Source: Mantamonas sphyraenae STR306 (lineage: Eukaryota; Protista; CRuMs). From it: a stretch of DNA of 64,000 bases. Within the stretch, counting starts at the first letter, position 1. Each line of letters opens with the position of its first letter. The position numbers and the translations under genes were made by a program. Shown in pieces: positions 1 to 64,000 of the stretch. The notes below the pieces were generated by a model. That model saw nothing but the letters and a program-made list of their open reading frames with translations, ran no database searches and had not been told where the DNA came from. The stretch covers positions 248,001-312,000 of the forward strand of contig JAPMXV010000003.1 of NCBI GenBank assembly GCA_026936335.1. Reading direction: 5' to 3'.

Positions 1-470
1 GTGGACCCTCGAACCAGGGTCATCACATGGCGAAGAACCTGGCGGAAGCCGGGATTGACACCACCCTCATCACCGACGCCTCGGTGTTTGCCATCATGGC
101 ACGGGTGAACAAGGTCATTGTGGGCACACACGCAGTCATGGCCAACGGAGGCTGCATCATGCACACGGGCGGCCACCTCATTGCCAGCGCCGCCAAGCAT
201 TACTCGGTGCCCGTCGTCGTCTGCACGGGATTGTACAAACTCTCGCCTCAGTACCCGTACGACCAGGACTCGTTCAACGACCTCAGCTCCCCATTCAACA
301 TCCTCAAGTTTGAGGATGCCTCCTTCCTGGAGGAGGTGCACGTCATCAACCCTGCCTTTGACTACGTCCCTCCCGAGCTCATTTCCCTCTTTATCGTGCC
401 CAGCGGCGGCCACTCCCCCCTCCTACATTTACCGTCTCCTAGCAGACAACTATGACTTGGATGACATGTG
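1..470 (+). CDS. EIF2B2: Translation initiation factor eIF2B subunit beta, 3' part (5' truncated by the window; apparent 1-nt frameshift in the C-run at 415-420)
   Basis: IF-2B motifs GIDTTLITDASVFAIMARVNKVIVGTHAVMANGG and VINPAFDYVPPELISLFI. The conserved tail SYIYRLLADNYDLDDM* continues in another frame after cactcccccc. Confidence 0.9.
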
Positions 471-606
471 AGACAAGCAGTGGGCTGCGGGCAGCGGGAG
501 GAATGGAAATGGAAGCGGCTTTTTCTTGATCACACTCCCTCGTGGCATGTGCGTCCCCCTCCCCCCCCCCCAAAAGAATACATACAAAGGGGGCAGGAGA
601 AGCGTC

Positions 607-946
607 TCATTGCATCCAATCTTCCTTGTTGACCTTGTACTGGCCGAAATACCACGGCGGACGTTCCTTGGGTTTCTTTTTGCCCACGCCGTGCTCCAAC
701 CAGTACTCCTCCTGCCACAAGCAAGCAAGATTGTATGTGTGTGTACGTGTGTGTCAGTGCCTGTCGACTTGGTGTGTCCACACGCGGAGCAACAGCTCCA
801 GGCCGAGGGTGAAAACCCACCAAGTCCAGCCGTTCCTTGCAAGTGGCGACCACCACTCCTGTGTACATTCCCAACGCGCTCATAAGCAACAGGCCTCCCA
901 CTCGCAGTGGCTTTGGTCCAGCACCACCAGCCCCGGTGCCACTCAT
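607..946 (-). CDS. Small (~76 aa) single-pass membrane protein, 2 exons (821-946, 607-711)
   Basis: ATG at 946; GT..CTGAC..CAG intron 712-820 joins MSGTGAGGAGPKPLRVGGLLLMSALGMYTGVVVATCKERLDL in frame to EEYWLEHGVGKKKPKERPPWYFGQYKVNKEDWMQ*. Confidence 0.6.
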
Positions 947-1140
947 GTCCCCAGCGTGTCTGTGAGGTGTGTATTCGTTGTTTGATGTGGCTAGGACGGC
1001 GTCCCACATGCACAGGATGTGCACATGTGCAAAGGGGTGGGGTGGGAAGGGAGGGAGGGGCAGAGAAGGAGACAGAGGGGAGTTGGGTGTGCGTTTGGAC
1101 ACGTGGCTGCCGGGCTCAGCTGGATCCAGCAGAAAACCAA

Positions 1141-3174
1141 ATGTCATCGGCTCGCCGCACACGCTGGGCAGATGCACAGCTGGCTGTGCGTGGCCTGCGC
1201 AAGGTTCTGAATGCTGCCGTTCAACCACAAGTGTACAGAGAAGACACGCTTGTGCGCACGGCGGCCATGGCCTCGCGCAACGTGCGTCATGTGCCCACAG
1301 GGCCGTCCTCGGCAGAGATCACTCGCCAGGTTCGCGTCGAGCCCTACGACCCCACCGCCGACCTGGACCCAAGCTTCTTTCGCAGCGACTACACCCCACG
1401 TCCACTGGTGTTTGACCCTCCGTTGTCGTCGCAGCCTGAGCCCCAACCTGAGCCCCAGCCTGAGCCAGAGCCCCAGCCTGTGGCGACAAGTTCGCCGGAA
1501 AGCACCGACGGCCAAGTAAGGCAACAGGAGCCGCCGGAACAGGAACAGCCACAGGCTGAATCCCAACCCACAACCCCGCAGGTGGCACAGAATGAAGCCA
1601 TAACCGATGCCCAGAAGGGCGAATCGGCATCAAGTGTAAAGAGCCAGCGGAAATCGCAGGCAAAGCAAACCAAGGTGAGTGATTGCCGGCTTTCGTGCGC
1701 GAGAGACGCCCAGGTTGCTCACATGGGCGTGTGTGTGGTCCCCACCGTGTAGAAGAGAAAGGCAGGGCGTGCTGTCAAGGTGCCGTCGTCGCGCATGGAG
1801 CGTGTGTTTGAATTCGGAGGGTTGGCGGCTGGGTTGGCGACGGGCACGGTTTCCGAGTTCTTTCGGCGCACTTTCGCAGGACCCACGCAGAGGCCTCAAG
1901 GCACAGGGGCAGGGGAAGCGGAGGGAGGAGGAGCAGCGGAACATAGCGCACCTTCGTTGCAGGACTACCATCCTTTCTTCAACGAGGACAATGCAACGCG
2001 GCTGGTGGAGTCGTTGTGCAAGATGCGTGGGGCCGCACTGAAACTGGGTCAGATGCTGTCCATGAGCGACGAGTCGATGGTGCCGCGGGAATTGCAGGCT
2101 GTGTTGGCACGTGTGCGGGACCAGTCGGACATAATGCCACAGGAGCAATTGGAACAGATGATGGAACAGGAGCTTGGTGCGGATTGGCAGTCGCGGCTGG
2201 CCGAGTTTGACCCGGAGCCCATTGCCTCTGCGTCGATTGGACAGGTGCACCGTGCGGTGATGCATGACGGCACCGAAGTGGCCATGAAGGTGCAGTTCCC
2301 AGGGGTTGCCGATTCGATTGAGAGCGACGTCACCAACCTCAATCGCATCCTCAAGATTGGCAACGTGTTGCCCAAGGGTCTGTTCATGCAGAACACCCTG
2401 GATGTGATGAAAAAGGAACTGCGGTGGGAAACCGATTACGAGCGGGAGGCGCGTGCTCAGAGCAAGTTTCGTGATCTGGTGTTGGGTGCAGACCCTCCTG
2501 CCCCGGGTCTGTATGTGCCACGCGTCATTGGCGAGCTGTCCACTGCACGTGTGCTCACCTCGGAAATGGTGGCCGGGGTCAGCATTGAAAGTGTGATGGA
2601 TGCGCCGCAGGAGGTGCGCAACTCCATCGCAGACCGGATGCTGCGCCTGTGCCTGCGCGAACTGTTTGAGTTTCGTTTCATGCAAACCGATCCCAACTTT
2701 GCCAACTTTTTGTACGACCAAGACACAGACACCATCAATCTGCTCGACTTTGGCGCCAGTCGCGCCTACGAGCCTGCTTTTCTGCGCAACTACCTGCGTG
2801 TGGTGCACGCCGCGGCCGAGAAGGATCGCAAGGAAGTGGTGGCGGCCTCCATCGACTTGGGATTCCTCACGGGCGACGAGACCGACGTGATGATCCAGGC
2901 GCACACGGACGCAGCCTTGATCATCGGCATGCCCTTCCACACAGACGGTGCATACGATTTCGGTCGACAGGACATGACACACAGGGTCAATCACATTGTG
3001 CCCACCATGCTCAAACACCGTCTCACCCCGCCTCCCGAGGAGATTTACTCCCTGCATCGCAAACTGGCAGGCGCCTTTCTCCTCTGCAACAAACTCGGCG
3101 CACGCATCCCGTGCAAGGCCATGTTCTACGAAACACACGCGCGTGCAGCCCCGGAACTGGAGCAGCTCATGTGA
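1141..3174 (+). CDS. COQ8: ABC1/UbiB atypical kinase COQ8 (ADCK3/4), mitochondrial; intron 1675-1752
   Basis: [10 protein letters not shown] (KxGQ), [53 protein letters not shown]; the GTGAGT..TAG intron joins exons in frame. Confidence 0.95.
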
Positions 3175-3239
3175 CGCAGAATTGGACGATCAAATGCAAT
3201 TCAAATTCCCCACGCGCCTCCCCCAAACAACAACAAAAA

Positions 3240-4676
3240 ATGTCCTGGAGTGTGCTGGAGGTGGGCAACACGCCGTCGGCCCGGTTTGGGCAGCAGATGG
3301 CGGTGATGCCCGACACCGGTGTCGTGTACATGTTTGGAGGATGTGTGGACGCGACACAGCACGTGGTCAGCAACACGCTGTATGCGTTGGATCTGGAAGT
3401 ATTGGAGTTTGAACGGGTGGAGGCTACGGGCGCCGTGCCGGAAGCGCGGCTGAACCATGGTCTGTGTGTGCCCAGCGACGGCAAGCTGCTGCTATATGGC
3501 GGCGCCGTATACGAAGGGGACGTGGAAACGGTGTTGGGTGACGTGTACGTGTGGGAGGCGGCCACGGGCGAGTGGACTGCGGCCGAGGTGAGCGATGGCC
3601 AGTTGAGCGAACGCTGCACACACGCCATGGTGGCTGTGGGCGACGACCAGGCTGTGGTGTTTGGTGGACGAAGCAACAAACGCGTGCATGGAGACACGCA
3701 GTTGCTGCAGTTGGATGCGTCCACGTGCACAGTGGCGGCGCACGTGTTGTTGCACGAACGCGACGGACCCGAGGCACGCACTTGCGCCTCCATGTGTTAC
3801 ATGGCCGAAACAAACACAGTGGTGATGTTTGGCGGCAAGGATGGGAAGGGCATGCCCATTGCCGACGTGCATCTGTTTGACCTGGATCAGGCCAGCGAGT
3901 GGACTCCCGTGGAGGTGCCCCTCATGGCTGGGCCGTTGCCTCGCTTTGCTCACTGTGCTGCCCTCGTGGACGGCGACCTCGTGGTGGCCTTTGGCCGCGA
4001 TGACAATGAGATGCTCGAGGTGGTGTCTGCCTTTGACCTCCACGCCCTCGAGTGGACCAACATGGTCAAGGTCGACGGCGACCCGCCCGCTCCACGCACA
4101 CACGCTGCCATGGTCCATTGCGGCGCCGGCAAACTCGTCGCCTTTGGCGGACGCAGCGGTTCCCTCCTCTACGACGACGTCATCCTCCTCGACTGTCAGC
4201 CAGACGTCGAGTGGGAGCCACCGCACGCTGGCGAGGAGGAAGAGGACGACGACGATGACGACGGTGTCGATGATGACGGTAATGACGACAGCACAGATCA
4301 CACGTCACCGCATGTGGGGGCTCTCCATGGGGGGATTCCCACACAGGATGCACAGGGCGTGGACGACGTGGATCCTCGCGATCTTCTCAATCTCGTCAGC
4401 ACGGTGGGCGACGACTCGCTGTTCTACGACGACGACGACGCAGACGATGTGGACGACGATGTCGATGACGTGGTGCAAGGCGTCACGGAGGTGACCGTGC
4501 ATCCGGACGATGCCGCATGGCTGGATTCCATGGACGAGGCTGCCGTGCAGCAAGCCCGTGTACGAGGCAAACGACTCACCCAATCCTCCCTCATCCACTC
4601 TGAGGGCACAAATTCGGACAATGAGTCCTTTGATGCCATCCAACGCTTTCTGGAATTGCACGAAACGGATGAATGA
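3240..4676 (+). CDS. Kelch-repeat beta-propeller protein with an acidic C-terminal tail
   Basis: About six repeats of the P..R..H....FGG type (PSARFGQ..MFGG, PEARLNH..LYGG, SERCTH..VFGG, PAPRTH..AFGG); intronless. Confidence 0.85.
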   Translation: MSWSVLEVGNTPSARFGQQMAVMPDTGVVYMFGGCVDATQHVVSNTLYALDLEVLEFERVEATGAVPEARLNHGLCVPSDGKLLLYGGAVYEGDVETVLGDVYVWEAATGEWTAAEVSDGQLSERCTHAMVAVGDDQAVVFGGRSNKRVHGDTQLLQLDASTCTVAAHVLLHERDGPEARTCASMCYMAETNTVVMFGGKDGKGMPIADVHLFDLDQASEWTPVEVPLMAGPLPRFAHCAALVDGDLVVAFGRDDNEMLEVVSAFDLHALEWTNMVKVDGDPPAPRTHAAMVHCGAGKLVAFGGRSGSLLYDDVILLDCQPDVEWEPPHAGEEEEDDDDDDGVDDDGNDDSTDHTSPHVGALHGGIPTQDAQGVDDVDPRDLLNLVSTVGDDSLFYDDDDADDVDDDVDDVVQGVTEVTVHPDDAAWLDSMDEAAVQQARVRGKRLTQSSLIHSEGTNSDNESFDAIQRFLELHETDE

Positions 4677-4701
4677 GGATTGCATTCTGCCCTTTTTGAC
4701 C

Positions 4702-6373
4702 TCATCCCATCGCACCCTCGTTGATCTCTTGGCAATGACATCCACAGCCCATGGGACACACGTTTGAGAGCTCGAACCATTCCTGGAGATGCATAGCATG
4801 GCCACCGTGGCCGCAAACGAGACAGTAGTTGCCGAGTCCGCGCACGGAGAGATGGCAAATTGCACAATCGGTGCCTGACATGTTGCATCGCATGCACTTG
4901 GCCCCCTGCTGCGGACGTTCGCAGCGACGACACAGGGGATCCAGGGAAATGCTGCTCTGGGGCGTTTCAAACGGTTGCACAAAGCGTAGCATCTCGGCAC
5001 GCTGCTCGCGCAGGCCCCACCGGAAGAGCATGTCCGAGTACAATGTGAGAAGTTGTTCGCGGGCACGCTTGTACGACGGCTCCAGGAAGAAGTAGTCCTG
5101 GACAAAATGGGGACACTCGATGGCGTTGTTTGGAGCCAGCGTGTGGCCCACCGTGCGCGAGGTGTCGTCAAACACAAACGAGTGCTGCAGTTCGCTCTCC
5201 TCACGAAGCACCTGCACCACCACGTCTGCAGGAAACAGGTATTGTGGCTCCATGCGGTAGCGCAGGTTGCGTGCGCTTGCACTCGACTCCAACTTGGCCA
5301 AATCCTGCGCACTGCCCCACGTACGCCCTCCCACGCTGTTCCTCGACACGCTGCTGTTGCGTCGGCCTCCTCCTTCGTTGCCGTTGCCGCCACTGCCGCC
5401 ACTTGCCCCACCCATCCCAGACATGGATCCTTGTGTGTCGCTGTTGTCCTCCACGCCACCTGCAACCCCACTCACTCCCCCACTACCGCCACTGCTGCCG
5501 GTGCTATACAGACCCGTCGAGTAGGCTGCCGCCCCAAGGGCCACCTGAGAGGGGGTGGGAGACCCCGTGGCTGCGCTGGACACGCCGAGGCCGCTGTTGC
5601 TTGCGATGCTGCCTGTGGACGGGCTCGACCGCATGGCAACCCCCAACGACAGGCCCAGGTTGGACAACGTGCGTCCACCTACACTGCTTCCGGGTGTGCC
5701 AAGACCTCCCTGTTGCGATGTATGGCTGGACAGGGACGACGGGGAGCCTCGGGACATGCCATCGTTCGAGTCGATCTTGGACATCGCTTCGGTGCGCAGC
5801 ACGTGGTCGATGTGATGGAACCACAGTCGCATGAGCTGCACGTGTGTCTGTTGATCGACCATGCAGAATACGTATGTCAGCATGGCTTGCGTTTGCAGAT
5901 CGCCGTGCAGCACACAGCTGAGCAGGAGGCGACGCGCAAGAGTTCCCCCCAGCGGGTGGGCAGCCCACGGACGCGGTATCCTCGAGTTGAGGGACCAGCG
6001 TGCGTCGCGATCCAGCACAAACCACTCGTGGACAGGCAGCAGCGACGTGAGGGTGGTGACGTCCATCAGCACCACATGGGTGATCATGGACGCCAATTGC
6101 CACACCTTGAGCAAATCCACGCGTCCCGCAGCCTTGGCCACACGTGCGCTGTGCTGACAGATCTCCATCGCCGTGTCATAGTTCACGCTGTACTCGCGTG
6201 CAATCTGCTTGCTGCACCCAAAGTACACCGACACGTCCAGCAGATCCACATACGCCGTCGACGCTGTTGCAGAGCCTGTGCTCGTGGCAGATCCATTCGA
6301 TCCTGCTCCCGGGGTGGGGTCTCGTCCACCGGCACCACTGCCACCGCCTTTGTCCGTTCGCTGTTGCTGTTGC

Positions 6374-6405
<32 letters not shown>

Positions 6406-8873
6406 GCCGATGCTCACGAGGTTGCCAGATGACAACGACGTGTGCAGACTGTCACCGACCACCTTTCCATTGCCCAGGTCGCTACTTTGCAAGTCGCCGT
6501 TCTCATCCCGCGACATGTCAATGTCAAAGTACGGAATGGGACTGGAGGACAACGATTCCCCCGACGCCATGGGCGACAAATCGCGATCCACAACGCCGTT
6601 GCCTCCGCCGGGTTCATCGCCAACGTCACTGGGATCGCCCACTACGGGGGAAGAACTGCTGTTGCTGTTGTTGTTGTTGTTGTTGTTGGTGGTGGTGGTC
6701 GAGGGCAACAGGTAGGGACTCATGAAAAGCAGACCATCGGTGGCGTCACTGCTGTCGCTGGCCTCGCGTGCGTTTCCGTAGTAACGGTCGTTGTGTTCCT
6801 GCAGCGTGCGGGGTGCGGGTTCCGCTGCGTGTTTGCTGCGTGTGTTGGAGGAGAGAAAGTCCCTTCGGTTCAACGCCTCCAGTTGCAAGTGTGTGCGGTT
6901 GCCAAAGATCACCAGGGTGGCATTGGCACCAAAGCCACCTGCAAACGTGCATGGTGCAGGAATGCTGTCGTCGTCGACAATGCTGGTGAAGCGACTGCCA
7001 GCTCCAGCCTCACCGGTCAGCAGGCTATCGATGTTGGCGGAGAGCTGACGCAAGCACACAGCAAGGCAATTCTTGTTCTCCTTGACCAGGCTGTGTGCGG
7101 TGTCGCTGAGAAACTCTTTGATGAGGGCACTCTGACCCATGGCCATTGTGTTGCGCAACACAAACTCGGGTGCAGCGCCATTGGGGTACATCGACGGGAA
7201 ACTCACCGTCAGGCGCAGCTTCTGCCCACCACTGTACACCAGACATTCACAGGAGCGATTGTGTGGATCCACACTGACCACTTCCACGTTGTCGAGGTAG
7301 CCCACCTGCTCGTCGATGCCGGCCAATTCCTGGCTGAGATTCACTGTGGTTGCTTCCGACTGCTTGAACGCACCCAGGTTGGGTGACGAAGCAAGCGAAG
7401 AGCTGCCTCCATCCTGTTCATCGGACGCCTGATGGCCACATGCCACCTGATGCTGTGCCTCCACGGGCCACAGCCGCAGCTTCTGATCTTTGCTCCACGA
7501 CACAAGCTGGAACTCGCTCTGGCCGTTCATGTGCACCACTCGCCAATCCACCGCCTTGACAATGTCTGTGTGGCCCACAAATGTATGCACGGGCTTGGAT
7601 AGGTCGTTCAGTGACCACAAGCGAAGCGAGTAGTCTTGGCGCTGGGCAATGGTCACCAGACCATTTCCAAAGGGCTGTGCGCATGTGTGTGTGTGTGTTT
7701 GTGTGTGTTGTGGTTGCACACGGGTAGGTCGGGGGTCAGTGATATGTTGAAACCATCCCACCGTGCCGGTGGGTTGTAGTCACCTCGGGCGTCACTCACG
7801 GTAAACTTGGCCCTCCACACGGGCACACCGGTCTGCATGGTCCCCTTGCACACGCGGGGTATGGTTACGTTCCAGAACTTGACTTGTTTGTCCTGGCCCG
7901 TGGTCACCAGGTCGTGTTCCCGCTGCTGGCTCCACTCGATGCTGTAGATTTTCGAGGTGTGTGCGCTGATCACTGTGGTGGGTGTTTGGTTCTTGCGCGA
8001 GTCCCACACTCGCACGTCGCCGTTGTGCGCAGACGCAAACGTGTACTCGTCAAAGTTGTTCCAGCGCACCGCCGTTGCCCCAGCTGTGGTGTGCATTGCG
8101 CACGTGTGTGGTGCAGGCGCGTGTGTGGGTCAGTGCGTGTCGGGCCGGGTGATTCGGAGGAGCGAATCGGGGAATCAGGAAAACACCGCAAAAAGCACGC
8201 ACAAGTCCACGCGCAGAACGAGTTGGTCGGCTTCTTGGGTGCTCGGATGTCCCACAGATGGATAAAGGTGTCTGCAGAGCTGGTGGCCAGCAGGTTGGGA
8301 TCCACCATGTTCCAGCTCAGGTCGCTCACCGCACGCGTGTGTGTCTTGAGCACCGCCACAATGGGTTGCCTCGTCTCTGTCAATTTCCACAGGATGGTGC
8401 TCAGGTGACACTGTGTGTGTGAACAAGGTGCAGGTGTGTCAGCATCCCCCTCCCCCCCCTTTACACGCCGTAACCCTCAGGCATGCCACACTTACAGCGC
8501 CTGCCAGGGTGTTGCTTTGAGCATCGTGCGGGTTGAACCGCACTTCCGTCACGTCCCATTTGCTCTTTGTGCCCAGTGTGCGTGTTGGCTCCGACGGACT
8601 GTCCAGATCAATGACATACATGTTGCGCCGCGAGCCTAGCACCGCAACCTGTCCGTCCCTGTGCACAGAGAGGCAACTCATCGCCGAGTTGTACTTGATG
8701 CTCACGCTCTGGAACACCGTCGTCTTGTGCTTGCTGCTCTTTCGGTACGACCCCGTCGACCCCGTCGATGCGGATGCCAATGACGATGATGATGATGATG
8801 TAGATGATGATGATGACGACGATGACGACGACGACGACGAATTTGCCGTCCTCCCGCTTTTCAAGCCGCTCAT
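4702..8873 (-). CDS. WDR59: GATOR2/SEA complex subunit WDR59 (Sea3/Mtc5): WD40 repeats, RWD-like domain, C-terminal RING-type zinc finger; 4 exons
   Basis: WD repeats (KSKWDVTEVRFNPH, HTRAVSDLSW, GVPVWRAKFT|PFGNG), RWD-like SFPSMYPNGAAPEF, PWAAHPLG motif, C-terminal CAICHLSVRGLGNYCLVCGHGGHAMHLQEWF..CPMGCGCHC. Three GT-AG introns restore the frame. Confidence 0.9.
6359..6403 (-). repeat. CAG/CAA trinucleotide repeat encoding poly-Gln within WDR59
   Basis: (CTG/TTG)n on the plus strand, translated as a Q15 run. Confidence 0.85.
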
Positions 8874-8975
8874 CGTGCTGGCTTCCCCTGCGCACACACA
8901 TACTGCAATCCATTCCAAAGGGGGGGGGGGTGGGGGGTTCGAAGTATTTCTCATTCATGCTCTCTCTCTCTCTCT

Positions 8976-10329
8976 CTACATGGCCATGCTGGCCATCAGG
9001 TCACGCAGTTCCGCCTCCTCGTCGTCCTCCACGGCCACACGTGTGGTTGTGGTTGTGGTCGTCGTGGTGTTGCTCGCCTGTGGCACCGTGTTGGGTGTCT
9101 CTGGGAACGACACGTTGTCTGTGCTGCTCGTTTGCTTCACCTGTACACCTGTGTTGGGCTCCGGGTCTTCGATCTGCAACAGTTTGTTCTTCAGATCCTC
9201 CTCCTCCAGCTCCTGCAGCTCCGAAAACAGCTCATCCTGTGTCCCATTCGTCCAATCCGTGTCAAATCGTGTCAGTTTCCTCTCCGCAAAAGGGGTGTGT
9301 GGTGTGTGGGGGTGGGGGTGTGTGGAGCCGCCGGAATTCCCTACCTCGTCAAAGTCCATGAATCCACCAATCGGCTGCGCCAGTGCATCCTGCACCTCCG
9401 AGGCAACCTCCATTGTGTCGATCAATTCGTCCTTCAGATCCTCCACGTCGTCAATTGTCCTGTGTGTGTGTGTGTGTGTGCGTGCGCGTGTGTCAGCGGC
9501 GCTCTGACCCCTGTTCCCACCGTCTTTCGGCTCCTGGCCGCTACCATGGCCCACGTACATGTTGCGGAACGTCTCGTTGATGGCCCGGTTGCCCTCACGC
9601 ATAGCATCCATGACCTCGCGCTGCACAGATCCGTTCTCCAGCAGGACAATCTGTGTTTCCAAGTTGTCCCTCATTCCACCGATGCTCGCCAGCTGCGTTT
9701 CGTACTTCTTCTTGCGTTTCAGCGCCTGCATGGCCTCTGCAACGCGTCATCCACATGCACACGTGTGTAACACACACACATCCCACACGTGTCAGCTGCA
9801 CCGTGTTCGTGGCCAGGGCGTGGTCTTGCCACACCATGGGAAAACTCGCCCTTCTTCCCACAAGAAACGCCTGCCTCTGTCCTCTTCTCTCTCTCTCTCT
9901 TTCTTCCCGCGTGCACCTCCATTCCTCCATTCATCCACCCATAATGTCCATGCACACCCCATCCATGCACTCGTCACGTTTCCCCTCTTCCCACGCTTGA
10001 CCATGCCTGGTTCCCGTCGCCCTGAACATGACATCTCCCACCCCCACAAACTCACGGTTCTTGTTCTTTGTGCCATGAGCCTTGGCTGCCTCCAGTTCCG
10101 TGCGGATCTTCTTGTACAGATGCTTCTCTCGCTTCTCCAGCAGCTCCAGGGTTTCCCTCAGCTTCTGCAGCGACTGCGTCGGGGTCGACTGCTTCGGTTG
10201 CGCCTTGCCAAAGAGATTCCTGCAACAGTGGTACGTCAGTCACACATCCTTGTGTTGTCACCTCGCATGCTACTCATTCACTCATGCTCTGTCTCTGGGG
10301 TGCGTGTGTATGTGGTTGGAAACTCACAT
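8976..10329 (-). CDS. SNF7: ESCRT-III subunit Snf7/Vps32 (CHMP4); 5 exons, the first intron splits the start codon
   Basis: Spliced product MNLFGKAQPKQSTPTQSLQKLRETLELLEKREKHL..KNKNQAMQALKRKKKYE..FDEDELFSELQELEEE..ELRDLMASMAM. Confidence 0.92.
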
Positions 10330-10384
10330 GGGTGTGGTGGTGGGGTCTGTTTGCATCCGCCGCCGCAGCCACACTTTCTGCAAG

Positions 10385-13300
10385 ATGGCGACAAAGACTT
10401 CACAGAACAAACTCACGCTGCAGAAGTTGGTCACCGACTTTTCCTCTGCGGTGAACTATGTCATTCCGACCTCGCTGCCTGTGCGTTGTGCTTCCGTGGT
10501 TTGCCTTCTCAAGGCCCCTTCCCTCCCACGTCTCCCTCGTGCCTCCCAGCTCCTCTCCAAGATTCCTGCCCAATCCTCCGCTGACACCCTTTCGGGTCCC
10601 TACCACAGCGGGTGACCCCAAAGAAGGAGTACGAGTCTCCGTTCACGTATGCAGACATCAATGACGCCGATCTGGACCTGTTGGTCAAGCGGATTGGCCG
10701 CAAAGGTGTCAAGCTGAGCAAAGAGGTGCGTGCGCGTTGGACGGACGAAAACGGAACACACCGCCACCTCCCCCCCTCCCCTCCCCTTGTGTGTCCCTCC
10801 ATGCTGACCCCAGCTGCGGATGCACGTGTCCACACGCTCCATGTGCCATTGTGGCATGCCACCCTCCACAGGATCAGGAGCTGTACCGCCATGCACTGGG
10901 CTGCATCCTTTCGCCGTTCTTTGACGAAGACTACCAGCCGGAAGACATCACGCTGCTGGACCTGAAGAAGATGGGCAAGGATCTGGAAAAGACGTGGAAA
11001 GGGGTGGAGAAGGGTGTGGGTGTAGGATGGAAGTTCATTGTGGACCAGGCCAACCAAGCCATGCAGGTGAAGATGGACGAGCAGTACAGGGTCACCGAAG
11101 CCCACCTGCCCACCCTCAAACGAGTCATTGAGGAGGAACTCACCGAACTCAAGGTCCTCGGCGACCACAAGAAACCATACGCACGTGCTCTCACCGCCTA
11201 CGTCAAACTCATCGACTCGGATCCCCAGGAGATCATTGGCAGCAGCAACGACGACCAAACAGCGTCGTCGTCGTCATCCTCCTCCTCCTCCTCCTCCTCC
11301 TCTTCCACAGCCACGACGACCACCACCACAGACGCAAGTGCAAAGGGTAAAGAAAGCACCAGCAAAGAGAAAGAGGGCACGGAGGCATCGCCTGCGAAGG
11401 GTGGCAAAGGAAAGGGCAGCGGCAAGGGCAAGGGCAAGAAGAAGCGAGGCGGAGGCAATACGTTGGCAGAGACACTACGTGATCCCAAGCTGGGGCTGGA
11501 TCCACTCAACACGGGCTGGTTGGACCTGATTGTGCCCAAGGTCGAAGGAGTGTCGCTGTCCGAGGCCCAAGCTGTGTTTGGTGAGCAACACGACAAGGTG
11601 GCCACCAAGGCAGAGAAGCGTCTGGGCCTGCGTGTGGATGACATGGAACGCTTCCGCCAACTGCTGTTGCGATCCTTCAACGCCACCGCAGAAATGAGAC
11701 AAAAGACAACGGACATGCTGCGGCTGGCATTCAAGATGGGCGAGCGGCAACACGGCAAGATCTTGACGGAAATGGAAAAGACCAAAGGCCGCGAGTTTCT
11801 GGAGTTGGAGCTGGCGGTGCGGTTCCAGTACGTGGACACACACCCGTACTACAATCGGGGCAACTTTGAGGACAAGGAGACGTTTGAGGTGTGGAAGAAG
11901 CGGGAGCAGCTGAAGCTGATGAAGCAGATCAACCGCCTGCGCTTCGACCAGCTCAAGGTGTTGCCCGAACCCAACACAAAGCCAGAGAACTTCCTTGCCT
12001 CCATCCACAGGTTGGATCTGCAGGAGGACTTTGTGGACTGTGTCGGGGTGCTGTTTGTGCAGATTGTGGAGGCGCGTGACCTGATGCCTGCAGACAGCAC
12101 GGGCTACTCCGATCCCTACGTGGTGCTCTCGTACGGCGGCCGCACGGTGAAAACCAAGATTGTGAAGCAAAACCTGAATCCGGAGTGGAAGGCCGACTTT
12201 CGGTTTGACATCATGTCGAACAACGCAGTGATCGACCTCACCGTGTGGGACTGGGACGCATTTTCCTTTGACGACTTTCTGGGCACCGCACACATCAACG
12301 TGGCAGATCTGCCTCGGCAGGAGGAGGCCGACGTGTGGCTGGAGCTTGGACGACGCAACGATCACAGCGACGAAGGGATCACGGGCAAGGTGCGTGCCAA
12401 GTGCACGTACGTCTCCAACGCACAGACCCTCTCGCTGCCCGACCACCACCGCAACCTGGAACGCCTCATGGCCAAGCTGATCCGATTGCAAAACACACGA
12501 CGCAATGTGTCGCTGGAGGCGGGGACGGAGGATGCGTTCAAGCAGATGATGGTGGACGGGTTGGACACGCTGGAGGACACCACCCAGGACACGTCGAGCA
12601 GTGGAGAAGGGGACGAGTCAACCAGTGTCAAGGTGTATGGACCGTTGACACGTGTGTCCCACTACCTGCTGGACGTGTACGCCACTCGCTTCTCCGTGTA
12701 CCCGCCCTTCCAGGACATTGTGTTTCTGGACTTTCTCACGGAATCGTTTGACGACACGGAGGAACTCATGTTGTTGGCGGTGGTGACCATCAATGACATC
12801 CTGCGCCAGATGAAGGAGCAGGAGGAGGGTCCCTCGGCACGACCCATCACCAAGGCCGAACGCACGCGCTTCAACATGGTGTGCGGCCGTCTCATGTCCC
12901 AGGTCAAACAGCGCATTCTCAACTACAAGGTGTTGTATAAGCCCGAGGATTGGCAAAAGGTGTACTCGCTGGTCGAGCTGTTTGACATCCTGTACCCATT
13001 GTCCGAGGACACCGAACCGAAGAGCCCCAATCCCAACAGCAGCAGCAGCAGCAGCAACAGTAGCAGCAGTGGAGGAGGGGGAGGAGGTGATCAGCAACAA
13101 CAGGCAGCGCCTCCCATGGACAAACACGACGTGTTGCGAGAGATGGTGCGTCTGGGCACGGAGAAGCGTGCGGCGTTCCTGTTGAACTGTGCACAACAGA
13201 GCCAGGGCCTGGAGTTGGCAGAGAACAGATACAACGCAGCCGAATTGTTGGAACTGATGCAGAGCATTCTCATCGACATTGCCGCGGACGACGAGTACTT

Positions 13301-15005
13301 TGTGCGCGCCTTTCCGTACTCGTTGGGTCTGCTCAATGTGGTGGGCGACGTGTACCGCGGGGCCGTGCAGGAACACGTGGGTCGCTACGCACGCGAGTTT
13401 GCCTTTGACGGCGCCGACGGACCCGTGGACGCCTCTGTGTTCCAGCTGTACCGCATGGTGCGGCAGTTCAACGAACTGAGCGTGTCCACGGAAATCGACG
13501 CCGAGAAGATGTTTGAACCGTTTGTGCGTCTGTTTGTCGTCCAGGCCTCCTCCGAGATCTGCAACATGGTGGACACGTCCATTCGCGAGGATGGATTCAA
13601 GCCCCTGTCCCCGGAGAATTGGTACAGCAACGCCGTGACGGACATGTTTTCCTTCTTCCACCAGTTTTTCGAGGTGACACTGGGGCTGGAGTGGCCGCGG
13701 GAGCAGTTTGGACCCATTGTGCTGCAGTATGCACTGGTCATCACCGAGGTGCTGCTGGACTACGTGAAAAAGGTGGTGGCCTCGTTTGACGCATTTGTGC
13801 TGGACGAGGGCTCGTCGCAGGTGATGTGCGTGGAGCGTGCGGAGCTGGGCGCCAAGCTGGCCATGTTGTACAAGGAGACGTACAACCTGGAAGATGCACT
13901 GGCCAAGGTGGGCAACACGGCGGTGCAGCGGGTGGCGTTGGATGTGACCAGCCTCGGGTGTCGCATCAACAATCTCAACCAGGCACGCGTGCTGCTTGTC
14001 TCCTTCCTGGACACTCTGGAAGCCAATGTGGACAACGAACAGACTGCAGAGTTTATGCGCATGCAGATCAGCGTGGCCCTGAGCGAACTCAAGGTGGGTC
14101 GTGACAAGATCCTGGAACGCATGGTCGACTTGACCACAACGCACGTTCGCAAACTGGTGTGGAACATGCTGAGCTACACACCCCTCGAGCCCAAGGGTCT
14201 GTTTTCCAAGCTGAAGAAGGAGGAGGGTGGCAAAAGCGAGAGCAGCAGCAGCAGCAGCAGCGGCAGCAGCGGCAGTTTCCTTGGCTTTGGCAAGAAGAAA
14301 GACAACACGCCAAAGAAGGAGGCACCCAAGAGCAAAAAGAGCGGGTTGTTTGGGTTCCTGCACAAGAACGATGTGGAGGTGGTGGCAGCGCCGGCGGCAC
14401 CGCAGGCAAGCAGCGGTAGCAGCAGCAAGAACAAGGCAATGCAGGAGGAGGAATTGTGGGAAGAAGTGTCGTCGGATGACATTGTGGAGCTGATGGGACC
14501 GCTGCTGGATTACTACGTGGCGGTGATCAACCTGATGGACGAGGTTCTGGACGCTGCCATGTTCAGCAAGGCATTGCGACAGCTGTGGAAGACACTGGTG
14601 GGTGTGTTTGAGGAGTTGGTGTTCATGCGAGGCAGCAACGCACGTCCGTTGAACCCGCGTCAACGGCGGGTGATCATGGGTGCGTTCAGTCAGAACGAAA
14701 GCCTGCCCAAGTTCTTCCAGACAGCACGTGGGCATGGCCTGTCGGAGAGGAATACGTTGGACGACCAGTCACGCATTGTGACGGTGACGAGTCTGTTGGA
14801 AGCAAGCACCCCGTCGCTGATCAGCGAGTACAACCGTCTGAGCGAAGACCAGCTGCTGACCACGGGTCAGGAAATCCTGCGTGTGTTGGACCAGCGTGTG
14901 GGTGACAAAAAGGCCCATTCGTTTGTGGAGCAGCGTGCAGCTGAGCATGCCAACATCGCAGCATCCAAGATCCAAACCACCATGCTTGGCCGACGCAAGG
15001 GATGA
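10385..15005 (+). CDS. Munc13/Unc-13-like protein with a C2 domain and a MUN (MHD1/MHD2) region; 3 exons
   Basis: Ca-binding-type C2 domain (LFVQIVEARDLMPADSTGYSDPYV..VWDWDAFSFDDFLG); MHD1-like SIREDGFKPLSPENWYSNAVTDMF and CRINNL; MHD2-like PLLDYY..LRQLWKTLV. Two short introns near the 5' end. Confidence 0.8.
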
Positions 15006-15102
15006 CACCAACCACAACAATGGGTGTTGTTGGGGGGTGAGTGGAGGTAGGGATGGGGGTGAGTGTGGTGCGTGGGTGTGAACACATCAATCAAGAACAC
15101 GG

Positions 15103-17498
15103 ATGGCAAGTGTTCCTGAAACGGTGCGCGTGGTGGAAACGCTGGGGATCAAGTTGGAGGACAGTGGCGATGCTCTGTTCAACCCCATGGCTGTGTCGAC
15201 GTTGCACGAAATCATGATGGCACTGCTTAAGCGGATAGACGGCCCCACGGCCAAATCTGTGGGCAGTTCCTTGCACAGCTTTGTCGTGCAGCGGCAACGG
15301 CAACGGCTGCAGGAGCGCAGGCAGGGCACCGATCCAAGCGAGGCCCGTGAGCTCGAGGAGGCGTTTGAGAATGTGTATCTACGCCTGCTGGCAAAGCAGT
15401 TGGGGGTAGGTGGAATGCAGAGGGCGAGTGTGAACGAGTCACCCGCTTGGCGCGCGTTTCCCGCGCGCACACACACTCACACATGGCACAGAACCTGAAA
15501 GTGGAAGCAGAAGGAGACGAAGTGACGGCCAGAAGACTGCGAGATGAGGTGGACACACGGTGTGCAGTGATCCAAACGTTGTACGCGAGGGGCAAGAGCA
15601 AGTCGGGCGGGAACAAGAAGAAAAAGGCCACAAAGGGCAAGAAGAGCATCGACGGCAAAGGCAAGAGTAAACGAGGAGGTGATTCTATGGGCGGGGGTGA
15701 CACAGAAGGGGTGGGGAGTAGCCAGAGTACGGCAGCAGCGAGTGTGGTGGCGTCGTTGTTGTCGACGTCGTCACCCTCACACAGCAGCTCAAACACAAGC
15801 GCACGCATACGCAAGGGGAAGGCGGGAACTGGCGGAGGGGGAATGACAGGCACAGGGAAAGGCACAGGGAAGCAACAACGGGTGCATTGGGATGACAGTG
15901 TGAGTGCGGGGGGTGCAAGGGATGAGGTGGAAGAGGCACAGGGAGGCAGGAGCAGAATGAGCATGAGCACAGGGGGCAGTGCACGTGCTCCAAAGGAACT
16001 TGTGGACGATGGGATGATGGAGTATGCAGGGAGGGACAGGCGTGCGTTGGAGGCGGAGATTGACGAGTTGCGAAGCGAGAACGATGCACTGCGCAAAGCG
16101 TACGAGGAACTGCAGGCGGAACACATGGCACTGTTGACAGTGAAGAAGCACACAGGCACGTCTGAGGATTTGTCGCGTCGTCTGATGACCCTAAAGTCGC
16201 AGAATGTGCAGCTTCAGAAGCATGCGGCCAATGTGAATCGGGCGATGGAGTCGAGGCGTCGGCTGGAGGCAGAGATGCGGCGGACGCTGGACGGCCTTCA
16301 GGCAGAGTTTGCGGCGTGCATGCGGCGCAGTCGACAGGAAGTGGAGGCAAGCGGGGGTGGGGTGGGCCCAAGCCATGTGATGTTGGACAAAGGGGTGATC
16401 GAGGCGTTTGAGGCGAGTTTGGAGCGAATCGAGCGTGTGAAGCGAGGGGAACGCAACGCACAGGCGGCGGCAGAGGAACAGGTGTACCGTGTGGTGAGCA
16501 ACATGTCGTTGTGGAATGGAGGGAGTGAGGCACAGGCAGGTGTGGATGGAGTGATGATGGCGGAACTGAAGATGATGGATGTGCTGAGTGGACAGGCAGT
16601 GGCGGAACACGGTGTGTTGAACTTTGATCACATCCACCAGTTGGACGCAGATCTGGCAGCGTTGCAACACATGCTGATCCGTCTGCAAACGGCACTGGGA
16701 GGGTGGTTGGGTGCGGATCCGTCGCTGATGCTGCTGTATGAACGGGACAGGCTGCAACAACAGTTGGCAGAGGTGTGCTATGGGGTACAACGGTGCTCCG
16801 ACGACATGTTGACGCTGAGCATGTTTGTGCCCAGCAGTCGACAGGTGCGCAGTCGGCTGGCAAGTGGAAGCACAAAGCGGATGCGTGAGCGTCTGGAGCT
16901 GCCCAGCGTGACCCAGTTCCTGGACATGTTGCCCGAGTTTGGGGGTGGGTCGGCGGGACGACGCAAGGGCAAACGGGCGGTGGAGTGGCTGATGGGACGT
17001 TTCCACGCGTTGTTGCGTATTGCGATGGGCCGCATCTCGGTGATGGGGGAGGAATTGGGCCACTTTCGAGACAACCACGAACTGCAAACACTGAGTGTGT
17101 GCAACCTGCTGGACCAATTCCAACAGATCTTTGAGTTGCAACAGCATGCGATGAACCAGAACGTGCTGCAACCCCTGTCGCTGATCATGGAGGAGTACGA
17201 ACGACTGAGCGAACGTGCGTCGGAATCGAACCTAAGTGCTTTTCTGGATGCGTTTCGCATGCATGCACCCGTGTTGCAACAGGCCGTGGATGACATCATG
17301 CACATGGGAGTGCCTCCGCTGGACAGCGAACGCGCAAGCGCAGGCTACAGGCTATGGGAGAAGCTGGAGGCAGCAAAACGAGAGGTGGAGGTGCAGATGG
17401 AGGAGCGCATGGCCCTGTTGGAACAGTTGCAGGAGGAGGAGGCAGCGTTGAATCGCAGCGGGGATGGATTGCGGGATGCGGGCCAAGATTCTGAATAA
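15103..17498 (+). CDS. Uncharacterised coiled-coil protein; intron ~15406-15492
   Basis: GTAGGT..CAG intron joins two ORFs in frame; long heptad-rich helical segments (LEAEIDELRSENDALRKAYEELQ, RRLMTLKSQNVQLQK). Confidence 0.7.
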
Positions 17499-17517
17499 TA
17501 GACCGGTGGCCACTTGC

Positions 17518-18909
17518 ATGAGCACACGGTGGGCCGACGTGGCGGCAAGCAGTGCGAATGAAAGGGGACGTGGAGATGGGTCTGTGCAGGAGGAGGGAGG
17601 GGTTGGCGGAGGTGGACGGAAGCGGAGGCGGAGGCGTGGACGGGGGGGCCGTGGCAAAAAGGACAGCGGAGAGGAGCAGATGGCACAACAGGGGCAGGAC
17701 ACAGGAGGTAGTGATGGCACAGGGAAAAGAGAAGGAGGTGGTGTTGGCAAGAGCAAGGTGAACCCATCGTGGCCGAGTGTAGGCGCGGAAGCGGAACGGG
17801 TTGCGCAGAAGGGCAAGCAACAACGGGGCAGCAGCGAGAAGGGAGGCAAAGGAACGATAGGGAATAACAATGGACAGAAGAAAGGGTTCCAGAGTGCAGC
17901 CAAGGATGAAATGACACTGTGGGATCGGATAGAGATTCGCGATGAGAGTGGAGAGCGGAGTAAGAAGGGCAAAAAGGGGGCCAGGGGCAAACGGAACGGT
18001 GCCAGCGGTCCTGCAAAGGCGTGGGAGGCACACCTGACTGCACAGTACAACCCAAGGAACATCAAAGCCAAACCAAGTGGAGGAGCTGGGGAAAGGGGCC
18101 AAGAGATGCGTGGAAAGGGACGGGAAGGGGGCAAGAAGAAGCGACCGAGTGCCCTGAAGAAAGAGATCATGAAGGAGCGTGAAGCAGAGGGAAACGGTAA
18201 TGTCGATGGCGATGGCGATGGTGATAATGATAATGATGATGATGATGATGAGGAGGAGGTGGTGGTGGAGGATGTGGGCAAACGGGCAGGACAAAAGAGC
18301 AGCAAGGTGCGTGAGTATTGTTACCACATGATGGACAAGGAACTGAACGAGGTGACACACAGGCTGTTGAGTGAGCTGCTTGTGTTTCAACAGCGGCTGA
18401 AGGAGCGTACGCCGATGAAGTATGCGCGTCTGAAGCGGCTGGTGGTGGGGTTCCGAGAGGTGCGACGTGGCTTGCGTCACAACGAGTTGAAGGCGGTGGT
18501 GATGGCATGTGACATTGAACCGTTGCAAAGCATGGACGACGTTGTGCGTGAGGTGATGCTGAGCTGTGCCGAGAAGGAAATCCCAGTGGTGTGTGGGCTT
18601 CGACGGCGACGCCTCAGCACCATTTTCCATCGCAAGGACGCCAAGGTGAGTGTGGTGGGTATCCAAAGCGCAGACGGTGCCTACGACGCTTTCAAACACA
18701 TGCTGGCATTGCAAGCAAACGCACGCGCGGTTTATTTGGACAGGTTTGGCGAGTCTGCCTTCTTTGCCCCTTCCTCCTCCTCCTCCTCCTCCTCTTCCTC
18801 CACATTGGCTGGCAAAGGTGGAGACGGGGACGAGGAGGAGGACGACGATGCAAAGGAGACTGCGGAAGTGCTCGTGGTGGACTCTGTGGACGCTGTGGAT
18901 GATTCCTGA
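17518..18909 (+). CDS. SECISBP2: SECIS-binding protein 2 (L7Ae RNA-binding domain), selenocysteine insertion factor
   Basis: K-rich SID motif KKKRPSALKKEIMKERE, then VREYCYHMMDKELNEVTHRLLSELLVFQQRL..RLVVGFREV and an L7Ae core. These match SBP2 (KKPTSLKKIILKER / RDYCSQ..RRLVLGLREV). Confidence 0.9.
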   Translation: MSTRWADVAASSANERGRGDGSVQEEGGVGGGGRKRRRRRGRGGRGKKDSGEEQMAQQGQDTGGSDGTGKREGGGVGKSKVNPSWPSVGAEAERVAQKGKQQRGSSEKGGKGTIGNNNGQKKGFQSAAKDEMTLWDRIEIRDESGERSKKGKKGARGKRNGASGPAKAWEAHLTAQYNPRNIKAKPSGGAGERGQEMRGKGREGGKKKRPSALKKEIMKEREAEGNGNVDGDGDGDNDNDDDDDEEEVVVEDVGKRAGQKSSKVREYCYHMMDKELNEVTHRLLSELLVFQQRLKERTPMKYARLKRLVVGFREVRRGLRHNELKAVVMACDIEPLQSMDDVVREVMLSCAEKEIPVVCGLRRRRLSTIFHRKDAKVSVVGIQSADGAYDAFKHMLALQANARAVYLDRFGESAFFAPSSSSSSSSSSTLAGKGGDGDEEEDDDAKETAEVLVVDSVDAVDDS

Positions 18910-20051
18910 TGGGGATCATCGGTGGTTGTTCGTTGCCGCTTTGCGTCAGCGCCGTTGGGTGTGGATGATGATTGGGAGGATTGGGATGCACTGCTGTCAG
19001 GCTGCTTGCGTTTGGGAGTGGGAGCGGGAATGGACAGTGGCTCCTGATGGAGGGATTGGCGATCGACGACGTCGTAGTGCGACGGTAGGCGGTTGGGCAA
19101 CCAGACGTGGATGTCCGGGAATTCGATAATGTACAGATGGGCAAGTGCCTGAGTCAACGAGTGACTTGTGTCGATGCCAACGTACTTGGGTTGGTTGGCA
19201 GGCTGTTTCTCAGCACGGTACACCAGGGTGAGTTGCTCAGCAGGGGTCTGGCGATGGACCTTGAGTACCTGTTGATCGTGATACGAGGCGTGTTGGAGTG
19301 CGTGTTGCACCGCTGCACTCATGCGTGTGTCCTCTGGCACACGTGTGCTGGTCAGTGTGACGACGGCGGAATCATTGTCGTTGTCGTGGTCCTCCTCCTC
19401 CGCTGCCGGGTGATGAAAGTGCCAGCGGACGTGCCACAACAGCTTGTCGCCACGCTTGGTCACTGTGGTGCTGCTCTCGCGTGCCTTTTGCATCCCCTGT
19501 GGCATAAACGCAAGGTGTGTGTGTCTCTGCGCCGCCAATTTGGCCAGTTTCCGTTGGGTGCGTGTCATGGCCGGCGGACCGGATTTTCCCGAACGGGTGC
19601 TGTTCTCCGTGGTGGACGCCGCCGCCGCCGCGGCGGAGGCGTCGCTGCTTCGCTTGGCATTGTCCACAAGACGCAGGGTGTCTTCGAGGAAGCGGTAGTC
19701 ACGCATGAGGTCCTGTTCGGAGTAGTCGTAGCCCGAGACAAAGGTGTGTGGTTTGCGTTTGCCGTCGCATGAGTGTTGCTCCTTGTGCTGGGTGACACAT
19801 GGCAGACTGCAGGTGTGCATGTTGCACCCTGGGCATGTGTACTTGGCCATGGCTTGGTTGCACACCATGCACTTGCCCCTGCGTTGTGCCATGCGACGTT
19901 GCACCTTGCGTGTGGTGTGCTCCTTCAACTCCCTCAACGAACCCATGCGTTGCCTCTCGCCATCCTCACCATCCACACGCGTCTCTGTGCTCAGGTCCAC
20001 CTCTGTGTCGTCTTCGCCCGTAAAGACGTATTCGAGCACCGACGAGGACAT
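18732..20051 (-). CDS. BCD1: Box C/D snoRNA biogenesis protein Bcd1 (zf-HIT, ZNHIT6)
   Basis: zf-HIT CMVC..AKYTCPGCNMHTCSLPCVTQHKEQHSCDGKR, DLMRDYRFLE, MPQGMQKARESST, and C-terminal IIEFPDIHV. Confidence 0.9.
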   Translation of the reverse strand: MSSSVLEYVFTGEDDTEVDLSTETRVDGEDGERQRMGSLRELKEHTTRKVQRRMAQRRGKCMVCNQAMAKYTCPGCNMHTCSLPCVTQHKEQHSCDGKRKPHTFVSGYDYSEQDLMRDYRFLEDTLRLVDNAKRSSDASAAAAAASTTENSTRSGKSGPPAMTRTQRKLAKLAAQRHTHLAFMPQGMQKARESSTTVTKRGDKLLWHVRWHFHHPAAEEEDHDNDNDSAVVTLTSTRVPEDTRMSAAVQHALQHASYHDQQVLKVHRQTPAEQLTLVYRAEKQPANQPKYVGIDTSHSLTQALAHLYIIEFPDIHVWLPNRLPSHYDVVDRQSLHQEPLSIPAPTPKRKQPDSSASQSSQSSSTPNGADAKRQRTTTDDPHQESSTASTESTTSTSAVSFASSSSSSSPSPPLPANVEEEEEEEEEEGAKKADSPNLSK

Positions 20052-20131
20052 GGTGGGACCTGTGGAGCTGTGTGATGTTGTGGTGGTGGCACTGCCCGCG
20101 CGATGTTCACCAACACATACACACACACACC

Positions 20132-21225
20132 ATGGACATTGAGGACACCGGCAATGGCAGTGGAAGGACCCCTGAGGTGACCATTGGGGCTGGGGCTGCC
20201 TTGCAGCTTGCGCAGAGGCGGTTGGACGAAGAGCTGGAACAAGCAAAGTTGATCGGCGGCGCTGCCTCGTCGTCCTCCACCACCAGCAGCGGTGGGACGA
20301 CAGCAGCGGCAGGCAACGGCGGCAGCGTAGCAGGCGCTGCAGGAGGCAAGGAGAAAAGTCCCAAGAAACGGGAATACGGTGTGATCAAGAGGATAGCCGA
20401 CGACAAGTGGCTGTGCTCTTGGGACGACCAAGTGTTTGAGAAGTCCTCCCAGGCCTATGCTCACCTGTATGTGGATATGATCAGGGGGGGTGTGTGGGTG
20501 GGTGGGTGAGAGGGAGGGGGGGAGGGAGGGATGGAATGCGCTGACACTGTCCGTTTGTGTACGCATGTGTGCGTGTGTGTGTGTGTCACAGGCGCAAGTT
20601 GAAGGAACGGCGTGAGGAGGAAGCGAAATTCACACCTCCGCCTCCACTGGCGTCGCTGCGAGCAACCAAGAGCACTGCATTCAAGGCCCCGTCGCCCATG
20701 GAAGGGCGCTCGCGTATTGTGACGATTGCAGGACGTCGCATCAACTACGATGCGTTGACGTCGGAGCAGAGCATGTACGTGCTGTTCCGTCACTGGATGC
20801 GTGACTCGCCTTTCAGCATGGCCAGGCGACCCGACACGGTGGTAAGTGGGAACGAACAATAGAGAGAGAAGGAGAGAGAGAGGGGAGAGAGGGGAGACAG
20901 AGAGGGTGTGTTGTCGTCTGACACACCGACGGGGTAGGGGATGACGTCGTACCCGGTGTTGCCCATGCCTACGTATGCAGAGGCAGAGGCAGATGGGGAG
21001 GAGGAGGAAGAGAGGGAAGCAGAGCGAATGGCAGGAAGGAAACGGAAGCGGGATGACGAGGAGTTGGACAGTGTGTTGGACGAGGAGGAGGGAAGGGACA
21101 CAGAATCGTTGTTGGAAGAGTTGGTCAACGAGGCCAAGGAGGCACGTGCCATGCACAAACGCAAGTACTATCGCAGTCTGCAACCTTTCAAGAAGCGGTT
21201 GGCAGTGTTGGGCATTGAGGTGTGA
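20132..21225 (+). CDS. LIN37: LIN37-like DREAM/MuvB complex subunit; 3 exons
   Basis: IVTIAGRRINYDALTSEQSMYVLFRHWMRDSP resembles the LIN37 core (DRSVDLAQF..LYPICRAWMRNSP); C-terminal helix LLEELVNEAKEARAMHKRKY..KKRLAVL. Two GT-AG introns give a continuous frame. Confidence 0.7.
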
Positions 21226-21264
21226 ACCCTCTGCGCACGCTGGAGCGCACAAAGCAAAAAGGGG

Positions 21265-22610
21265 ATGTCTTCCGCGGGCGGTGGACGACCTTGGGCTCGC
21301 CTGCAGGCCGAACCAGACTCGGTGGGGCCCCAAAGGAAGACCCCATCGGATGCAGAAAAGAGTGCGGGTCAGTACAACATTTGGTGGGGTTCGTACAGTG
21401 GAGAACGGAATGAACGGTACGTGGCGGAGAGCTGGTGGGTTGTGACACCAACAATCCAGCACCTCAACAGAAGAGAACAAACCACACCCGCTCACCTCAC
21501 TTTTTGACCACCACCGCATGCCCCGTGTACAGACAGCGTGCAACCACACGGTGTGTGCTTAAATTGGACGAGGGCCGTACGATGGCTGGGCCAGGAAGGC
21601 CGATCTGTTTGCAGTTTGCGCGGGGCAAGTGCAACCAGGGGCCAAACTGCACCTTCCGGCACGACAGGGTCACCGACGACGACGAGGCCAAACTCGACGC
21701 CTCTGTGGATGTGTTTGGAAGGCAAAGGACAGGGTGAGTGAGTGGTGACAGGAGGGGTCAGGCACAGGACGAGTGGGGAGTGGGGAGAGTCGGAAGGTGG
21801 GCGCTGACCAGGAACGCCGGTAGCACGTACAAGGGAGACATGGGCGGAGTGGGTAGCTTTGAGCGGGAAAACAAGACACTGTATGTGAATGGGTTCCAGG
21901 AAGTGGATGGGATGTCCGTGGAGGAACTGGTGGGCCAGCAGTTTGCAGAGTGGGGCGAGTTGGAGGAGCTGCGAGTGTTTCCCTCGCGTGGCTTTGCCTT
22001 TGTCACCTACCGACTGCGTGCGGCGGCAGAATTTGCCAAAGAGGCAATGATGAACCAGGACATGGGACATGGGGAGTGGTTGAATGTGCGCTGGGCCACA
22101 GAGGACACAAACGAGAAGGCGAAGAAGCGCAAACGAAGAGACATGGAACGGGACTTTGTGGAGGCGGTGCAACACCATCAAGCAGTGCAACAGGCTCAAA
22201 TCATGCAGGCATACTATGGGATGGATGGGGGTGGTGTGGGGTATGGGGCAGAGGAGGAGGAGGAGGAGGAGGAGGCGGTTCCTGCATCGAAACGTGGTCG
22301 GATAGAGGCAGATGAGGATGATCACGCACAGACACACACGTCATCCTCCAACACTGCACCTCCACCTGCTGCACCTCCCCTCCCACCCTCGCTCGTGTCG
22401 TCGTCCACCATGCACACTCAGGAGGAGGAAGAGGAGGAAGGGACAAACGGAGGGCCACCGAAACCCAAAGTGCGGTCATCGGTGCTCCTTGCGGCGCGGC
22501 AACAAGTTCAACAACAACACACAGAAAGCAGTGCAAAAGACACAGGAGCAGTGGCTTCATTGGCTGGATATGCATCGTCGGACGATGAAGATGAGGATGA
22601 AGAAGAATGA
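21265..22610 (+). CDS. CWC2: Pre-mRNA splicing factor Cwc2 (Torus/CCCH zinc finger + RRM); 3 exons
   Basis: RPWARLQ..QYNIWWGSYSG, TRCVLKLDEGRT, CLQFARGKCNQGPNCTFRH, DVFGR..DMGGVGSFERENKTLYV, AEFAKEAMMNQ..LNVRWATED. Confidence 0.9.
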
Positions 22611-22637
22611 ATTGGAAAACACCCAGCAGCAGCCGCG

Positions 22638-23882
22638 TCACTGGAAAAAGTCGCCATGGTGGTCCATGATCCACTCTGCAATGGCAAGGGAGGAGGTGGC
22701 TGCAGGCGATGGGGCGTTGCGCACGTGGAGGACGTCGTCTTCGCGATCGATGACGAAATCGTCGACCATGTTGCCGTCTGTGTCGAGGGCCATGGCACGC
22801 ACTCCCGAACGCCAGCCTGTGATCTGATCGGCGTCGACGTCGACATAGGCACGCACCTTGTCCAGGTATCGTTCGACAGAGAGGTCGGACAGGAACATGT
22901 CCACGCCGTAGCCAAGGTTGCGGGCCACGAGTTTGCGCACTCCCGGGTGGGTTGCCATGCCCCACACTTCTCCCACATCGACGTCGGACACACGGTATCC
23001 TTCACGGTGGGTGGCCAACACGGCGTTGGGGCCCAGGATGACACTGCCATCAAGCTGTTTGGTGACGTGGACGCCCAGAAACGGAAAACGGGGATCAGGA
23101 ACCGGGTAGATCATGCCCCGCACCAACGGGGCGTCGGTACGATGGAACGACCCACGTACAGGCACAATGCGTGGTTCCTTGGCCTGTGCCAATGTGTCCG
23201 AGTGCAACCCAGCACAAACGACAACACGTGCAGCCTCAATGCGCGCGTGGGCTCCCTGGGTGTGCACCACGACGGCAGAGGTATCGCTGCTGGCACCGTT
23301 GCCACCGTTCATCGCCTGTGGCTTCTGCCGCTGTTCGATGCGAGTGACCCGATGGCCACACAGCACACGTGAGTTTGGCGTGTGGCCCTCCACAAGCTGG
23401 CTGAGGGTCTGTGTCATGCCGTGCCACGAGGCAATGCCCGTGTTTGGCGAGTACACCGCACTGACGCCGTGTTGCAACGCTGGTTCGATCTGTTGCATGT
23501 CATTCAGACTGTCCATCCATTCCAATTCCACTCCGTTGTGTTGGCCACGTTCGTACAGCGCCCGCAGCCGCGTGTCTTCCTCTTTGTTCAGGGCGACCAC
23601 CAGCTTGCCGCACCGTTCGTGTGCCACCCCATGTTCCTCCAGAAACGTGTATGCCATGTCCGCACCCTTTACACACAGTTGTGCCTTGAGGGAACCCGGG
23701 GTGTAGTACAATCCACTGTGGATGACATTGGACGAGTGTGACGACTGGTGTTGTCCCACCTCCCCCTCCTTGTCCAGCAACACCACATCCATGCCCGTGG
23801 TGCGTTGGATCGCATGTGCCACAGCAGACCCAACAATCCCTGCCCCCACAACCACACAGTCTGTGCGCAACGCCACACTCAT
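22638..23882 (-). CDS. L2HGDH: L-2-hydroxyglutarate dehydrogenase (FAD-dependent, LhgO/L2HGDH family)
   Basis: VVVGAGIVG, HQSSHSSNVIHSGLYYTPGSLKAQLC, IYPVPDPRFPFLGVH, GVRAMALD..DDF, HVRNAPSPAATSSLAIA; intronless. Confidence 0.93.
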   Translation of the reverse strand: MSVALRTDCVVVGAGIVGSAVAHAIQRTTGMDVVLLDKEGEVGQHQSSHSSNVIHSGLYYTPGSLKAQLCVKGADMAYTFLEEHGVAHERCGKLVVALNKEEDTRLRALYERGQHNGVELEWMDSLNDMQQIEPALQHGVSAVYSPNTGIASWHGMTQTLSQLVEGHTPNSRVLCGHRVTRIEQRQKPQAMNGGNGASSDTSAVVVHTQGAHARIEAARVVVCAGLHSDTLAQAKEPRIVPVRGSFHRTDAPLVRGMIYPVPDPRFPFLGVHVTKQLDGSVILGPNAVLATHREGYRVSDVDVGEVWGMATHPGVRKLVARNLGYGVDMFLSDLSVERYLDKVRAYVDVDADQITGWRSGVRAMALDTDGNMVDDFVIDREDDVLHVRNAPSPAATSSLAIAEWIMDHHGDFFQ

Positions 23883-23997
23883 GGTGTGCAGTGTCTGCAA
23901 AAGTGTTGCGCTCCATCGCGCGGATTGTGCTCGTCATCTCTTTCTATGCTGTTCATTCTGCCCCCCACGCACACCATTGGAACCCACCTCTCTTGAC

Positions 23998-25349
23998 TTA
24001 GGCCACCGCTTTGGCGTTCAATTCGTCCCGTTCGCTCTTGCGCTCTGCTGTTTCGATGGTCTCTGTGCGATTGTACATCCACAAGCTGGTGCTGATGAGG
24101 GAGATGGATATGACTGTTTTCAGGGTGATTGCCTGGTCAAACATAAACGTGCTGGCAATGGCCGTGATCACCATCTCCATGCTCGACGCATACACCTTCC
24201 AGATGCTGCTCAGGTACTTGATGATCACCGACGTCACCACCCCGATGGCTGCCCCGTTCAGAATCACCAGAAAGGTCAGATTGGATCCCCACACATGTGC
24301 AATGACGCGTGACGTGTCGTCCAGGCTGCCCGTGAACACCACCAGGGCCAGGCCGTTGAAGACAATGGAGGCCCCGCACAAAAACACCATCTGCAAGGAG
24401 AGAGGCATGGTGCCTGCCGTTTTCTTCACCAGGAATTCGTTGTACACGCCTGCCAATGAGCTGAGAAAGGCTTCGGAGGCGACAATGGGCAAGAGATCGA
24501 GGTTTTTCAGCATGGTGCCCACGTCGGGATCCCACTCCTTGACAAAGCAGCCCACCATCAACACCATCAGCGCAATCCACTTGCTACGCCCCAACTGTCG
24601 ACCAAACGTGTACTGGTACAGCAGCGCCGTAAACAGCACTCGCATGTTCAGCAGCTCCTCAAACGCCCCGGCGTCGAGGTAGATGAGCGAGATGAAGATC
24701 CCGTTGTTGTACACGCAATAAATAAGTGCAGGGATGCCAAACAGCATTCCCTGCCGCATGTTTCGTCCCAACACACTCCATGCCTGCGATGGTGAATCTC
24801 TGTGTAACGTGTGTCGTTTTCCTGTGTCAGTCCTGCGCTCGCCGCCGTTTGACCCACGCGCTCGAAGCTACACATGGCGCTGTCGCCCGCCTTTGGGCTT
24901 GTGACAACAGCAAAGAGCCGTGTGTGACTCGCACTGCCGTTTCTACACGCATGCACACAGTCATTGGGAACACGTTGGTTTGCACCATGGACAACGTACG
25001 ACTCTGTAAAGAACTGCAGCAGGCAAAAACTAAACTTGAGGACTTCGGTGAGCAAGACCACAGCCGAGATTTCGTGCTGGTAGCCAGCCTGGCGATGCTG
25101 TGTGGTGCGGATGAACAACGCCTGTGCGCTTTCCATGACGCTGTAGCAGACAAGAAAGAGGAGCAAGCCATTGTGGCTAAACTCTGGCGACTGGCCCTGT
25201 TTGGCTGGCAACGGGGAACCGCGGTGGCCATCCGCCTCCTCCACCTCGTCCGTCTCTCCCACCGCCACACGCACCGCAGACACATTCGAGCTGTTCAAAA
25301 AGCGTGACCCATTGGCCTCGTCCTCGTCGCTGCTGTCCGAGTGATGCAT
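23998..25349 (-). CDS. Nucleotide-sugar transporter (SLC35A family); 2 exons
   Basis: VVLLTEVLK, IPALIYCVYNN, LLNMRVLFTAL, KWIALMVLMVG, SSLAGVYNEFLVK, IIKYLSSIWKVYA; about 10 TM helices; ~200-nt intron restores the frame. Confidence 0.88.
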
Positions 25350-25481
25350 CCGCTTTCCAGCTTGCTCCTGCCTCTGTGCGCAGTGCGAGGATTTGCCTTG
25401 CTCAGGGTGGCGATGCCCCGCCCATTGTTGGGCAGTGTGGATAATTGAGTGTATGGTTCACTTTGTGTGTGCAGTTCCCTG

Positions 25482-25483
<2 letters not shown>

Positions 25484-25512
<29 letters not shown>
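25484..25512 (+). repeat. (TG)n microsatellite, representative of many CA/TG tracts in introns and spacers
   Basis: Direct reading; similar tracts at ~9461-9480, 33626-33638, 34817-34835, 39867-39891 and 61441-61492. Confidence 0.85.
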
Positions 25513-25545
25513 GTGTGGATTTCGAGCAAACCATTCAATTGTACA

Positions 25546-27973
25546 TTACTCGCCCATGAATGGGATGACAACCATTTGTGCAGCCAAAGACAGCACGTAG
25601 ACACCGAGCATCCACATGATGAGTCGTTGGCGGACATAGATGCGTGTGCGGAGGTACAGGCCGGCGAGGGCAGTGAGGACGACAGCGCGGATGTTGGCCC
25701 AGAGAAACAGATCACCTGTGCTGCGTGCATACTGGCTGGTGATCTTGTCCAGGTCCTGTTTGATAAACACGGTGCGGTTGAACACCAGCAACTCGTCCAC
25801 CGTGCCAGTGAGGTACTCGTTGTCGTCCGTACGAGGCTTGCGTTCCACGCGCGGCTCCCGTGTGCCCACCCACAATCCCGTCACCAGCGGCGCCTCGGCC
25901 ACATCCATTTCCCATTCCAGCGTGGCCACGTGCTTCTTGTCCGTGCCCAGCACCAAGCTGCCGTGACGCGTCAGATGGTTGAACAACAGCCTGTGCCATC
26001 CCGATCCGCACAGATCCACCTGCTCCAGGTTGGTCTTGCCCCCCACGGGTGTCTTCATGTCTCCGGCGTTGTGTAGAGTCATTGTCCACGACGTCTCCCC
26101 GGTTTCCGTCACCACCGTGTGTGCCGTCAGCTGCGCACCGTTGGACAGCATCAACGTCCACAGCGACTGCGTTTTGCCCTTCTCGCATGCATACGAGTCC
26201 AAATGCACCCACAGCGACACTGCCAGTTCCCTCATGTAGAGGTTGCTGGGCATCGGAACAAACAGATCCGCCTTGCGTTCCGCCTTCAGAAGCAGGCCGG
26301 TCCCGTGGTACCCCTGCGTGGAATGAGAGAGTGTGAGTGTGTGTTGAGGGTTGGGTGCATGGATAAATCGCATCGGTTGCCATTGCCACTCACTCGCATT
26401 TGCAATCCGTTGTGGTTGTACCCGTGCAGTTTGGAACCCGAGTGCTCAACCAGACGCAGACCGTCGTCCACACGCATGTTCCAATACCCAACTGTGTGGT
26501 GTGCGGTATTGTGGTTCATGCAACAAGGGCATGTGATGTGTCAGCGTCACACAGCTCTGTCTCCCCACCCTTTCCCCCCCCCGTCTCTATCCATCGTTCT
26601 GTTCCAACAACTCACCCAAACCATGCGGGTTGTACTGGATGGGCAGATGCTTGCACGACGACACATCCAACTGCTCCTCAGGAACAAAGAAGCGACGCAC
26701 TTCGCAGTTGAACGAAGAGTCGACGTTGACGACGTGGCGTTCGGTGAGGTCGTTGAGGAAAAAGTCGATGGAGGCACTCTCCCACAAGTGGGTGGCGTAG
26801 TTGTTCTTGTAGTCGTAATCCTTGAGTAGAAAGGCCTTTTTGAGGCCCTCATTGTCCCACAGCGGCCAAAAGAAGCGATCGTGTGGCAGGATGGTGATGG
26901 ACGACGGATCTTCCTTGGCCATCTTGGCGGGCAGAATCACGCTGTGATAGTTCCACTGCTTGCCCGAGAACGATTTGTACTGTGCCAACCACCGCGTGGC
27001 AAACCTGGAATGGGGTTTCGACAGCATCACGGCGTTGCACAGGCCAATGCGTCCGTTCTCGCCCTCCTGGCCCATCACGAACGAGTTGCCCTGGAGCAAG
27101 TCGTCAAACGATTTCAGCGAGATCACATCCACGTCCTGCAATGGTTCATCCCAAGAAAAAACGCACACACGTAGGGTGTCAGCATGTGTTGTATGTTGTC
27201 TCACACCCGAGTGTGCATGTGTCACGCCCTGTGTCCTGGCCCCAGCGCCGGTGCAGCCTTTTCCGTTCCAAGACCCCGAGCTCGCGCGCGCATGGGCGAC
27301 GGCCACCGGAAAAAGCGGACCCTGGCTTTGGGGACTGTGGGTTGTGGGGAAACGTGCGCGCAGGGGGGCCACTTACCATGTAGATGCCACCGTAGGAGAT
27401 GAGGGCAGTGAGGCGAATGATGTCTGCCTTGTGGGCAAAGTGTTCGACGGGGTTGCAGTAGACCTGGGTGGGAAGGTCGACCTTGTTGAGCAGGAGCATG
27501 GGCTTGGCCTTGGCCCACCACTCACCCTGTGGTTCGTAGTGGTAATGCAGAATGATGCAATTGGGCTGGATGGTCTTTTGGGCAGACAGCACCGCCAGGT
27601 ACTGGATGATGGAGAAGTGTGTTTTGCGGTTCTCCTTGCTTGGCTTCTCCAGCCCAAAGATAAAGTGAACAATCTTGGGAATGGAGGTGCTACGTGAGCC
27701 ACCCTGCGCCTCAAAGCCCTCCTTGCCTCCACTGTACGACGGTGCCGATCCCATGCACTTGGCCAGCAGCTTGGGGTCCACTTGCATCTCCGGTCCCTGC
27801 TCACAGTTGGGTTCAGCCGCCGCCACATCCGCCCCCACCACTGCCACCACGCTGCTCATGCACACCGCCACAAGCGCCGTGCACGCAACCATGCCAATCA
27901 ACCATGCACATGATCGTTTTGCCAACATTGTCGTCCTCCTCGGCTTCGCCGTTGGCCCTTGCCGCGCACACAT
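25546..27973 (-). CDS. GT32 (DXD) glycosyltransferase with a C-terminal LamG/ConA-like domain and membrane anchors; 4 exons
   Basis: IPKIVHFIF, AHKADIIRLTALISYGGIYM|DVD, LCNAVMLS, WNYHSVILP, YATHLW; then VGYWNM..HSGSKLHG, WHRL, LTGTVDELLVFNR (LamG-like); N-terminal hydrophobic segment and two C-terminal hydrophobic helices. Confidence 0.82.
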
Positions 27974-27974
27974 G

Positions 27975-28011
27975 GATGATGGATGAGATGGATGAGATGG
28001 ATGAGATGGAT
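27975..28011 (+). repeat. Short tandem repeat (GGATGAGAT-type unit, ~4 copies) just upstream of the GT32 start
   Basis: Direct reading: ggatgat ggatgagat ggatgagat ggatgagat gga. Confidence 0.7.
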
Positions 28012-28140
28012 GGTGAAGTTCAATGGAAGGGTTCGCATGGACAAGGTCAAGGGGAAGGGGTTGCTGTGCTGGGTCCCACACATTCACTGTCCTTCCCCCT
28101 CCTCTCCTCTCCTCGGGCGTCGTCTGCTCCGCTCACCTCC

Positions 28141-31100
28141 TCACCTCGACACAATCTCCAACACAGACAGGAGTTCCTCCACATCCGAGGTGGGTGTGGT
28201 GCCCTGCATGAGCATCTGCAGGTCTGTCTTGAGCACACGCACCTTTTTGCTTGCATCACGCGCACCCATGGTGCCACCTCCCTGCGTGTCGACCACAGGT
28301 GCGTCGCTGAGGCGTTCAAACGAACTCTGCAGTGCCTCAGTCATGACTTGCAGGCGGTCGTGCATGTCATCCATCATCCCTGCGGGCAGATGGCTCTCCT
28401 TGCAATTGAGCACCACGGACACCAGGATGACCAGTGCCTCGTGGTAGTCGCTCAGATCAAAGTTGTTCTTGCGATCCGGCACCACTGCCTCATCCAACAG
28501 TGGCCCCAGCTGCTCCTTGCGCACTTCGGCCATCCACTGCCTGCAATGGGCCCCAAACTCACTGGCAGGCACCTTGGCTGCCAGTTGCGACGCCTGCTCA
28601 AAGAACTGCGCATACATGCGTCGTTGGACAAGCGAGTTGAGATACAATCGCCACACCGTCACACTGACAATCTCGCTGTGGTCGCGCACCACCTCTGCAA
28701 TCGATGCCATGGGCTTGGGACGCGACAGCAGCGACAACACTTCCCGCTTGAGACGCAGCTGCGACAACACAAACTTGCCGTTGGCCAGCTGCGACTCGGC
28801 CATCCCCTGCAACTTGACCAACTGTTGCGATTCCGCCTCGCTGTGGCCCTGGTAGATCGTGGGGTGCAACGCAGTGTGTGCCACGGGTACAAACTCGCTG
28901 AACCGCCCGTTGCGTTGGTACAACTCGGCCAGCTGGATCACCTGGCTGAGCCCCGTGAGGAAGTCGTAACACAGCAGCTGTTCCACCATCTGTTGCACCA
29001 CCCCAATGCCCAGAAACGCTGCATCCTGGTCCAGAATCATTCGGATGCTCTCTTGCATCTCCATGATCCCGGCCCCGTCTTCGCTCTCGATGCGAATCAC
29101 AAGTTGCAACTTCATGCGCATCATTTCCATCTGTTTCAACAGCTCGATGCTGATGCCCTCAATCGCCAGTTCCGGAATGTTGGGCGACACTCCGCTGCAC
29201 AGCGTGGTCAGATCCTCCACAAAATCGGCTTTCGTGAAGCCTGCCCCACCTGCCCCCGTCTTGCCTCCCGGACCATCACCCACCCCTGTTCCATCGCCAC
29301 CGTTCCCATGGCCGTTGCCATCACCCTCGTCATGACCCTCGTCGTCGTCGTCGTCGTCATCCTCGTCTGTGTCGTCGTCTTCGCCCATGAGGATGCCACT
29401 ATGACCCTGGCGCTGCTGTTTGCGGGCACGCTTCTGACTGCGCCTGAGACGAGCCTGCTCCTCGTCATGCTCGTCCTCTTCGACAATGGCAAGGAGTTCC
29501 TCGATGGAGAGGACGTAGGGGCTCTCGATGGGCATGCAGCTCTGGAGGATTTCCAGGGCCTGTTTGTTCTTCTTCTCCTCGTGCAGCTGGGAGGCAATCT
29601 CGATGGCGAGCTCAAAGGCACGCTTGAAGTTGCGCATGTGCAGCAACAGCTGCAACTTGCGCTCCTGTACAGTGTCGCCCTGAGAGGAGGGCTGTTGCAC
29701 GCTGAGGGGTTCCATGAAATGTTGGGCAAAGCCCAAGGAGACGAGTTCGCCCTTGGCACTCATGCCCACGGCCTGCAGGGGACTGAAGATGCTAAAGTCC
29801 ACCCCCACCACCGAGTCCACAAACAACACGTCCTGGTGCTGCTGCGTGGCCAGCAGGTAATGCGGGCCCAGCCGGGTGTTCCATATGTTCATGTTCCAGT
29901 CAAGGGAGCCTGTGGCAAGCATGTCACAGTGCAGCCTGGACCAGGCCACCGACGTGACACTGTTTGTGTGTCCAGCCATGGTCACCATGGCACTGCGCAC
30001 ACAGCGCACATCCCACACCTTTGCCACGCCGTCATCGCCACAGCTGGCAATCCAGTACGGCACCAGTGGGTTCCATGCAAGATCGCGAATGCTATCCGTG
30101 TGCGCCTCGGCAATCTTGATCACCGCCGGGGTGTCGGTGTCACCCAGGCATCGCGTGTCGAGTATTTTCAGGTTCTGTCGAACACCACCGATGACAAACT
30201 GGCTGGTGGTATGTGGGTTCCATGCACACGCATGCAGGGCAAAGCTGGACCCCTTTTCACTCAGCAGGGGTTCCTTTCCGTGTTCCATGTCCCACACGTG
30301 CAGGTTGTAGTTCTCCAAACACACAAAGGTGCCCGGTTGGCGTGGATTCACACGCACCCGATTGACACGCGACGAGTACATGGCCTTGCCCGGCGGCGGC
30401 GACGGGGCCACAAACTCACTGGTGTCCCCCAGCTCCCGCTGGAACTTGGGCAACACAAACGCATGCGCATACTGCAACTGTTCCAATTCCACGGTTTGGC
30501 CGTCGGCGAGGGCGTGTGGATGCAGCCGGTGTGCATACACGGTGCCGTTTTGCGAGGCACTCAGGAGCAGATCGTTGTGCCAGCTGAGATCATACACAGG
30601 CCCCGGATGCCTGTACTTGTGTTCTCCAGGTTGGATGTTCTCCAACTCTTCCGCCGTCGGCGTGTGTTGCTCATGGGCACTGCTCTCTCGATAGTCCGAA
30701 CTGGACAACGACGCCTGCCGCCGATGCCCTCTGCCCTTGCGGCCCCCACCACCGGCCCCCTTGGCAGACGCCGACGACGACGATCCGCTGCGTTGAGTGA
30801 CCCCGCTGGAATAGGGTGAGATGTATGACGAAGAAGACAGGCTGTTGGCAGACGACAACGGCGCCGACGACTCTCCCGCGCCGCCGCCGCCGCCGCCGGA
30901 GGGCACCGGCACTCCGCCACGGTGGCCCGTGCTGAATGCCATCATGCGAATGTAGTGGTTGGATCCACTGCTGCCGCCAATGCCCCCAACGCACACGCAG
31001 TCGTAGTCCTGATGTTTGCCGAATGCCGAGATTTCACTCAGGCTCAGGTCTTGCTCAAACTGCTTCACTCGCAGATGAGGAATCGGCGTCCTGCGCACAA

Positions 31101-31427
31101 GGAAAAACGGCGTCAGTACGCACGGAGGAACAAGGTGGTGGATTGGAAAGATGGTTGATAGCATGTGAAGTGGATGGATGGTGGGTATGGATGCGATGTG
31201 GTGGCGAGATGGGCGACCTACTTGCGACAACGCAGCTCCAGGGGATTGCGCCAGGCGCTGAGATCAAGGGAACTGCCCGTGTCTTCGCCCTGGACAGAGT
31301 CACTGTCCTCCAACAGAGGTGTGGTCATGTATCCTGCATTGATGTGTGTGGATGACGAGGCAGACGCATCCATGGTGTCTGTGTCTGCCTGGTCGATGCC
31401 ACTGTACGCTCGGGAGCGGAACGACAT
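28141..31427 (-). CDS. Large WD40-repeat protein with an alpha-helical C-terminal half; 2 exons; family not identified
   Basis: WD repeats AHTDSIRDLAWNPLVPYWIASCGDDGVAKVWD and GHTNSVTSVAWSRLHCDMLATGSLD; the GTAGGT..CAG intron joins a 5' exon starting MSFRSRAYSG. Confidence 0.8.
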
Positions 31428-31641
31428 GGGTGAGCGTTGGGTTGCGTGGCACTTCGCACATCATCTTCACCAAGAACAGACACCCTGAGCAGTCATACGA
31501 CTGTCCTACGATACATGGTACCACGGAGTGTCTCACACATGGATCACAGAGGTGTCCCGGTCGGTCGCAAAGACCTGCGCAACAAGGGGCAAGCAAGCGT
31601 GTGTGGACAACACCCGAAAAGGGACAGTGTTGAGGTGAAGC

Positions 31642-33579
31642 ATGAGCAGTAGTGCACGCATGGTGGCCAGTCCACCGGGATTGTTTGATCTGGACACAGT
31701 GGTGTTTGACCAGGCCAATGCATTCAAGAAAAACGAAGTGGTGTTGATTCCCAGCCGACAGGGTGGCTTCAGGTAAGGTGTGGTGAACGGGGCAGCACAA
31801 AGGGATGGCAGAAAGAGGGGGAGAGAAAGGGAGTATGGGGATGTCTGACATGGCATGGGATGAACATGAATGGTGTGGTGTTTGTGATGACGATGTGTGT
31901 CGACAGGTACGCTCGTGTGGGCGAACGGGTCACGCATCAACGCTGCTCGGTGTCACAGTACAAACACCCTTCAGAGGGATGGCAGGTGTACTACGTGGCA
32001 CCCAAGGGGGAGACGCAACGCACAATGGGTCCTTTGTCCACCAACGCCGTACACAAGGGCTACCATTTGAAACAAAAGGATTTGGTGAGTTTCCATTCCC
32101 GACAACACGTCGGGCTGTTTCCCCGCGGCCCGTGTACACGCAGATGCATCGCTCACACACAGATGCAAACACGCACACTCGACACAGCCGAGTGCATTGA
32201 TTGGGAAATTGCGCCCAGAGTGGGAGCTGGAGGCCTTTGAGAAACGACTGGGGCCGCTGTCAACGCGAGGGCGCGTGTCGCTTTCGTTGTCGTCGTCGGT
32301 GCGCACGGAAGAGGCCACTCCAGACGAGATTATGGTCAGTGAAATGCGCAGGAGGAACCCAAGGGAGGCGGAAGAGGGAAGCGAGGGTCAGGACAGGCAT
32401 GGGAAGCGTACACGGGAGGATTTGGAGGACGCAGACGCAGATGTGACGGTGTTGGTTGGGGATGGGGAGGGGGAGGGTGGGAAGGGTGATGACAAGGATG
32501 AGGATGGTTGGGTGGTTGATGCGGATGACAACGATGACCATGATGAGTCGTACCAACATGCACCTGCAAAACGACGCCGCACACGATCAGAAGCCAAGAT
32601 CCTGGGCAGTAGTGTGAGCAGGGAGGATCTGAGGGGTGAGTTGGGGGTGGAGGCGTTTTCTGGGTTTCCAGACAATCAGCAGGTGGGGGGTGCAGGGGGC
32701 AGTGGTGGCAGCAGTGGAAGCAGTCGGGGATCGGCGTTCAAGCCCAGGCGCAGGCGACGGGAGCGTCCCACGAGTGTAGGGCGGTTGAAGAGCAGCAGTG
32801 GGAGTGGAGGAAGTGGCAGCAGTGGCAGCAGTGGCAGCAGTGGGGGGGTGGGAAAGGCGGACGGTGGCAGCAGCTTTCAGTTTCTGAGCAAGAAATCATC
32901 AGGGTTCTTTGCAGAGGAAGAGCAGGGGGAGGAGGAAGATGAGGAGGAGGAGTCACAGCACAAAGAGGAGGCTGTAGAAGCCAGCTCTGGGTCGATAGGA
33001 GGGATGTCCATGGGATCGCAACGGGACATCTTTGCGTCGTTGTCGCAGGGTCACGAGGAGGAACGGAAGCTCCAAGAAGAGAAGGAGGAGGAGGAGGAGG
33101 AGGAAGAAGAAGAAGAAGAAGAGGAACGTCATGGCAGTGAGGAGAAGGATGACAAAGGGAAAGTGCAAAGGACATCGACGGTGACGTCGTCCATGAGCCC
33201 CAACGTGGCCGATTCGTTTCTGTCTGCTGGCTCTCTGTCGTCTGCCTACACGGGACCCCTGCGCCAAGTGACGACCATGGATTCGAGTGCATCGTCTCAA
33301 GAGCAGAGCGAGAGCCGTGATGGGGAGCAAGACAAGAAGGAGGAGCAGGAGGAGGAAGAGGAGGAGGAAGAGGAGCAACCCACCCCCACCACCGTCGATC
33401 ACCATCATCATCAGGGTGGTGTGGTGTTGGACAGTGTGGGATCCACCTTGACCCCTCCTGGTCTGCTGCGTCGTCATGACAGCAGCTTTTCATCCTCAAC
33501 GTCGTCGTCTGGAGTGCTCCCAGCCAAGGGCAAGACGCTTTCCTCGCTCAGCACGGTGTCTCAAGTGGAGGATGAATGA
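31642..33579 (+). CDS. Uncharacterised protein: small globular N-terminal domain plus a long acidic/Ser-rich disordered region; 3 exons
   Basis: Two GT-AG introns join FKKNEVVLIPSRQGGFR|YARVGE..GWQVYY..LKQKDL|PSALIGKL in frame with the 32197-33579 ORF. Confidence 0.65.
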
Positions 33580-33755
33580 AGTTCCTGTTGAATGTGTACA
33601 GCCACTTGTCAATCTGTTCATGGAAGTGTGTGTGTGTGTTTGCACGTGTGTGTGTACGTGTGTGTGCGCTGAGTGGCTGTCCACACAATCCTCAACGGCC
33701 ACAAAGCACCCGAGTTTGGAGGCCGCCCAACCGTGCCACGTGAGGCTGGCATGCA

Positions 33756-34145
33756 TCACTCCCTGTGTTGCCTCATTTCGGAAATGATTTGGTTCTTTTC
33801 AGAGTAGGGCATGTTGGCCACCTGCTCGCCCAGCTGTGCATAGCCGTCGTGGTTCATCCTTGCCCTCACCTCCTGCATCTCCCGCTCCAACTCGGCGTCC
33901 TGCTCGTCCTGCGAATCGTAGCCGGCGTCGTCGTAGGCGTTGTCACCCACACTGGCTCCATCGTCGGCACTGCCTGTGTACAGTAGCACACCCTGGGCCT
34001 CCTGTCGAGCAAGCTGGTTGGCAAAGAAGTCGGCACCGTACGCGGCAATGTTGGAGGGCTGGTCACGCAGCACCTCGCGCGTAAAGTCCTTCAGCAGATG
34101 GGCAAAGCCTGCCGGAATGTCCAGGTCGTCTTGGAAGGTGTCCAT
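33756..34145 (-). CDS. RIIa (PKA docking/dimerisation) domain protein of the Sp17/ropporin/RSP class
   Basis: IPAGFAHLLKDFTREVLRDQPSNIAAYGADFF is a typical RIIa/DD motif. Confidence 0.8.
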   Translation of the reverse strand: MDTFQDDLDIPAGFAHLLKDFTREVLRDQPSNIAAYGADFFANQLARQEAQGVLLYTGSADDGASVGDNAYDDAGYDSQDEQDAELEREMQEVRARMNHDGYAQLGEQVANMPYSEKNQIISEMRQHRE

Positions 34146-34234
34146 GTGTGTGTCGGTGTGTGGATGTGTGTGGATGTGTGTTTGGAGGAGAGTGCGCGGT
34201 GAGGCACAACACCACACCACACACATACACAAAC

Positions 34235-35238
34235 ATGTCCCTGGAAGATCAGTTGTTCAACCTCAAGTTTACGTCGAAACAGTTTGCCAAGCAGAGCAAA
34301 AAGTCGGCCAAGGAGGAAAAGGCAAACAAGCTGAAGGTGAAAAAGGTCAGTCCAAAAGTTCCCACGAGACAAAAACGGTGATGGGCCGTGGGATAAGTTG
34401 CTGGGTGTGCCTCTGGCTGACACGTGCGCGGGGGGCTGTGGGCTGCGTGATGGCGTGGAATGTGTGTGTGTGTGTTGGGCATGGGACGTATGGATTGGCT
34501 CGTGTGGACGGTGTGTCACAGGCTATGGAGGCGGGAAACACAGAAGGTGAGTGGAACCAGGGCAATGGGATTTCTCACCGCACACCACTTACACACCCGG
34601 TGGCACAGGCGCTCGCATCTACGCAGAGAACGCAATCCGCTGTAAGAACCAGAGCATCAACTATCTGCGTCTGAGCAGCAGGGTGGACGCCGTGGCGTCG
34701 CGTTTGGACGCAGCAATCAAAATGAACAAGGTACGCGAGAGAGAGTGGGTGGGTGGGTGGGTGGGTGGGTGGGGTGGGGATGTGTGACGGTAGGGGGGAG
34801 GGTGTGGCTTACATGGACACACACACACACACACACTATCACCCACAGATCACACGCACCATGGGGGGCATTGTAAAGACGATGGACAACGCCATGAGCA
34901 GCATGGACTTGGAGAAGATCTCCACCACGCTGGATAAGTTTGAGGAGCAATTTGAGGACTTGGATGTGCAGTCGCAGTACGTCAGCAATGCCATGGGTGG
35001 ATCCATGGCCATGAGCACACCGGACGACGAGGTGGACGCGTTGATTTCCCAGGTTGCCGACGAGTATGACATCGAACTGGACAACAAGCTGGACATTGAC
35101 ATTGGTGGTAAGGAGGTTGTGTCGGAGAAGCAGACAGAGGAGGAGATTTCATCGTCCTCGTCGTCCTCGTCGGGCGGCAAGAAGAAGTCGGAGGACGATC
35201 TGCTGGCCAGGTTGGAGGCGCTCAAGACAAAGAGCTGA
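34235..35238 (+). CDS. CHMP1: ESCRT-III subunit CHMP1/Did2/Vps46; 4 exons
   Basis: [15 protein letters not shown]|AMEAGNTEG|[47 protein letters not shown]; C-terminal [14 protein letters not shown]. Confidence 0.95.
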
Positions 35239-35402
35239 GTCGGCGAGATGGAAATGAAAGAACTCATTCCTCGCCATCAAGCATTCCTCGCCAAGTTGCG
35301 ACACCACCAACAACACCCCATCTCGATGCTTTGCATAAATTTTGATTCACGTCAAAATCCACAGAACCACATCGGCAACCACATTCTCGTGTCAATCAAA
35401 AA

Positions 35403-38400
35403 TTACCCTTTACTTTTGCGTTCCTGCGCAAGGCGCATCTCCAAGTCTGCAATACGCCCTTCCAGCCTCTTGATCTCCTGTGTTGCGTCCACATTCTTTG
35501 TGCTCTGCTGCACAATCGTCTTGACACGCCGCGCAAAGTTCAGCGAGGCCAGCGTTTCCTGCGCGTGCTCCGCCGCAGGATTCACGTTGACAATCATCAT
35601 CGTCTTTGCGTTTCCACCCAGCGACGAGGACAACAGCTGCGTGAGCGTCGAGTTGCGATACGGCACATACCCTTGCCGCTCACTCAGCGCCTGGATGACA
35701 TCTCCCAGTGCGCTCAGGGACTGGTTGATGCTGAACGCCTCCTTGGCACGCTCGCCCTTGGCACCGCTCTTTTCCACCCGCTCCGACCCAGCCAGATCCA
35801 CCAGAGTCAACTTGGCCGTGGACACTGCCTGTGTGACCTGATTGACGCCTCGCACGTGCACAATCACCAGCATGTGCGACCGACTGCTGTGCAGGTTCAT
35901 GTCTGTGCTACCCACCGCCCTGTTCTGCGACGCAATGTCCATGTACGTGCGCACCTGTTCCAACGAGTGCACCGTGTGTTCGATGGCTCCCTGCACCCAC
36001 ACCCCGCCCTCCTTGCTGTTCTTGATGGGCAGACCCGTCTTGGCGCTGTAGTAGTCGTCACCACCACCACCACCACCGCCACCGCCATTGCTGCTGCTCT
36101 CCCCACCCTCCTCTGTGTCTGCCTGCAAGTCAAACACCTTGTCCATGTAGATCTCCAACACCTGCAGGCTGAACGTGTAGCGCACCTGATCACGCATCGC
36201 CTGTGCCGTGTCAAACAACAGCTCCAGGGCACGCAGATTCACTCCAGGATTGTCCTCGGGTCCTTCCATGGTGAATGTCTTGCCACTGCCCGTCTGTCCA
36301 TACGCAAAGATGCACACGTCGTAGCCGTCCAAGACCCCACTCGTCACCAGCGGTTGCACCTCTTCAAACACCTCCTCCTGCTGTGTGCGCGGTTCAAACA
36401 CACGCGAGAACACAAAGCGTTTGGTGGTGCCCGTGTGCATGTTGTCCACCTCCATGGTATCCTCCTGCGGATACCCAATGCAGTACCCTCCCAACTCGGC
36501 ATACTCATCGTCCCTCAACGGACGCACCCTACACAACACCCGAATGTTGCCTTTGATCTCCTGCAGCTCATTAAACAGCTTGCGTCGACGCACGACCTCC
36601 TTCCGATACTTGTCTGCCGCCCTCGTCAACAACACCTCCTGTGCCACTGCTGCCTCACTCTGTTTCTCCCCAGCCATGGCCATCATGCCCACCATCTCTC
36701 CATGCCATCGCACACTCTCCTCACGCAGTGCCTTGCATGCCATGCGCAGGGTACGCACCTCCTGCTGAGCCTTCTGCCACCCTGCCACAGCTTCGCTGTC
36801 CAACGACCCCTTCCCCACTCCCGCACCACTCCTCTCTTCCATCATCAATGCCTCCATCTGTGCCGCCTGTTCCTGAAGCTTGCTGCGTTGCCTCTTGGCC
36901 ACTGCCTTGAGCTTGTTGAATTTGCTCACCAGTTCGTCGTACTCCTCGTCCCCCACAGGCATTGTTGTCGTCCCCTCTCCCCCCTCTCCCCCCTCTACCC
37001 CCTCCTCGTTACTGCCCACCGCCTTTCCATGGCTGCCCTTGGCACGCACCACATCCTGCATGAGCTGTCGTCGCTCCTCCTGCCACCGTCGCTCCTTCTC
37101 CTCCAACTGTGCCACCAGGGCTTCGTTCTCCTCCACCACACTCCTGTTTGCACTGTGGCTTGCCTTGAGCTTCTCCTGCACACTTTTGTACTGTTTGGCC
37201 AGTCGTTTGATCCCTGTGCGCAGTTTCTCCCTCTCCTCCACCAGTTGCGACTTGGTTTCATCCGCCGCACTCTCCTTGCTCTCTGCCTCCTTCTTCAACT
37301 TGTGTGCCTTCTTGGCCACCATTTTCAGTTTCGCCTGCGTCTCCTCCAGCCTGTGTTGCACCTCTGCCATCTGTTGCCTTGTCTCCTGGTGCTGGGACGC
37401 CTCTGCGTGCAGTTGTGCGTTCACCTCCACCAACTCCACCCCAAAGTCTGCTCCCAACAGTGCATCCACTGCAGGTCTCACTGCTGCCACAAACTCACTG
37501 TCTGCCTTCTCCTCTGCCTCTGTCGATTCCGCCTGCAGTCTGGCCACCGTGTGTTCCAACGTTGCCCTCTGTGCCGCTGTCTGTTGCTTCACCAACATAC
37601 TCTGTGTGCTGATCATCAATCGCATGTTCTCATGCACCTCTTCCAATCGCTTGTGCTTCTCCTTCCACGCCCTCACCTCTTCCCGTGCCTCTTTCGCCTC
37701 GGCGTGCAGTTCGTCCACCGTGGCTTGCCTCAGTGTCACGTACACCGCCTCCCTCCCATCCTCCTCCTCCTCCTCCTCCATCTGTCCCTCTTTGCCCATG
37801 AGAATCCTTCGAATGGCCTCGTCCTGCATCGCATCCTCATCCCCATCCTCAAACTCATCATCCTGCCCCATCCCATTGTCCGCCGTTGTGTCCTCCCCCA
37901 CCACAAACCTCCCTCCCTGCATGCCATCCCTTCCCTTGCCCTTGACCCCACTCTGGTTATGACTGTGACTGCCCATGTTCTGTTTGGTGCTGCTCAGCAT
38001 TGCCCACACGTCCTCCTCGTCGCTGTCCGAGTCCCACAAGTCTTCCAGATCCAGTTCCGCCGCAACGTCCGCGTCCACTTCGCCCTCCTCTACGCCCGTG
38101 TAGCGACCCCTGCATGTGTCAGCACTCTGTCTCTTCCACCCCCGCATGCTCCCATCGTCCACCTCCCACCATGTGTCTCTCTCACACTCACCAAAGCCCA
38201 TTGCCTGCATGCGCTTGGCAATCTCCTGGCTGCGCGCCTCTTGTGTCTTTACCACTGGCGCGCTTTTCCCGCGTGTGCTTCGCCGCGGCACTGCAATTGT
38301 GTTTTCCACCACTTCCAAATGGTTAAACAGCTTGCTCGACAGTGGACTCTGCCCTGTCAGGATATCTTCTGTCCTCGTCTGGGCTGTGTACTGTCCCATT

Positions 38401-38595
38401 GTGTCAACCACCATCCCCCACTACTCAATCCCCCCCTCCGTTCTCCTCCCACAACTCTCCCTCTCCCCCTCCCACACATACCACCGGTTCACTATACATG
38501 GCACTCTCGTCCTCCGTTGGCTCTCCATCCTCCCCATCCTTGCCCCGCTTCCCGTGGCGTTTGAACAACGACGACATCCCGTTTGGCTCCGCCAT
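35403..38595 (-). CDS. Kinesin-14 (C-terminal motor, KIFC3/KCBP-like) with a long coiled coil; 5' exon uncertain
   Basis: RRKLFNELQEIKGNIRVLCRVRP neck, P-loop FAYGQTGSGKTFTM, NLHSSRSH, LVDLAGSER, VPYRNSTLT. Confidence 0.93.
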
Positions 38596-38634
38596 CGCAT
38601 CCACCCCAAATTCACCCCAAACACACATCCACAC

Positions 38635-39806
38635 ATGAGCCGTCGCTACGACCGCAGGACGACCACATTCAGCCCAGACGGTATGTTGTACCCACATTCC
38701 ATGTGCTCCCTTCCCTCCTGTGGCCTCCCCGTTTTTCCTGTGTGCCTGAGCGAGGCAGGGAGGGTCGCCGCTGCCTGTGGCTCCGTTTGCCCTTCCACAC
38801 GCTCCTTCGGCCTTGTACGACAGCCCATGCTACCACACAGGCACGCGTGTGCATTCCTGTGTCCCTGCACGGCACTGTGGCGAGGAGGAGGGCATCGGGT
38901 GTTGTCGCGCGGTCGCTGGCCGGAAGGCAAAAAGGCGGAAATGGAAGCCGCCTCGCCGCCCTCCCGTTGGCCGTGCCGCAGGAACGGGGACGGTGGAGGG
39001 TGGAAGGAGATGAGATGTGGTATGAATGGTGTGTGGCTGACACGTGTGTGCGTGTGTGTATGGCGTGTGTGTGCGATGACGTGTGCTGCGCAGGCCGTTT
39101 GTTCCAGGTGGAGTACGCCATGAACGCCATCGGGCAGGCGCCTGCCGCCCTGGGCATCCTGAGCAAGGAGGGCGTGGTGCTTGTGGGACAAAAGCACGAG
39201 GACAGCAAACTGTTGGACAAGAAGGAGCTGAGTGACAAGATGTACCAGCTGGACGACCACATTGCGTGCACGGTGGCAGGGTTGACGTCGGATGCCAACA
39301 TCCTGATCCAGAAGGCACGTGTGATGGCCCAACAGTACACCTACTCGTACCAGGAACCCATCCCTGTGGAGCAGCTTGTGCAACGGGTGTGTGACAGCAA
39401 GCACGGCTACACCCAGTTTGGTGGCCTGCGTCCCTTTGGCGTCTCCTTCCTCTATGCTGGCTATGATCGCCACTACAACTTCCAACTGTACCTGAGTGAT
39501 CCCTCGGGCAACTACGGTGGCTGGAAGGCAGTGGCCATTGGGTCCAACAACGCACAGGCCCAGTCCATTCTCAAGGATCGCTACGACGAGGACTGCTCCC
39601 TGGACGAGGCCATCCAGCTGGGCATCCGTGTCATGAAGAAGAGCATGGACACCACTCAACTCAGCAGCAGCAAGCTGGAAATGTGCAGTGTCACCAAGGA
39701 TGACGACGGCAAGGTCGTCTACGAGCTCTTTGACGCCGACAAGGTCGACAGTCTCATTGAGGCCTTCAACGAGGCCACCAAGGACGAGGTTGAGGACGAC
39801 GCTTGA
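38635..39806 (+). CDS. PSMA4: 20S proteasome subunit alpha-3 (PSMA4/Pre9); intron 38681-39093
   Basis: MSRRYDRRTTTFSPDG|RLFQVEYAM, YTQFGGLRPFGVSFLYAGYD, SDPSGNYGGWKA. Confidence 0.96.
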
Positions 39807-40014
39807 TCAATGCATCGTCAAGGAGCAGCGCAGGGGAGAGAGAGAGAGAGCATGTGGACAAGGTGCCACACACACACACACAAACACACACACAATCAAA
39901 ACAAAAGGGACTCATTTCTGCAGCCACACCCACAACAACAACAACGACGACGAACAAGGTGACATTGCACTCAATTCAATGATGACAAGGGTCTGCATTG
40001 CGTCAGGCACCAAA

Positions 40015-41201
40015 TCAGTTCATGGTGTGGATCATCTTGGTGATGTACTCCTCACGGTTACCGTAGTCACCGCCCTCGATGAAGTGACGGCGCTTGGCAG
40101 TGTAGCCGCCCTTGGGGCTGGACAGCTTGAAGGGCCACAGGAAGGAGTTGGCCTTCTTGAAGTTGGGGCCCACGGTGAAGATCTCGTGGATGAGGTCCTC
40201 AATGCAGATGATATCGTACTTGCCCAGCTCCTGCTCAATGATGGCGTTGTGGGTGAGAGGCACACGGCGGCCGTTGACCTTGCCGTGACCGCGCTTGTAG
40301 ATCAGCTCACGCACAGCCTTCAGGGACGGGTAGCCATAGGCAATGTACGGCTCGACGGCACGCAGCATGTTGATGGTGGGGCCGTTGAGACGGATGAACA
40401 CGCCGTTGTGGATCTGGCGCAGACGCAGCAGCTGAAGGATCTTTCGGACCTTGGGTGCCACAGCGTTAATACTGTGAGGAGCACACGTGGTGTCAGCCAT
40501 GGTTGTCCCTACACTCACTCCATTGGTCGCGTTTGCATGTGTCCTGCAAGCCTGTGCCGAGGACACGAGGCGTTGCAAACGGGGTGGACGAAAAAATGGG
40601 CTTGCGCAAAGCACAGCGTGTGCTTGCAGCGCCTCGTACGCAGCACACAGGACCCATCCAAAGCCATCCCACCGCGCATGCGTATGCAGCATGTGTGCAG
40701 AAGCACATGCGGGTGTGGATGAGAGTGGATGAGGTCTGTGTGGCGGACTGGGGTGGGAAAAGGCACTTGCAGGCGGTGCGCATGCGCAGCATGGCGCAGA
40801 ATGCGGCGCGGTACAGACGCATGCGAGGTGGTGGAGAGAGAGAGATGGGGCGTACGGGTGGAGGGGAGTGTGTGGAGGGCATGTGTGTGCCAACGGCATG
40901 TGTGTACTTACCCCCGGATGCGAATGACAAAGACGAGCTTGGCCTCGTCGGGAACGTAGAAGTTGCCCGAAGCCTTGGCGGTGCGTCGGAGACGAGCCTC
41001 GTTCTTCTCTGCGGCACGGTACTCAGCCACATACTTCTGGGCACGCTTGAAGATCACCTTGCGCGTCTGCTTGCGCTGGGCACGCAGCAGGGCGCTGGCT
41101 TCCTGGGCCTTTTGTGCATTCTCCTCGGCGGTGCGGCGCTTCTTCAGCACCGACTCCGGCACGTAATACTGGCGCTCCTTAGTGGGGTTGGTGACCGACA
41201 T
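40015..41201 (-). CDS. RPL7: 60S ribosomal protein L7 (uL30); intron 40472-40911
   Basis: [27 protein letters not shown]|[54 protein letters not shown]. Confidence 0.97.
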
Positions 41202-41528
41202 CTGTGCAAGGTTGGGGGTTCTGGTTTGGGTTTTTGGATTTGGCTGACTTGGTGGGCGCACTCCTCGCGCCGCCCTCCTTATCCGCCGCGTCGCCGTCCC
41301 TCTTTCCCACACCCTCCCGTCATGCACATGGCCGCCTGCGTCGCCTCATGCCCACAGAGTGTGCCATGGCTGCGTCTGCCCCTCCCTCACAGTCGCACAC
41401 ACACACACAGCGAGCGCAGGACGCGCAGAGAGAGGAGAGAGAGGTGGAAGAAAGGATTTTTGATTTTTCTGCATTGGACCAGCACACAAACGTGCCTCAT
41501 TCAGCGTCGACGACGTCCAACAGGCTGT

Positions 41529-42508
41529 TTATGCCTTGACGGCGTACTTGCGGGGCTGGAAGTGCTGCTGCACCTTGCGCTGCTTCAGGGTCATGCGCGA
41601 GGCCTCAAACGGGTTGAGGCGGCGGCGGATGGCGCGGGTCTTCTTGGAGCGCAGCTGCTTGGGCACGTACTTCTTGCCCAGGTTGTAGCCACGCAGGTTG
41701 TTCAGCTTGTTGCTGTTGATCACAGTGAGCAGACGAGCAACATCCTTGCGCAGAACGGGACTGTGGGACACGCAGGCAGGGCAACGGCGCAGTATGAGCG
41801 TCAGCAGAGTGCGTGGGTTGCGTGTGCCAAGAGGCATTTCCAGCCCACACCAAAAACGGAATCACAAAACGGGGCCTCACACACGCCCATGGCCTTGTGC
41901 AGAGCATTGGACGCGTGTGTACCCTTGCCACACATGCGCACCATGCAAACTTACAGACGGGACATCTTGCTGGCAGAGCCACCAGTGACCTTGGCCCTCT
42001 TGTGGGCGGCAAGCTCCTTCTTGTACTCCTTCAGCATCTGCATCAGGTCGGTCTTGCTCTTCAGGCGCAGTTCATAACACTTAAGCTTGGCTGTGGGGTG
42101 TGCATGTGTGTCAGCCACCTGCTGCTCGCCGTCTCATCGCCTCTCGTCGTCTCCTTCCCCTGCTGCGTGCGACGCAACCTGCACCTGGGCCTCGCATGCG
42201 AAAAAAAAACCGCATGCGCTCAGCCACACACAGGCCCCTCACACCTCGCCACGGCACCGACACCTCATGCACGGGTGTGCATATGCTGTACAAGCCACCG
42301 TGGCGTGGCCGAGTGCACACGTTCCATTCTGTGCGGCTCTGTGTGGCGCAGGAGGGCCAGGAAACCGTGGTCGATTGGCAGGGGTCTCCAGGCCGTGGCC
42401 CTGGCACAGACGACACAGACATGGACACGGCGTACGCACGCGTGCAATGGATTCTGTGTGTGACCCAATGTGCATCTGTGTGGGGTGGGGATTGTATCAC
42501 GTACTCAT
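41529..42508 (-). CDS. RPL35: 60S ribosomal protein L35 (uL29); introns 42091-42504 and 41761-41954
   Basis: ATG A|CC gives MTKLKCYELRLKSK..AKVTGGSASKMSRL|PVLRKDVARLLTVIN..PKQLRSKKTRAIRRRL..PRKYAVKA. Confidence 0.95.
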
Positions 42509-42712
42509 TGTGACGGGGTGGTTCGGCTGGGCAGGCAGGCGCAGGCAGAACGGTCCCCGATTTGAGATGGGTCGCAATTGCATGCACATGCGCATCGTTG
42601 TTCCGTGCGATGGCGTCCATGGTGGCATGTTGGGGCATATGTGGCATCCGAGTCGATGGGGGGTTGGCACAGGCAATGCGCAGGGAGATGCAAGTCAAAG
42701 TGCGACCACGAA

Positions 42713-43579
42713 ATGTTCACTCGCTCCGTTAGCAAAAACACAGTGGGACCCATGGTGGCCCATGCACGCATGATGAGCACCACAAGCTCGGCCAATGGCA
42801 TTATGGGCCATGACAAGCTGAAGGAGGTGTTGAATGGGCTGGGTTGGAAGGTGGACGTGGTGTCGTCAGCAACCCTCGCCAACGCGGACGACACGAAACT
42901 CTCCGAAACGGGGTTGACCTCCGCCCAGCTTAAATTGGACCTTGTGGACACAACCGCCAACGGCCTCCTCAAGTGTGTCGATGGACGCCCCGCAGTGAGT
43001 GACTCCACGGCTGGTCCGGGTCCCAAGCTGCTGGGCGGAGTGTTTGCGCTGGCGTCGATGCGCGGTGTCACCGAGCTCGACGGCCTGGGGGCCGTGGTCG
43101 AAGAGATCCTGGCCAAAGGATACACGCCTTCGGTGCACTACGATGAAGTGGGCTTCAAGGCGGCCGAAGAACACAAGGGCCACACGCATCATCTCAACTG
43201 CGGCTGCGGCTTCTGGGACCAGCTGTGGACGGCAGGGAGGCTGCCCGACGTCAAGCCACCGGCGTACACGTTTGAGGAGGCCAAGGAGGTGGTGATCAAT
43301 GCAGGCGGTGTGGTGGAGACCATGCTGGGCAGGCTGGTGCCGCGAGCAGTGGTGATCAACTACGTGCCAAACACCACCATCGATGCCAGCGTCCATGTCC
43401 CTCTGGACGGTGACTATGAGGACCCCAACAACGGTCCCTTCCAACGCTTCGTCAGTGACGTGTGGGCCATCGAGCAGTTTGGCTTGGATGATTCCTACCT
43501 CACCGCCTCCGCCGTCACCGCTGCCCAGCTGTGGCCCATCAAGACCGAGAAACCCAGTGCCGTGATCATTGTGGAATGA
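42713..43579 (+). CDS. Zeta-class (CDCA1/cadmium-type) carbonic anhydrase, single repeat, with a probable mitochondrial presequence
   Basis: LKCVDGR, GPKLLGGVFALASMRGVTELDGL, KGYTPSVH, GCGF, NAGGVVE, QRFVSDVWAIEQFGLD follow the diatom CDCA1 repeat (LKCVDGR..GPKMPGGIYAIAHNRGVTTLEGL..KGHVPSVH..GCGF..NAGGVIE..QRFIVDGWAAGKFGLD). Confidence 0.88.
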   Translation: MFTRSVSKNTVGPMVAHARMMSTTSSANGIMGHDKLKEVLNGLGWKVDVVSSATLANADDTKLSETGLTSAQLKLDLVDTTANGLLKCVDGRPAVSDSTAGPGPKLLGGVFALASMRGVTELDGLGAVVEEILAKGYTPSVHYDEVGFKAAEEHKGHTHHLNCGCGFWDQLWTAGRLPDVKPPAYTFEEAKEVVINAGGVVETMLGRLVPRAVVINYVPNTTIDASVHVPLDGDYEDPNNGPFQRFVSDVWAIEQFGLDDSYLTASAVTAAQLWPIKTEKPSAVIIVE

Positions 43580-43649
43580 AGGAGTGTTGTGGTATGGATC
43601 CACGATTATTTGGGGGCATGCCCCCTGGGGCATCCATCCCAACAAAACA

Positions 43650-44902
43650 ATGTTTGTGCGTCAACGAACAGCCAGGCTTGCGCACCGCCTCCAGGTGACG
43701 ACTGTGGGCAGCATGGTGGCACGTCACACGCGTCACATGCTCCACGGTGGTGGTTTTGGTGCCACTGGCAGCCATGGCATGCAATACAGTGTGGCATCCT
43801 CCACACAGAGGACCCGGAACCAGGCCTTGGTGACAAGTGCTGTGAGGCAGCACGTCTCTCCACTTGTGACGGGCAACAGCCAGACCACACATGGCATTGT
43901 CACACGTGTGGGCCATGTCCATGCACGTGGTGTCACCACAAACTCAATCAGTAACGCTACGGTGCGTCCGGAGACCAAATATCGCAGTCCCGTCACTCTT
44001 TCCACCCCCCCTTGCTCACACACCACACACACACATGCCCATCCACTCACTGCAGCGCAACTGGGCACCGTGGGCAGCCTTGGCCACGTTTGTGGGCGTG
44101 GGTTACGTCGTACGCGAACAGTATCTGGAATTCAAGGATGGTGAGTGTGCGGGTGTGTGCGGGTGGATGCGGAAAGATCACCGAACTGGGGCTGACACGC
44201 AACACACACCCGCAGCGGTGATGACCAAGAACCAGGGAGATGTGTTGTCTGTGGGAAAGGCGTCCATTGGAGGACCGTTTACTCTGGTGGACCAGGATGG
44301 CAACACGGTGACGGAGAAAGATGTGCGTGAGGAAGCAGCTTCCGAACCCAATCCACACACCACACAGCCACGCTGACACACCCTGGGCCACCCTTTTCCA
44401 TGCACAGTTCCGTGGCAAGTTTATGCTGATCTACTTTGGATTCACCCACTGTCCGGACGTGTGTCCCACGGAGCTGGAGAAGATGCACGATGCCCTGAAG
44501 GCCCTGGAGAAGCTGCCCGAGGTGCGAGCACGCATCCAGCCCGTGTTTGTGTCTGTGGACCACAAGAGAGACACCCCAGCGGTGATCAAGGAGTACATCA
44601 AGGAGTTTGGCATCGAGGACATTGTGAGTCTCACCGGGTCGCCCGAACAGATCGAACAGGTCACCAAGGCCTACCGTGTGTTCTTCTCCCGTTCCGACGA
44701 TGGCAACGAAGAGAGCGAAGACTACCTGATCGACCACAGCATCTTCACCTACCTCATGGGTCCCGATGGATCCTTCAAACACATCTTTGGTGTCAACATG
44801 GAAGCAGAGGCCATGGCTGCCACCATCACCCAGTCGGTCCTTGTCGACTTGCATGCAAATGCCTCCAATGGCTCCAACCCAGCCAAGGATGACGATGAAT
44901 AG
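43650..44902 (+). CDS. SCO1: SCO1/SCO2 mitochondrial copper chaperone for cytochrome c oxidase; 4 exons
   Basis: Arg/Ser/Thr-rich presequence, one TM helix, IGGPFTLVDQDG, YFGFTHCPDVCPTEL, DYLIDHSIFTYLMGPDG. Confidence 0.95.
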
Positions 44903-44951
44903 CAGCAGCAGATGGCAATGACCCTTGCATTTCCCCCTCAAACTCCCCTCT

Positions 44952-45569
44952 TCACAGTTCCTCTGTGCCCTCTTCCCACTCAAAGGCCCCCTTCTTGACC
45001 TGTTGCTTCTCCAGCAGATCCAACAGCTCCTCTGGGTCATCCGACACCACGTACAGCTCCGTGTGCTCGTCGCGAAGGAACCCGGCCTTGTTTGCGTTTT
45101 CAATCATGGCCAGCAGAGGGTCCCAATACCCATTGACGTTGTACAATCCAATGGGAGACGTGTGGATGCCAATTTGAGCCCATGTGATGCTCTCCAGAAG
45201 CTCCTCCATGGTGCCAAAGCCGCCGGGCACAGCGATGAAGGCGTCCGCCTTGTCGCACATGAGCTTCTTGCGCTCGTGCATGGTGGCCACCACGATTTCG
45301 TCACCCACCACATCCTTCATGACCCAGTCTTGCGTCATTGCCTTGGGGATGATGCCCAGTACCTTGGCCCCTCCGGCGTCTACGGCACGTGCCAGTTTGC
45401 CCATCAGACCAATGCCTCCGCCGCCGTACACCAGACCGATGCCCCGTTTGGCCATGGCCGTGCCCAGGGCCTCTGTCTTTTCAGCAAACACGTCGTCCTT
45501 GGGTGTGGAGGATCCCAGGTAGACGCAAATGTTGCTGATGTTGTTGGTGGTGCTTTCGCTCTCGCTCAT
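44952..45569 (-). CDS. LOG-family nucleotide/cytokinin riboside 5'-monophosphate phosphoribohydrolase
   Basis: ICVYLGSS, LVYGGGGIGLMG, MHERKKLM, PGGFGTMEELLE, QIGIH..PIGLYNVNGYWDPL. Confidence 0.92.
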   Translation of the reverse strand: MSESESTTNNISNICVYLGSSTPKDDVFAEKTEALGTAMAKRGIGLVYGGGGIGLMGKLARAVDAGGAKVLGIIPKAMTQDWVMKDVVGDEIVVATMHERKKLMCDKADAFIAVPGGFGTMEELLESITWAQIGIHTSPIGLYNVNGYWDPLLAMIENANKAGFLRDEHTELYVVSDDPEELLDLLEKQQVKKGAFEWEEGTEEL

Positions 45570-45644
45570 ACTTGTTTCAGGTGTATGCGCAGGCGTGTCC
45601 AACACACACTCTCGTCACAGACAGAGACTTCACTGGTGTGGGAC

Positions 45645-48600
45645 ATGGCAGACTCACCATCACCACCCCCACCCGAGTATGGCAGTGTAGTTGCAGAAGC
45701 CATGGACACTCAGCAGGAGGAGCAGCAGCAACAAACGTCGCCTGCCAATGACGACGACAAGGCCCCGGCCCAGCAGCCACAGGGTACACCGGCAGACGGC
45801 AATGAGCAAGTGGGAAAGGGAAAGGATGTGGACGACAAGGAGACAGGAAGCACAGGGAAGGAGGGGGGAATGGACAAGGAGGAGGAGAGGCAGAAGGGAA
45901 ACGCAAACGAGGAGACCCAAGTTGAGCCAATGATGTTGGGAGGCCAGGGAACAAGCAGTAGCGAAGGAGAGGCCAGGGATGACGCAGATTCGGATGTAGG
46001 GAAGGGGAAAGGGTCATCCGAGGGTCGTGGAAGGGAGGAGGGAAAGGCACGGGACGATGAGGAGGGCAAAGGCGATGGTCGGCCGTTACAGGAATCGGAG
46101 AGCGAAAGCAACGATGCCTCAACGACCACAAAGGAAGGCCGGGAGGAGGATGCAAAGAAGACTGTCGCACGCAAGGTGGATACAGAGGACGCGGAGAAGA
46201 ATGCAGTTGTGGATGAAGTGACTGTGGATGAACAGGAGGAGGAACGGAATGCCGAAGTGGCAAAGGCACGAGCGGTGGCCAAGGAGGCAGGAGCAACCAC
46301 GGAGGAAGGCGATGAACAGGAACAGGATGCACAGGCAAGTGCAAAGGACAAGGCACAGGTTGCTGGGGGGTCAAAGGCATCCACGGTTCAGGAGGAGGAA
46401 GGCAGCAGCAACGGCAAGGAGGACATTATTGGCACGAACGACGACGGAGAGGAACACAAGGTGGAAGAGGAAGAAAGAGAGGGACGGGAGGGGGATGAGC
46501 CTCATTCACCATGGAAGGTACCCACGGCTGAGGGAGCAGAGGCTGAGGATGAGGAGGAGGAGGAGTATGTGGACGAGGACTTTGACATGGATGACAACCA
46601 ACAGCAGGGACAGGGATACGAGGAGAAGGAGGAGGAGGAGGAAGAGGAGTATGAGAACGATGACTACGAGGATGATGAGCTGGACCACATGATGGATGGC
46701 AATGAGGGCGAGGACGACAGAGACGAGGAAAGGTCACAACCCATGCTGGATGCCATTACCATGGACGACGGGAGCGAGGAGGAGGATGCGATCGATGACA
46801 TGGATGATGACATGGATGATGATAGGGATGCGTTGGATGAAGATGGGGATGGGAAGGAGGAGGCGCCAGCGCGTACGGTGTCGGCACCGTCCGACTCTGC
46901 GTACTCCTTCCTGGCGGTGAGTGCGAACCAGAGCCAGCAGTTTGTCCATGAGCACCGCAAGTCCATCAAGGCAGGGACGACGACGACGGCGGCGGAGGAT
47001 GTGGCTGGACTGTGGAGGAAGAATCAGGAGTTTGCCACGAATGCGTTGAATGGGGCCAACATGGACGAGATGATCCGCAGCGACAACGTGAACGACATGG
47101 ATCCGCAGAACGTGTTTGAACAGACCGGACAACACACACAGCCCATGGCAGGCATACGATCACGCCCGGATCTCAGTGTGGAATTGCCCCTTGCACGACA
47201 CAGCACGCTGCACGCAGACATCCGTCAGTTGGACGATGGTCACAGTGCTTACTCGGGAGAAGCCGAATCGCCTGCACCCAACGTGATGCTGGACTTTTCG
47301 TCACCAGCTGCACGGGGTCAGGGTGTCCTGATGGACGACGATGACGACGACGACGACGACGATGAGATGGTCATGATGATGGGCATGCCACATGATGGCA
47401 GGCATGGTGATGTGGTGGTGGTTGAAGAGGGGGAAGAGGACAGGGACGGAGGCATTGCCATCACAACCACCACCACCACCTCCACCACCCAGGGCAAATC
47501 CAGGACGAAGCACAAACTACGGGGCAGCAACAAACAGTCGCCTGGGTATGGAAGCACAGGGGGCGGAGGAGGAGGGTACGCACAGATGCACGGGGGCGTG
47601 GAGCAACAGCAGAGCCGACGCAGCCGAACCAAGTTGCGTCCAGCGGCACAGGCACAGGGCCACGTGACACCCATGAGTGAATCGGGACACAGCAACGATT
47701 TGCTTAGCAGCGACGACAAGACACGTGCGTCACGCAACATCCACTCGTCGCTGAGCCCTGCGAAACTGCGACGCAGCAACGAAGTGCCTCCGCTGCGGCT
47801 GGAAACACGGTCGCCGGCTGGGCGCGCGTCGCCTGCAGGCAGCTACAGCAGCAGTGTGGCATCTACCGCAAAGGGACAGCGACGCAAGAGCAAACTGACG
47901 CTTGCCAAGGATCGACGCAAGTCCAAGGGGGCTGACGATGGCCGTGACGACGACGATGAAAGCGTGATCGAGATGCCGCGTCGTCGATCGAGCAAACTGA
48001 CGGCACAGCAGCCGCAGGGACAGCAAGGACAGCAGGGACAGCAGGGACACACAAGTGGAGGTGGAGGCAAGGTGCGTGTGCAGCAAACACGCGATGGCAA
48101 CACGACGGTGCGTGTGGGCAACGAAGAGATGGCACTGATGGCGTTGTACCTTCCCCGGCAGCAACCAGACAGCACACAGCCATGGATTGTGGCCATGAAG
48201 CCCGTGTCGACGGACATGATGGAACAGCTGCAACCGAGATACCTGCCACCGCTCATCAATGGATCCGAAGTGCACATGCACAGTCAACAACAGCAAAGCA
48301 GCCCGCAGCAACAACAACAGGGCAACAACAAACGAGTGCCTGCATACATGCAACCGACACGTGCGAGTGAACAACGACACGGAGACGTGGAGGAGAAGCG
48401 AAGGAAGAAGAGGAGGGCTCAGCAACGGGCAAAGTCGCAGCAAAAGACAGGCGGCAACACCAACAGCATCCACAACAGCAACAGCAAACACCGGAGTGCA
48501 CCCAAGCGTCACTCACTGGCAAGCAGCAGTCCAGCAAGGGGCAGTGGGGGCAGCAGTCCTGCTTCGGGGATGGGATTCATGCAGAAGAGCGAGGAGGCAC

Positions 48601-48758
48601 GTGCTCAGATTGCACAGGAGTACGCACGCAGGGCCCAAGAGTTGGGAGTGGCAGGCAGTGGACGACGACAGAGCACTTTGTCCCTTCACAGTCGAGGCAG
48701 CGCAAGTGCAGGTGTCATGGGGGCTCGCACGCGTGTGGGTGCGTATGGAAAGCATTAG
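45645..48758 (+). CDS. Large low-complexity, intrinsically disordered protein (acidic N-half, basic/Ser/Gln-rich C-half); unknown function
   Basis: Stop-free ~1037-codon frame from ATG 45645 with purine-rich codon usage typical of neighbouring genes; no recognisable domain. Confidence 0.7.
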   Translation: MADSPSPPPPEYGSVVAEAMDTQQEEQQQQTSPANDDDKAPAQQPQGTPADGNEQVGKGKDVDDKETGSTGKEGGMDKEEERQKGNANEETQVEPMMLGGQGTSSSEGEARDDADSDVGKGKGSSEGRGREEGKARDDEEGKGDGRPLQESESESNDASTTTKEGREEDAKKTVARKVDTEDAEKNAVVDEVTVDEQEEERNAEVAKARAVAKEAGATTEEGDEQEQDAQASAKDKAQVAGGSKASTVQEEEGSSNGKEDIIGTNDDGEEHKVEEEEREGREGDEPHSPWKVPTAEGAEAEDEEEEEYVDEDFDMDDNQQQGQGYEEKEEEEEEEYENDDYEDDELDHMMDGNEGEDDRDEERSQPMLDAITMDDGSEEEDAIDDMDDDMDDDRDALDEDGDGKEEAPARTVSAPSDSAYSFLAVSANQSQQFVHEHRKSIKAGTTTTAAEDVAGLWRKNQEFATNALNGANMDEMIRSDNVNDMDPQNVFEQTGQHTQPMAGIRSRPDLSVELPLARHSTLHADIRQLDDGHSAYSGEAESPAPNVMLDFSSPAARGQGVLMDDDDDDDDDDEMVMMMGMPHDGRHGDVVVVEEGEEDRDGGIAITTTTTTSTTQGKSRTKHKLRGSNKQSPGYGSTGGGGGGYAQMHGGVEQQQSRRSRTKLRPAAQAQGHVTPMSESGHSNDLLSSDDKTRASRNIHSSLSPAKLRRSNEVPPLRLETRSPAGRASPAGSYSSSVASTAKGQRRKSKLTLAKDRRKSKGADDGRDDDDESVIEMPRRRSSKLTAQQPQGQQGQQGQQGHTSGGGGKVRVQQTRDGNTTVRVGNEEMALMALYLPRQQPDSTQPWIVAMKPVSTDMMEQLQPRYLPPLINGSEVHMHSQQQQSSPQQQQQGNNKRVPAYMQPTRASEQRHGDVEEKRRKKRRAQQRAKSQQKTGGNTNSIHNSNSKHRSAPKRHSLASSSPARGSGGSSPASGMGFMQKSEEARAQIAQEYARRAQELGVAGSGRRQSTLSLHSRGSASAGVMGARTRVGAYGKH

Positions 48759-48780
48759 TGAAACCAACAAACCGTTATTC

Positions 48781-50375
48781 CTATGCGTCGGTCGGACTAC
48801 TCTCCAGCTTCTTGGTGGCCATGGACATGGCTTGGTGGATCTGAGAGATGGCGGTGGGGCAGGTGTCCAGTGGAAACACCGCATACTCGAAATCGCCCAG
48901 CGGGGCTTCGGGACACTCGATCTGCATGTAGTCGAGGTCACGCACCTTGGCAGTGACATAATGGCACCAATTCTTGAGGCCGGGGGCGTTGATTTCAATG
49001 ACCACGGCGGTGTGTGGCGCAAACATGTTGTTGACATGCCCGGCGCCAATGGCCCCTACCACCACCGCCGCATGCTTGAACAGATCCACTGTGGCCGCCA
49101 TGTCCACGTCCCCACGGAACACCTCAAAGTGGAGCAAAGGATACTCGGCCACCACCTTGGCAACCTCGTCAATCCACGTCTGCGTCGACTCTGCGTTGCC
49201 AAACGAACGCGACGCACCGGGCGACCGCACCATAAGGATGGCCTTGTTGCGTTGGGCCATGGGCACATCCTCACCCACCATTTCCCTGTGCAGACGCGTT
49301 GCTTCTTCTTTGGACGGGTTGCCATACATGGAGGGTCTGGGAAAATACAGCTGGTGGGCGTGGATGAACTTGCCGTCGTGGTTGGGCAGCACACGCTCCC
49401 ATGGGATCCCCACCCGTGCAAACGCATCCTTGATAAACGCCTTGTCTGTGGGTGCCATCAGCACTTTGATGTCTGGGTCTGCACGCAAGACATCCAGGCC
49501 GAGCATCAGCCGCGTCATGGTTTCGGCCCAGAAATGGTAGTATTCGTCCCCCCACATGGCAGAAAGCACAAGCAGCTTGTCAAACTCCACAATTAGATTT
49601 GCAGGAATGCCTGGGTTGGGTGCCAGTTCTCCAGCAAGCTGTGCATGCCGTGCAAGGGTGTTGTGAGTCGCGTAGCCCTGGGTCCCGGGTGTGTGTTTTC
49701 CACACTCTGCCGTGCTCTGTGTGTCACCACACCTACCTTTGGCCAGTACCCATTGTTGCCAATCTCGTACACATACTTCTGGTCAAACACCACCGAGAGA
49801 GAATTGCCCACCCAGGCGTCCTCAAGACGTAGCAGGAAGCGCGTCTGGTCGTTCTCTGGCCATTGGTAGTGAGTGTTCTCGTTGGCGTGTGTGAACAGAG
49901 GCAACACCGACGGGGGTGGGCCGTACGCAGGCCGAATGACGTATGCCTCCAATGGTTCCATGAGGAGCACCTGGCCATTGGCACGCAGTTGCTCGAGGTA
50001 GGTTTTGTCCATGTGAAGGATGTTGCGCAACACAGTCAACCCCGTGGGGATCGTGGGGCCCCTCTTGACCAAAGGTGCGGGTGTGGGCAATACGGTCGCC
50101 ACTGCTGTCGGTGTGGGTTCATCCTTGGTGTTGTTTCCGGCCGAATCCAGGTCGGTTTCCCCTTGCTCATTTGCGTTGCCTTGCTCTCCCTCCTTCCCAT
50201 GGCCCTCGTGTCCTGCGCTCTCCACATCCATCGATGAGCTCTCCAGTCGCTTCTCCTCCTGCACCGCAGTCCGGAAGAAGACCATGGAGACCAACGCCAA
50301 CAGGGCAATGGTCACCAACACCAGCGCAACCCTGCTCACCATTGGATGCGTCGGCGCAGCCTCGTACGCACGCAT
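48781..50375 (-). CDS. Type II membrane glycosyltransferase, GT61/DUF563 family; 2 exons
   Basis: N-terminal TM anchor and stem; YYHFWAETMTRL, RSFGN, FKHAAVVVGAIGAGHVNNMFAPHTAVVIEI. A GTAGGT..CAG intron joins the two ORFs in phase 0. Confidence 0.8.
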
Positions 50376-50390
50376 GTGCTCTCTGCGCCC

Positions 50391-51806
50391 TTACACTTCC
50401 ACCTCTACATTGCTACTGGTGGGTTCCAACTCATCACTTGCCCCACTTCCCCCACTGCTGCTGCTGCTGCTGCTGCTATTGTCCACCCGTTGTCTCTTGG
50501 CATCCTCCTCCCCTCCTTGTTGCTTTCCCTCCTCCACAGTGCTTTCCTCGTCCCTCTTTCGCTTGCCTCCTGCTGTCTGCTCTGCACCATTGGCACCGTC
50601 CCGCGCCTTCTGCTTGTTGTGCTTGTTCTGCTTGTTCTGAAAGTGTTGCGCCACAAACGCCTCCAGCTCCTCCTGGGACACGGCGTCGTTGATGCTCTGT
50701 CTGATCTTGGTAAAGATGCCCTTGTCATTGGGCGTGTCCTTGTCGTGGCGAATCCGCTTGAAGCGCCATCCGCCCGTGCGCATGGCAAACCCTCCATCCT
50801 CAGTGGGCACCTTGGTGGGCCACTGTGGATCCTCCACACACTCCAAAATGAGCGATTGCACCCGTTTGGCATCCATGTTACGCAGGGCTGCCTCCTCCTC
50901 CTCCGTGAACGACACGTAATCAAAAAACTCGGAAATCCCCTGGTTGCCCAGTGTCAGGTAGTGAAACTCGTGGCGCCCCTGCATGATGGTGCCCACCCCA
51001 AAGTCCACTGTGTTTTCGTCCGCCGGTTTCCACTTGTACATCTCTGCACAGGTGCCGGGTTTGTACGGCAGTTCCACGGGGGTCAGGATCAACCCGTCGT
51101 TCTTGTGCTTGAGGTTGGGAATGATGTCCTTGAAGAACACGGGGATGTCACCAATGGTCTTGAATGCCTTCATCTGCATGTGTAAGCTCCCTTGTGGTTC
51201 AAAGCCCTCGCCTGAGAGGGCCTTGCGTGCTCCTTGTTGTCTGCCAAACACATACGAGTTCAGGTTGCCCAGACGAGAGCTCAGGTTCTTGTTGACCAGC
51301 GAGAATCCCTCTCTTGCCATCATGTCGAATGCCAGATACACCCACTGGTCGCCCTCTTGCACGAGTTCTCCGTCCAGAAGGGTGCCGTGTTGGGTCTGCT
51401 TCCACAAACTCTTGTCCTTGCTACCATCCTGGGGTAGTACCACGTCCACCATGCGCATGTCCATGTTGCGACCCACCAGAAACACGCCCGAGAAAATCTG
51501 GTTTGCTCGCGAGCCGGAGGAGGAGGAAGAGGAGGCGGCTTGGGCTTGCATCGCACGTCGCGCCTCTTCCGGCCAGTTGATGCTCATCATCAGGTAACGC
51601 ACGCCGTCCGTCTTTTCGGAAACCCAGTACGGGTTGGTTAGCAACGTTTCAAAGTGTTCCCGCATGAAGGAGGCCGGTTGCGAGCCCGGAAACTCGGTCC
51701 TGATCCCAGGCGCAGGACACAGCACCTTGAGCGGATTCAGCACGCGGTCGCGCAGGAACTTGGTGCGCACCTCCAAACCAGGCAGCGGTGGGGGCACTTC
51801 GTCCAT
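50391..51806 (-). CDS. mRNA-capping guanylyltransferase (Ceg1-type, stand-alone)
   Basis: FPGSQPASF, motif I VSEKTDGVRY, TLLDGELV, YLAFDMM, HKNDGLILTP, MYKWKPADENTVDF, WRFKRIRHDKDTPN. Confidence 0.93.
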   Translation of the reverse strand: MDEVPPPLPGLEVRTKFLRDRVLNPLKVLCPAPGIRTEFPGSQPASFMREHFETLLTNPYWVSEKTDGVRYLMMSINWPEEARRAMQAQAASSSSSSGSRANQIFSGVFLVGRNMDMRMVDVVLPQDGSKDKSLWKQTQHGTLLDGELVQEGDQWVYLAFDMMAREGFSLVNKNLSSRLGNLNSYVFGRQQGARKALSGEGFEPQGSLHMQMKAFKTIGDIPVFFKDIIPNLKHKNDGLILTPVELPYKPGTCAEMYKWKPADENTVDFGVGTIMQGRHEFHYLTLGNQGISEFFDYVSFTEEEEAALRNMDAKRVQSLILECVEDPQWPTKVPTEDGGFAMRTGGWRFKRIRHDKDTPNDKGIFTKIRQSINDAVSQEELEAFVAQHFQNKQNKHNKQKARDGANGAEQTAGGKRKRDEESTVEEGKQQGGEEDAKRQRVDNSSSSSSSSGGSGASDELEPTSSNVEVEV

Positions 51807-52024
51807 GGCCGGTTGGTGTGGAGACTTGTTTTGGAATGCACTGCTGTGCGCAAATGCAAGCACACTTTTTTGAAACCCCTTTGCGTCGAGGCAGGAACCC
51901 ACACACGGACCCCTTCCGTTTTCCTCTCCCCACGACCAAACAAGCAACCAACTCGGACTCGCTACTGTGTGCGAACCCACTCTCTCAACTTCTCTCTTTC
52001 TCTTACCGAACAACTTTGCTTTCG

Positions 52025-54989
52025 ATGACACGCACAGCCGTGTTGTTGCTCGCTTTTGCGCTGCTCGCCTCGCTGGTCGCAGCGCACCAACACCCCATGG
52101 ACATGGCAGACGAGGAGGTCGACGATATCCTTCCTTCTGACTGGTCCGAAAAGGTGCCCGATGAACTGCACTCTGGCCACGTACGTTGACACAACACCTG
52201 TCAGGACTCAGAGAGAGGGAAAAAGCAGAGGGCGTTTTTCCCCGGGTGGAGATTATTGTTCTTTTCCCGAAGCGTCCACTGACACTAAAACACGGTGCCA
52301 CGCGTGACCCACAACCTCACGCACACCCACAAACACGCAAACACAGCAAGGCGACGGGTGTGTCCACGAACAGGTGATCAAGAACCTGCGCACGACGCAC
52401 AAGCCCGTGTACGCGCCGCAGGAGTACGATACGAACGCGGCGGCAGCAGGAAACCTGACGGCGGCCGGGTCGCGCAAACTGCTCCTCAGCGGCGCCAACT
52501 ACATCCGGGTGTACTTTGACACGTCTGCGATTGACAACTACGATGCCAAGGCATGCAACAGTGTGGGCCAGGTGCTGACGACGATGAACCCGTCGTACAC
52601 GTGCCAGCAGAAGGACATCATGGACAATTCCAAACGCTCGTACCTGAAGAACACCCTGCTGCCTGCAGCCAAGGCATGGATCGAAGGAGCCTTCAAGCTT
52701 CAGCGAGTGTCGGGCAACCTCAAGTTCAGCAGCAGCACCGATTGCTACCAGGCACCCGTGTCGTCGGTGTACTCCAGTTCCGGGGTGCCCAACGCCGACC
52801 TGGTGCTGTTTGTCACGGGCCGTCCCACGTCGGGTTCGGCCCTGGCCTGGGCGGCCAACTGCCGTCTGGATCAGAACAAGAGGCCCGTGGCGGGACACAT
52901 CAACTTTGGACCGGCCAACCTCAACCCAGACATGTCTGTGCGTTCGCAGCAGGTGGGAGTGGCCATCCACGAGATCGGCCACGTGCAGGGTTTCTCGGGC
53001 TACTTCTTTGACAAGTTTGTGGATCCCAACACCAAGCAGGTGTTGCCCAAGAGCCAGGTGTTGAAGGAGGGCACGCTGTGGTCGTCGCAGCACCAGGTCA
53101 AGTGGGTGCAGACACCCAAGGTGCGTGAGGAGGCAGGCAAGTTCTTTGGCTGCTCCAACACCCCCGGGTTGCAACTGGAGGACGGCGGCACGTCGGGATC
53201 GGCAGGATCGCACTGGGACAAGCGTCTCATGCAGGACGACTACATGAACCCCACGGCCATGTGGAAGCCCGTGTACAGCCGCATCACCTTTGCCTTTTTC
53301 GAGGACACCGGCCACTACGAGATGGACTATGGCAGTGCCGAGGCGTCCAAGTGGGGCCAGGGCATGGGCTGTGACTTTATGACCAAGAGCTGTGGCCAAT
53401 GGCCCAGCAGCTGGGGCTACACCTGTTCCGACCCCAACGCCAAGCCTTGCACGGGCGACCGTACGGCCAAGGGGTACTGCTCGCTGGTCACGTACAGCGC
53501 AGACCTGCCCTCGTACTTCCAGTACTTTAGCAACCCCAAGATGGGCGGTGGTGACAAGTTTAGCGACTACTGTCCCCTCGTGCGTGCGTACAGCAACGGC
53601 GACTGCACAGACACGGGCAACAGCGGACCCAGCGCAGGCGCCTTTGGCGAGAACTACGGCGCCGATGGCATGTGTGTCATGGGCAGCACCATGAAGAGTG
53701 GCTACGTCAACAATGGTGTGCCTCGTGCCTCGTGTGTGATCAAGCGTTGCAGCAACGGCGTCCTGCAACTCAAGGTGGGCTCATCCTGGGTCACCTGCCC
53801 GGCTTCAGGCGGCTCTGTGTCTGCCCCGTCGGGCTTCACAGGCTCCATCACCTGCCCGACCTATGCGCAGGTGTGCACAGGCTCCTCCTCCTCGTCGGGT
53901 GGAGGCAGTAACAACAATGGTGGTGGAAGTGGCAGCAGCTCCCTGGGCGCATACCTGAGCCCGTCGAGCAGCGTGTCTGTGCGCAGCGGACCGGGCACGT
54001 CGTACAGTCTGCTGTGGACGGCGGAGCAGTCGGACGTGTTTATCAAGCTGTCCACGGTGGGCGATTGGGTGCGTGTGCAATCGCTGGGAGGACCCAACGA
54101 CGGCAAGAACGCATACGTGCACGGCGGCTACCTGACCACGGTGGCACTGGTGTGTCCCTCGTTGGATGGACTCAACATGCGCAGTGGGCCGGGCACGTCG
54201 TACACGCGCATCTTTGAGGCCGGCCCCGCCGATTCGTTCCTGGTGTTGAGCAGCAGTGGGTCGTGGAAGCGCCTGCGTGCTGTGTCCAGCCCTCGCACGG
54301 GCACGTACGCATGGGCCAGCAGCTCGTACCTGCGTTCGTGCTCGCCGGCACCCAAGTCCACGCCCACGGGAAGTGGATCGGGAAGTGCCACCAGCTCCAC
54401 GGGCGTGTACTGGATCTCACAGGTCAACAGCATCAGTGTGGAGCGTGTGGACCAGACCAGCTCTGGTTCCTTCTCCACCCTCTCGGGTACGGTGGACAAG
54501 TTCTGCCTGATGACCCTGGAGAACAGGTGGCCCTCGGCAGGCGAGTACGAGGCTGGCAAGAGTGTGTTCTCTCGCGCACGCAAGTACCCGCACTTTCTGG
54601 TGGCCAAGGACAGCTCGGGACGCACTCGCATCGCCCAGTTCCTGCCCCTCAACAAGGCAGGCAGCATGTTCTCCAGCAGCTCGGCCAACAACGACGGTGT
54701 CATCCAGGTCATGGTCGGCGCAAAGGCAAGCTCCCCGTTCACCTCCAACGACTGGTCCCTCAAGGAGGCCGTCAAGGGTCTCTACAAGGCTGTGTCGGAT
54801 GCCACCGGCATGCCCATCCGTGTCGACTCGCGCGTCAAGTTTGTCCAGGACGGCGCCTACGGACGCAACGCCCCGCAGCGTCTCAGCTCTTCCGACTACA
54901 GCAGCGTCTCGGGTATCATTGGTCGCCAGCATGTGCCTGGTGAGACCATGTGGGACCCGGGCATGATTGACCCCCAGCGTCTGATGTGA
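52025..54989 (+). CDS. Secreted leishmanolysin-like (M8) metalloprotease fused to two SH3b domains and a degenerate Amidase_2-like domain; 2 exons
   Basis: Signal peptide, pro-region CVHE, HEIGH zinc motif, LEDGG..GSHWDKR, Met-turn DDYMNP, EDTGHY..WGQGMGCDF, DYCP; two V/MRSGPGTSY..W..V..GY/AW..YL repeats; C-terminal PHF..QFLPL..N..IQV..GRQHVP..WDPG. Confidence 0.9.
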
Positions 54990-55546
54990 TACAAGGAAAT
55001 GCAGTTCATCGGACACGTGCGCTGGCACGTCCACGTAATCATTCACCCGGTCCCTTTCCTGCTGGAGACGCCCAGAACATGTACAGCGTACTCCTTCCTG
55101 TTGCACATTCATGTGCTCTGGGGACCGCAGAGCGAAAGACGCGACAAGTTTGTAACTGCGCTCGGGAAAACCTTGACCCTTGCACGGTATAGGGACGTCG
55201 CCACATCCCACCTTCCCCTCTTTCCCTGTGTCTGTGTGTCATGTATCGCCTGTGCATGCGTTGGTCTGTGCCTGCTGTCGGCTATCGACGAGGAGAGCGC
55301 GTTGAAAAAACGCGGGTGCATGCAGGAGCTTGATGCGCCGCCCTTTTTCCCTTGCGCAGCACGTGTGTCTTCCACCTCCCACCCCCGTTCCACATACACA
55401 CACATGGATTGCAAGACAATAGAGAGAGCTCACTGTTGGACAAAGGACTCATTTGTTTGTTGTTGAAACCCTGCGGCGTCGTTGTTGCCGATCTTGATCT
55501 TGTGCTCTCTCCTCTTGCTATGGAACTAGCATATACAATGGTGGGG

Positions 55547-58500
55547 TCACTCGTCACTGTCCTCGCCTATCAACGGATGGGCCAGGCGGCGAAACACAGG
55601 GCCCACCCTCTGCAGCTTGTCGGTGGCCACGCCAAAGACGAGGACGGCCACAACCATGAGCTGGATGAGGACGACCGCAAGTGTGACCACGTCCTGCAGC
55701 ATGGGATCGACAGGGGTGGAGGACAGAGAGAAGAGTAGTCCCACCATGTAGGTGAGCAGGAGAGTGTAGAGGGCGAGGTTGTCCAACGTGTTGTCCTGCG
55801 GATGACGGTAGGGTTGCCAGCGACTGTTGACCATGATGGAAAGCTGCAAGACAACAATGACACCCAAGGCAGTGGCAATGACGGCGTCAAAGGGCACCAC
55901 CACCACGAGGATGGCCAGGAGCAGCTTGCGTAGGAGCATGACGAGTTCAAACCAGAAACACTCCTCACGGTAGGCGGAGCAGAGGAAGCTGATGATGGCA
56001 TTGTCTGGATGGGAATGTCGGATGCGAAACAGCAACCACAGCACCAGCACAGGCACCAGGCAGACATAGATGACGAACGCAGCCACACCCATCCCCAACA
56101 CGCTGCGAAACTGTGCATCTGCCTCCTCCACAGGGCTGCACCGGATCCACGGATATGCGTTGAGGTAGGACCCGTTGGTTGTGTGCAGGGTGCAGGACAT
56201 GACACCCAGGGAAGACACAGCGGCCTTGTTGAAAAAGGCAAAAAAGAGAAACAGGATCACATAGCCTGCATGCAGGGCATCGTCATCCCGAGAGCGACCT
56301 GCACTGTTGAACACCCTCAGCAGCACAAAGATGCAGGCACCCGCGAGCACAATGACCAGTGGGATCAGCTGCACGAGGTCAAACTGCAGAAAGGGATTCG
56401 CAGGCGACAAGCACGCCACGCTGTCCACAGAAAAGTTGAAGGTGGACGCAGCGTGCCATGCAGCGTGGAGCACCGTACGTACCACGCCCGTTTCGCTCCA
56501 GCGCAAGCCCGTGTGGTTCAGCACAGCCAGCGATTGGACAAAAAACACAAGGATCTTTGCCTTGCCATCCTGCGACTTTGCACGGAAGCGAAAGGCAAAC
56601 AACACCGCAAGGACGAAGAACAGGGAAAACACAGCCAGCAAGGCTGCCACCTCGGTGGTGTCGCACTGCATGCATTCGTTGCCGCGACGATACCATCCGG
56701 GGGCACATCGGGAGCACAAGCGACCCTCGTAGTGGGGTGCACAGTCAAAGGGCACATTGCCCTCTGGGTTGCATGCCTGTGGACGTGGGCATGCCATCAG
56801 TTGCGTGACACCCTCGGCCATGATGTCCGGGTAACATCCGCTGACTTGTCCTTCCCCGAGGCAGTTGCACGATGCCACACGTGAGCAGTCAGCGCATGTG
56901 CCATTGGCACCCACAAACCCAGCTGTGCATTGGCAGTTGCTGAACTGGGCAAAGTCTGCGTCTGTGCTGAGCGACAATCCCGTGGCAGGCACGCGAAACA
57001 CGGCGCAACGCAGCTTCAGCGTGCCATTGGTCACCGACTCTTGCGTGGAAGCGATCAGCCATGGGGGCAGGATGCGCATGTGCAGAGCCGTGTTGCGGAT
57101 GTTGAGCGATTGCAGGCTTTGCACGCGGCTGTAGGCGACGGGGAGGCCGCCCGTGAGGCCCGGGTTGCCAGACATGTCCAGGGACACGATGGCAGTCTTG
57201 GTGAAGGTCACTTGGATGATGTTGGTCACCTCTGTGCTGAGGAGCACCTGCGATTCAAAGGCAGGGAGGGGACCCGTGATGGAGTTTGCGGACAGATCGA
57301 TGTGGGAGATGTTGGCCAGGGCCGTCAGGGACAAGGAGGACAGTGTGCCTGTCAGCGAACAATTGGCCAAACTCAGACGGTTCATGACCAGAAAGGTGCC
57401 TGTGGTGCTGCGTAGGCTGTCCCTGTTGTTGATGGCCGATGAAAAGATGCTGGAGGTGGCAAATGACACCACCGGTGCAAGTGCCTCCTCCGCCCCAATG
57501 CCCAACGGATTGCTCGACACATCCAACTCGTCCACGGAGCTCAAAAAGCCCAGGAACGGAGGCAATGCACCCGTGAACGCATTGTCGTTCAGACGCAACG
57601 TCTGCAACCGCGCAAGCAGACCCAACGACGCAGGCAGGCGTCCATGCATGGCATTGTGGGAGAGGTCCAACACGCGCAAGGCGGGGAGGCCAGCAAAGAG
57701 ATCGTCGGCCAGGGTGCCCCGAAGGCCACAGTTGGATGCACGAAGCGATGTCAGACGTGCGGTGCCACCCGAAGCGAGGGCGGACACGTCAAAGTCAATC
57801 TGTGGGTTGTCACTCACATCCAAACTGCCCACAGCGGCGAGCAAGGAGGAGGTGGCAATGCCCCCGGAGAACTGGTTGCCCGACAGATCCAACGAGGACA
57901 GAAAGCCTCCCTTTGAGGGCAATTGCGATGCATCCAGCACACCCTGCAACTGACACGAGGACAATGACACTGCATCGAGTTGGGGATTGGCAAACAGGGC
58001 CGTCAGATTGAGGGTGCCTCCCAGTGGATTGTTGCTCACAGAGACGGTGGTCAGTCTTGGATGTGTGGACAACACACGGGTGTCCACGCCTCCGCTTAGT
58101 TGGTTGTTGGACACATCCAATTTCTTCAGAATGGATGCCTGTGCCACGGCGTCCCAATCCAGATCCCCGGCCAAGTGGTTCATGCTCAGATCCAGCTCGT
58201 AGGCAGCCGCACTGGACAGCAGTGCAGATGGGATGGGTCCGGTGAGCATGTTGTTGGACAAGTCCAGAACAGTGATGTTTGTGGCCGTTGCAGGCAGATT
58301 GCCACTTAGTTGGTTGCCGTGCAACACCACAGACATGCCTCCCACTGCTCCAACGGGTGTCCAGCCAGCAAGCAGCCAGGCAGGCACAGGTCCACTGAGT
58401 TTGCAGTTGGACAGATCCAACACCGCCAACTGAGAGCCTGTCATGTTCATCGTGGTGGGCAACGGGCCGTACAGACCCGTGGACGACAGGAACAGCTGCT

Positions 58501-59935
58501 GGAGCGTCTTTGAACCAAGGATCATCTGCAAATTCGACTCTTCCACACTCACGTCAAAGTTGTTCAGTGCCAGACCCAACACGGACAGGTTGGGGATGGC
58601 AGCAAACTGTGCGAAATCCAAGGCCAGACTGGCTCCATTCCCGTCCAGCTTGAGCTTGTCCAGCAGCGTCAGCTTGCTCAACTCACTCGGCGACCCACGC
58701 ACCGATCGCAATCCAACGAATTGCAGGTACACCTCGGTGAGTTGGGGCATCTCGCTCAGCGAGGAAAAGTCCAACTCGCCGTGCAGGTCGTTCAGCGACA
58801 GCGCCAGAAACTGGAGTGCCTTCCATTCCTTGATGTGACTCCAGGGAATGCTGCCACGCAGTCGGTTCGTGGCCAGCAGCAGGGTGTTGAGCTGGACAAA
58901 CGACACGGTGTCAATTTCTGCGCCCAGATCGCCCTCCAATGCATTCTGTCGCAAATCCACCAGAGTGAGCGCAGAAGAACAATTGGCAAACAGGCCCCAG
59001 TGCCATCCTGTGATGCCTGTGTACATCACCCTCAGGGTGTAGAGCTTGGTCAACAGGGCGAGCGACTCTGGAAGGGACCCCTGCACGCTTGGACGAGGGA
59101 AATTGGCCTGGAAATCAAACACCCGCAATTCTGGCAGATGCGCAAACATATCTGTGGGCAGAGGTTGGCTGTAGTTGGCCTCCAGCACGTAGAGGTACTG
59201 GAGGGCCGGCATTTTCGCCAGAAATCCAGGTTCAAAGTAGGCATCCACGCCTGTAGAGAGTACGCTGAGCATGGTGTTGGAGGTGGGCAACCGTTGTGCT
59301 GGTTCTGTAGGTTGCAACGTGCGTGTGGTGGGTGGCACGCCGAGCGTGGTCAGCCACGGATGTGCCAGCACCCCTCGCCACGGCAGGAACTGGGCCGGTG
59401 GCTCGGAACATGCACGCGCCACCTGCGATTGATCCAAAAACATGTTGAGACTCACGAGGTGAGGCAGACCCTGGAGGAGCACGTCCAGTGCGCCATCGGG
59501 CAAGTTCACATTCGTGAGAGAGGTCCCCGTCAGGTCCACAGCGACCACGGTGCAATTTGAACAGTCGCTCCTGCTGCATTGGCTGCCGTACTGTACGTTG
59601 TTCACGTCTTGTGTCTCGCAGTGGACCCCGTCCCAGGAGCAGAAGCACTGATGGTTTCCCCAGGAGTTTTCAGACCACGCGCAGCCGGCACCCTGCTGGC
59701 TGACGTTTGCAAACGTCAGCAGCACCTCGCGTTCACGTGCCGTCTGTGCGGCAGAGACGTTCCATGTCACCACCTTTTCTCCATCCCGGTACAGCGGCGG
59801 CGGCGTCGGCGTGTCAACCCGTGGCAGGGTGACATCCACGCCACGCACAACCGCCCCCTCGCCTGCAACGACCATGGCCAGCACAACCACAAACACGCCA
59901 ATCCCTGTGAAAACCACCCCGTGATGCACTGCCAT
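55547..59935 (-). CDS. LRR receptor-like protein: signal peptide, plant-type LRR ectodomain, Cys-rich linker, C-terminal multi-pass TM domain; intronless
   Basis: LRR N-cap CSWDGVHC, >20 LxxLDLSxNxLxGxLP repeats, CAPHYEGRLCSRCAPGWY..C..C, KILVFFVQ, YLNAYPWIRC, AYREECFWFELVMLLRKLLL, QPY..DNTLD; about 8-9 hydrophobic segments. Confidence 0.88.
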   Translation of the reverse strand: MAVHHGVVFTGIGVFVVVLAMVVAGEGAVVRGVDVTLPRVDTPTPPPLYRDGEKVVTWNVSAAQTAREREVLLTFANVSQQGAGCAWSENSWGNHQCFCSWDGVHCETQDVNNVQYGSQCSRSDCSNCTVVAVDLTGTSLTNVNLPDGALDVLLQGLPHLVSLNMFLDQSQVARACSEPPAQFLPWRGVLAHPWLTTLGVPPTTRTLQPTEPAQRLPTSNTMLSVLSTGVDAYFEPGFLAKMPALQYLYVLEANYSQPLPTDMFAHLPELRVFDFQANFPRPSVQGSLPESLALLTKLYTLRVMYTGITGWHWGLFANCSSALTLVDLRQNALEGDLGAEIDTVSFVQLNTLLLATNRLRGSIPWSHIKEWKALQFLALSLNDLHGELDFSSLSEMPQLTEVYLQFVGLRSVRGSPSELSKLTLLDKLKLDGNGASLALDFAQFAAIPNLSVLGLALNNFDVSVEESNLQMILGSKTLQQLFLSSTGLYGPLPTTMNMTGSQLAVLDLSNCKLSGPVPAWLLAGWTPVGAVGGMSVVLHGNQLSGNLPATATNITVLDLSNNMLTGPIPSALLSSAAAYELDLSMNHLAGDLDWDAVAQASILKKLDVSNNQLSGGVDTRVLSTHPRLTTVSVSNNPLGGTLNLTALFANPQLDAVSLSSCQLQGVLDASQLPSKGGFLSSLDLSGNQFSGGIATSSLLAAVGSLDVSDNPQIDFDVSALASGGTARLTSLRASNCGLRGTLADDLFAGLPALRVLDLSHNAMHGRLPASLGLLARLQTLRLNDNAFTGALPPFLGFLSSVDELDVSSNPLGIGAEEALAPVVSFATSSIFSSAINNRDSLRSTTGTFLVMNRLSLANCSLTGTLSSLSLTALANISHIDLSANSITGPLPAFESQVLLSTEVTNIIQVTFTKTAIVSLDMSGNPGLTGGLPVAYSRVQSLQSLNIRNTALHMRILPPWLIASTQESVTNGTLKLRCAVFRVPATGLSLSTDADFAQFSNCQCTAGFVGANGTCADCSRVASCNCLGEGQVSGCYPDIMAEGVTQLMACPRPQACNPEGNVPFDCAPHYEGRLCSRCAPGWYRRGNECMQCDTTEVAALLAVFSLFFVLAVLFAFRFRAKSQDGKAKILVFFVQSLAVLNHTGLRWSETGVVRTVLHAAWHAASTFNFSVDSVACLSPANPFLQFDLVQLIPLVIVLAGACIFVLLRVFNSAGRSRDDDALHAGYVILFLFFAFFNKAAVSSLGVMSCTLHTTNGSYLNAYPWIRCSPVEEADAQFRSVLGMGVAAFVIYVCLVPVLVLWLLFRIRHSHPDNAIISFLCSAYREECFWFELVMLLRKLLLAILVVVVPFDAVIATALGVIVVLQLSIMVNSRWQPYRHPQDNTLDNLALYTLLLTYMVGLLFSLSSTPVDPMLQDVVTLAVVLIQLMVVAVLVFGVATDKLQRVGPVFRRLAHPLIGEDSDE

Positions 59936-60052
59936 GACACCCGATCTCCTTTTGGACGAACAAGCGCAATTTGCACACAATCCACAATCCATTCGATGCC
60001 TTCCTCCTTCCCCTCCCTCTCCCTCACTCTCTCTCTCCCTCTCTCTGTGTCC

Positions 60053-62495
60053 TCAACGCAGCTGGTGGCGCATGACTGCACGCAACCCCCACAGCAACTC
60101 GGCCTGGCAGCGTGCGCAAAACACAAGGATGCTGATGTGCACCTTTTCGGCTTCGGAAAAGTCAAAGCCCATGTTGCGAAAGTCCTTAAAGGTGATGCGG
60201 TGTGGATGGCAAGCGACGCGCTTGAGGTACTGCTTGAGGGGCCTGTTGAGCAGCTTGTTGACCTCGCTGTAGTTAAAGTCGTCGTGCACCACGCCAAACA
60301 GACGGTGCACGTAGTGCCAGATGGCGCTGCGGAAGCGTTGTGTGTCCACGTCCACGTCCAATGCCTCCATGCGGTTGTTGGTCATTGTGTAGGCCACGTC
60401 AAACTGCTTGTCCAGCAGGCTGGCCGCCTCCGGGTAGAACTGCGACACCGTGCTGTACCCGTGGTCCGTCCATGTGTAGTCCACAAACTTGAACAGCGGT
60501 GTCTCCTTGTTGTGTACGTCAAAGTCCACATACTTCATCTGGAACTTGCTGCCCACAAACCGGTGCAGGTCGTCCCCAAAGTCATCGCTGTCGCTCGCCT
60601 CTGCCATCTCCCCCTGCGACACCTCTTCCAGCGTCTGTGCAAACAGGTCCAGGTTCTTGCCTGAACTCTCCACCTCCTCCATTGTGTTGTTTTCCTTCAG
60701 TTTGCCAAACAGCTCCTCCGTCTCCTGGCTGCGTGCCCCGCCCGTGCCCGACCCCCCGGGGGACCCTGCCCCACTCGCCTCCACCTCGTCAATCTGCAGC
60801 TCCGGCACGTTGATAAAGTCGATCTCCCGTTCCAGGCCACACCCGTCCACAATGCACGCCAGCGAGTGCACGGTGCTCATAATAACAATCGCCTGCACCA
60901 GCTCGCCCAGCGACCACGCGTCCGCCCCCTTCAGCAACGCACTCACGTTGTCCACGTCCAGTGCCCATGGCTGGTGACACAGCTGCATGTTCACCTCCAG
61001 CAGGTTGTACAGCTTGGGCGGCAGCTGGTCGACCCCCTCCAGCCACGACGGATCTCCGTCGCACAGCACAAACTCCTTCTCCATCAGTGTCACCAGGTAG
61101 TGGCACTGGTGCCGTGCAGCCGCCAACAACCCAATGAAGAAGCGCCAGTCGTGGGGCAACGGGCCCTGTTCGCGCATCAGCGTGTTGAAGCACGCAAAGT
61201 GCGCCGCAAGGAACTCAGGGTACAGCGACATCACGCGGTCCACGTTGGACACGCGTCCACAGCTCAGGAAGGCTTCCCTGTACACGTCCACAGACAGTTC
61301 CTCCTGCTCCGCAGGCAGGGGTACCCACGCACTTGGTCGCAGCCTGCTTGTGTCTGGCACGCTGAAACTCCACGTCTGTGCGCGTTAAAAACGCCCACCC
61401 CCAATCACCCACACTGGTGTCAGCCTTTGTGCACATCACTCACACAACACACAGCACACACAGCACACACACACACACATGCACACACACACAATGCATC
61501 CCCACACCCTTGCAGTGGACACGTAGTGCCATCTGTGTGTGAACCCAAATGCGAGAATGTTCTTTGTGCGAGGCCCGTATTTGGGAGATTCGCGCCTCTT
61601 CGTCGGCCAACTCACCTGTTTGATGTCGCCCAAAAAGTCTGCGGCGGCCGTACGCAGGTCGTCGAAAGGACAAGTGGCTGCGTACCGTGCCAGAGTGTAC
61701 AGGTGCATGGACAGGGCGCGAGAGTTCTCGTCTGTGGTGCTGGACAGCGAGTCGTTGCTTTGTGTGGCGTGATGACGCTTGAGCTCGTGGTACAATGTCT
61801 CCAGCACCCCGTTCATCGTGTTGCGCCGCTCCTGCTCGTCCGGTATGAGCACCTGATGCAGGAAGAAGGGCGAGGACAACGAGAGTAGATCTGTGGACAT
61901 GAGTATGGGTGTGTGTGTTCCTCGTGTCAGGTGCCGCCGTCGCTTTTCCGGCCTTCCAAGACGCTCTCTCTTGGGCGTTCCTCGCATTTCCCACGAATCG
62001 CACTCTGCGTGTCCACCAGGCACTGTGCCCACCCACACACACGCATCCACACCCACCCATGGTTGGGTGGCTGTGTGGGCTGCTTGTACACCCACCTTGG
62101 TCGTCGTCGTAGCTGGAGAAGACGTGCAAGTCCTTGCTGTGGTCCACATCCTGGTCCAACTGTGTGTCGTGCACAAGAAACTCGTGCTTGCCTCCTGCCG
62201 TCTGTGGTTGTTGCCCATCGTCCCCCGACGATGGTGGACTTCCTGATTGCGAGCGTCCCAACGTCTGCACCGTGTCCGACAGAAAGGCATCGACCCCGTC
62301 CGACGCACGGCGCACCCCTTGCTCTTCATTGAACTGCGCTAGGTTCGCTCGCGTGGTTGCCGTCGTGTTGCTGGTCGTCGTGTTGGTCCCCTGCTGCTGC
62401 TCCTCCAGTGGCACAGGGAATGTGTTCTGCACCCAGTTTGGCGATGTGCCCAGTTTCAATGACTTGTGCAGTGACTCTTCCCTCTCTTCACTCAT
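60053..62495 (-). CDS. SESN: Sestrin (PA26 family); 3 exons
   Basis: GPLPHDWRFFIGLLAAARHQCHYL, GDPSWLEG, LCHQPW, WSLGELVQAIVIMSTVHSLA, DYTWTDHGYS, RSAIWHYVHRLFGVVHDDFNYSEVN, EKVHISIL..ARCQAELLWGLRAV. Confidence 0.95.
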
Positions 62496-62545
62496 CGGCT
62501 TGAGCGGCCCGGCGCTGCGCCGCTCGATCCAGCTCGCACCCACAC

Positions 62546-63814
62546 ATGGCTGCATCCATCCCTGACCACTGTGCCATCTCCCGTCACTTCTGGTCCAGTG
62601 TCCCTCGCGACCATCCCGTGTTTTCCCAATGGCGCATCCATGCCACCTTGGCCGCCCTGGACGACTTGGCCCAGCACGATGACGGTGATGACAACCAGCA
62701 GGACGCCCAGGGCCACTCCGACCCACACACACCCGCTGTGCTTGCATGCATGCGCCACCCCTCTGCACGCCTCTTCTGGAAGGAACACTTTGGATCGTCT
62801 GTTCTGCGTGTACGCAGCTACGCCCTCCTGGCCGCCGTGGAAAGCGAATACGGCGCTCAGCCTCGCGAACAACTCGATCTCCTGCGTTGTATCCTCACCC
62901 TGGATGCATGTGACACGGTGGATGACACGCAAGAGTCACAGCGGGAGGATGAGGACGATGTACAGGGGGCTGCATGGGTCCATGCCGTCGATTTTGCCGC
63001 ATGGACACACACCCTCGGGGTTCTCGGCGCCCTCACACGTCTCCACAGAGAGTTGGACCCGGAACTGCGCGCCATCGACGATGCGCGTGTTCAGTCGTCT
63101 TCCAATGGAGATGACAGCGCAGACGAGTCATCAGCCAACGAGTCGCTGGCTGCAAAGATCTTGCGCGGCGACATCTCCGACCAGGAGCTGGATGCGATGA
63201 CCAGCCGAATGGCAGGCGCTTCCGAACACGACACGGCCTCCTCCTCCTCACCTGAGCAAGAGGAGGATGCGGTGGACACCATGGTGCAAGTCGTCCAGCT
63301 GCTGGGTTCGCTGTCGATGCACACCCACATGGCATCCATCCTCGACGCCGGTCTGGATTCCCTCGCTGCCCTATCCGCTTCCACAGACCAAGAACTTCTC
63401 AAGCTGGGCCTCTCCTACGACGAGCTCCGTGCCCTACGCCATGCGCTGAGCGATGACCAAACGGAACCGTCCCACGCAGACTCCCGCTCGGAGGAGAAGG
63501 GAAAGGACACCGAGTCCGCATCTGTGTCGACAGCATCCAATGTGGTCAAGTGTGTGTTGGACGACGCCACACTGATCAAATGCGACGTTGCCGCACACAC
63601 GTCGCTCCAACACCTCCAAGCGCACTTGATGAAGCAATGGCAGCTGCTGCTGGGAGAGGCGAACGAGCTGCACCAGGATCCGCTGGCATACACGTGGTCC
63701 TATCTGGACGAAGACCAAGACCGGGTGTTTCTGACCCCAGACACGCCGTGGGCAGACTTTGTAGCCAGTGCGCGCAGGGTGCTGGTTCACACAAAGCAAG
63801 GAGGAGGAGGATGA
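62546..63814 (+). CDS. Putative signalling adaptor: Cbl-N EF-hand-like domain, SAM-like domain and PB1-like domain
   Basis: ARLFWKEHFG..LLRCILTLDACD..VHAVDFAAW resembles the Cbl EF-like domain; VVQLLGSLSM..ILDAGLDSLAALSASTDQELLKLGLS is SAM-like; VKCVLDD..WSYLDEDQDRVFL is PB1-like (OPCA motif). Confidence 0.6.
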   Translation: MAASIPDHCAISRHFWSSVPRDHPVFSQWRIHATLAALDDLAQHDDGDDNQQDAQGHSDPHTPAVLACMRHPSARLFWKEHFGSSVLRVRSYALLAAVESEYGAQPREQLDLLRCILTLDACDTVDDTQESQREDEDDVQGAAWVHAVDFAAWTHTLGVLGALTRLHRELDPELRAIDDARVQSSSNGDDSADESSANESLAAKILRGDISDQELDAMTSRMAGASEHDTASSSSPEQEEDAVDTMVQVVQLLGSLSMHTHMASILDAGLDSLAALSASTDQELLKLGLSYDELRALRHALSDDQTEPSHADSRSEEKGKDTESASVSTASNVVKCVLDDATLIKCDVAAHTSLQHLQAHLMKQWQLLLGEANELHQDPLAYTWSYLDEDQDRVFLTPDTPWADFVASARRVLVHTKQGGGG

Positions 63815-63842
63815 TGGGCTGCATCTTCACAGGCACTTCACT

Positions 63843-64000
63843 TCATTCGACAATGACGGCGAGGACGGGCACTTCAAACACCTCGCCCTCGGTGGTAATC
63901 TGGACCACCTCATCCACCTCTTGGCCGACCATGGCCTTGTCGGTGCAGCGCACACTGACACGCACCTGCAACGCCACGCCCGGGAAAGCAGGCTGTGGTT
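63843..64000 (-). CDS. 3' end of a gene entering from outside the window; Ig-like (ASH/PapD-type) C-terminus, possibly ciliary
   Basis: Open frame PQPAFPGVALQVRVSVRCTDKAMVGQEVDEVVQITTEGEVFEVPVLAVIVE* with a beta-strand pattern resembling ASH-domain C-termini. Confidence 0.5.
   Translation of the reverse strand, partial: PQPAFPGVALQVRVSVRCTDKAMVGQEVDEVVQITTEGEVFEVPVLAVIVE

Follow-up and report, generated by a model that had tools for sequence, protein, structure and literature searches.

Reviews describe the zeta-class carbonic anhydrases (zeta-CAs) as diatom-only enzymes linked to the uptake of carbon and to the cycling of cadmium in the sea (PMC7215798 Table 1; PMC4413181), and surveys have placed them in no more than a few diatoms (PMC5853954). 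The locus described here raises the question of what a gene of this class is doing in the genome of Mantamonas sphyraenae. Mantamonads are plastid-free, marine gliding flagellates of the CRuMs supergroup. They constitute a bacteria-feeding group (PMC10492846). The 64-kb stretch of DNA that we analyzed, referred to below as the window, is internal to contig C3 (248001-312000), and the gene is located about 43 kb into it. Our reading of the data as a whole, which we consider probable, is that the gene encodes a resident single-domain zeta-CA with a housekeeping role, duplicated in its host, with candidate targeting to the mitochondrial matrix and a likely bacterial ancestry. The family, the intact active site, the host and the residence of the gene are direct observations, and from these we infer its activity, metal, location, role and origin. 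What is new here is a known class in an unexpected host, together with some structural peculiarities.

The gene, its locus and its family

The open reading frame at 42713-43579 of the window (plus strand) contains 288 codons followed by a stop, and its translation is free of internal stops. When the protein was aligned with its bacterial homologues, its domain was colinear with them from their start Met to their C-terminus; we therefore read the coding region as lacking an intron. The gene and its neighbors are as follows.

42713..43579, plus strand: complete coding sequence of zeta-CA paralogue 1, intronless, colinear end to end with bacterial homologues
41532..42118, minus strand: uL29/RPL35, the divergent upstream neighbor, in two pieces (41532-41837 and 41954-42118) with an intron between them
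44321..44899, plus strand: main exon of SCO1, the downstream neighbor (Pfam SCO1-SenC, E 6.8e-41)

Both pieces of the uL29/RPL35 gene were matched by Pfam Ribosomal_L29. The SCO1 match begins at profile position 16, which puts the start of that domain in an upstream exon, and a LOG-type gene is located past SCO1, further downstream of the zeta-CA gene. The assembly comprises 25,061,354 bases in 78 contigs and the window has a GC content of approximately 59%, matching the published FALCON assembly of M. sphyraenae, for which 78 primary contigs, a size of 25.06 Mb and 59.19% GC are given (PMC10492846). The gene is an intact, resident nuclear gene of a heterotrophic flagellate. An earlier sequence-only reading of the window had proposed an intronless gene, set between intron-bearing RPL35 and SCO1 in an apparently non-diatom host, and the uninterrupted 288 codons, the Pfam matches on both sides and the identity of the host, a heterotrophic member of CRuMs rather than a photosynthetic stramenopile, bear out each of these points.

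The same reading had assigned the protein to the zeta class as a single-domain enzyme and suggested a search with the CDCA profile. That search recovered a single Pfam family, CDCA (PF18484), matching residues 77-272 once (E 3.4e-31; score 108.7 bits, Pfam gathering threshold 29.2) and covering positions 1-172 of the 184 in the profile. No other Pfam family, including the beta-CA family Pro_CA (PF00484), matched the protein at E up to 1. A sequence search of the PDB recovered the three repeats of Thalassiosira weissflogii CDCA1 (E 1.3e-28 to 2e-25) as the sole structures with similarity. We then considered the predicted fold. An AlphaFold model built from a 33-sequence alignment reached a pLDDT of 86.4 and a pTM of 0.85; it replaced an earlier model from a 3-sequence alignment, which had a pLDDT of 68. 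The top six Foldseek matches of the model in the PDB were CDCA1 repeat structures, with E values of about 1e-19 and TM scores (by target) of 0.87-0.89, and the search returned neither a beta-CA nor any structure other than CDCA1 with E below 0.3. Together, AlphaFold and Foldseek give the protein the two-lobe CDCA fold.

42803..43576, plus strand: CDCA catalytic domain, residues 31-288 (Pfam PF18484; AlphaFold pLDDT 86.4; only CDCA1 by Foldseek)

We also queried the ESM Atlas. The feature search gave weak leads only, to beta-like CA families and one bacterial CDCA cluster, and the shape search gave a best TM no higher than 0.32. With profile, PDB sequence matches and modeled fold all pointing to CDCA1 alone, we rejected assignment to the beta class; judged by sequence and model, the Mantamonas protein is a single-domain zeta-class (CDCA-type) CA.

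The active-site motifs named in the sequence-only reading (CVDGR, PSVH and GCGF, with the Asp-Arg dyad) are all present and align with the ligand positions of CDCA1.

42974..42988, plus strand: C88-V89-D90-G91-R92, first metal ligand, CO2-pocket Val and Asp/Arg dyad (aligned to CVDGR of CDCA1)
43136..43138, plus strand: His142 of PSVH, second metal ligand (aligned to CDCA1)
43205..43213, plus strand: C165-G166-F167, third metal ligand, water-binding Gly and CO2-pocket Phe (aligned to GCGF of CDCA1)

In the CO2-bound structure of the third CDCA1 repeat (CDCA1-R3), the metal is held by Cys473, His525 and Cys535, Asp475 and Gly536 partner the metal-bound water, an Asp/Arg dyad is described, and CO2 occupies a pocket formed by Val474, Phe537, Phe603, Thr627 and Leu631 (PMC8217695). 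We mapped these residues onto the Mantamonas gene by hand from the printed alignments. The pocket corresponds to V89, F167, F246, T269 and L273, all of which are kept. Across the 33 aligned sequences, D90 and R92 are invariant and C88 is nearly so. By homology, Cys88, His142 and Cys165 would coordinate a single Zn2+ ion, which Cd2+ or Co2+ might replace; the metal-bound hydroxide would be oriented by the Asp90/Arg92 dyad and Gly166 and would attack CO2 held in the Val89/Phe167/Phe246/Thr269/Leu273 pocket to yield bicarbonate. The predicted reaction is the usual one, CO2 + H2O -> HCO3- + H+, at a Cys2His-bound metal hydroxide. The preference among Zn, Cd and Co is not predictable from the sequence.

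A second zeta-CA gene is located on contig C73 (L002:1321-2253, minus strand). Its product is 45-47% identical to the window copy, and the two share the metal ligands, the dyad, the Gly166 position, the five pocket residues and two insertions (insertions 1 and 3, located below). Paralogue 2 differs from the window copy in lacking the N-terminal extension and in keeping a G-x-H-x-E-K motif, and its C-terminus carries a hydrophobic stretch that looks like a tail anchor, with a Kyte-Doolittle mean of 1.7 across 19 residues. An exact-sequence look-up in a collection of 15 billion sequences found neither paralogue, nor the version of the window copy that starts at an upstream ATG.

Targeting, host repertoire and proposed role

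Since M. sphyraenae is non-photosynthetic, a carbon-concentrating role does not apply to its zeta-CAs, and we considered which other needs for bicarbonate the cell might have. The assembly contains three stand-alone carboxyltransferase genes of the propionyl-/methylcrotonyl-CoA carboxylase type and an acetyl-CoA carboxylase; an exon-by-exon family search of the assembly found no pyruvate-carboxylase-specific domain. The zeta-CAs would equilibrate respiratory CO2 with the bicarbonate used by carboxylases and contribute to pH control. Likely uses include the supply of bicarbonate to biotin carboxylases and to carbamoyl-phosphate synthesis, the removal of respiratory CO2 and the control of pH. 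Such tasks are usually carried out by beta- or alpha-CAs.

We attempted to identify the other CAs of the host by searching the assembly in six frames, exon by exon. No beta-CA (PF00484), alpha-CA (PF00194) or iota-CA (PF08332) was found, and the positive controls in reference genomes were detected; the search could miss genes fragmented by introns, and 'not found' is to be read here as different from absent. Delta- and theta-CA gave no match in the six-frame search either, and for these the control genomes were silent too. The hexapeptide-repeat genes of the assembly include a clear complex-I gamma-CA, with an E value of 1e-58 to a plant mitochondrial gamma-CA. Because the searches yielded no alpha-, beta- or iota-CA, the zeta-CA pair appear, from the sequence data, to be the only free CAs of the cell.

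The location of the window copy depends on where its translation starts.

42713..42802, plus strand: N-terminal extension, residues 1-30, candidate mitochondrial presequence, with an alternative start at Met31 (42803)

Neither paralogue 2 nor any bacterial homologue has the extension. It had been described from the sequence as acid-free and rich in Arg, Ser and Thr, in agreement with our count of 0 Asp/Glu, 3 Arg/Lys, 1 His and 9 Ser/Thr in its 30 residues; a hydrophobic signal-peptide core is lacking. AlphaFold modeled residues 11-22 as a helix, though at low confidence, and an Arg occupies position -3 of a possible cleavage before Ser22. As the organism has no plastid, the extension would most simply be a mitochondrial presequence. 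Should the first ATG be the start codon, this acid-free stretch of 30 residues would route the window copy to the mitochondrial matrix. The sequence-only reading had called the enzyme probably mitochondrial; we judge the chance of this to be about even.

A competing explanation, which we hold to be quite possible without adopting it, is that the same enzyme is cytosolic, with translation starting at Met31 (42803) and the preceding 90 nt serving as 5' UTR. Met31 lines up precisely with the initiator Met of the bacterial proteins and lies in a good Kozak context, with A at -3 and G at +4; however, the ATG at 42713 also has an A at -3 and is followed by an open frame, while a further in-frame ATG upstream, at 42656, has a poor context. 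At 0.67, the extension has a lower GC3 than the domain (0.78), which would suit a leader, but the value still exceeds that of the non-coding flanks (approximately 0.5). Similarly, the amphipathic (hydrophobic) moment of the extension is modest at 0.39, whereas its composition (30 residues without an acid, Ser/Thr-rich and basic) and its predicted helix are those of a classic presequence. The complex-I gamma-CAs would already supply the mitochondrion with CA, which favors a cytosolic enzyme; on the other hand, the candidate N-terminus of the gamma-CA of the host, read from a putative in-frame start Met, opens in a manner similar to the window copy, with Met-Phe-x-Arg followed by a Ser/Thr-rich stretch. 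The citrate synthase, malate dehydrogenase and carboxyltransferase genes were unusable as comparators for presequences, as their products appear cytosolic or have N-termini encoded by upstream exons. If the cytosolic start is the true one, the cell would have one cytosolic zeta-CA and one membrane tail-anchored zeta-CA, leaving the gamma-CAs alone in the mitochondrion.

Returning to the first-ATG start, a bolder reading, which we hold to be possible but less likely than not, is that in Mantamonas the alpha- and beta-CAs usual for heterotrophic eukaryotes were replaced by two bacterium-derived zeta-CAs, one imported into the matrix and the other tail-anchored in a membrane. If so, the 'diatom cadmium enzyme' class would be seen here for the first time in housekeeping bicarbonate and pH work outside photosynthesis, and the zeta class would be a general-purpose, though rare, CA whose role in diatoms is secondary. 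An intact and duplicated zeta-CA in a deep-branching heterotroph, seemingly without alpha- or beta-CAs, uncouples the class from photosynthesis. It also raises a testable question, namely the source of bicarbonate for the carboxylases in CRuMs mitochondria.

Relatives and origin

We searched 1.84 billion cluster representatives, a collection from which mantamonad transcriptomes seem to be missing, exhaustively with HMMER and recovered 47 relatives at E up to 0.001, 20 of them at E up to 1e-10, the best identity being about 51% (bacterial P0003). A word-based homologue search returned one bacterial relative only, and scans of genome contigs and metagenome contigs with Mantamonas-specific motifs returned no relatives. 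One hit of the HMMER search, P0015 (5140 aa), showed 15 short matching stretches but the family HMM was silent on it, and it was treated as a low-complexity artefact. The bacterial carriers include Plesiocystis pacifica SIR-1 and MAGs of Polyangiaceae, Deltaproteobacteria and Planctomycetota, and the contigs of the bacterial relatives have typical bacterial gene neighborhoods. The family is infrequent, being present in 8 of 401 sampled genomes of the phylum of Plesiocystis and in 1 of 401 from Planctomycetota. A second group of relatives is located on eukaryote-like contigs, and we treated it as the diatom clade because one of its members scores 266 bits to CDCA1.

A tree of 44 domains (LG+C20) recovered the two Mantamonas paralogues as sisters with support of 100/98; the pair would have arisen by duplication within the mantamonad lineage. 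It was placed outside a 95/80 clade that takes in every sampled bacterial genome and, nested among these, the diatom clade. The sequence-only reading had suggested either horizontal transfer or a wider ancient distribution of the class, to be examined by a phylogeny with diatom, other protist and bacterial homologues. The phylogeny sets the Mantamonas genes apart from the diatom clade and joins them best to bacterial P0013, while AU tests rejected none of the origin scenarios. Grouping Mantamonas with the main bacterial set gave p 0.13. A constrained clade of Mantamonas and P0013 scored 4.0 lnL above the tree from the free search; Mantamonas and P0013 both lie on long branches. Outside Mantamonas, only P0013 has an insertion where insertion 1 lies, the columns of which were left out of the tree, and the contig of P0013 is bacterial in gene density and carries genes for a lipobox lipoprotein, PpiC, a BamB-like protein and GDPD. 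With the caveat of these long branches, we incline to a bacterial source, separate from the acquisition by diatoms, and slightly favor bacteria over diatoms as the donors of the ancestral gene.

We evaluated the alternative that the Mantamonas and diatom genes share one eukaryotic origin, either through transfer from a diatom or alga (prey or an old endosymbiont) or through inheritance from an early eukaryote. A constraint that united Mantamonas and the diatom-like sequences in a single clade survived the AU test (p 0.17), albeit at a cost of 15.3 lnL. The long branches may have drawn Mantamonas to the base of the tree, outside the clade in which the diatoms are nested among bacteria, and the diatom-like clade, too, has single-domain members with a tail anchor (P0009). 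However, bacterial P0003 is nearer to CDCA1 (226 bits) than the Mantamonas protein is (103 bits), the sole sharer of insertion 1 is bacterial, and among the relatives with examined contigs no other non-algal eukaryote was recognized, in a family with 47 representatives in 1.84 billion. We consider a shared eukaryotic origin unlikely. The history of this very small family gains either a probable bacterium-to-protist transfer, which we prefer, or a far wider old distribution.

Active-site deviations and comparison with known systems

The window copy deviates from the family in several segments that surround its conserved site.

43139..43204, plus strand: loop between the His and second Cys ligands, residues 143-164, approximately 13 residues longer than in other members
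42881..42937, plus strand: insertion 1, residues ~57-75, in common only with paralogue 2 and bacterial P0013
43394..43435, plus strand: insertion 3, residues ~228-241, acidic and Pro-rich, of low pLDDT, in common only with paralogue 2
43328..43345, plus strand: G206-R-L208-V-P210-R in place of the near-invariant G-x-H-x-E-K, with loss of its His and Glu

The long loop contains four His and an extra Cys, and its pLDDT falls to about 51-73. The G-x-H-x-E-K motif, which precedes the VxIN strand, is present in paralogue 2 and conserved in over 90% of the 33 sequences. None of the catalytic residues described for the family is touched by the loss of the motif, the long loop or the insertions. From the sequence, the lost motif or the long His-rich loop could change the activity of the window copy.

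These deviations bear on the possibility that the protein has the zeta-CA fold but another main function, such as hydrolysing CS2 or COS, binding a metal or acting as a sensor, or that it is a catalytically impaired copy. CDCA1 itself hydrolyses CS2 (PMC8217695), a His/Cys-rich insert of 13 residues adjoins the metal site, and the near-invariant His208 and Glu210, intact in paralogue 2, have become Leu and Pro in the window copy. Nevertheless, every residue assigned crystallographically to the binding of metal, water and CO2 is intact, and the frame has stayed open with host codon usage through the long divergence (45-47% identity) from its paralogue, which suggests purifying selection on the catalytic core. 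We therefore regard a different main function, or an impaired enzyme, as improbable and retain the reading as a CA. For biochemistry, the gene provides a simple eukaryotic enzyme of one domain, in which a natural His-rich loop lies beside the metal site.

The codon usage itself was close to that of the host, with a GC3 of 0.77 and an RSCU correlation of 0.85 with pooled host genes (0.80-0.95 for single host genes). Although bacteria supply the nearest relatives, and over 60% of the raw long-read data from the xenic culture were called contaminant and removed (PMC10492846), it is very hard to see the gene as bacterial contamination or an assembly artefact foreign to Mantamonas, in agreement with the initial suggestion, since it lies deep inside contig C3 between intron-containing uL29 and SCO1, has host-like GC3 and RSCU, is at most ~51% identical to any bacterial sequence, and has a diverged paralogue on another eukaryotic contig.

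Among known enzymes, the beta-CAs (Pro_CA, PF00484) are the usual mitochondrial or cytosolic CAs of fungi and many protists. Their ligand chemistry (Cys-His-Cys with an Asp/Arg dyad) is that of the Mantamonas enzyme, and their housekeeping role is probably the same too; the two have no sequence or Foldseek match to each other, and no beta-CA gene was found in the host. The CDCA repeat has been described as mimicking a beta-CA dimer (PMC4413181). The bacterial homologues (P0003, P0001 and P0013) are single-domain proteins as well, about 205-250 aa in length and up to 51% identical to the Mantamonas enzyme (P0003). They are sparse and uncharacterized, and have no counterpart of the N-terminal extension, of insertion 3 or of the lengthened His-rich loop.

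The closest characterized system is CDCA1 of T. weissflogii (PDB 3BOB, 3BOH, 3UK8 and 7BEZ), which belongs to the same Pfam family and has the same fold (TM 0.87-0.89). The Mantamonas protein has exactly the same metal site (Cys-His-Cys), dyad (Asp/Arg), water-binding Gly and set of five CO2-pocket residues, at only approximately 32% identity over the structural alignment. The two differ in that the Mantamonas protein has three insertions and lacks G-x-H-x-E-K, carries a candidate mitochondrial presequence where CDCA1 has diatom targeting, and serves a heterotrophic host without a photosynthetic carbon-concentrating role. CDCA1 consists of three tandem repeats whereas the Mantamonas protein has one domain, and we regard the latter as a member of the zeta class rather than as an orthologue of CDCA1.

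Zeta-CA genes and other carbonic anhydrase classes in the assembly

We recovered a second zeta-CA gene from the M. sphyraenae assembly (G000), located within the C73 stretch L002.

L002:1321-2253 (G000:C73:217572-218159 region), minus strand: zeta-CA paralogue 2 (Pfam CDCA, E 2.8e-29)

The protein encoded by this gene is 311 aa in length, is without the N-terminal extension, and carries a hydrophobic tail anchor at its C-terminus, beyond which the tail is acidic. The near-invariant G-x-H-x-E-K motif of the family is present in paralogue 2, whereas it has been lost from the window copy. A six-frame family search of the whole assembly found no alpha-, beta- or iota-class CA genes. Three gamma-CA-type genes (L028, L029 and L030) are present in the assembly, with L028 and L030 forming a pair on contig C44 at a spacing of about 750 bp. 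Mantamonas sphyraenae may thus have no free carbonic anhydrases other than its zeta-CAs.

Surroundings of the window copy

The window copy is flanked by the divergent uL29 gene and by SCO1, and we noted the following features in the two flanks.

window:42120-42712, between divergent genes: uL29/zeta-CA spacer, about 590 bp
window:44955-45605, minus strand: gene of the LOG/'possible lysine decarboxylase' family (Pfam E 2.5e-40), convergent with SCO1
window:44925-48758, plus strand: very long open frame, low-complexity protein

The spacer harbors two ATGs 5' of the proposed zeta-CA start, one in-frame (42656) and the other out-of-frame (42676), which are possible uORFs should the 5' UTR be long. 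The product of the long frame is extremely acidic at first and basic afterwards. The 5' end of this frame overlaps the opposite-strand LOG gene, and the true start of the frame must therefore be further in.

Zeta-CAs in diatom-like sequences, and the protein P0015

The giant protein P0015 (5140 aa) matches in 15 short stretches, all of which align with residues 228-277 of the query (the acidic/Pro-rich insertion). Low complexity most likely accounts for this hit, rather than kinship with CDCA. The diatom-like contig L008 (JGI 3300046168, 75.7 kb) carries three CDCA genes side by side (gene calls of 445, 375 and 96 aa), adjoining deoxyhypusine synthase and a DUF1995 gene; the trio has the look of either a local cluster of zeta-CA genes or a single multi-repeat gene that was split in error. 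P0009 and P0053, ENA metagenome proteins of the diatom-like clade, each possess a hydrophobic segment near the C-terminus and, after it, a tail rich in Lys; tail-anchored zeta-CAs are therefore recurrent beyond Mantamonas.

Follow-up and report, generated by a model that had tools for sequence, protein, structure and literature searches.

We describe a gene of the protist Mantamonas sphyraenae STR306 that, read from its sequence, encodes a predicted secreted, zymogen-type M8 zinc protease joined in a single polypeptide to a full-length SH3b-SH3b-Amidase_2 cassette that descends from bacterial or phage endolysins. The amidase has lost its predicted active site. The explanation we favor, with somewhat more than even confidence, is that the protein is a secreted M8 zymogen that would be docked on bacterial walls by this dead cassette. 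The gene was found in a stretch of 64,000 nucleotides (the window; assembly GCA_026936335.1, contig JAPMXV010000003.1, positions 248,001 to 312,000 of the forward strand), and all coordinates given here refer to the window.

What is new is the domain architecture, as its parts are already known. The original prediction knew of no description of such a protein, and our homology, architecture, and literature searches agree, since they returned no other M8 plus SH3b/amidase protein and no paper on one. A region search for further fusions yielded bacterial SH3b proteins only, none of them with PF01457. Likewise, a protein atlas search with the exon-2 protein gave no usable match, and an additional homology search matched metagenome proteins only.

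Gene Model and Organism

The gene model comprises two exons separated by a predicted intron (Table 1). The exon-1 frame is closed by a stop at 52187-89, and the exon-2 frame runs for about 880-893 codons, free of stops from the propeptide to the end of the amidase. A second possible in-frame acceptor is located at 52372-73. We place the start of exon 2 most likely at 52347, and not at the GTG at 52374 with which the ORF list begins, because the in-frame Cys-switch motif at 52359-52370 lines up with the HxCxH[DE] found in M8 homologs. In a Kyte-Doolittle scan of the joined exon 1 and exon 2 protein, the only strongly hydrophobic 19-residue windows were those of residues 1-8, in exon 1, and no C-terminal hydrophobic tail was found. 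This hydropathy profile agrees with both the signal peptide and the lack of a GPI or transmembrane tail that had been proposed.

Table 1. Predicted features of the protease-cassette gene (window coordinates)
Feature	Position	Strand	Description and basis
Exon 1	52025..52180	+	ATG, signal peptide (~20-residue hydrophobic core), acidic stretch; ORF and sequence
Predicted intron	52181..52346	+	GTACGT...AC-rich tract...AG; donor GT at 52181, acceptor AG at 52345-46
Exon 2 (predicted)	52347..54989	+	Propeptide, M8, linker, two SH3b, pseudo-amidase; stop at 54987-89
Cys-switch-like propeptide motif	52359..52370	+	C-V-H-E; alignment with six M8 homologs
Peptidase_M8 (leishmanolysin) catalytic domain	52494..53885	+	Pfam and 1LML alignment
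HEIGH motif	52968-82	+	
Third His	53208-16	+	In S-H-W
Met-turn Met	53244-46	+	
First linker	53880..53942	+	Gly/Ser/Asn-rich; translation
SH3b domain 1 (SH3_3)	53967..54137	+	VRSGPGTSY at 53979-54005; Pfam SH3_3 36.8 bits singly
SH3b domain 2 (SH3_3)	54165..54332	+	MRSGPGTSY at 54177-54203; Pfam SH3_3 29.2 bits singly
Second linker	54342..54401	+	Ser/Thr/Gly/Pro; translation
Pseudo-amidase (Amidase_2/PGRP fold)	54390..54986	+	AF2 model, structure matches, profile homology
Met	54510-12	+	In place of Zn-ligand His (LMTLE; His near-invariant in relatives)
Met	54711-13	+	In place of catalytic Glu (IQVM)
Arg	54924-26	+	In place of Zn-ligand His (GRQHVP)
Met	54948-50	+	In place of His at the AmpD Lys162 position (TMWDPG)
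Asp	54954-56	+	Third Zn ligand, kept

Bacterial contamination was considered and rejected on the grounds of the intron, the eukaryotic M8 domain, the eukaryotic gene neighbors (a capping enzyme and an LRR protein), and a GC content matching that of the genome (~59%). The source protist, a member of the CRuMs, is a bacteria-eating, deep-branching eukaryote; its relative M. vickermani, like M. plastica, has been termed a bacterivore (PMC10492846).

The Leishmanolysin-Type Protease

The Pfam Peptidase_M8 profile matches from positions 63 to 526 of its 529 (E 2.3e-98; 330.6 bits versus a cut-off of 21). In the alignment with leishmanolysin 1LML (E 1.6e-56 over 455 residues), HEIGH, S-H-W, and DYM pair with HEMAH, S-H-I, and ELM, respectively, leaving the M8 core intact. 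The Cys and His of the Cys switch are invariant columns across six M8 homologs (HxCxH[DE]); here the propeptide motif reads D-G-C-V-H-E, in which the first His of HxCxHD is replaced and, given the 52347 acceptor, both invariant residues are present. The signal peptide, propeptide, and intact catalytic core of the original prediction are thus all confirmed.

The best M8 proteins in the databases are only ~37% identical to this domain. Its sister in the M8 tree is a gene of the same genome with the architecture M8-TIGx7-EGF, and among the genome's seven other M8 paralogs, six have IPT/TIG domains following M8 and one is M8 alone. The tree supports reading the M8 part as an endogenous eukaryotic paralog, in line with the eukaryotic kind of protease originally assumed.

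The SH3b Pair and the C-Terminal Domain

The Gly/Ser linker, the two repeats, and the C-terminal domain were all found at or near the positions first assigned to them. Pfam and the modeled fold support the assignment of the repeats as SH3b domains. Over the whole protein SH3_3 scores 53.8 bits versus the Pfam cut-off of 27, in two stretches. The model of the SH3b-SH3b-amidase cassette has a pLDDT of 83.8, dropping below 50 at cassette residues 145-157 in the second linker. Searched with Foldseek, the tandem SH3b part of this model matched YrvJ, Bacteroides NlpC/P60, the phiSM101 endolysin, Trichomonas vaginalis NlpC1/2, and the SH3 domain of CPF_0587.

For the C-terminal domain, structure and direct sequence searches are best considered side by side. 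The AF2 model of the last 199 residues (pLDDT 95.7) retrieved only Amidase_2 or PGRP structures among its best 50 Foldseek matches. A structure comparison gave 78 chains at Z of at least 8, and among the 50 listed all were amidases or PGRPs: AmpD scored Z 16.0 (rmsd 2.5 over 148 residues), PlyP100 Z 15.7, and the PGRPs Z ~13, below AmpD and the endolysins. The proposed Amidase_2/PGRP fold is thereby upheld at the level of the model. No PGRP match was found at the sequence level. The Pfam Amidase_2 profile (PF01510), by which the domain was to have been recognized, matched neither the window domain nor its two paralogs and had no match in a genome scan; NCBIfam did not match the C-terminal domain, and phmmer against the PDB gave chance matches only (E >0.3).

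Transitive homology links the domain to known amidases. A HMMER search with the C-terminal domain returned 284 matches, and in an alignment of 60 sequences (the window domain, its two paralogs, and 57 relatives) PF01510 matched 22. Searched against the PDB, the family profile found XlyA (E 3.7e-6), with the family His falling on a XlyA His and the family Glu on the Glu of IGIE. With hhalign it aligned to Escherichia coli AmpD (E 1.6e-5), pairing IQVE with IGIE; the C-terminal Zn motif was mapped by motif spacing because this alignment covered the central 70 columns only. The spacing of GHxHxxxxxHxDPG is the same as in AmpD GHCDIAPDRKTDPG. The endolysin group PHROG 17214 was also matched (E 1.9e-6). 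Among prokaryotes, the domain is related to endolysins from Actinomycetota and from phages that infect them, with the phage matches annotated as endolysins coming from Brevibacterium and Streptomyces phages, and this agrees with the likeness to such lysins noticed in the sequence. The intact paralog described below is 27-32% identical to phage endolysins. Together with the fold, these links support classing the C-terminal domain as a member of a divergent Amidase_2 clade.

Loss of the Amidase Active Site

Seven conserved positions read H-E-E-H-H-H-D in 114 of 134 aligned relatives and M-E-M-R-H-M-D in the window copy. All four substitutions that had been picked out by eye (LMTLE, IQVM, GRQHVP, and TMWDPG) hold against these 134 relatives. 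The Zn-ligand positions were mapped through the XlyA alignment and AmpD motif spacing. Two of the three ligands (His, His, and Asp/Cys) are lost and Asp alone remains; in addition, the catalytic Glu (E116 in AmpD, E90 in PlyL) and the Lys/His near the third ligand have each become Met. Four of the 16 positions that are conserved at 90% or more are lost, and all four are predicted metal or catalytic residues. As judged from these residues, the amidase domain is predicted to be no longer able to bind zinc or to hydrolyze.

The changes reach further than the active site. Out of 36 positions conserved in the eukaryotic clade, the window domain keeps 25, and many of the changed ones are noncatalytic. 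Core residues have been kept (P67, H68, Q83, R164, G175, G178, H181, D189, P190, and G191). Both dead copies of this genome have lost 11 of the 36 residues and the intact paralog none, and given these losses the ligand groove may have been remodeled or the ligand changed. By analogy with noncatalytic PGRPs, a peptidoglycan-binding role of the pseudo-amidase is plausible.

Paralogs and Origin of the Cassette

Besides the fusion, the genome encodes two stand-alone SH3b-SH3b-amidase copies, of which one is intact and secreted, with its own signal-peptide exon, and the other dead. The dead stand-alone copy lies ~58 kb upstream on the same chromosome and is the sister of the window domain in the amidase tree. 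The cassette is collinear in all three paralogs; the two dead copies have open frames and 51% identity over 336 residues, and their terminal branches are about three-fold longer than that of the intact copy. Between them, dN/dS (NG86) is ~0.5, which is weak evidence of constraint because dS (~1) is near saturation. In the original prediction, a protease recruited these modules and the amidase became a PGRP-like binder. The loss of catalytic residues stands, but the timing needs correction: inactivation probably took place before or at the fusion, and more probably preceded it, because the dead stand-alone sister shares H179R with the window domain.

The cassette amidase falls in a clade of 28 rows (SH-aLRT 99) that includes the three copies of this genome, and for three more of its members or cluster-mates that were checked, the metagenome contig proved to be eukaryotic. 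N-terminal modules vary among relatives within the eukaryotic clade (Chitin_bind_1, Stig1, and SH3_3). A recent private horizontal transfer was rejected, as the cassette clade occurs on other eukaryotic contigs too; hence, of the horizontal acquisition first suggested, the endolysin ancestry holds up and a recent acquisition by this lineage alone does not.

Comparison with Known Systems

Leishmanolysin/GP63 (MEROPS M8; 1LML) has, like the window protein, a signal peptide, a Cys-switch propeptide, HExxH with a distant third His and a Met-turn, and a Cys-rich C-terminal subdomain. The window protein, on the other hand, has no GPI or transmembrane anchor and continues after M8 with SH3b-SH3b-pseudo-amidase. 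The C-terminal domain shares its fold with the Amidase_2 endolysins of Actinomycetota and phages (Lysin A type), AmpD, XlyA, and PlyP100 (Z 15-16, rmsd 2.5), and the endolysins have the motif frame of its family in common (LHTxEG, PHF, IQVE, and GHQHxxxxxHWDPG). It differs from them in standing C-terminal to SH3b and inside a protease, in being unscored by Pfam, and in having four active-site residues replaced. Noncatalytic PGRPs (Drosophila PGRP-SA, PGRP-LC, and PGRP-SD; human PGRP-I alpha) likewise combine the Amidase_2 fold with a loss of zinc catalysis (Z ~13). Here, however, the domain is of independent origin and nearer to AmpD and actinophage lysins; moreover, PGRPs typically lose one Zn ligand, whereas four active-site residues are gone in the window domain.

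A parallel among eukaryotes is offered by the NlpC/P60 peptidoglycan hydrolases of T. vaginalis, which have two SH3b domains and were laterally acquired (6BIM, 6BIQ; PMC6299479, PMC10461829). They too are secreted eukaryotic proteins with tandem SH3b of bacterial origin that are aimed at bacteria, and the tandem SH3b of our cassette model matches both structures. In T. vaginalis the SH3b pair serves an active, co-acquired peptidoglycan endopeptidase, whereas in the window protein the co-acquired enzyme is dead and the active one is predicted to be the endogenous M8.

Proposed Function and Alternative Readings

In the scheme that we favor, a cassette copied from an already inactivated stand-alone paralog on the same chromosome would have been fused to a duplicated M8-TIG-type protease, replacing its IPT/TIG stalk. 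The signal peptide would send the product into the secretory or phagosomal route, where the SH3b pair and the PGRP-like pseudo-amidase would attach to peptidoglycan, through its stem peptide, cross-bridge, or muramyl-peptide, and so enrich the protease on the sacculi of bacteria that are nearby or have been ingested. Once activated through the Cys switch, the protease would break down wall-associated proteins, in partnership with enzymes that do hydrolyze peptidoglycan, for example the intact SH3b-SH3b-amidase paralog. Against a wall-targeted protease it can be held that M8 proteases cut ordinary L-peptide bonds.

The cassette might instead not bind peptidoglycan at all, being a decaying remnant or having been repurposed for another ligand, for example glycans on the surface of the protist itself, a chitin-like polymer, or a partner protein. 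The residues lost from both dead copies (including or beyond the catalytic ones), the long terminal branches, and the free swapping of N-terminal modules in the eukaryotic clade would all fit such a history. Yet two independent dead lineages have kept their frames intact and remain collinear, the fold is predicted confidently, the structural core residues are retained, dN/dS is ~0.5, and SH3_3 scores well over its Pfam cut-off; we therefore hold this reading to be unlikely. Gene fusion itself could be an artifact of the model, with M8 and SH3b-amidase as separate transcripts, or with an unrecognized intron between them, that happen to share an open frame. The genome does contain stand-alone cassette genes, but the 880-codon frame is unbroken, and the Gly/Ser-linker junction holds no stop, ATG, or signal peptide of the kind that the intact stand-alone paralog encodes in an exon of its own. 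As the assembly paper (PMC10492846) also has the contig as a long, polished one built from PacBio reads, an artifact seems very improbable.

Two further readings keep peptidoglycan recognition and change its purpose. Instead of serving digestion, the protein could act as a sensor or opsonin, in which recognition triggers or localizes M8 for signaling, prey capture, or antibacterial defense on the cell surface or in the medium; the shared fold of noncatalytic PGRPs, a Cys switch implying regulated activation, and a dead stand-alone cassette suited to recognition without any enzyme all agree with this. We give it a rather low probability, as the protein lacks both a membrane anchor and a signaling domain, no downstream partners are known, and nothing separates a sensor from simple substrate targeting. 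The boldest proposal, that of a 'proteolytic lysin', turns the protein into an antibacterial weapon with muropeptide-specific docking, whose Cys-switch M8 part, once activated on the wall of a live bacterium, would remove essential proteins anchored there. We regard this as speculative and distinctly doubtful. If true, recognition and attack would be united within one polypeptide, and deep-branching eukaryotes would have turned phage lysins into PGRP-like modules for recognition without sharing that history with animals.

Biological Significance

A cassette that does bind could find use as a modular peptidoglycan-targeting tag. The active secreted, dead stand-alone, and dead protease-fused copies in one genome form a natural series on what a pseudo-amidase contributes. 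For the family, the finding points to divergent Amidase_2 proteins, forming a eukaryotic clade, which Pfam currently misses, and to a nonanimal, independent case of an Amidase_2 domain that was retained after catalysis was lost, along the same route as recognition-type PGRPs. For the organism, it suggests how a bacterivorous CRuMs eukaryote would make its anti-prey tools, through domain shuffling that brings together a protease of its own and an endolysin cassette it has domesticated.

Gene structure and the protease half

A single gene occupies the + strand of the region. Its first exon ends at a donor lying directly before the stop of the exon-1 frame (52187-89). The long frame that follows is listed from a GTG at 52374 and stays open for 22 codons further upstream (893 aa in total). 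These additional codons encode C-V-H-E (52359-70); when the protein is aligned with six M8 homologues, this Cys and His fall on invariant columns of the Cys-switch HxCxH[DE]. Because these residues are encoded upstream of the GTG, the predicted intron acceptor is most likely the AG at 52345-46, which follows an AC-rich tract; a second in-frame AG lies at 52372-73. On the minus strand, a neighbouring capping-enzyme ORF (50391-52301, from a GTG) spans exon 1, which is probably a mere extension in the ORF list and no real overlap.

The protease half matches Pfam Peptidase_M8 with 330.6 bits (E 2.3e-98). Alignment with leishmanolysin 1LML (E 1.6e-56) pairs HEIGH with HEMAH and GSAGSHW with GSAGSHI, which provides the third zinc ligand, and the Met of the Met-turn is conserved. 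Strongly hydrophobic 19-residue windows occur only at residues 1-8, so no membrane or GPI-type segment is found, either internally or C-terminally. The product is a predicted secreted, zymogen-type M8 protease, covalently joined to a cassette of tandem SH3b domains and a pseudo-amidase.

M8 proteases form a modular family in this genome. Among the other M8 genes, at least seven in number, six of the seven listed carry one to seven IPT/TIG domains C-terminal to M8 (one of them with added EGF and disintegrin-like pieces), and the remaining one is M8 alone. The closest tree partner of the window M8 is a same-genome M8-TIGx7-EGF gene (sister, SH-aLRT 99; 50% identity). Given this sister and the TIG domains of the paralogues, the protease half reads as an endogenous paralogue of eukaryotic origin that has had its usual stalk replaced; among these M8 genes, only the window gene bears the putative wall-binding cassette.

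Features of the window gene and related loci (plain coordinates, window positions; G000, Mantamonas assembly; C, contig)
Feature	Position	Strand	Remarks
Exon 1	52025-52180	+	ATG start, classic signal peptide, then acidic stretch
Donor GTACGT	52181	+	
Exon 2 (predicted)	52347-54989	+	if acceptor is AG 52345-46
G/S/N linker	53880-53942	+	precedes SH3b repeats
SH3b repeat 1	53967-54137	+	Pfam SH3_3
SH3b repeat 2	54165-54332	+	Pfam SH3_3
C-terminal amidase-type domain	54390-54986	+	homology and predicted fold
L002, stand-alone SH3b-SH3b-pseudo-amidase	L002:1492-2529 = G000:C3:240933-241970	minus	window's contig
L003, intact stand-alone copy	L003:~660-2091 = G000:C4 about 91985-93415		contig other than window's
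L013-L019, seven other M8 genes	G000 contigs C58, C44, C59, C69, C34, C3, C63		

The SH3b pair and the amidase fold

The two repeats together score 53.8 bits against SH3_3 (Pfam cut-off 27), and the nearest relatives of this part by sequence are bacterial. Modelled as a whole (pLDDT 83.8), the cassette resembles tandem SH3b modules of wall hydrolases; its SH3b pair is like those of B. subtilis YrvJ, Bacteroides NlpC/P60 proteins, and the phiSM101 endolysin, and also like those of NlpC1/NlpC2, which Trichomonas vaginalis acquired laterally. Further SH3_3 matches above the cut-off lie at G000:C34:695448-695606 (L005) and G000:C13:182066-182170 (L007).

The C-terminal domain found no match in Pfam, NCBIfam, or a direct PDB sequence search. 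In PHROGs it matches an endolysin family (E 1.9e-6), and an exhaustive HMMER scan yielded 284 relatives. An alignment of 60 sequences, made up of the window domain, two paralogues, and 57 relatives, includes 22 that match Pfam Amidase_2; PG_binding_1, LGFP, or SLT occurs in others. A 134-sequence family profile aligns with the amidase XlyA (E 3.7e-6), placing the His of the family LHTTE opposite an XlyA His and IQVE opposite IGIE; hhalign against E. coli AmpD gives the same pairing for the Glu. The C-terminal G-H-x-H-x(5)-H-x-D-P-G is spaced identically to AmpD G-H-C-D-I-A-P-D-R-K-T-D-P-G, in which H154 and D164 bind zinc and K162 is catalytic. The AlphaFold and Foldseek check proposed in the original prediction returned an Amidase_2/PGRP fold: the model reaches pLDDT 95.7 and pTM 0.92, and its best 50 Foldseek matches are all Amidase_2 or PGRP structures. 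In VIA-align, AmpD reaches Z 16.0, with 148 residues superposed at rmsd 2.5 Å; PlyP100 scores 15.7, AmiA and AmiE ~15, and PGRPs ~13. In the ESM Atlas, the closest clusters come from Actinomycetota and phages, including a 'Lysin A family', and the intact paralogue L003 has matches among phage proteins annotated as endolysins (Brevibacterium and Streptomyces phages). The motif family named earlier for this domain, that of lysin Amidase_2 domains, was correct.

Loss of the catalytic residues

The seven positions H41, E44, E108, H179, H181, H187, and D189 read HEEHHHD in 114 of 134 relatives and MEMRHMD in the window copy, which upholds the earlier claim of substituted zinc and catalytic positions. 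Twelve of the 16 family positions conserved at ≥90% are kept; the four lost are exactly both zinc-binding His, the catalytic Glu, and the His that stands where AmpD has its Lys. Zinc amidase function is excluded for the window domain. Another member of the eukaryotic clade has degenerated independently: this amidase (Y-V-G-R-H-G-D at the seven positions) forms the C-terminus of the Logan metagenome protein P0024 (678 aa), whose N-terminal 477 residues have no Pfam match.

Paralogues and origin of the cassette

The genome (25,061,354 bases, 78 contigs, ~59% GC) holds two further cassette copies. In L003, a signal-peptide exon of its own accompanies two SH3b domains and an Amidase_2-type domain that retains every catalytic and metal residue and 36 of 36 clade-conserved positions; the gene probably encodes an active endolysin-like enzyme that the protist secretes. 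L002, ~58 kb upstream of the window gene and ~6 kb before the window start, reads D, V, R, A, A at catalytic and metal positions, with all three Zn ligands gone. The whole cassette is collinear among the three copies (50-51% identity). In the amidase tree, the dead copies pair with each other (SH-aLRT 99), and L003 is sister to that pair (92). Since both dead copies share H179R, their sequences point to an inactivation preceding the fusion, or at least the split of these two copies.

All three fall within a 28-row clade (SH-aLRT 99) with a long stem, adjoining a 50-row group; named family relatives outside the clade are bacterial or phage lysins. The clade's three placeable members or cluster-mates lie on eukaryotic contigs, next to genes for Ras, RCC1, coronin, TFIIF-beta, and TLD. 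In other members on eukaryotic or short metagenome contigs (P0013, P0165, P0243), a hevein-type Chitin_bind_1 or a Stig1 Cys-rich domain replaces SH3b; targeting modules have been repeatedly swapped within the clade.

Neither PF01457 with SH3_3 nor PF01457 with this amidase family appeared in whole-protein, cassette-region, or exhaustive domain searches. The literature search found no link between leishmanolysin and SH3b (the one paper with both terms in a relevant context treats them as separate proteins), and the Mantamonas genome paper mentions neither peptidoglycan nor leishmanolysin (PMC10492846). The architecture suspected to be unreported therefore has no second case in these searches: its parts are known, as is the general theme of bacterial wall-targeting modules being domesticated in eukaryotes, and the combination itself is new.

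Probable retention and proposed role

The cassette could be decaying or re-purposed for another ligand. Counting against retention, each dead copy has changed 11 of the 36 clade-conserved residues and sits on a branch ~3x longer than L003's. On the other side, the frame is still open in both dead lineages, which show few indels (six gap positions over 336 aligned residues), fold-core residues are retained, and NG86 dN/dS is ~0.5, with dS ~1, near saturation. We consider it likely from these comparisons that the dead domain is retained under selection. A retained domain might also serve a PGRP-like sensor or opsonin role, PGRPs being among its structural matches. A gene-model artefact is a further rival.

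We favor wall targeting of the protease. M. vickermani, like M. plastica, has been termed a bacterivore (PMC10492846). In the phagosome or extracellularly, the cassette would dock the protease onto peptidoglycan of the bacterial prey, where it may break down wall-associated proteins and complement true wall hydrolases.
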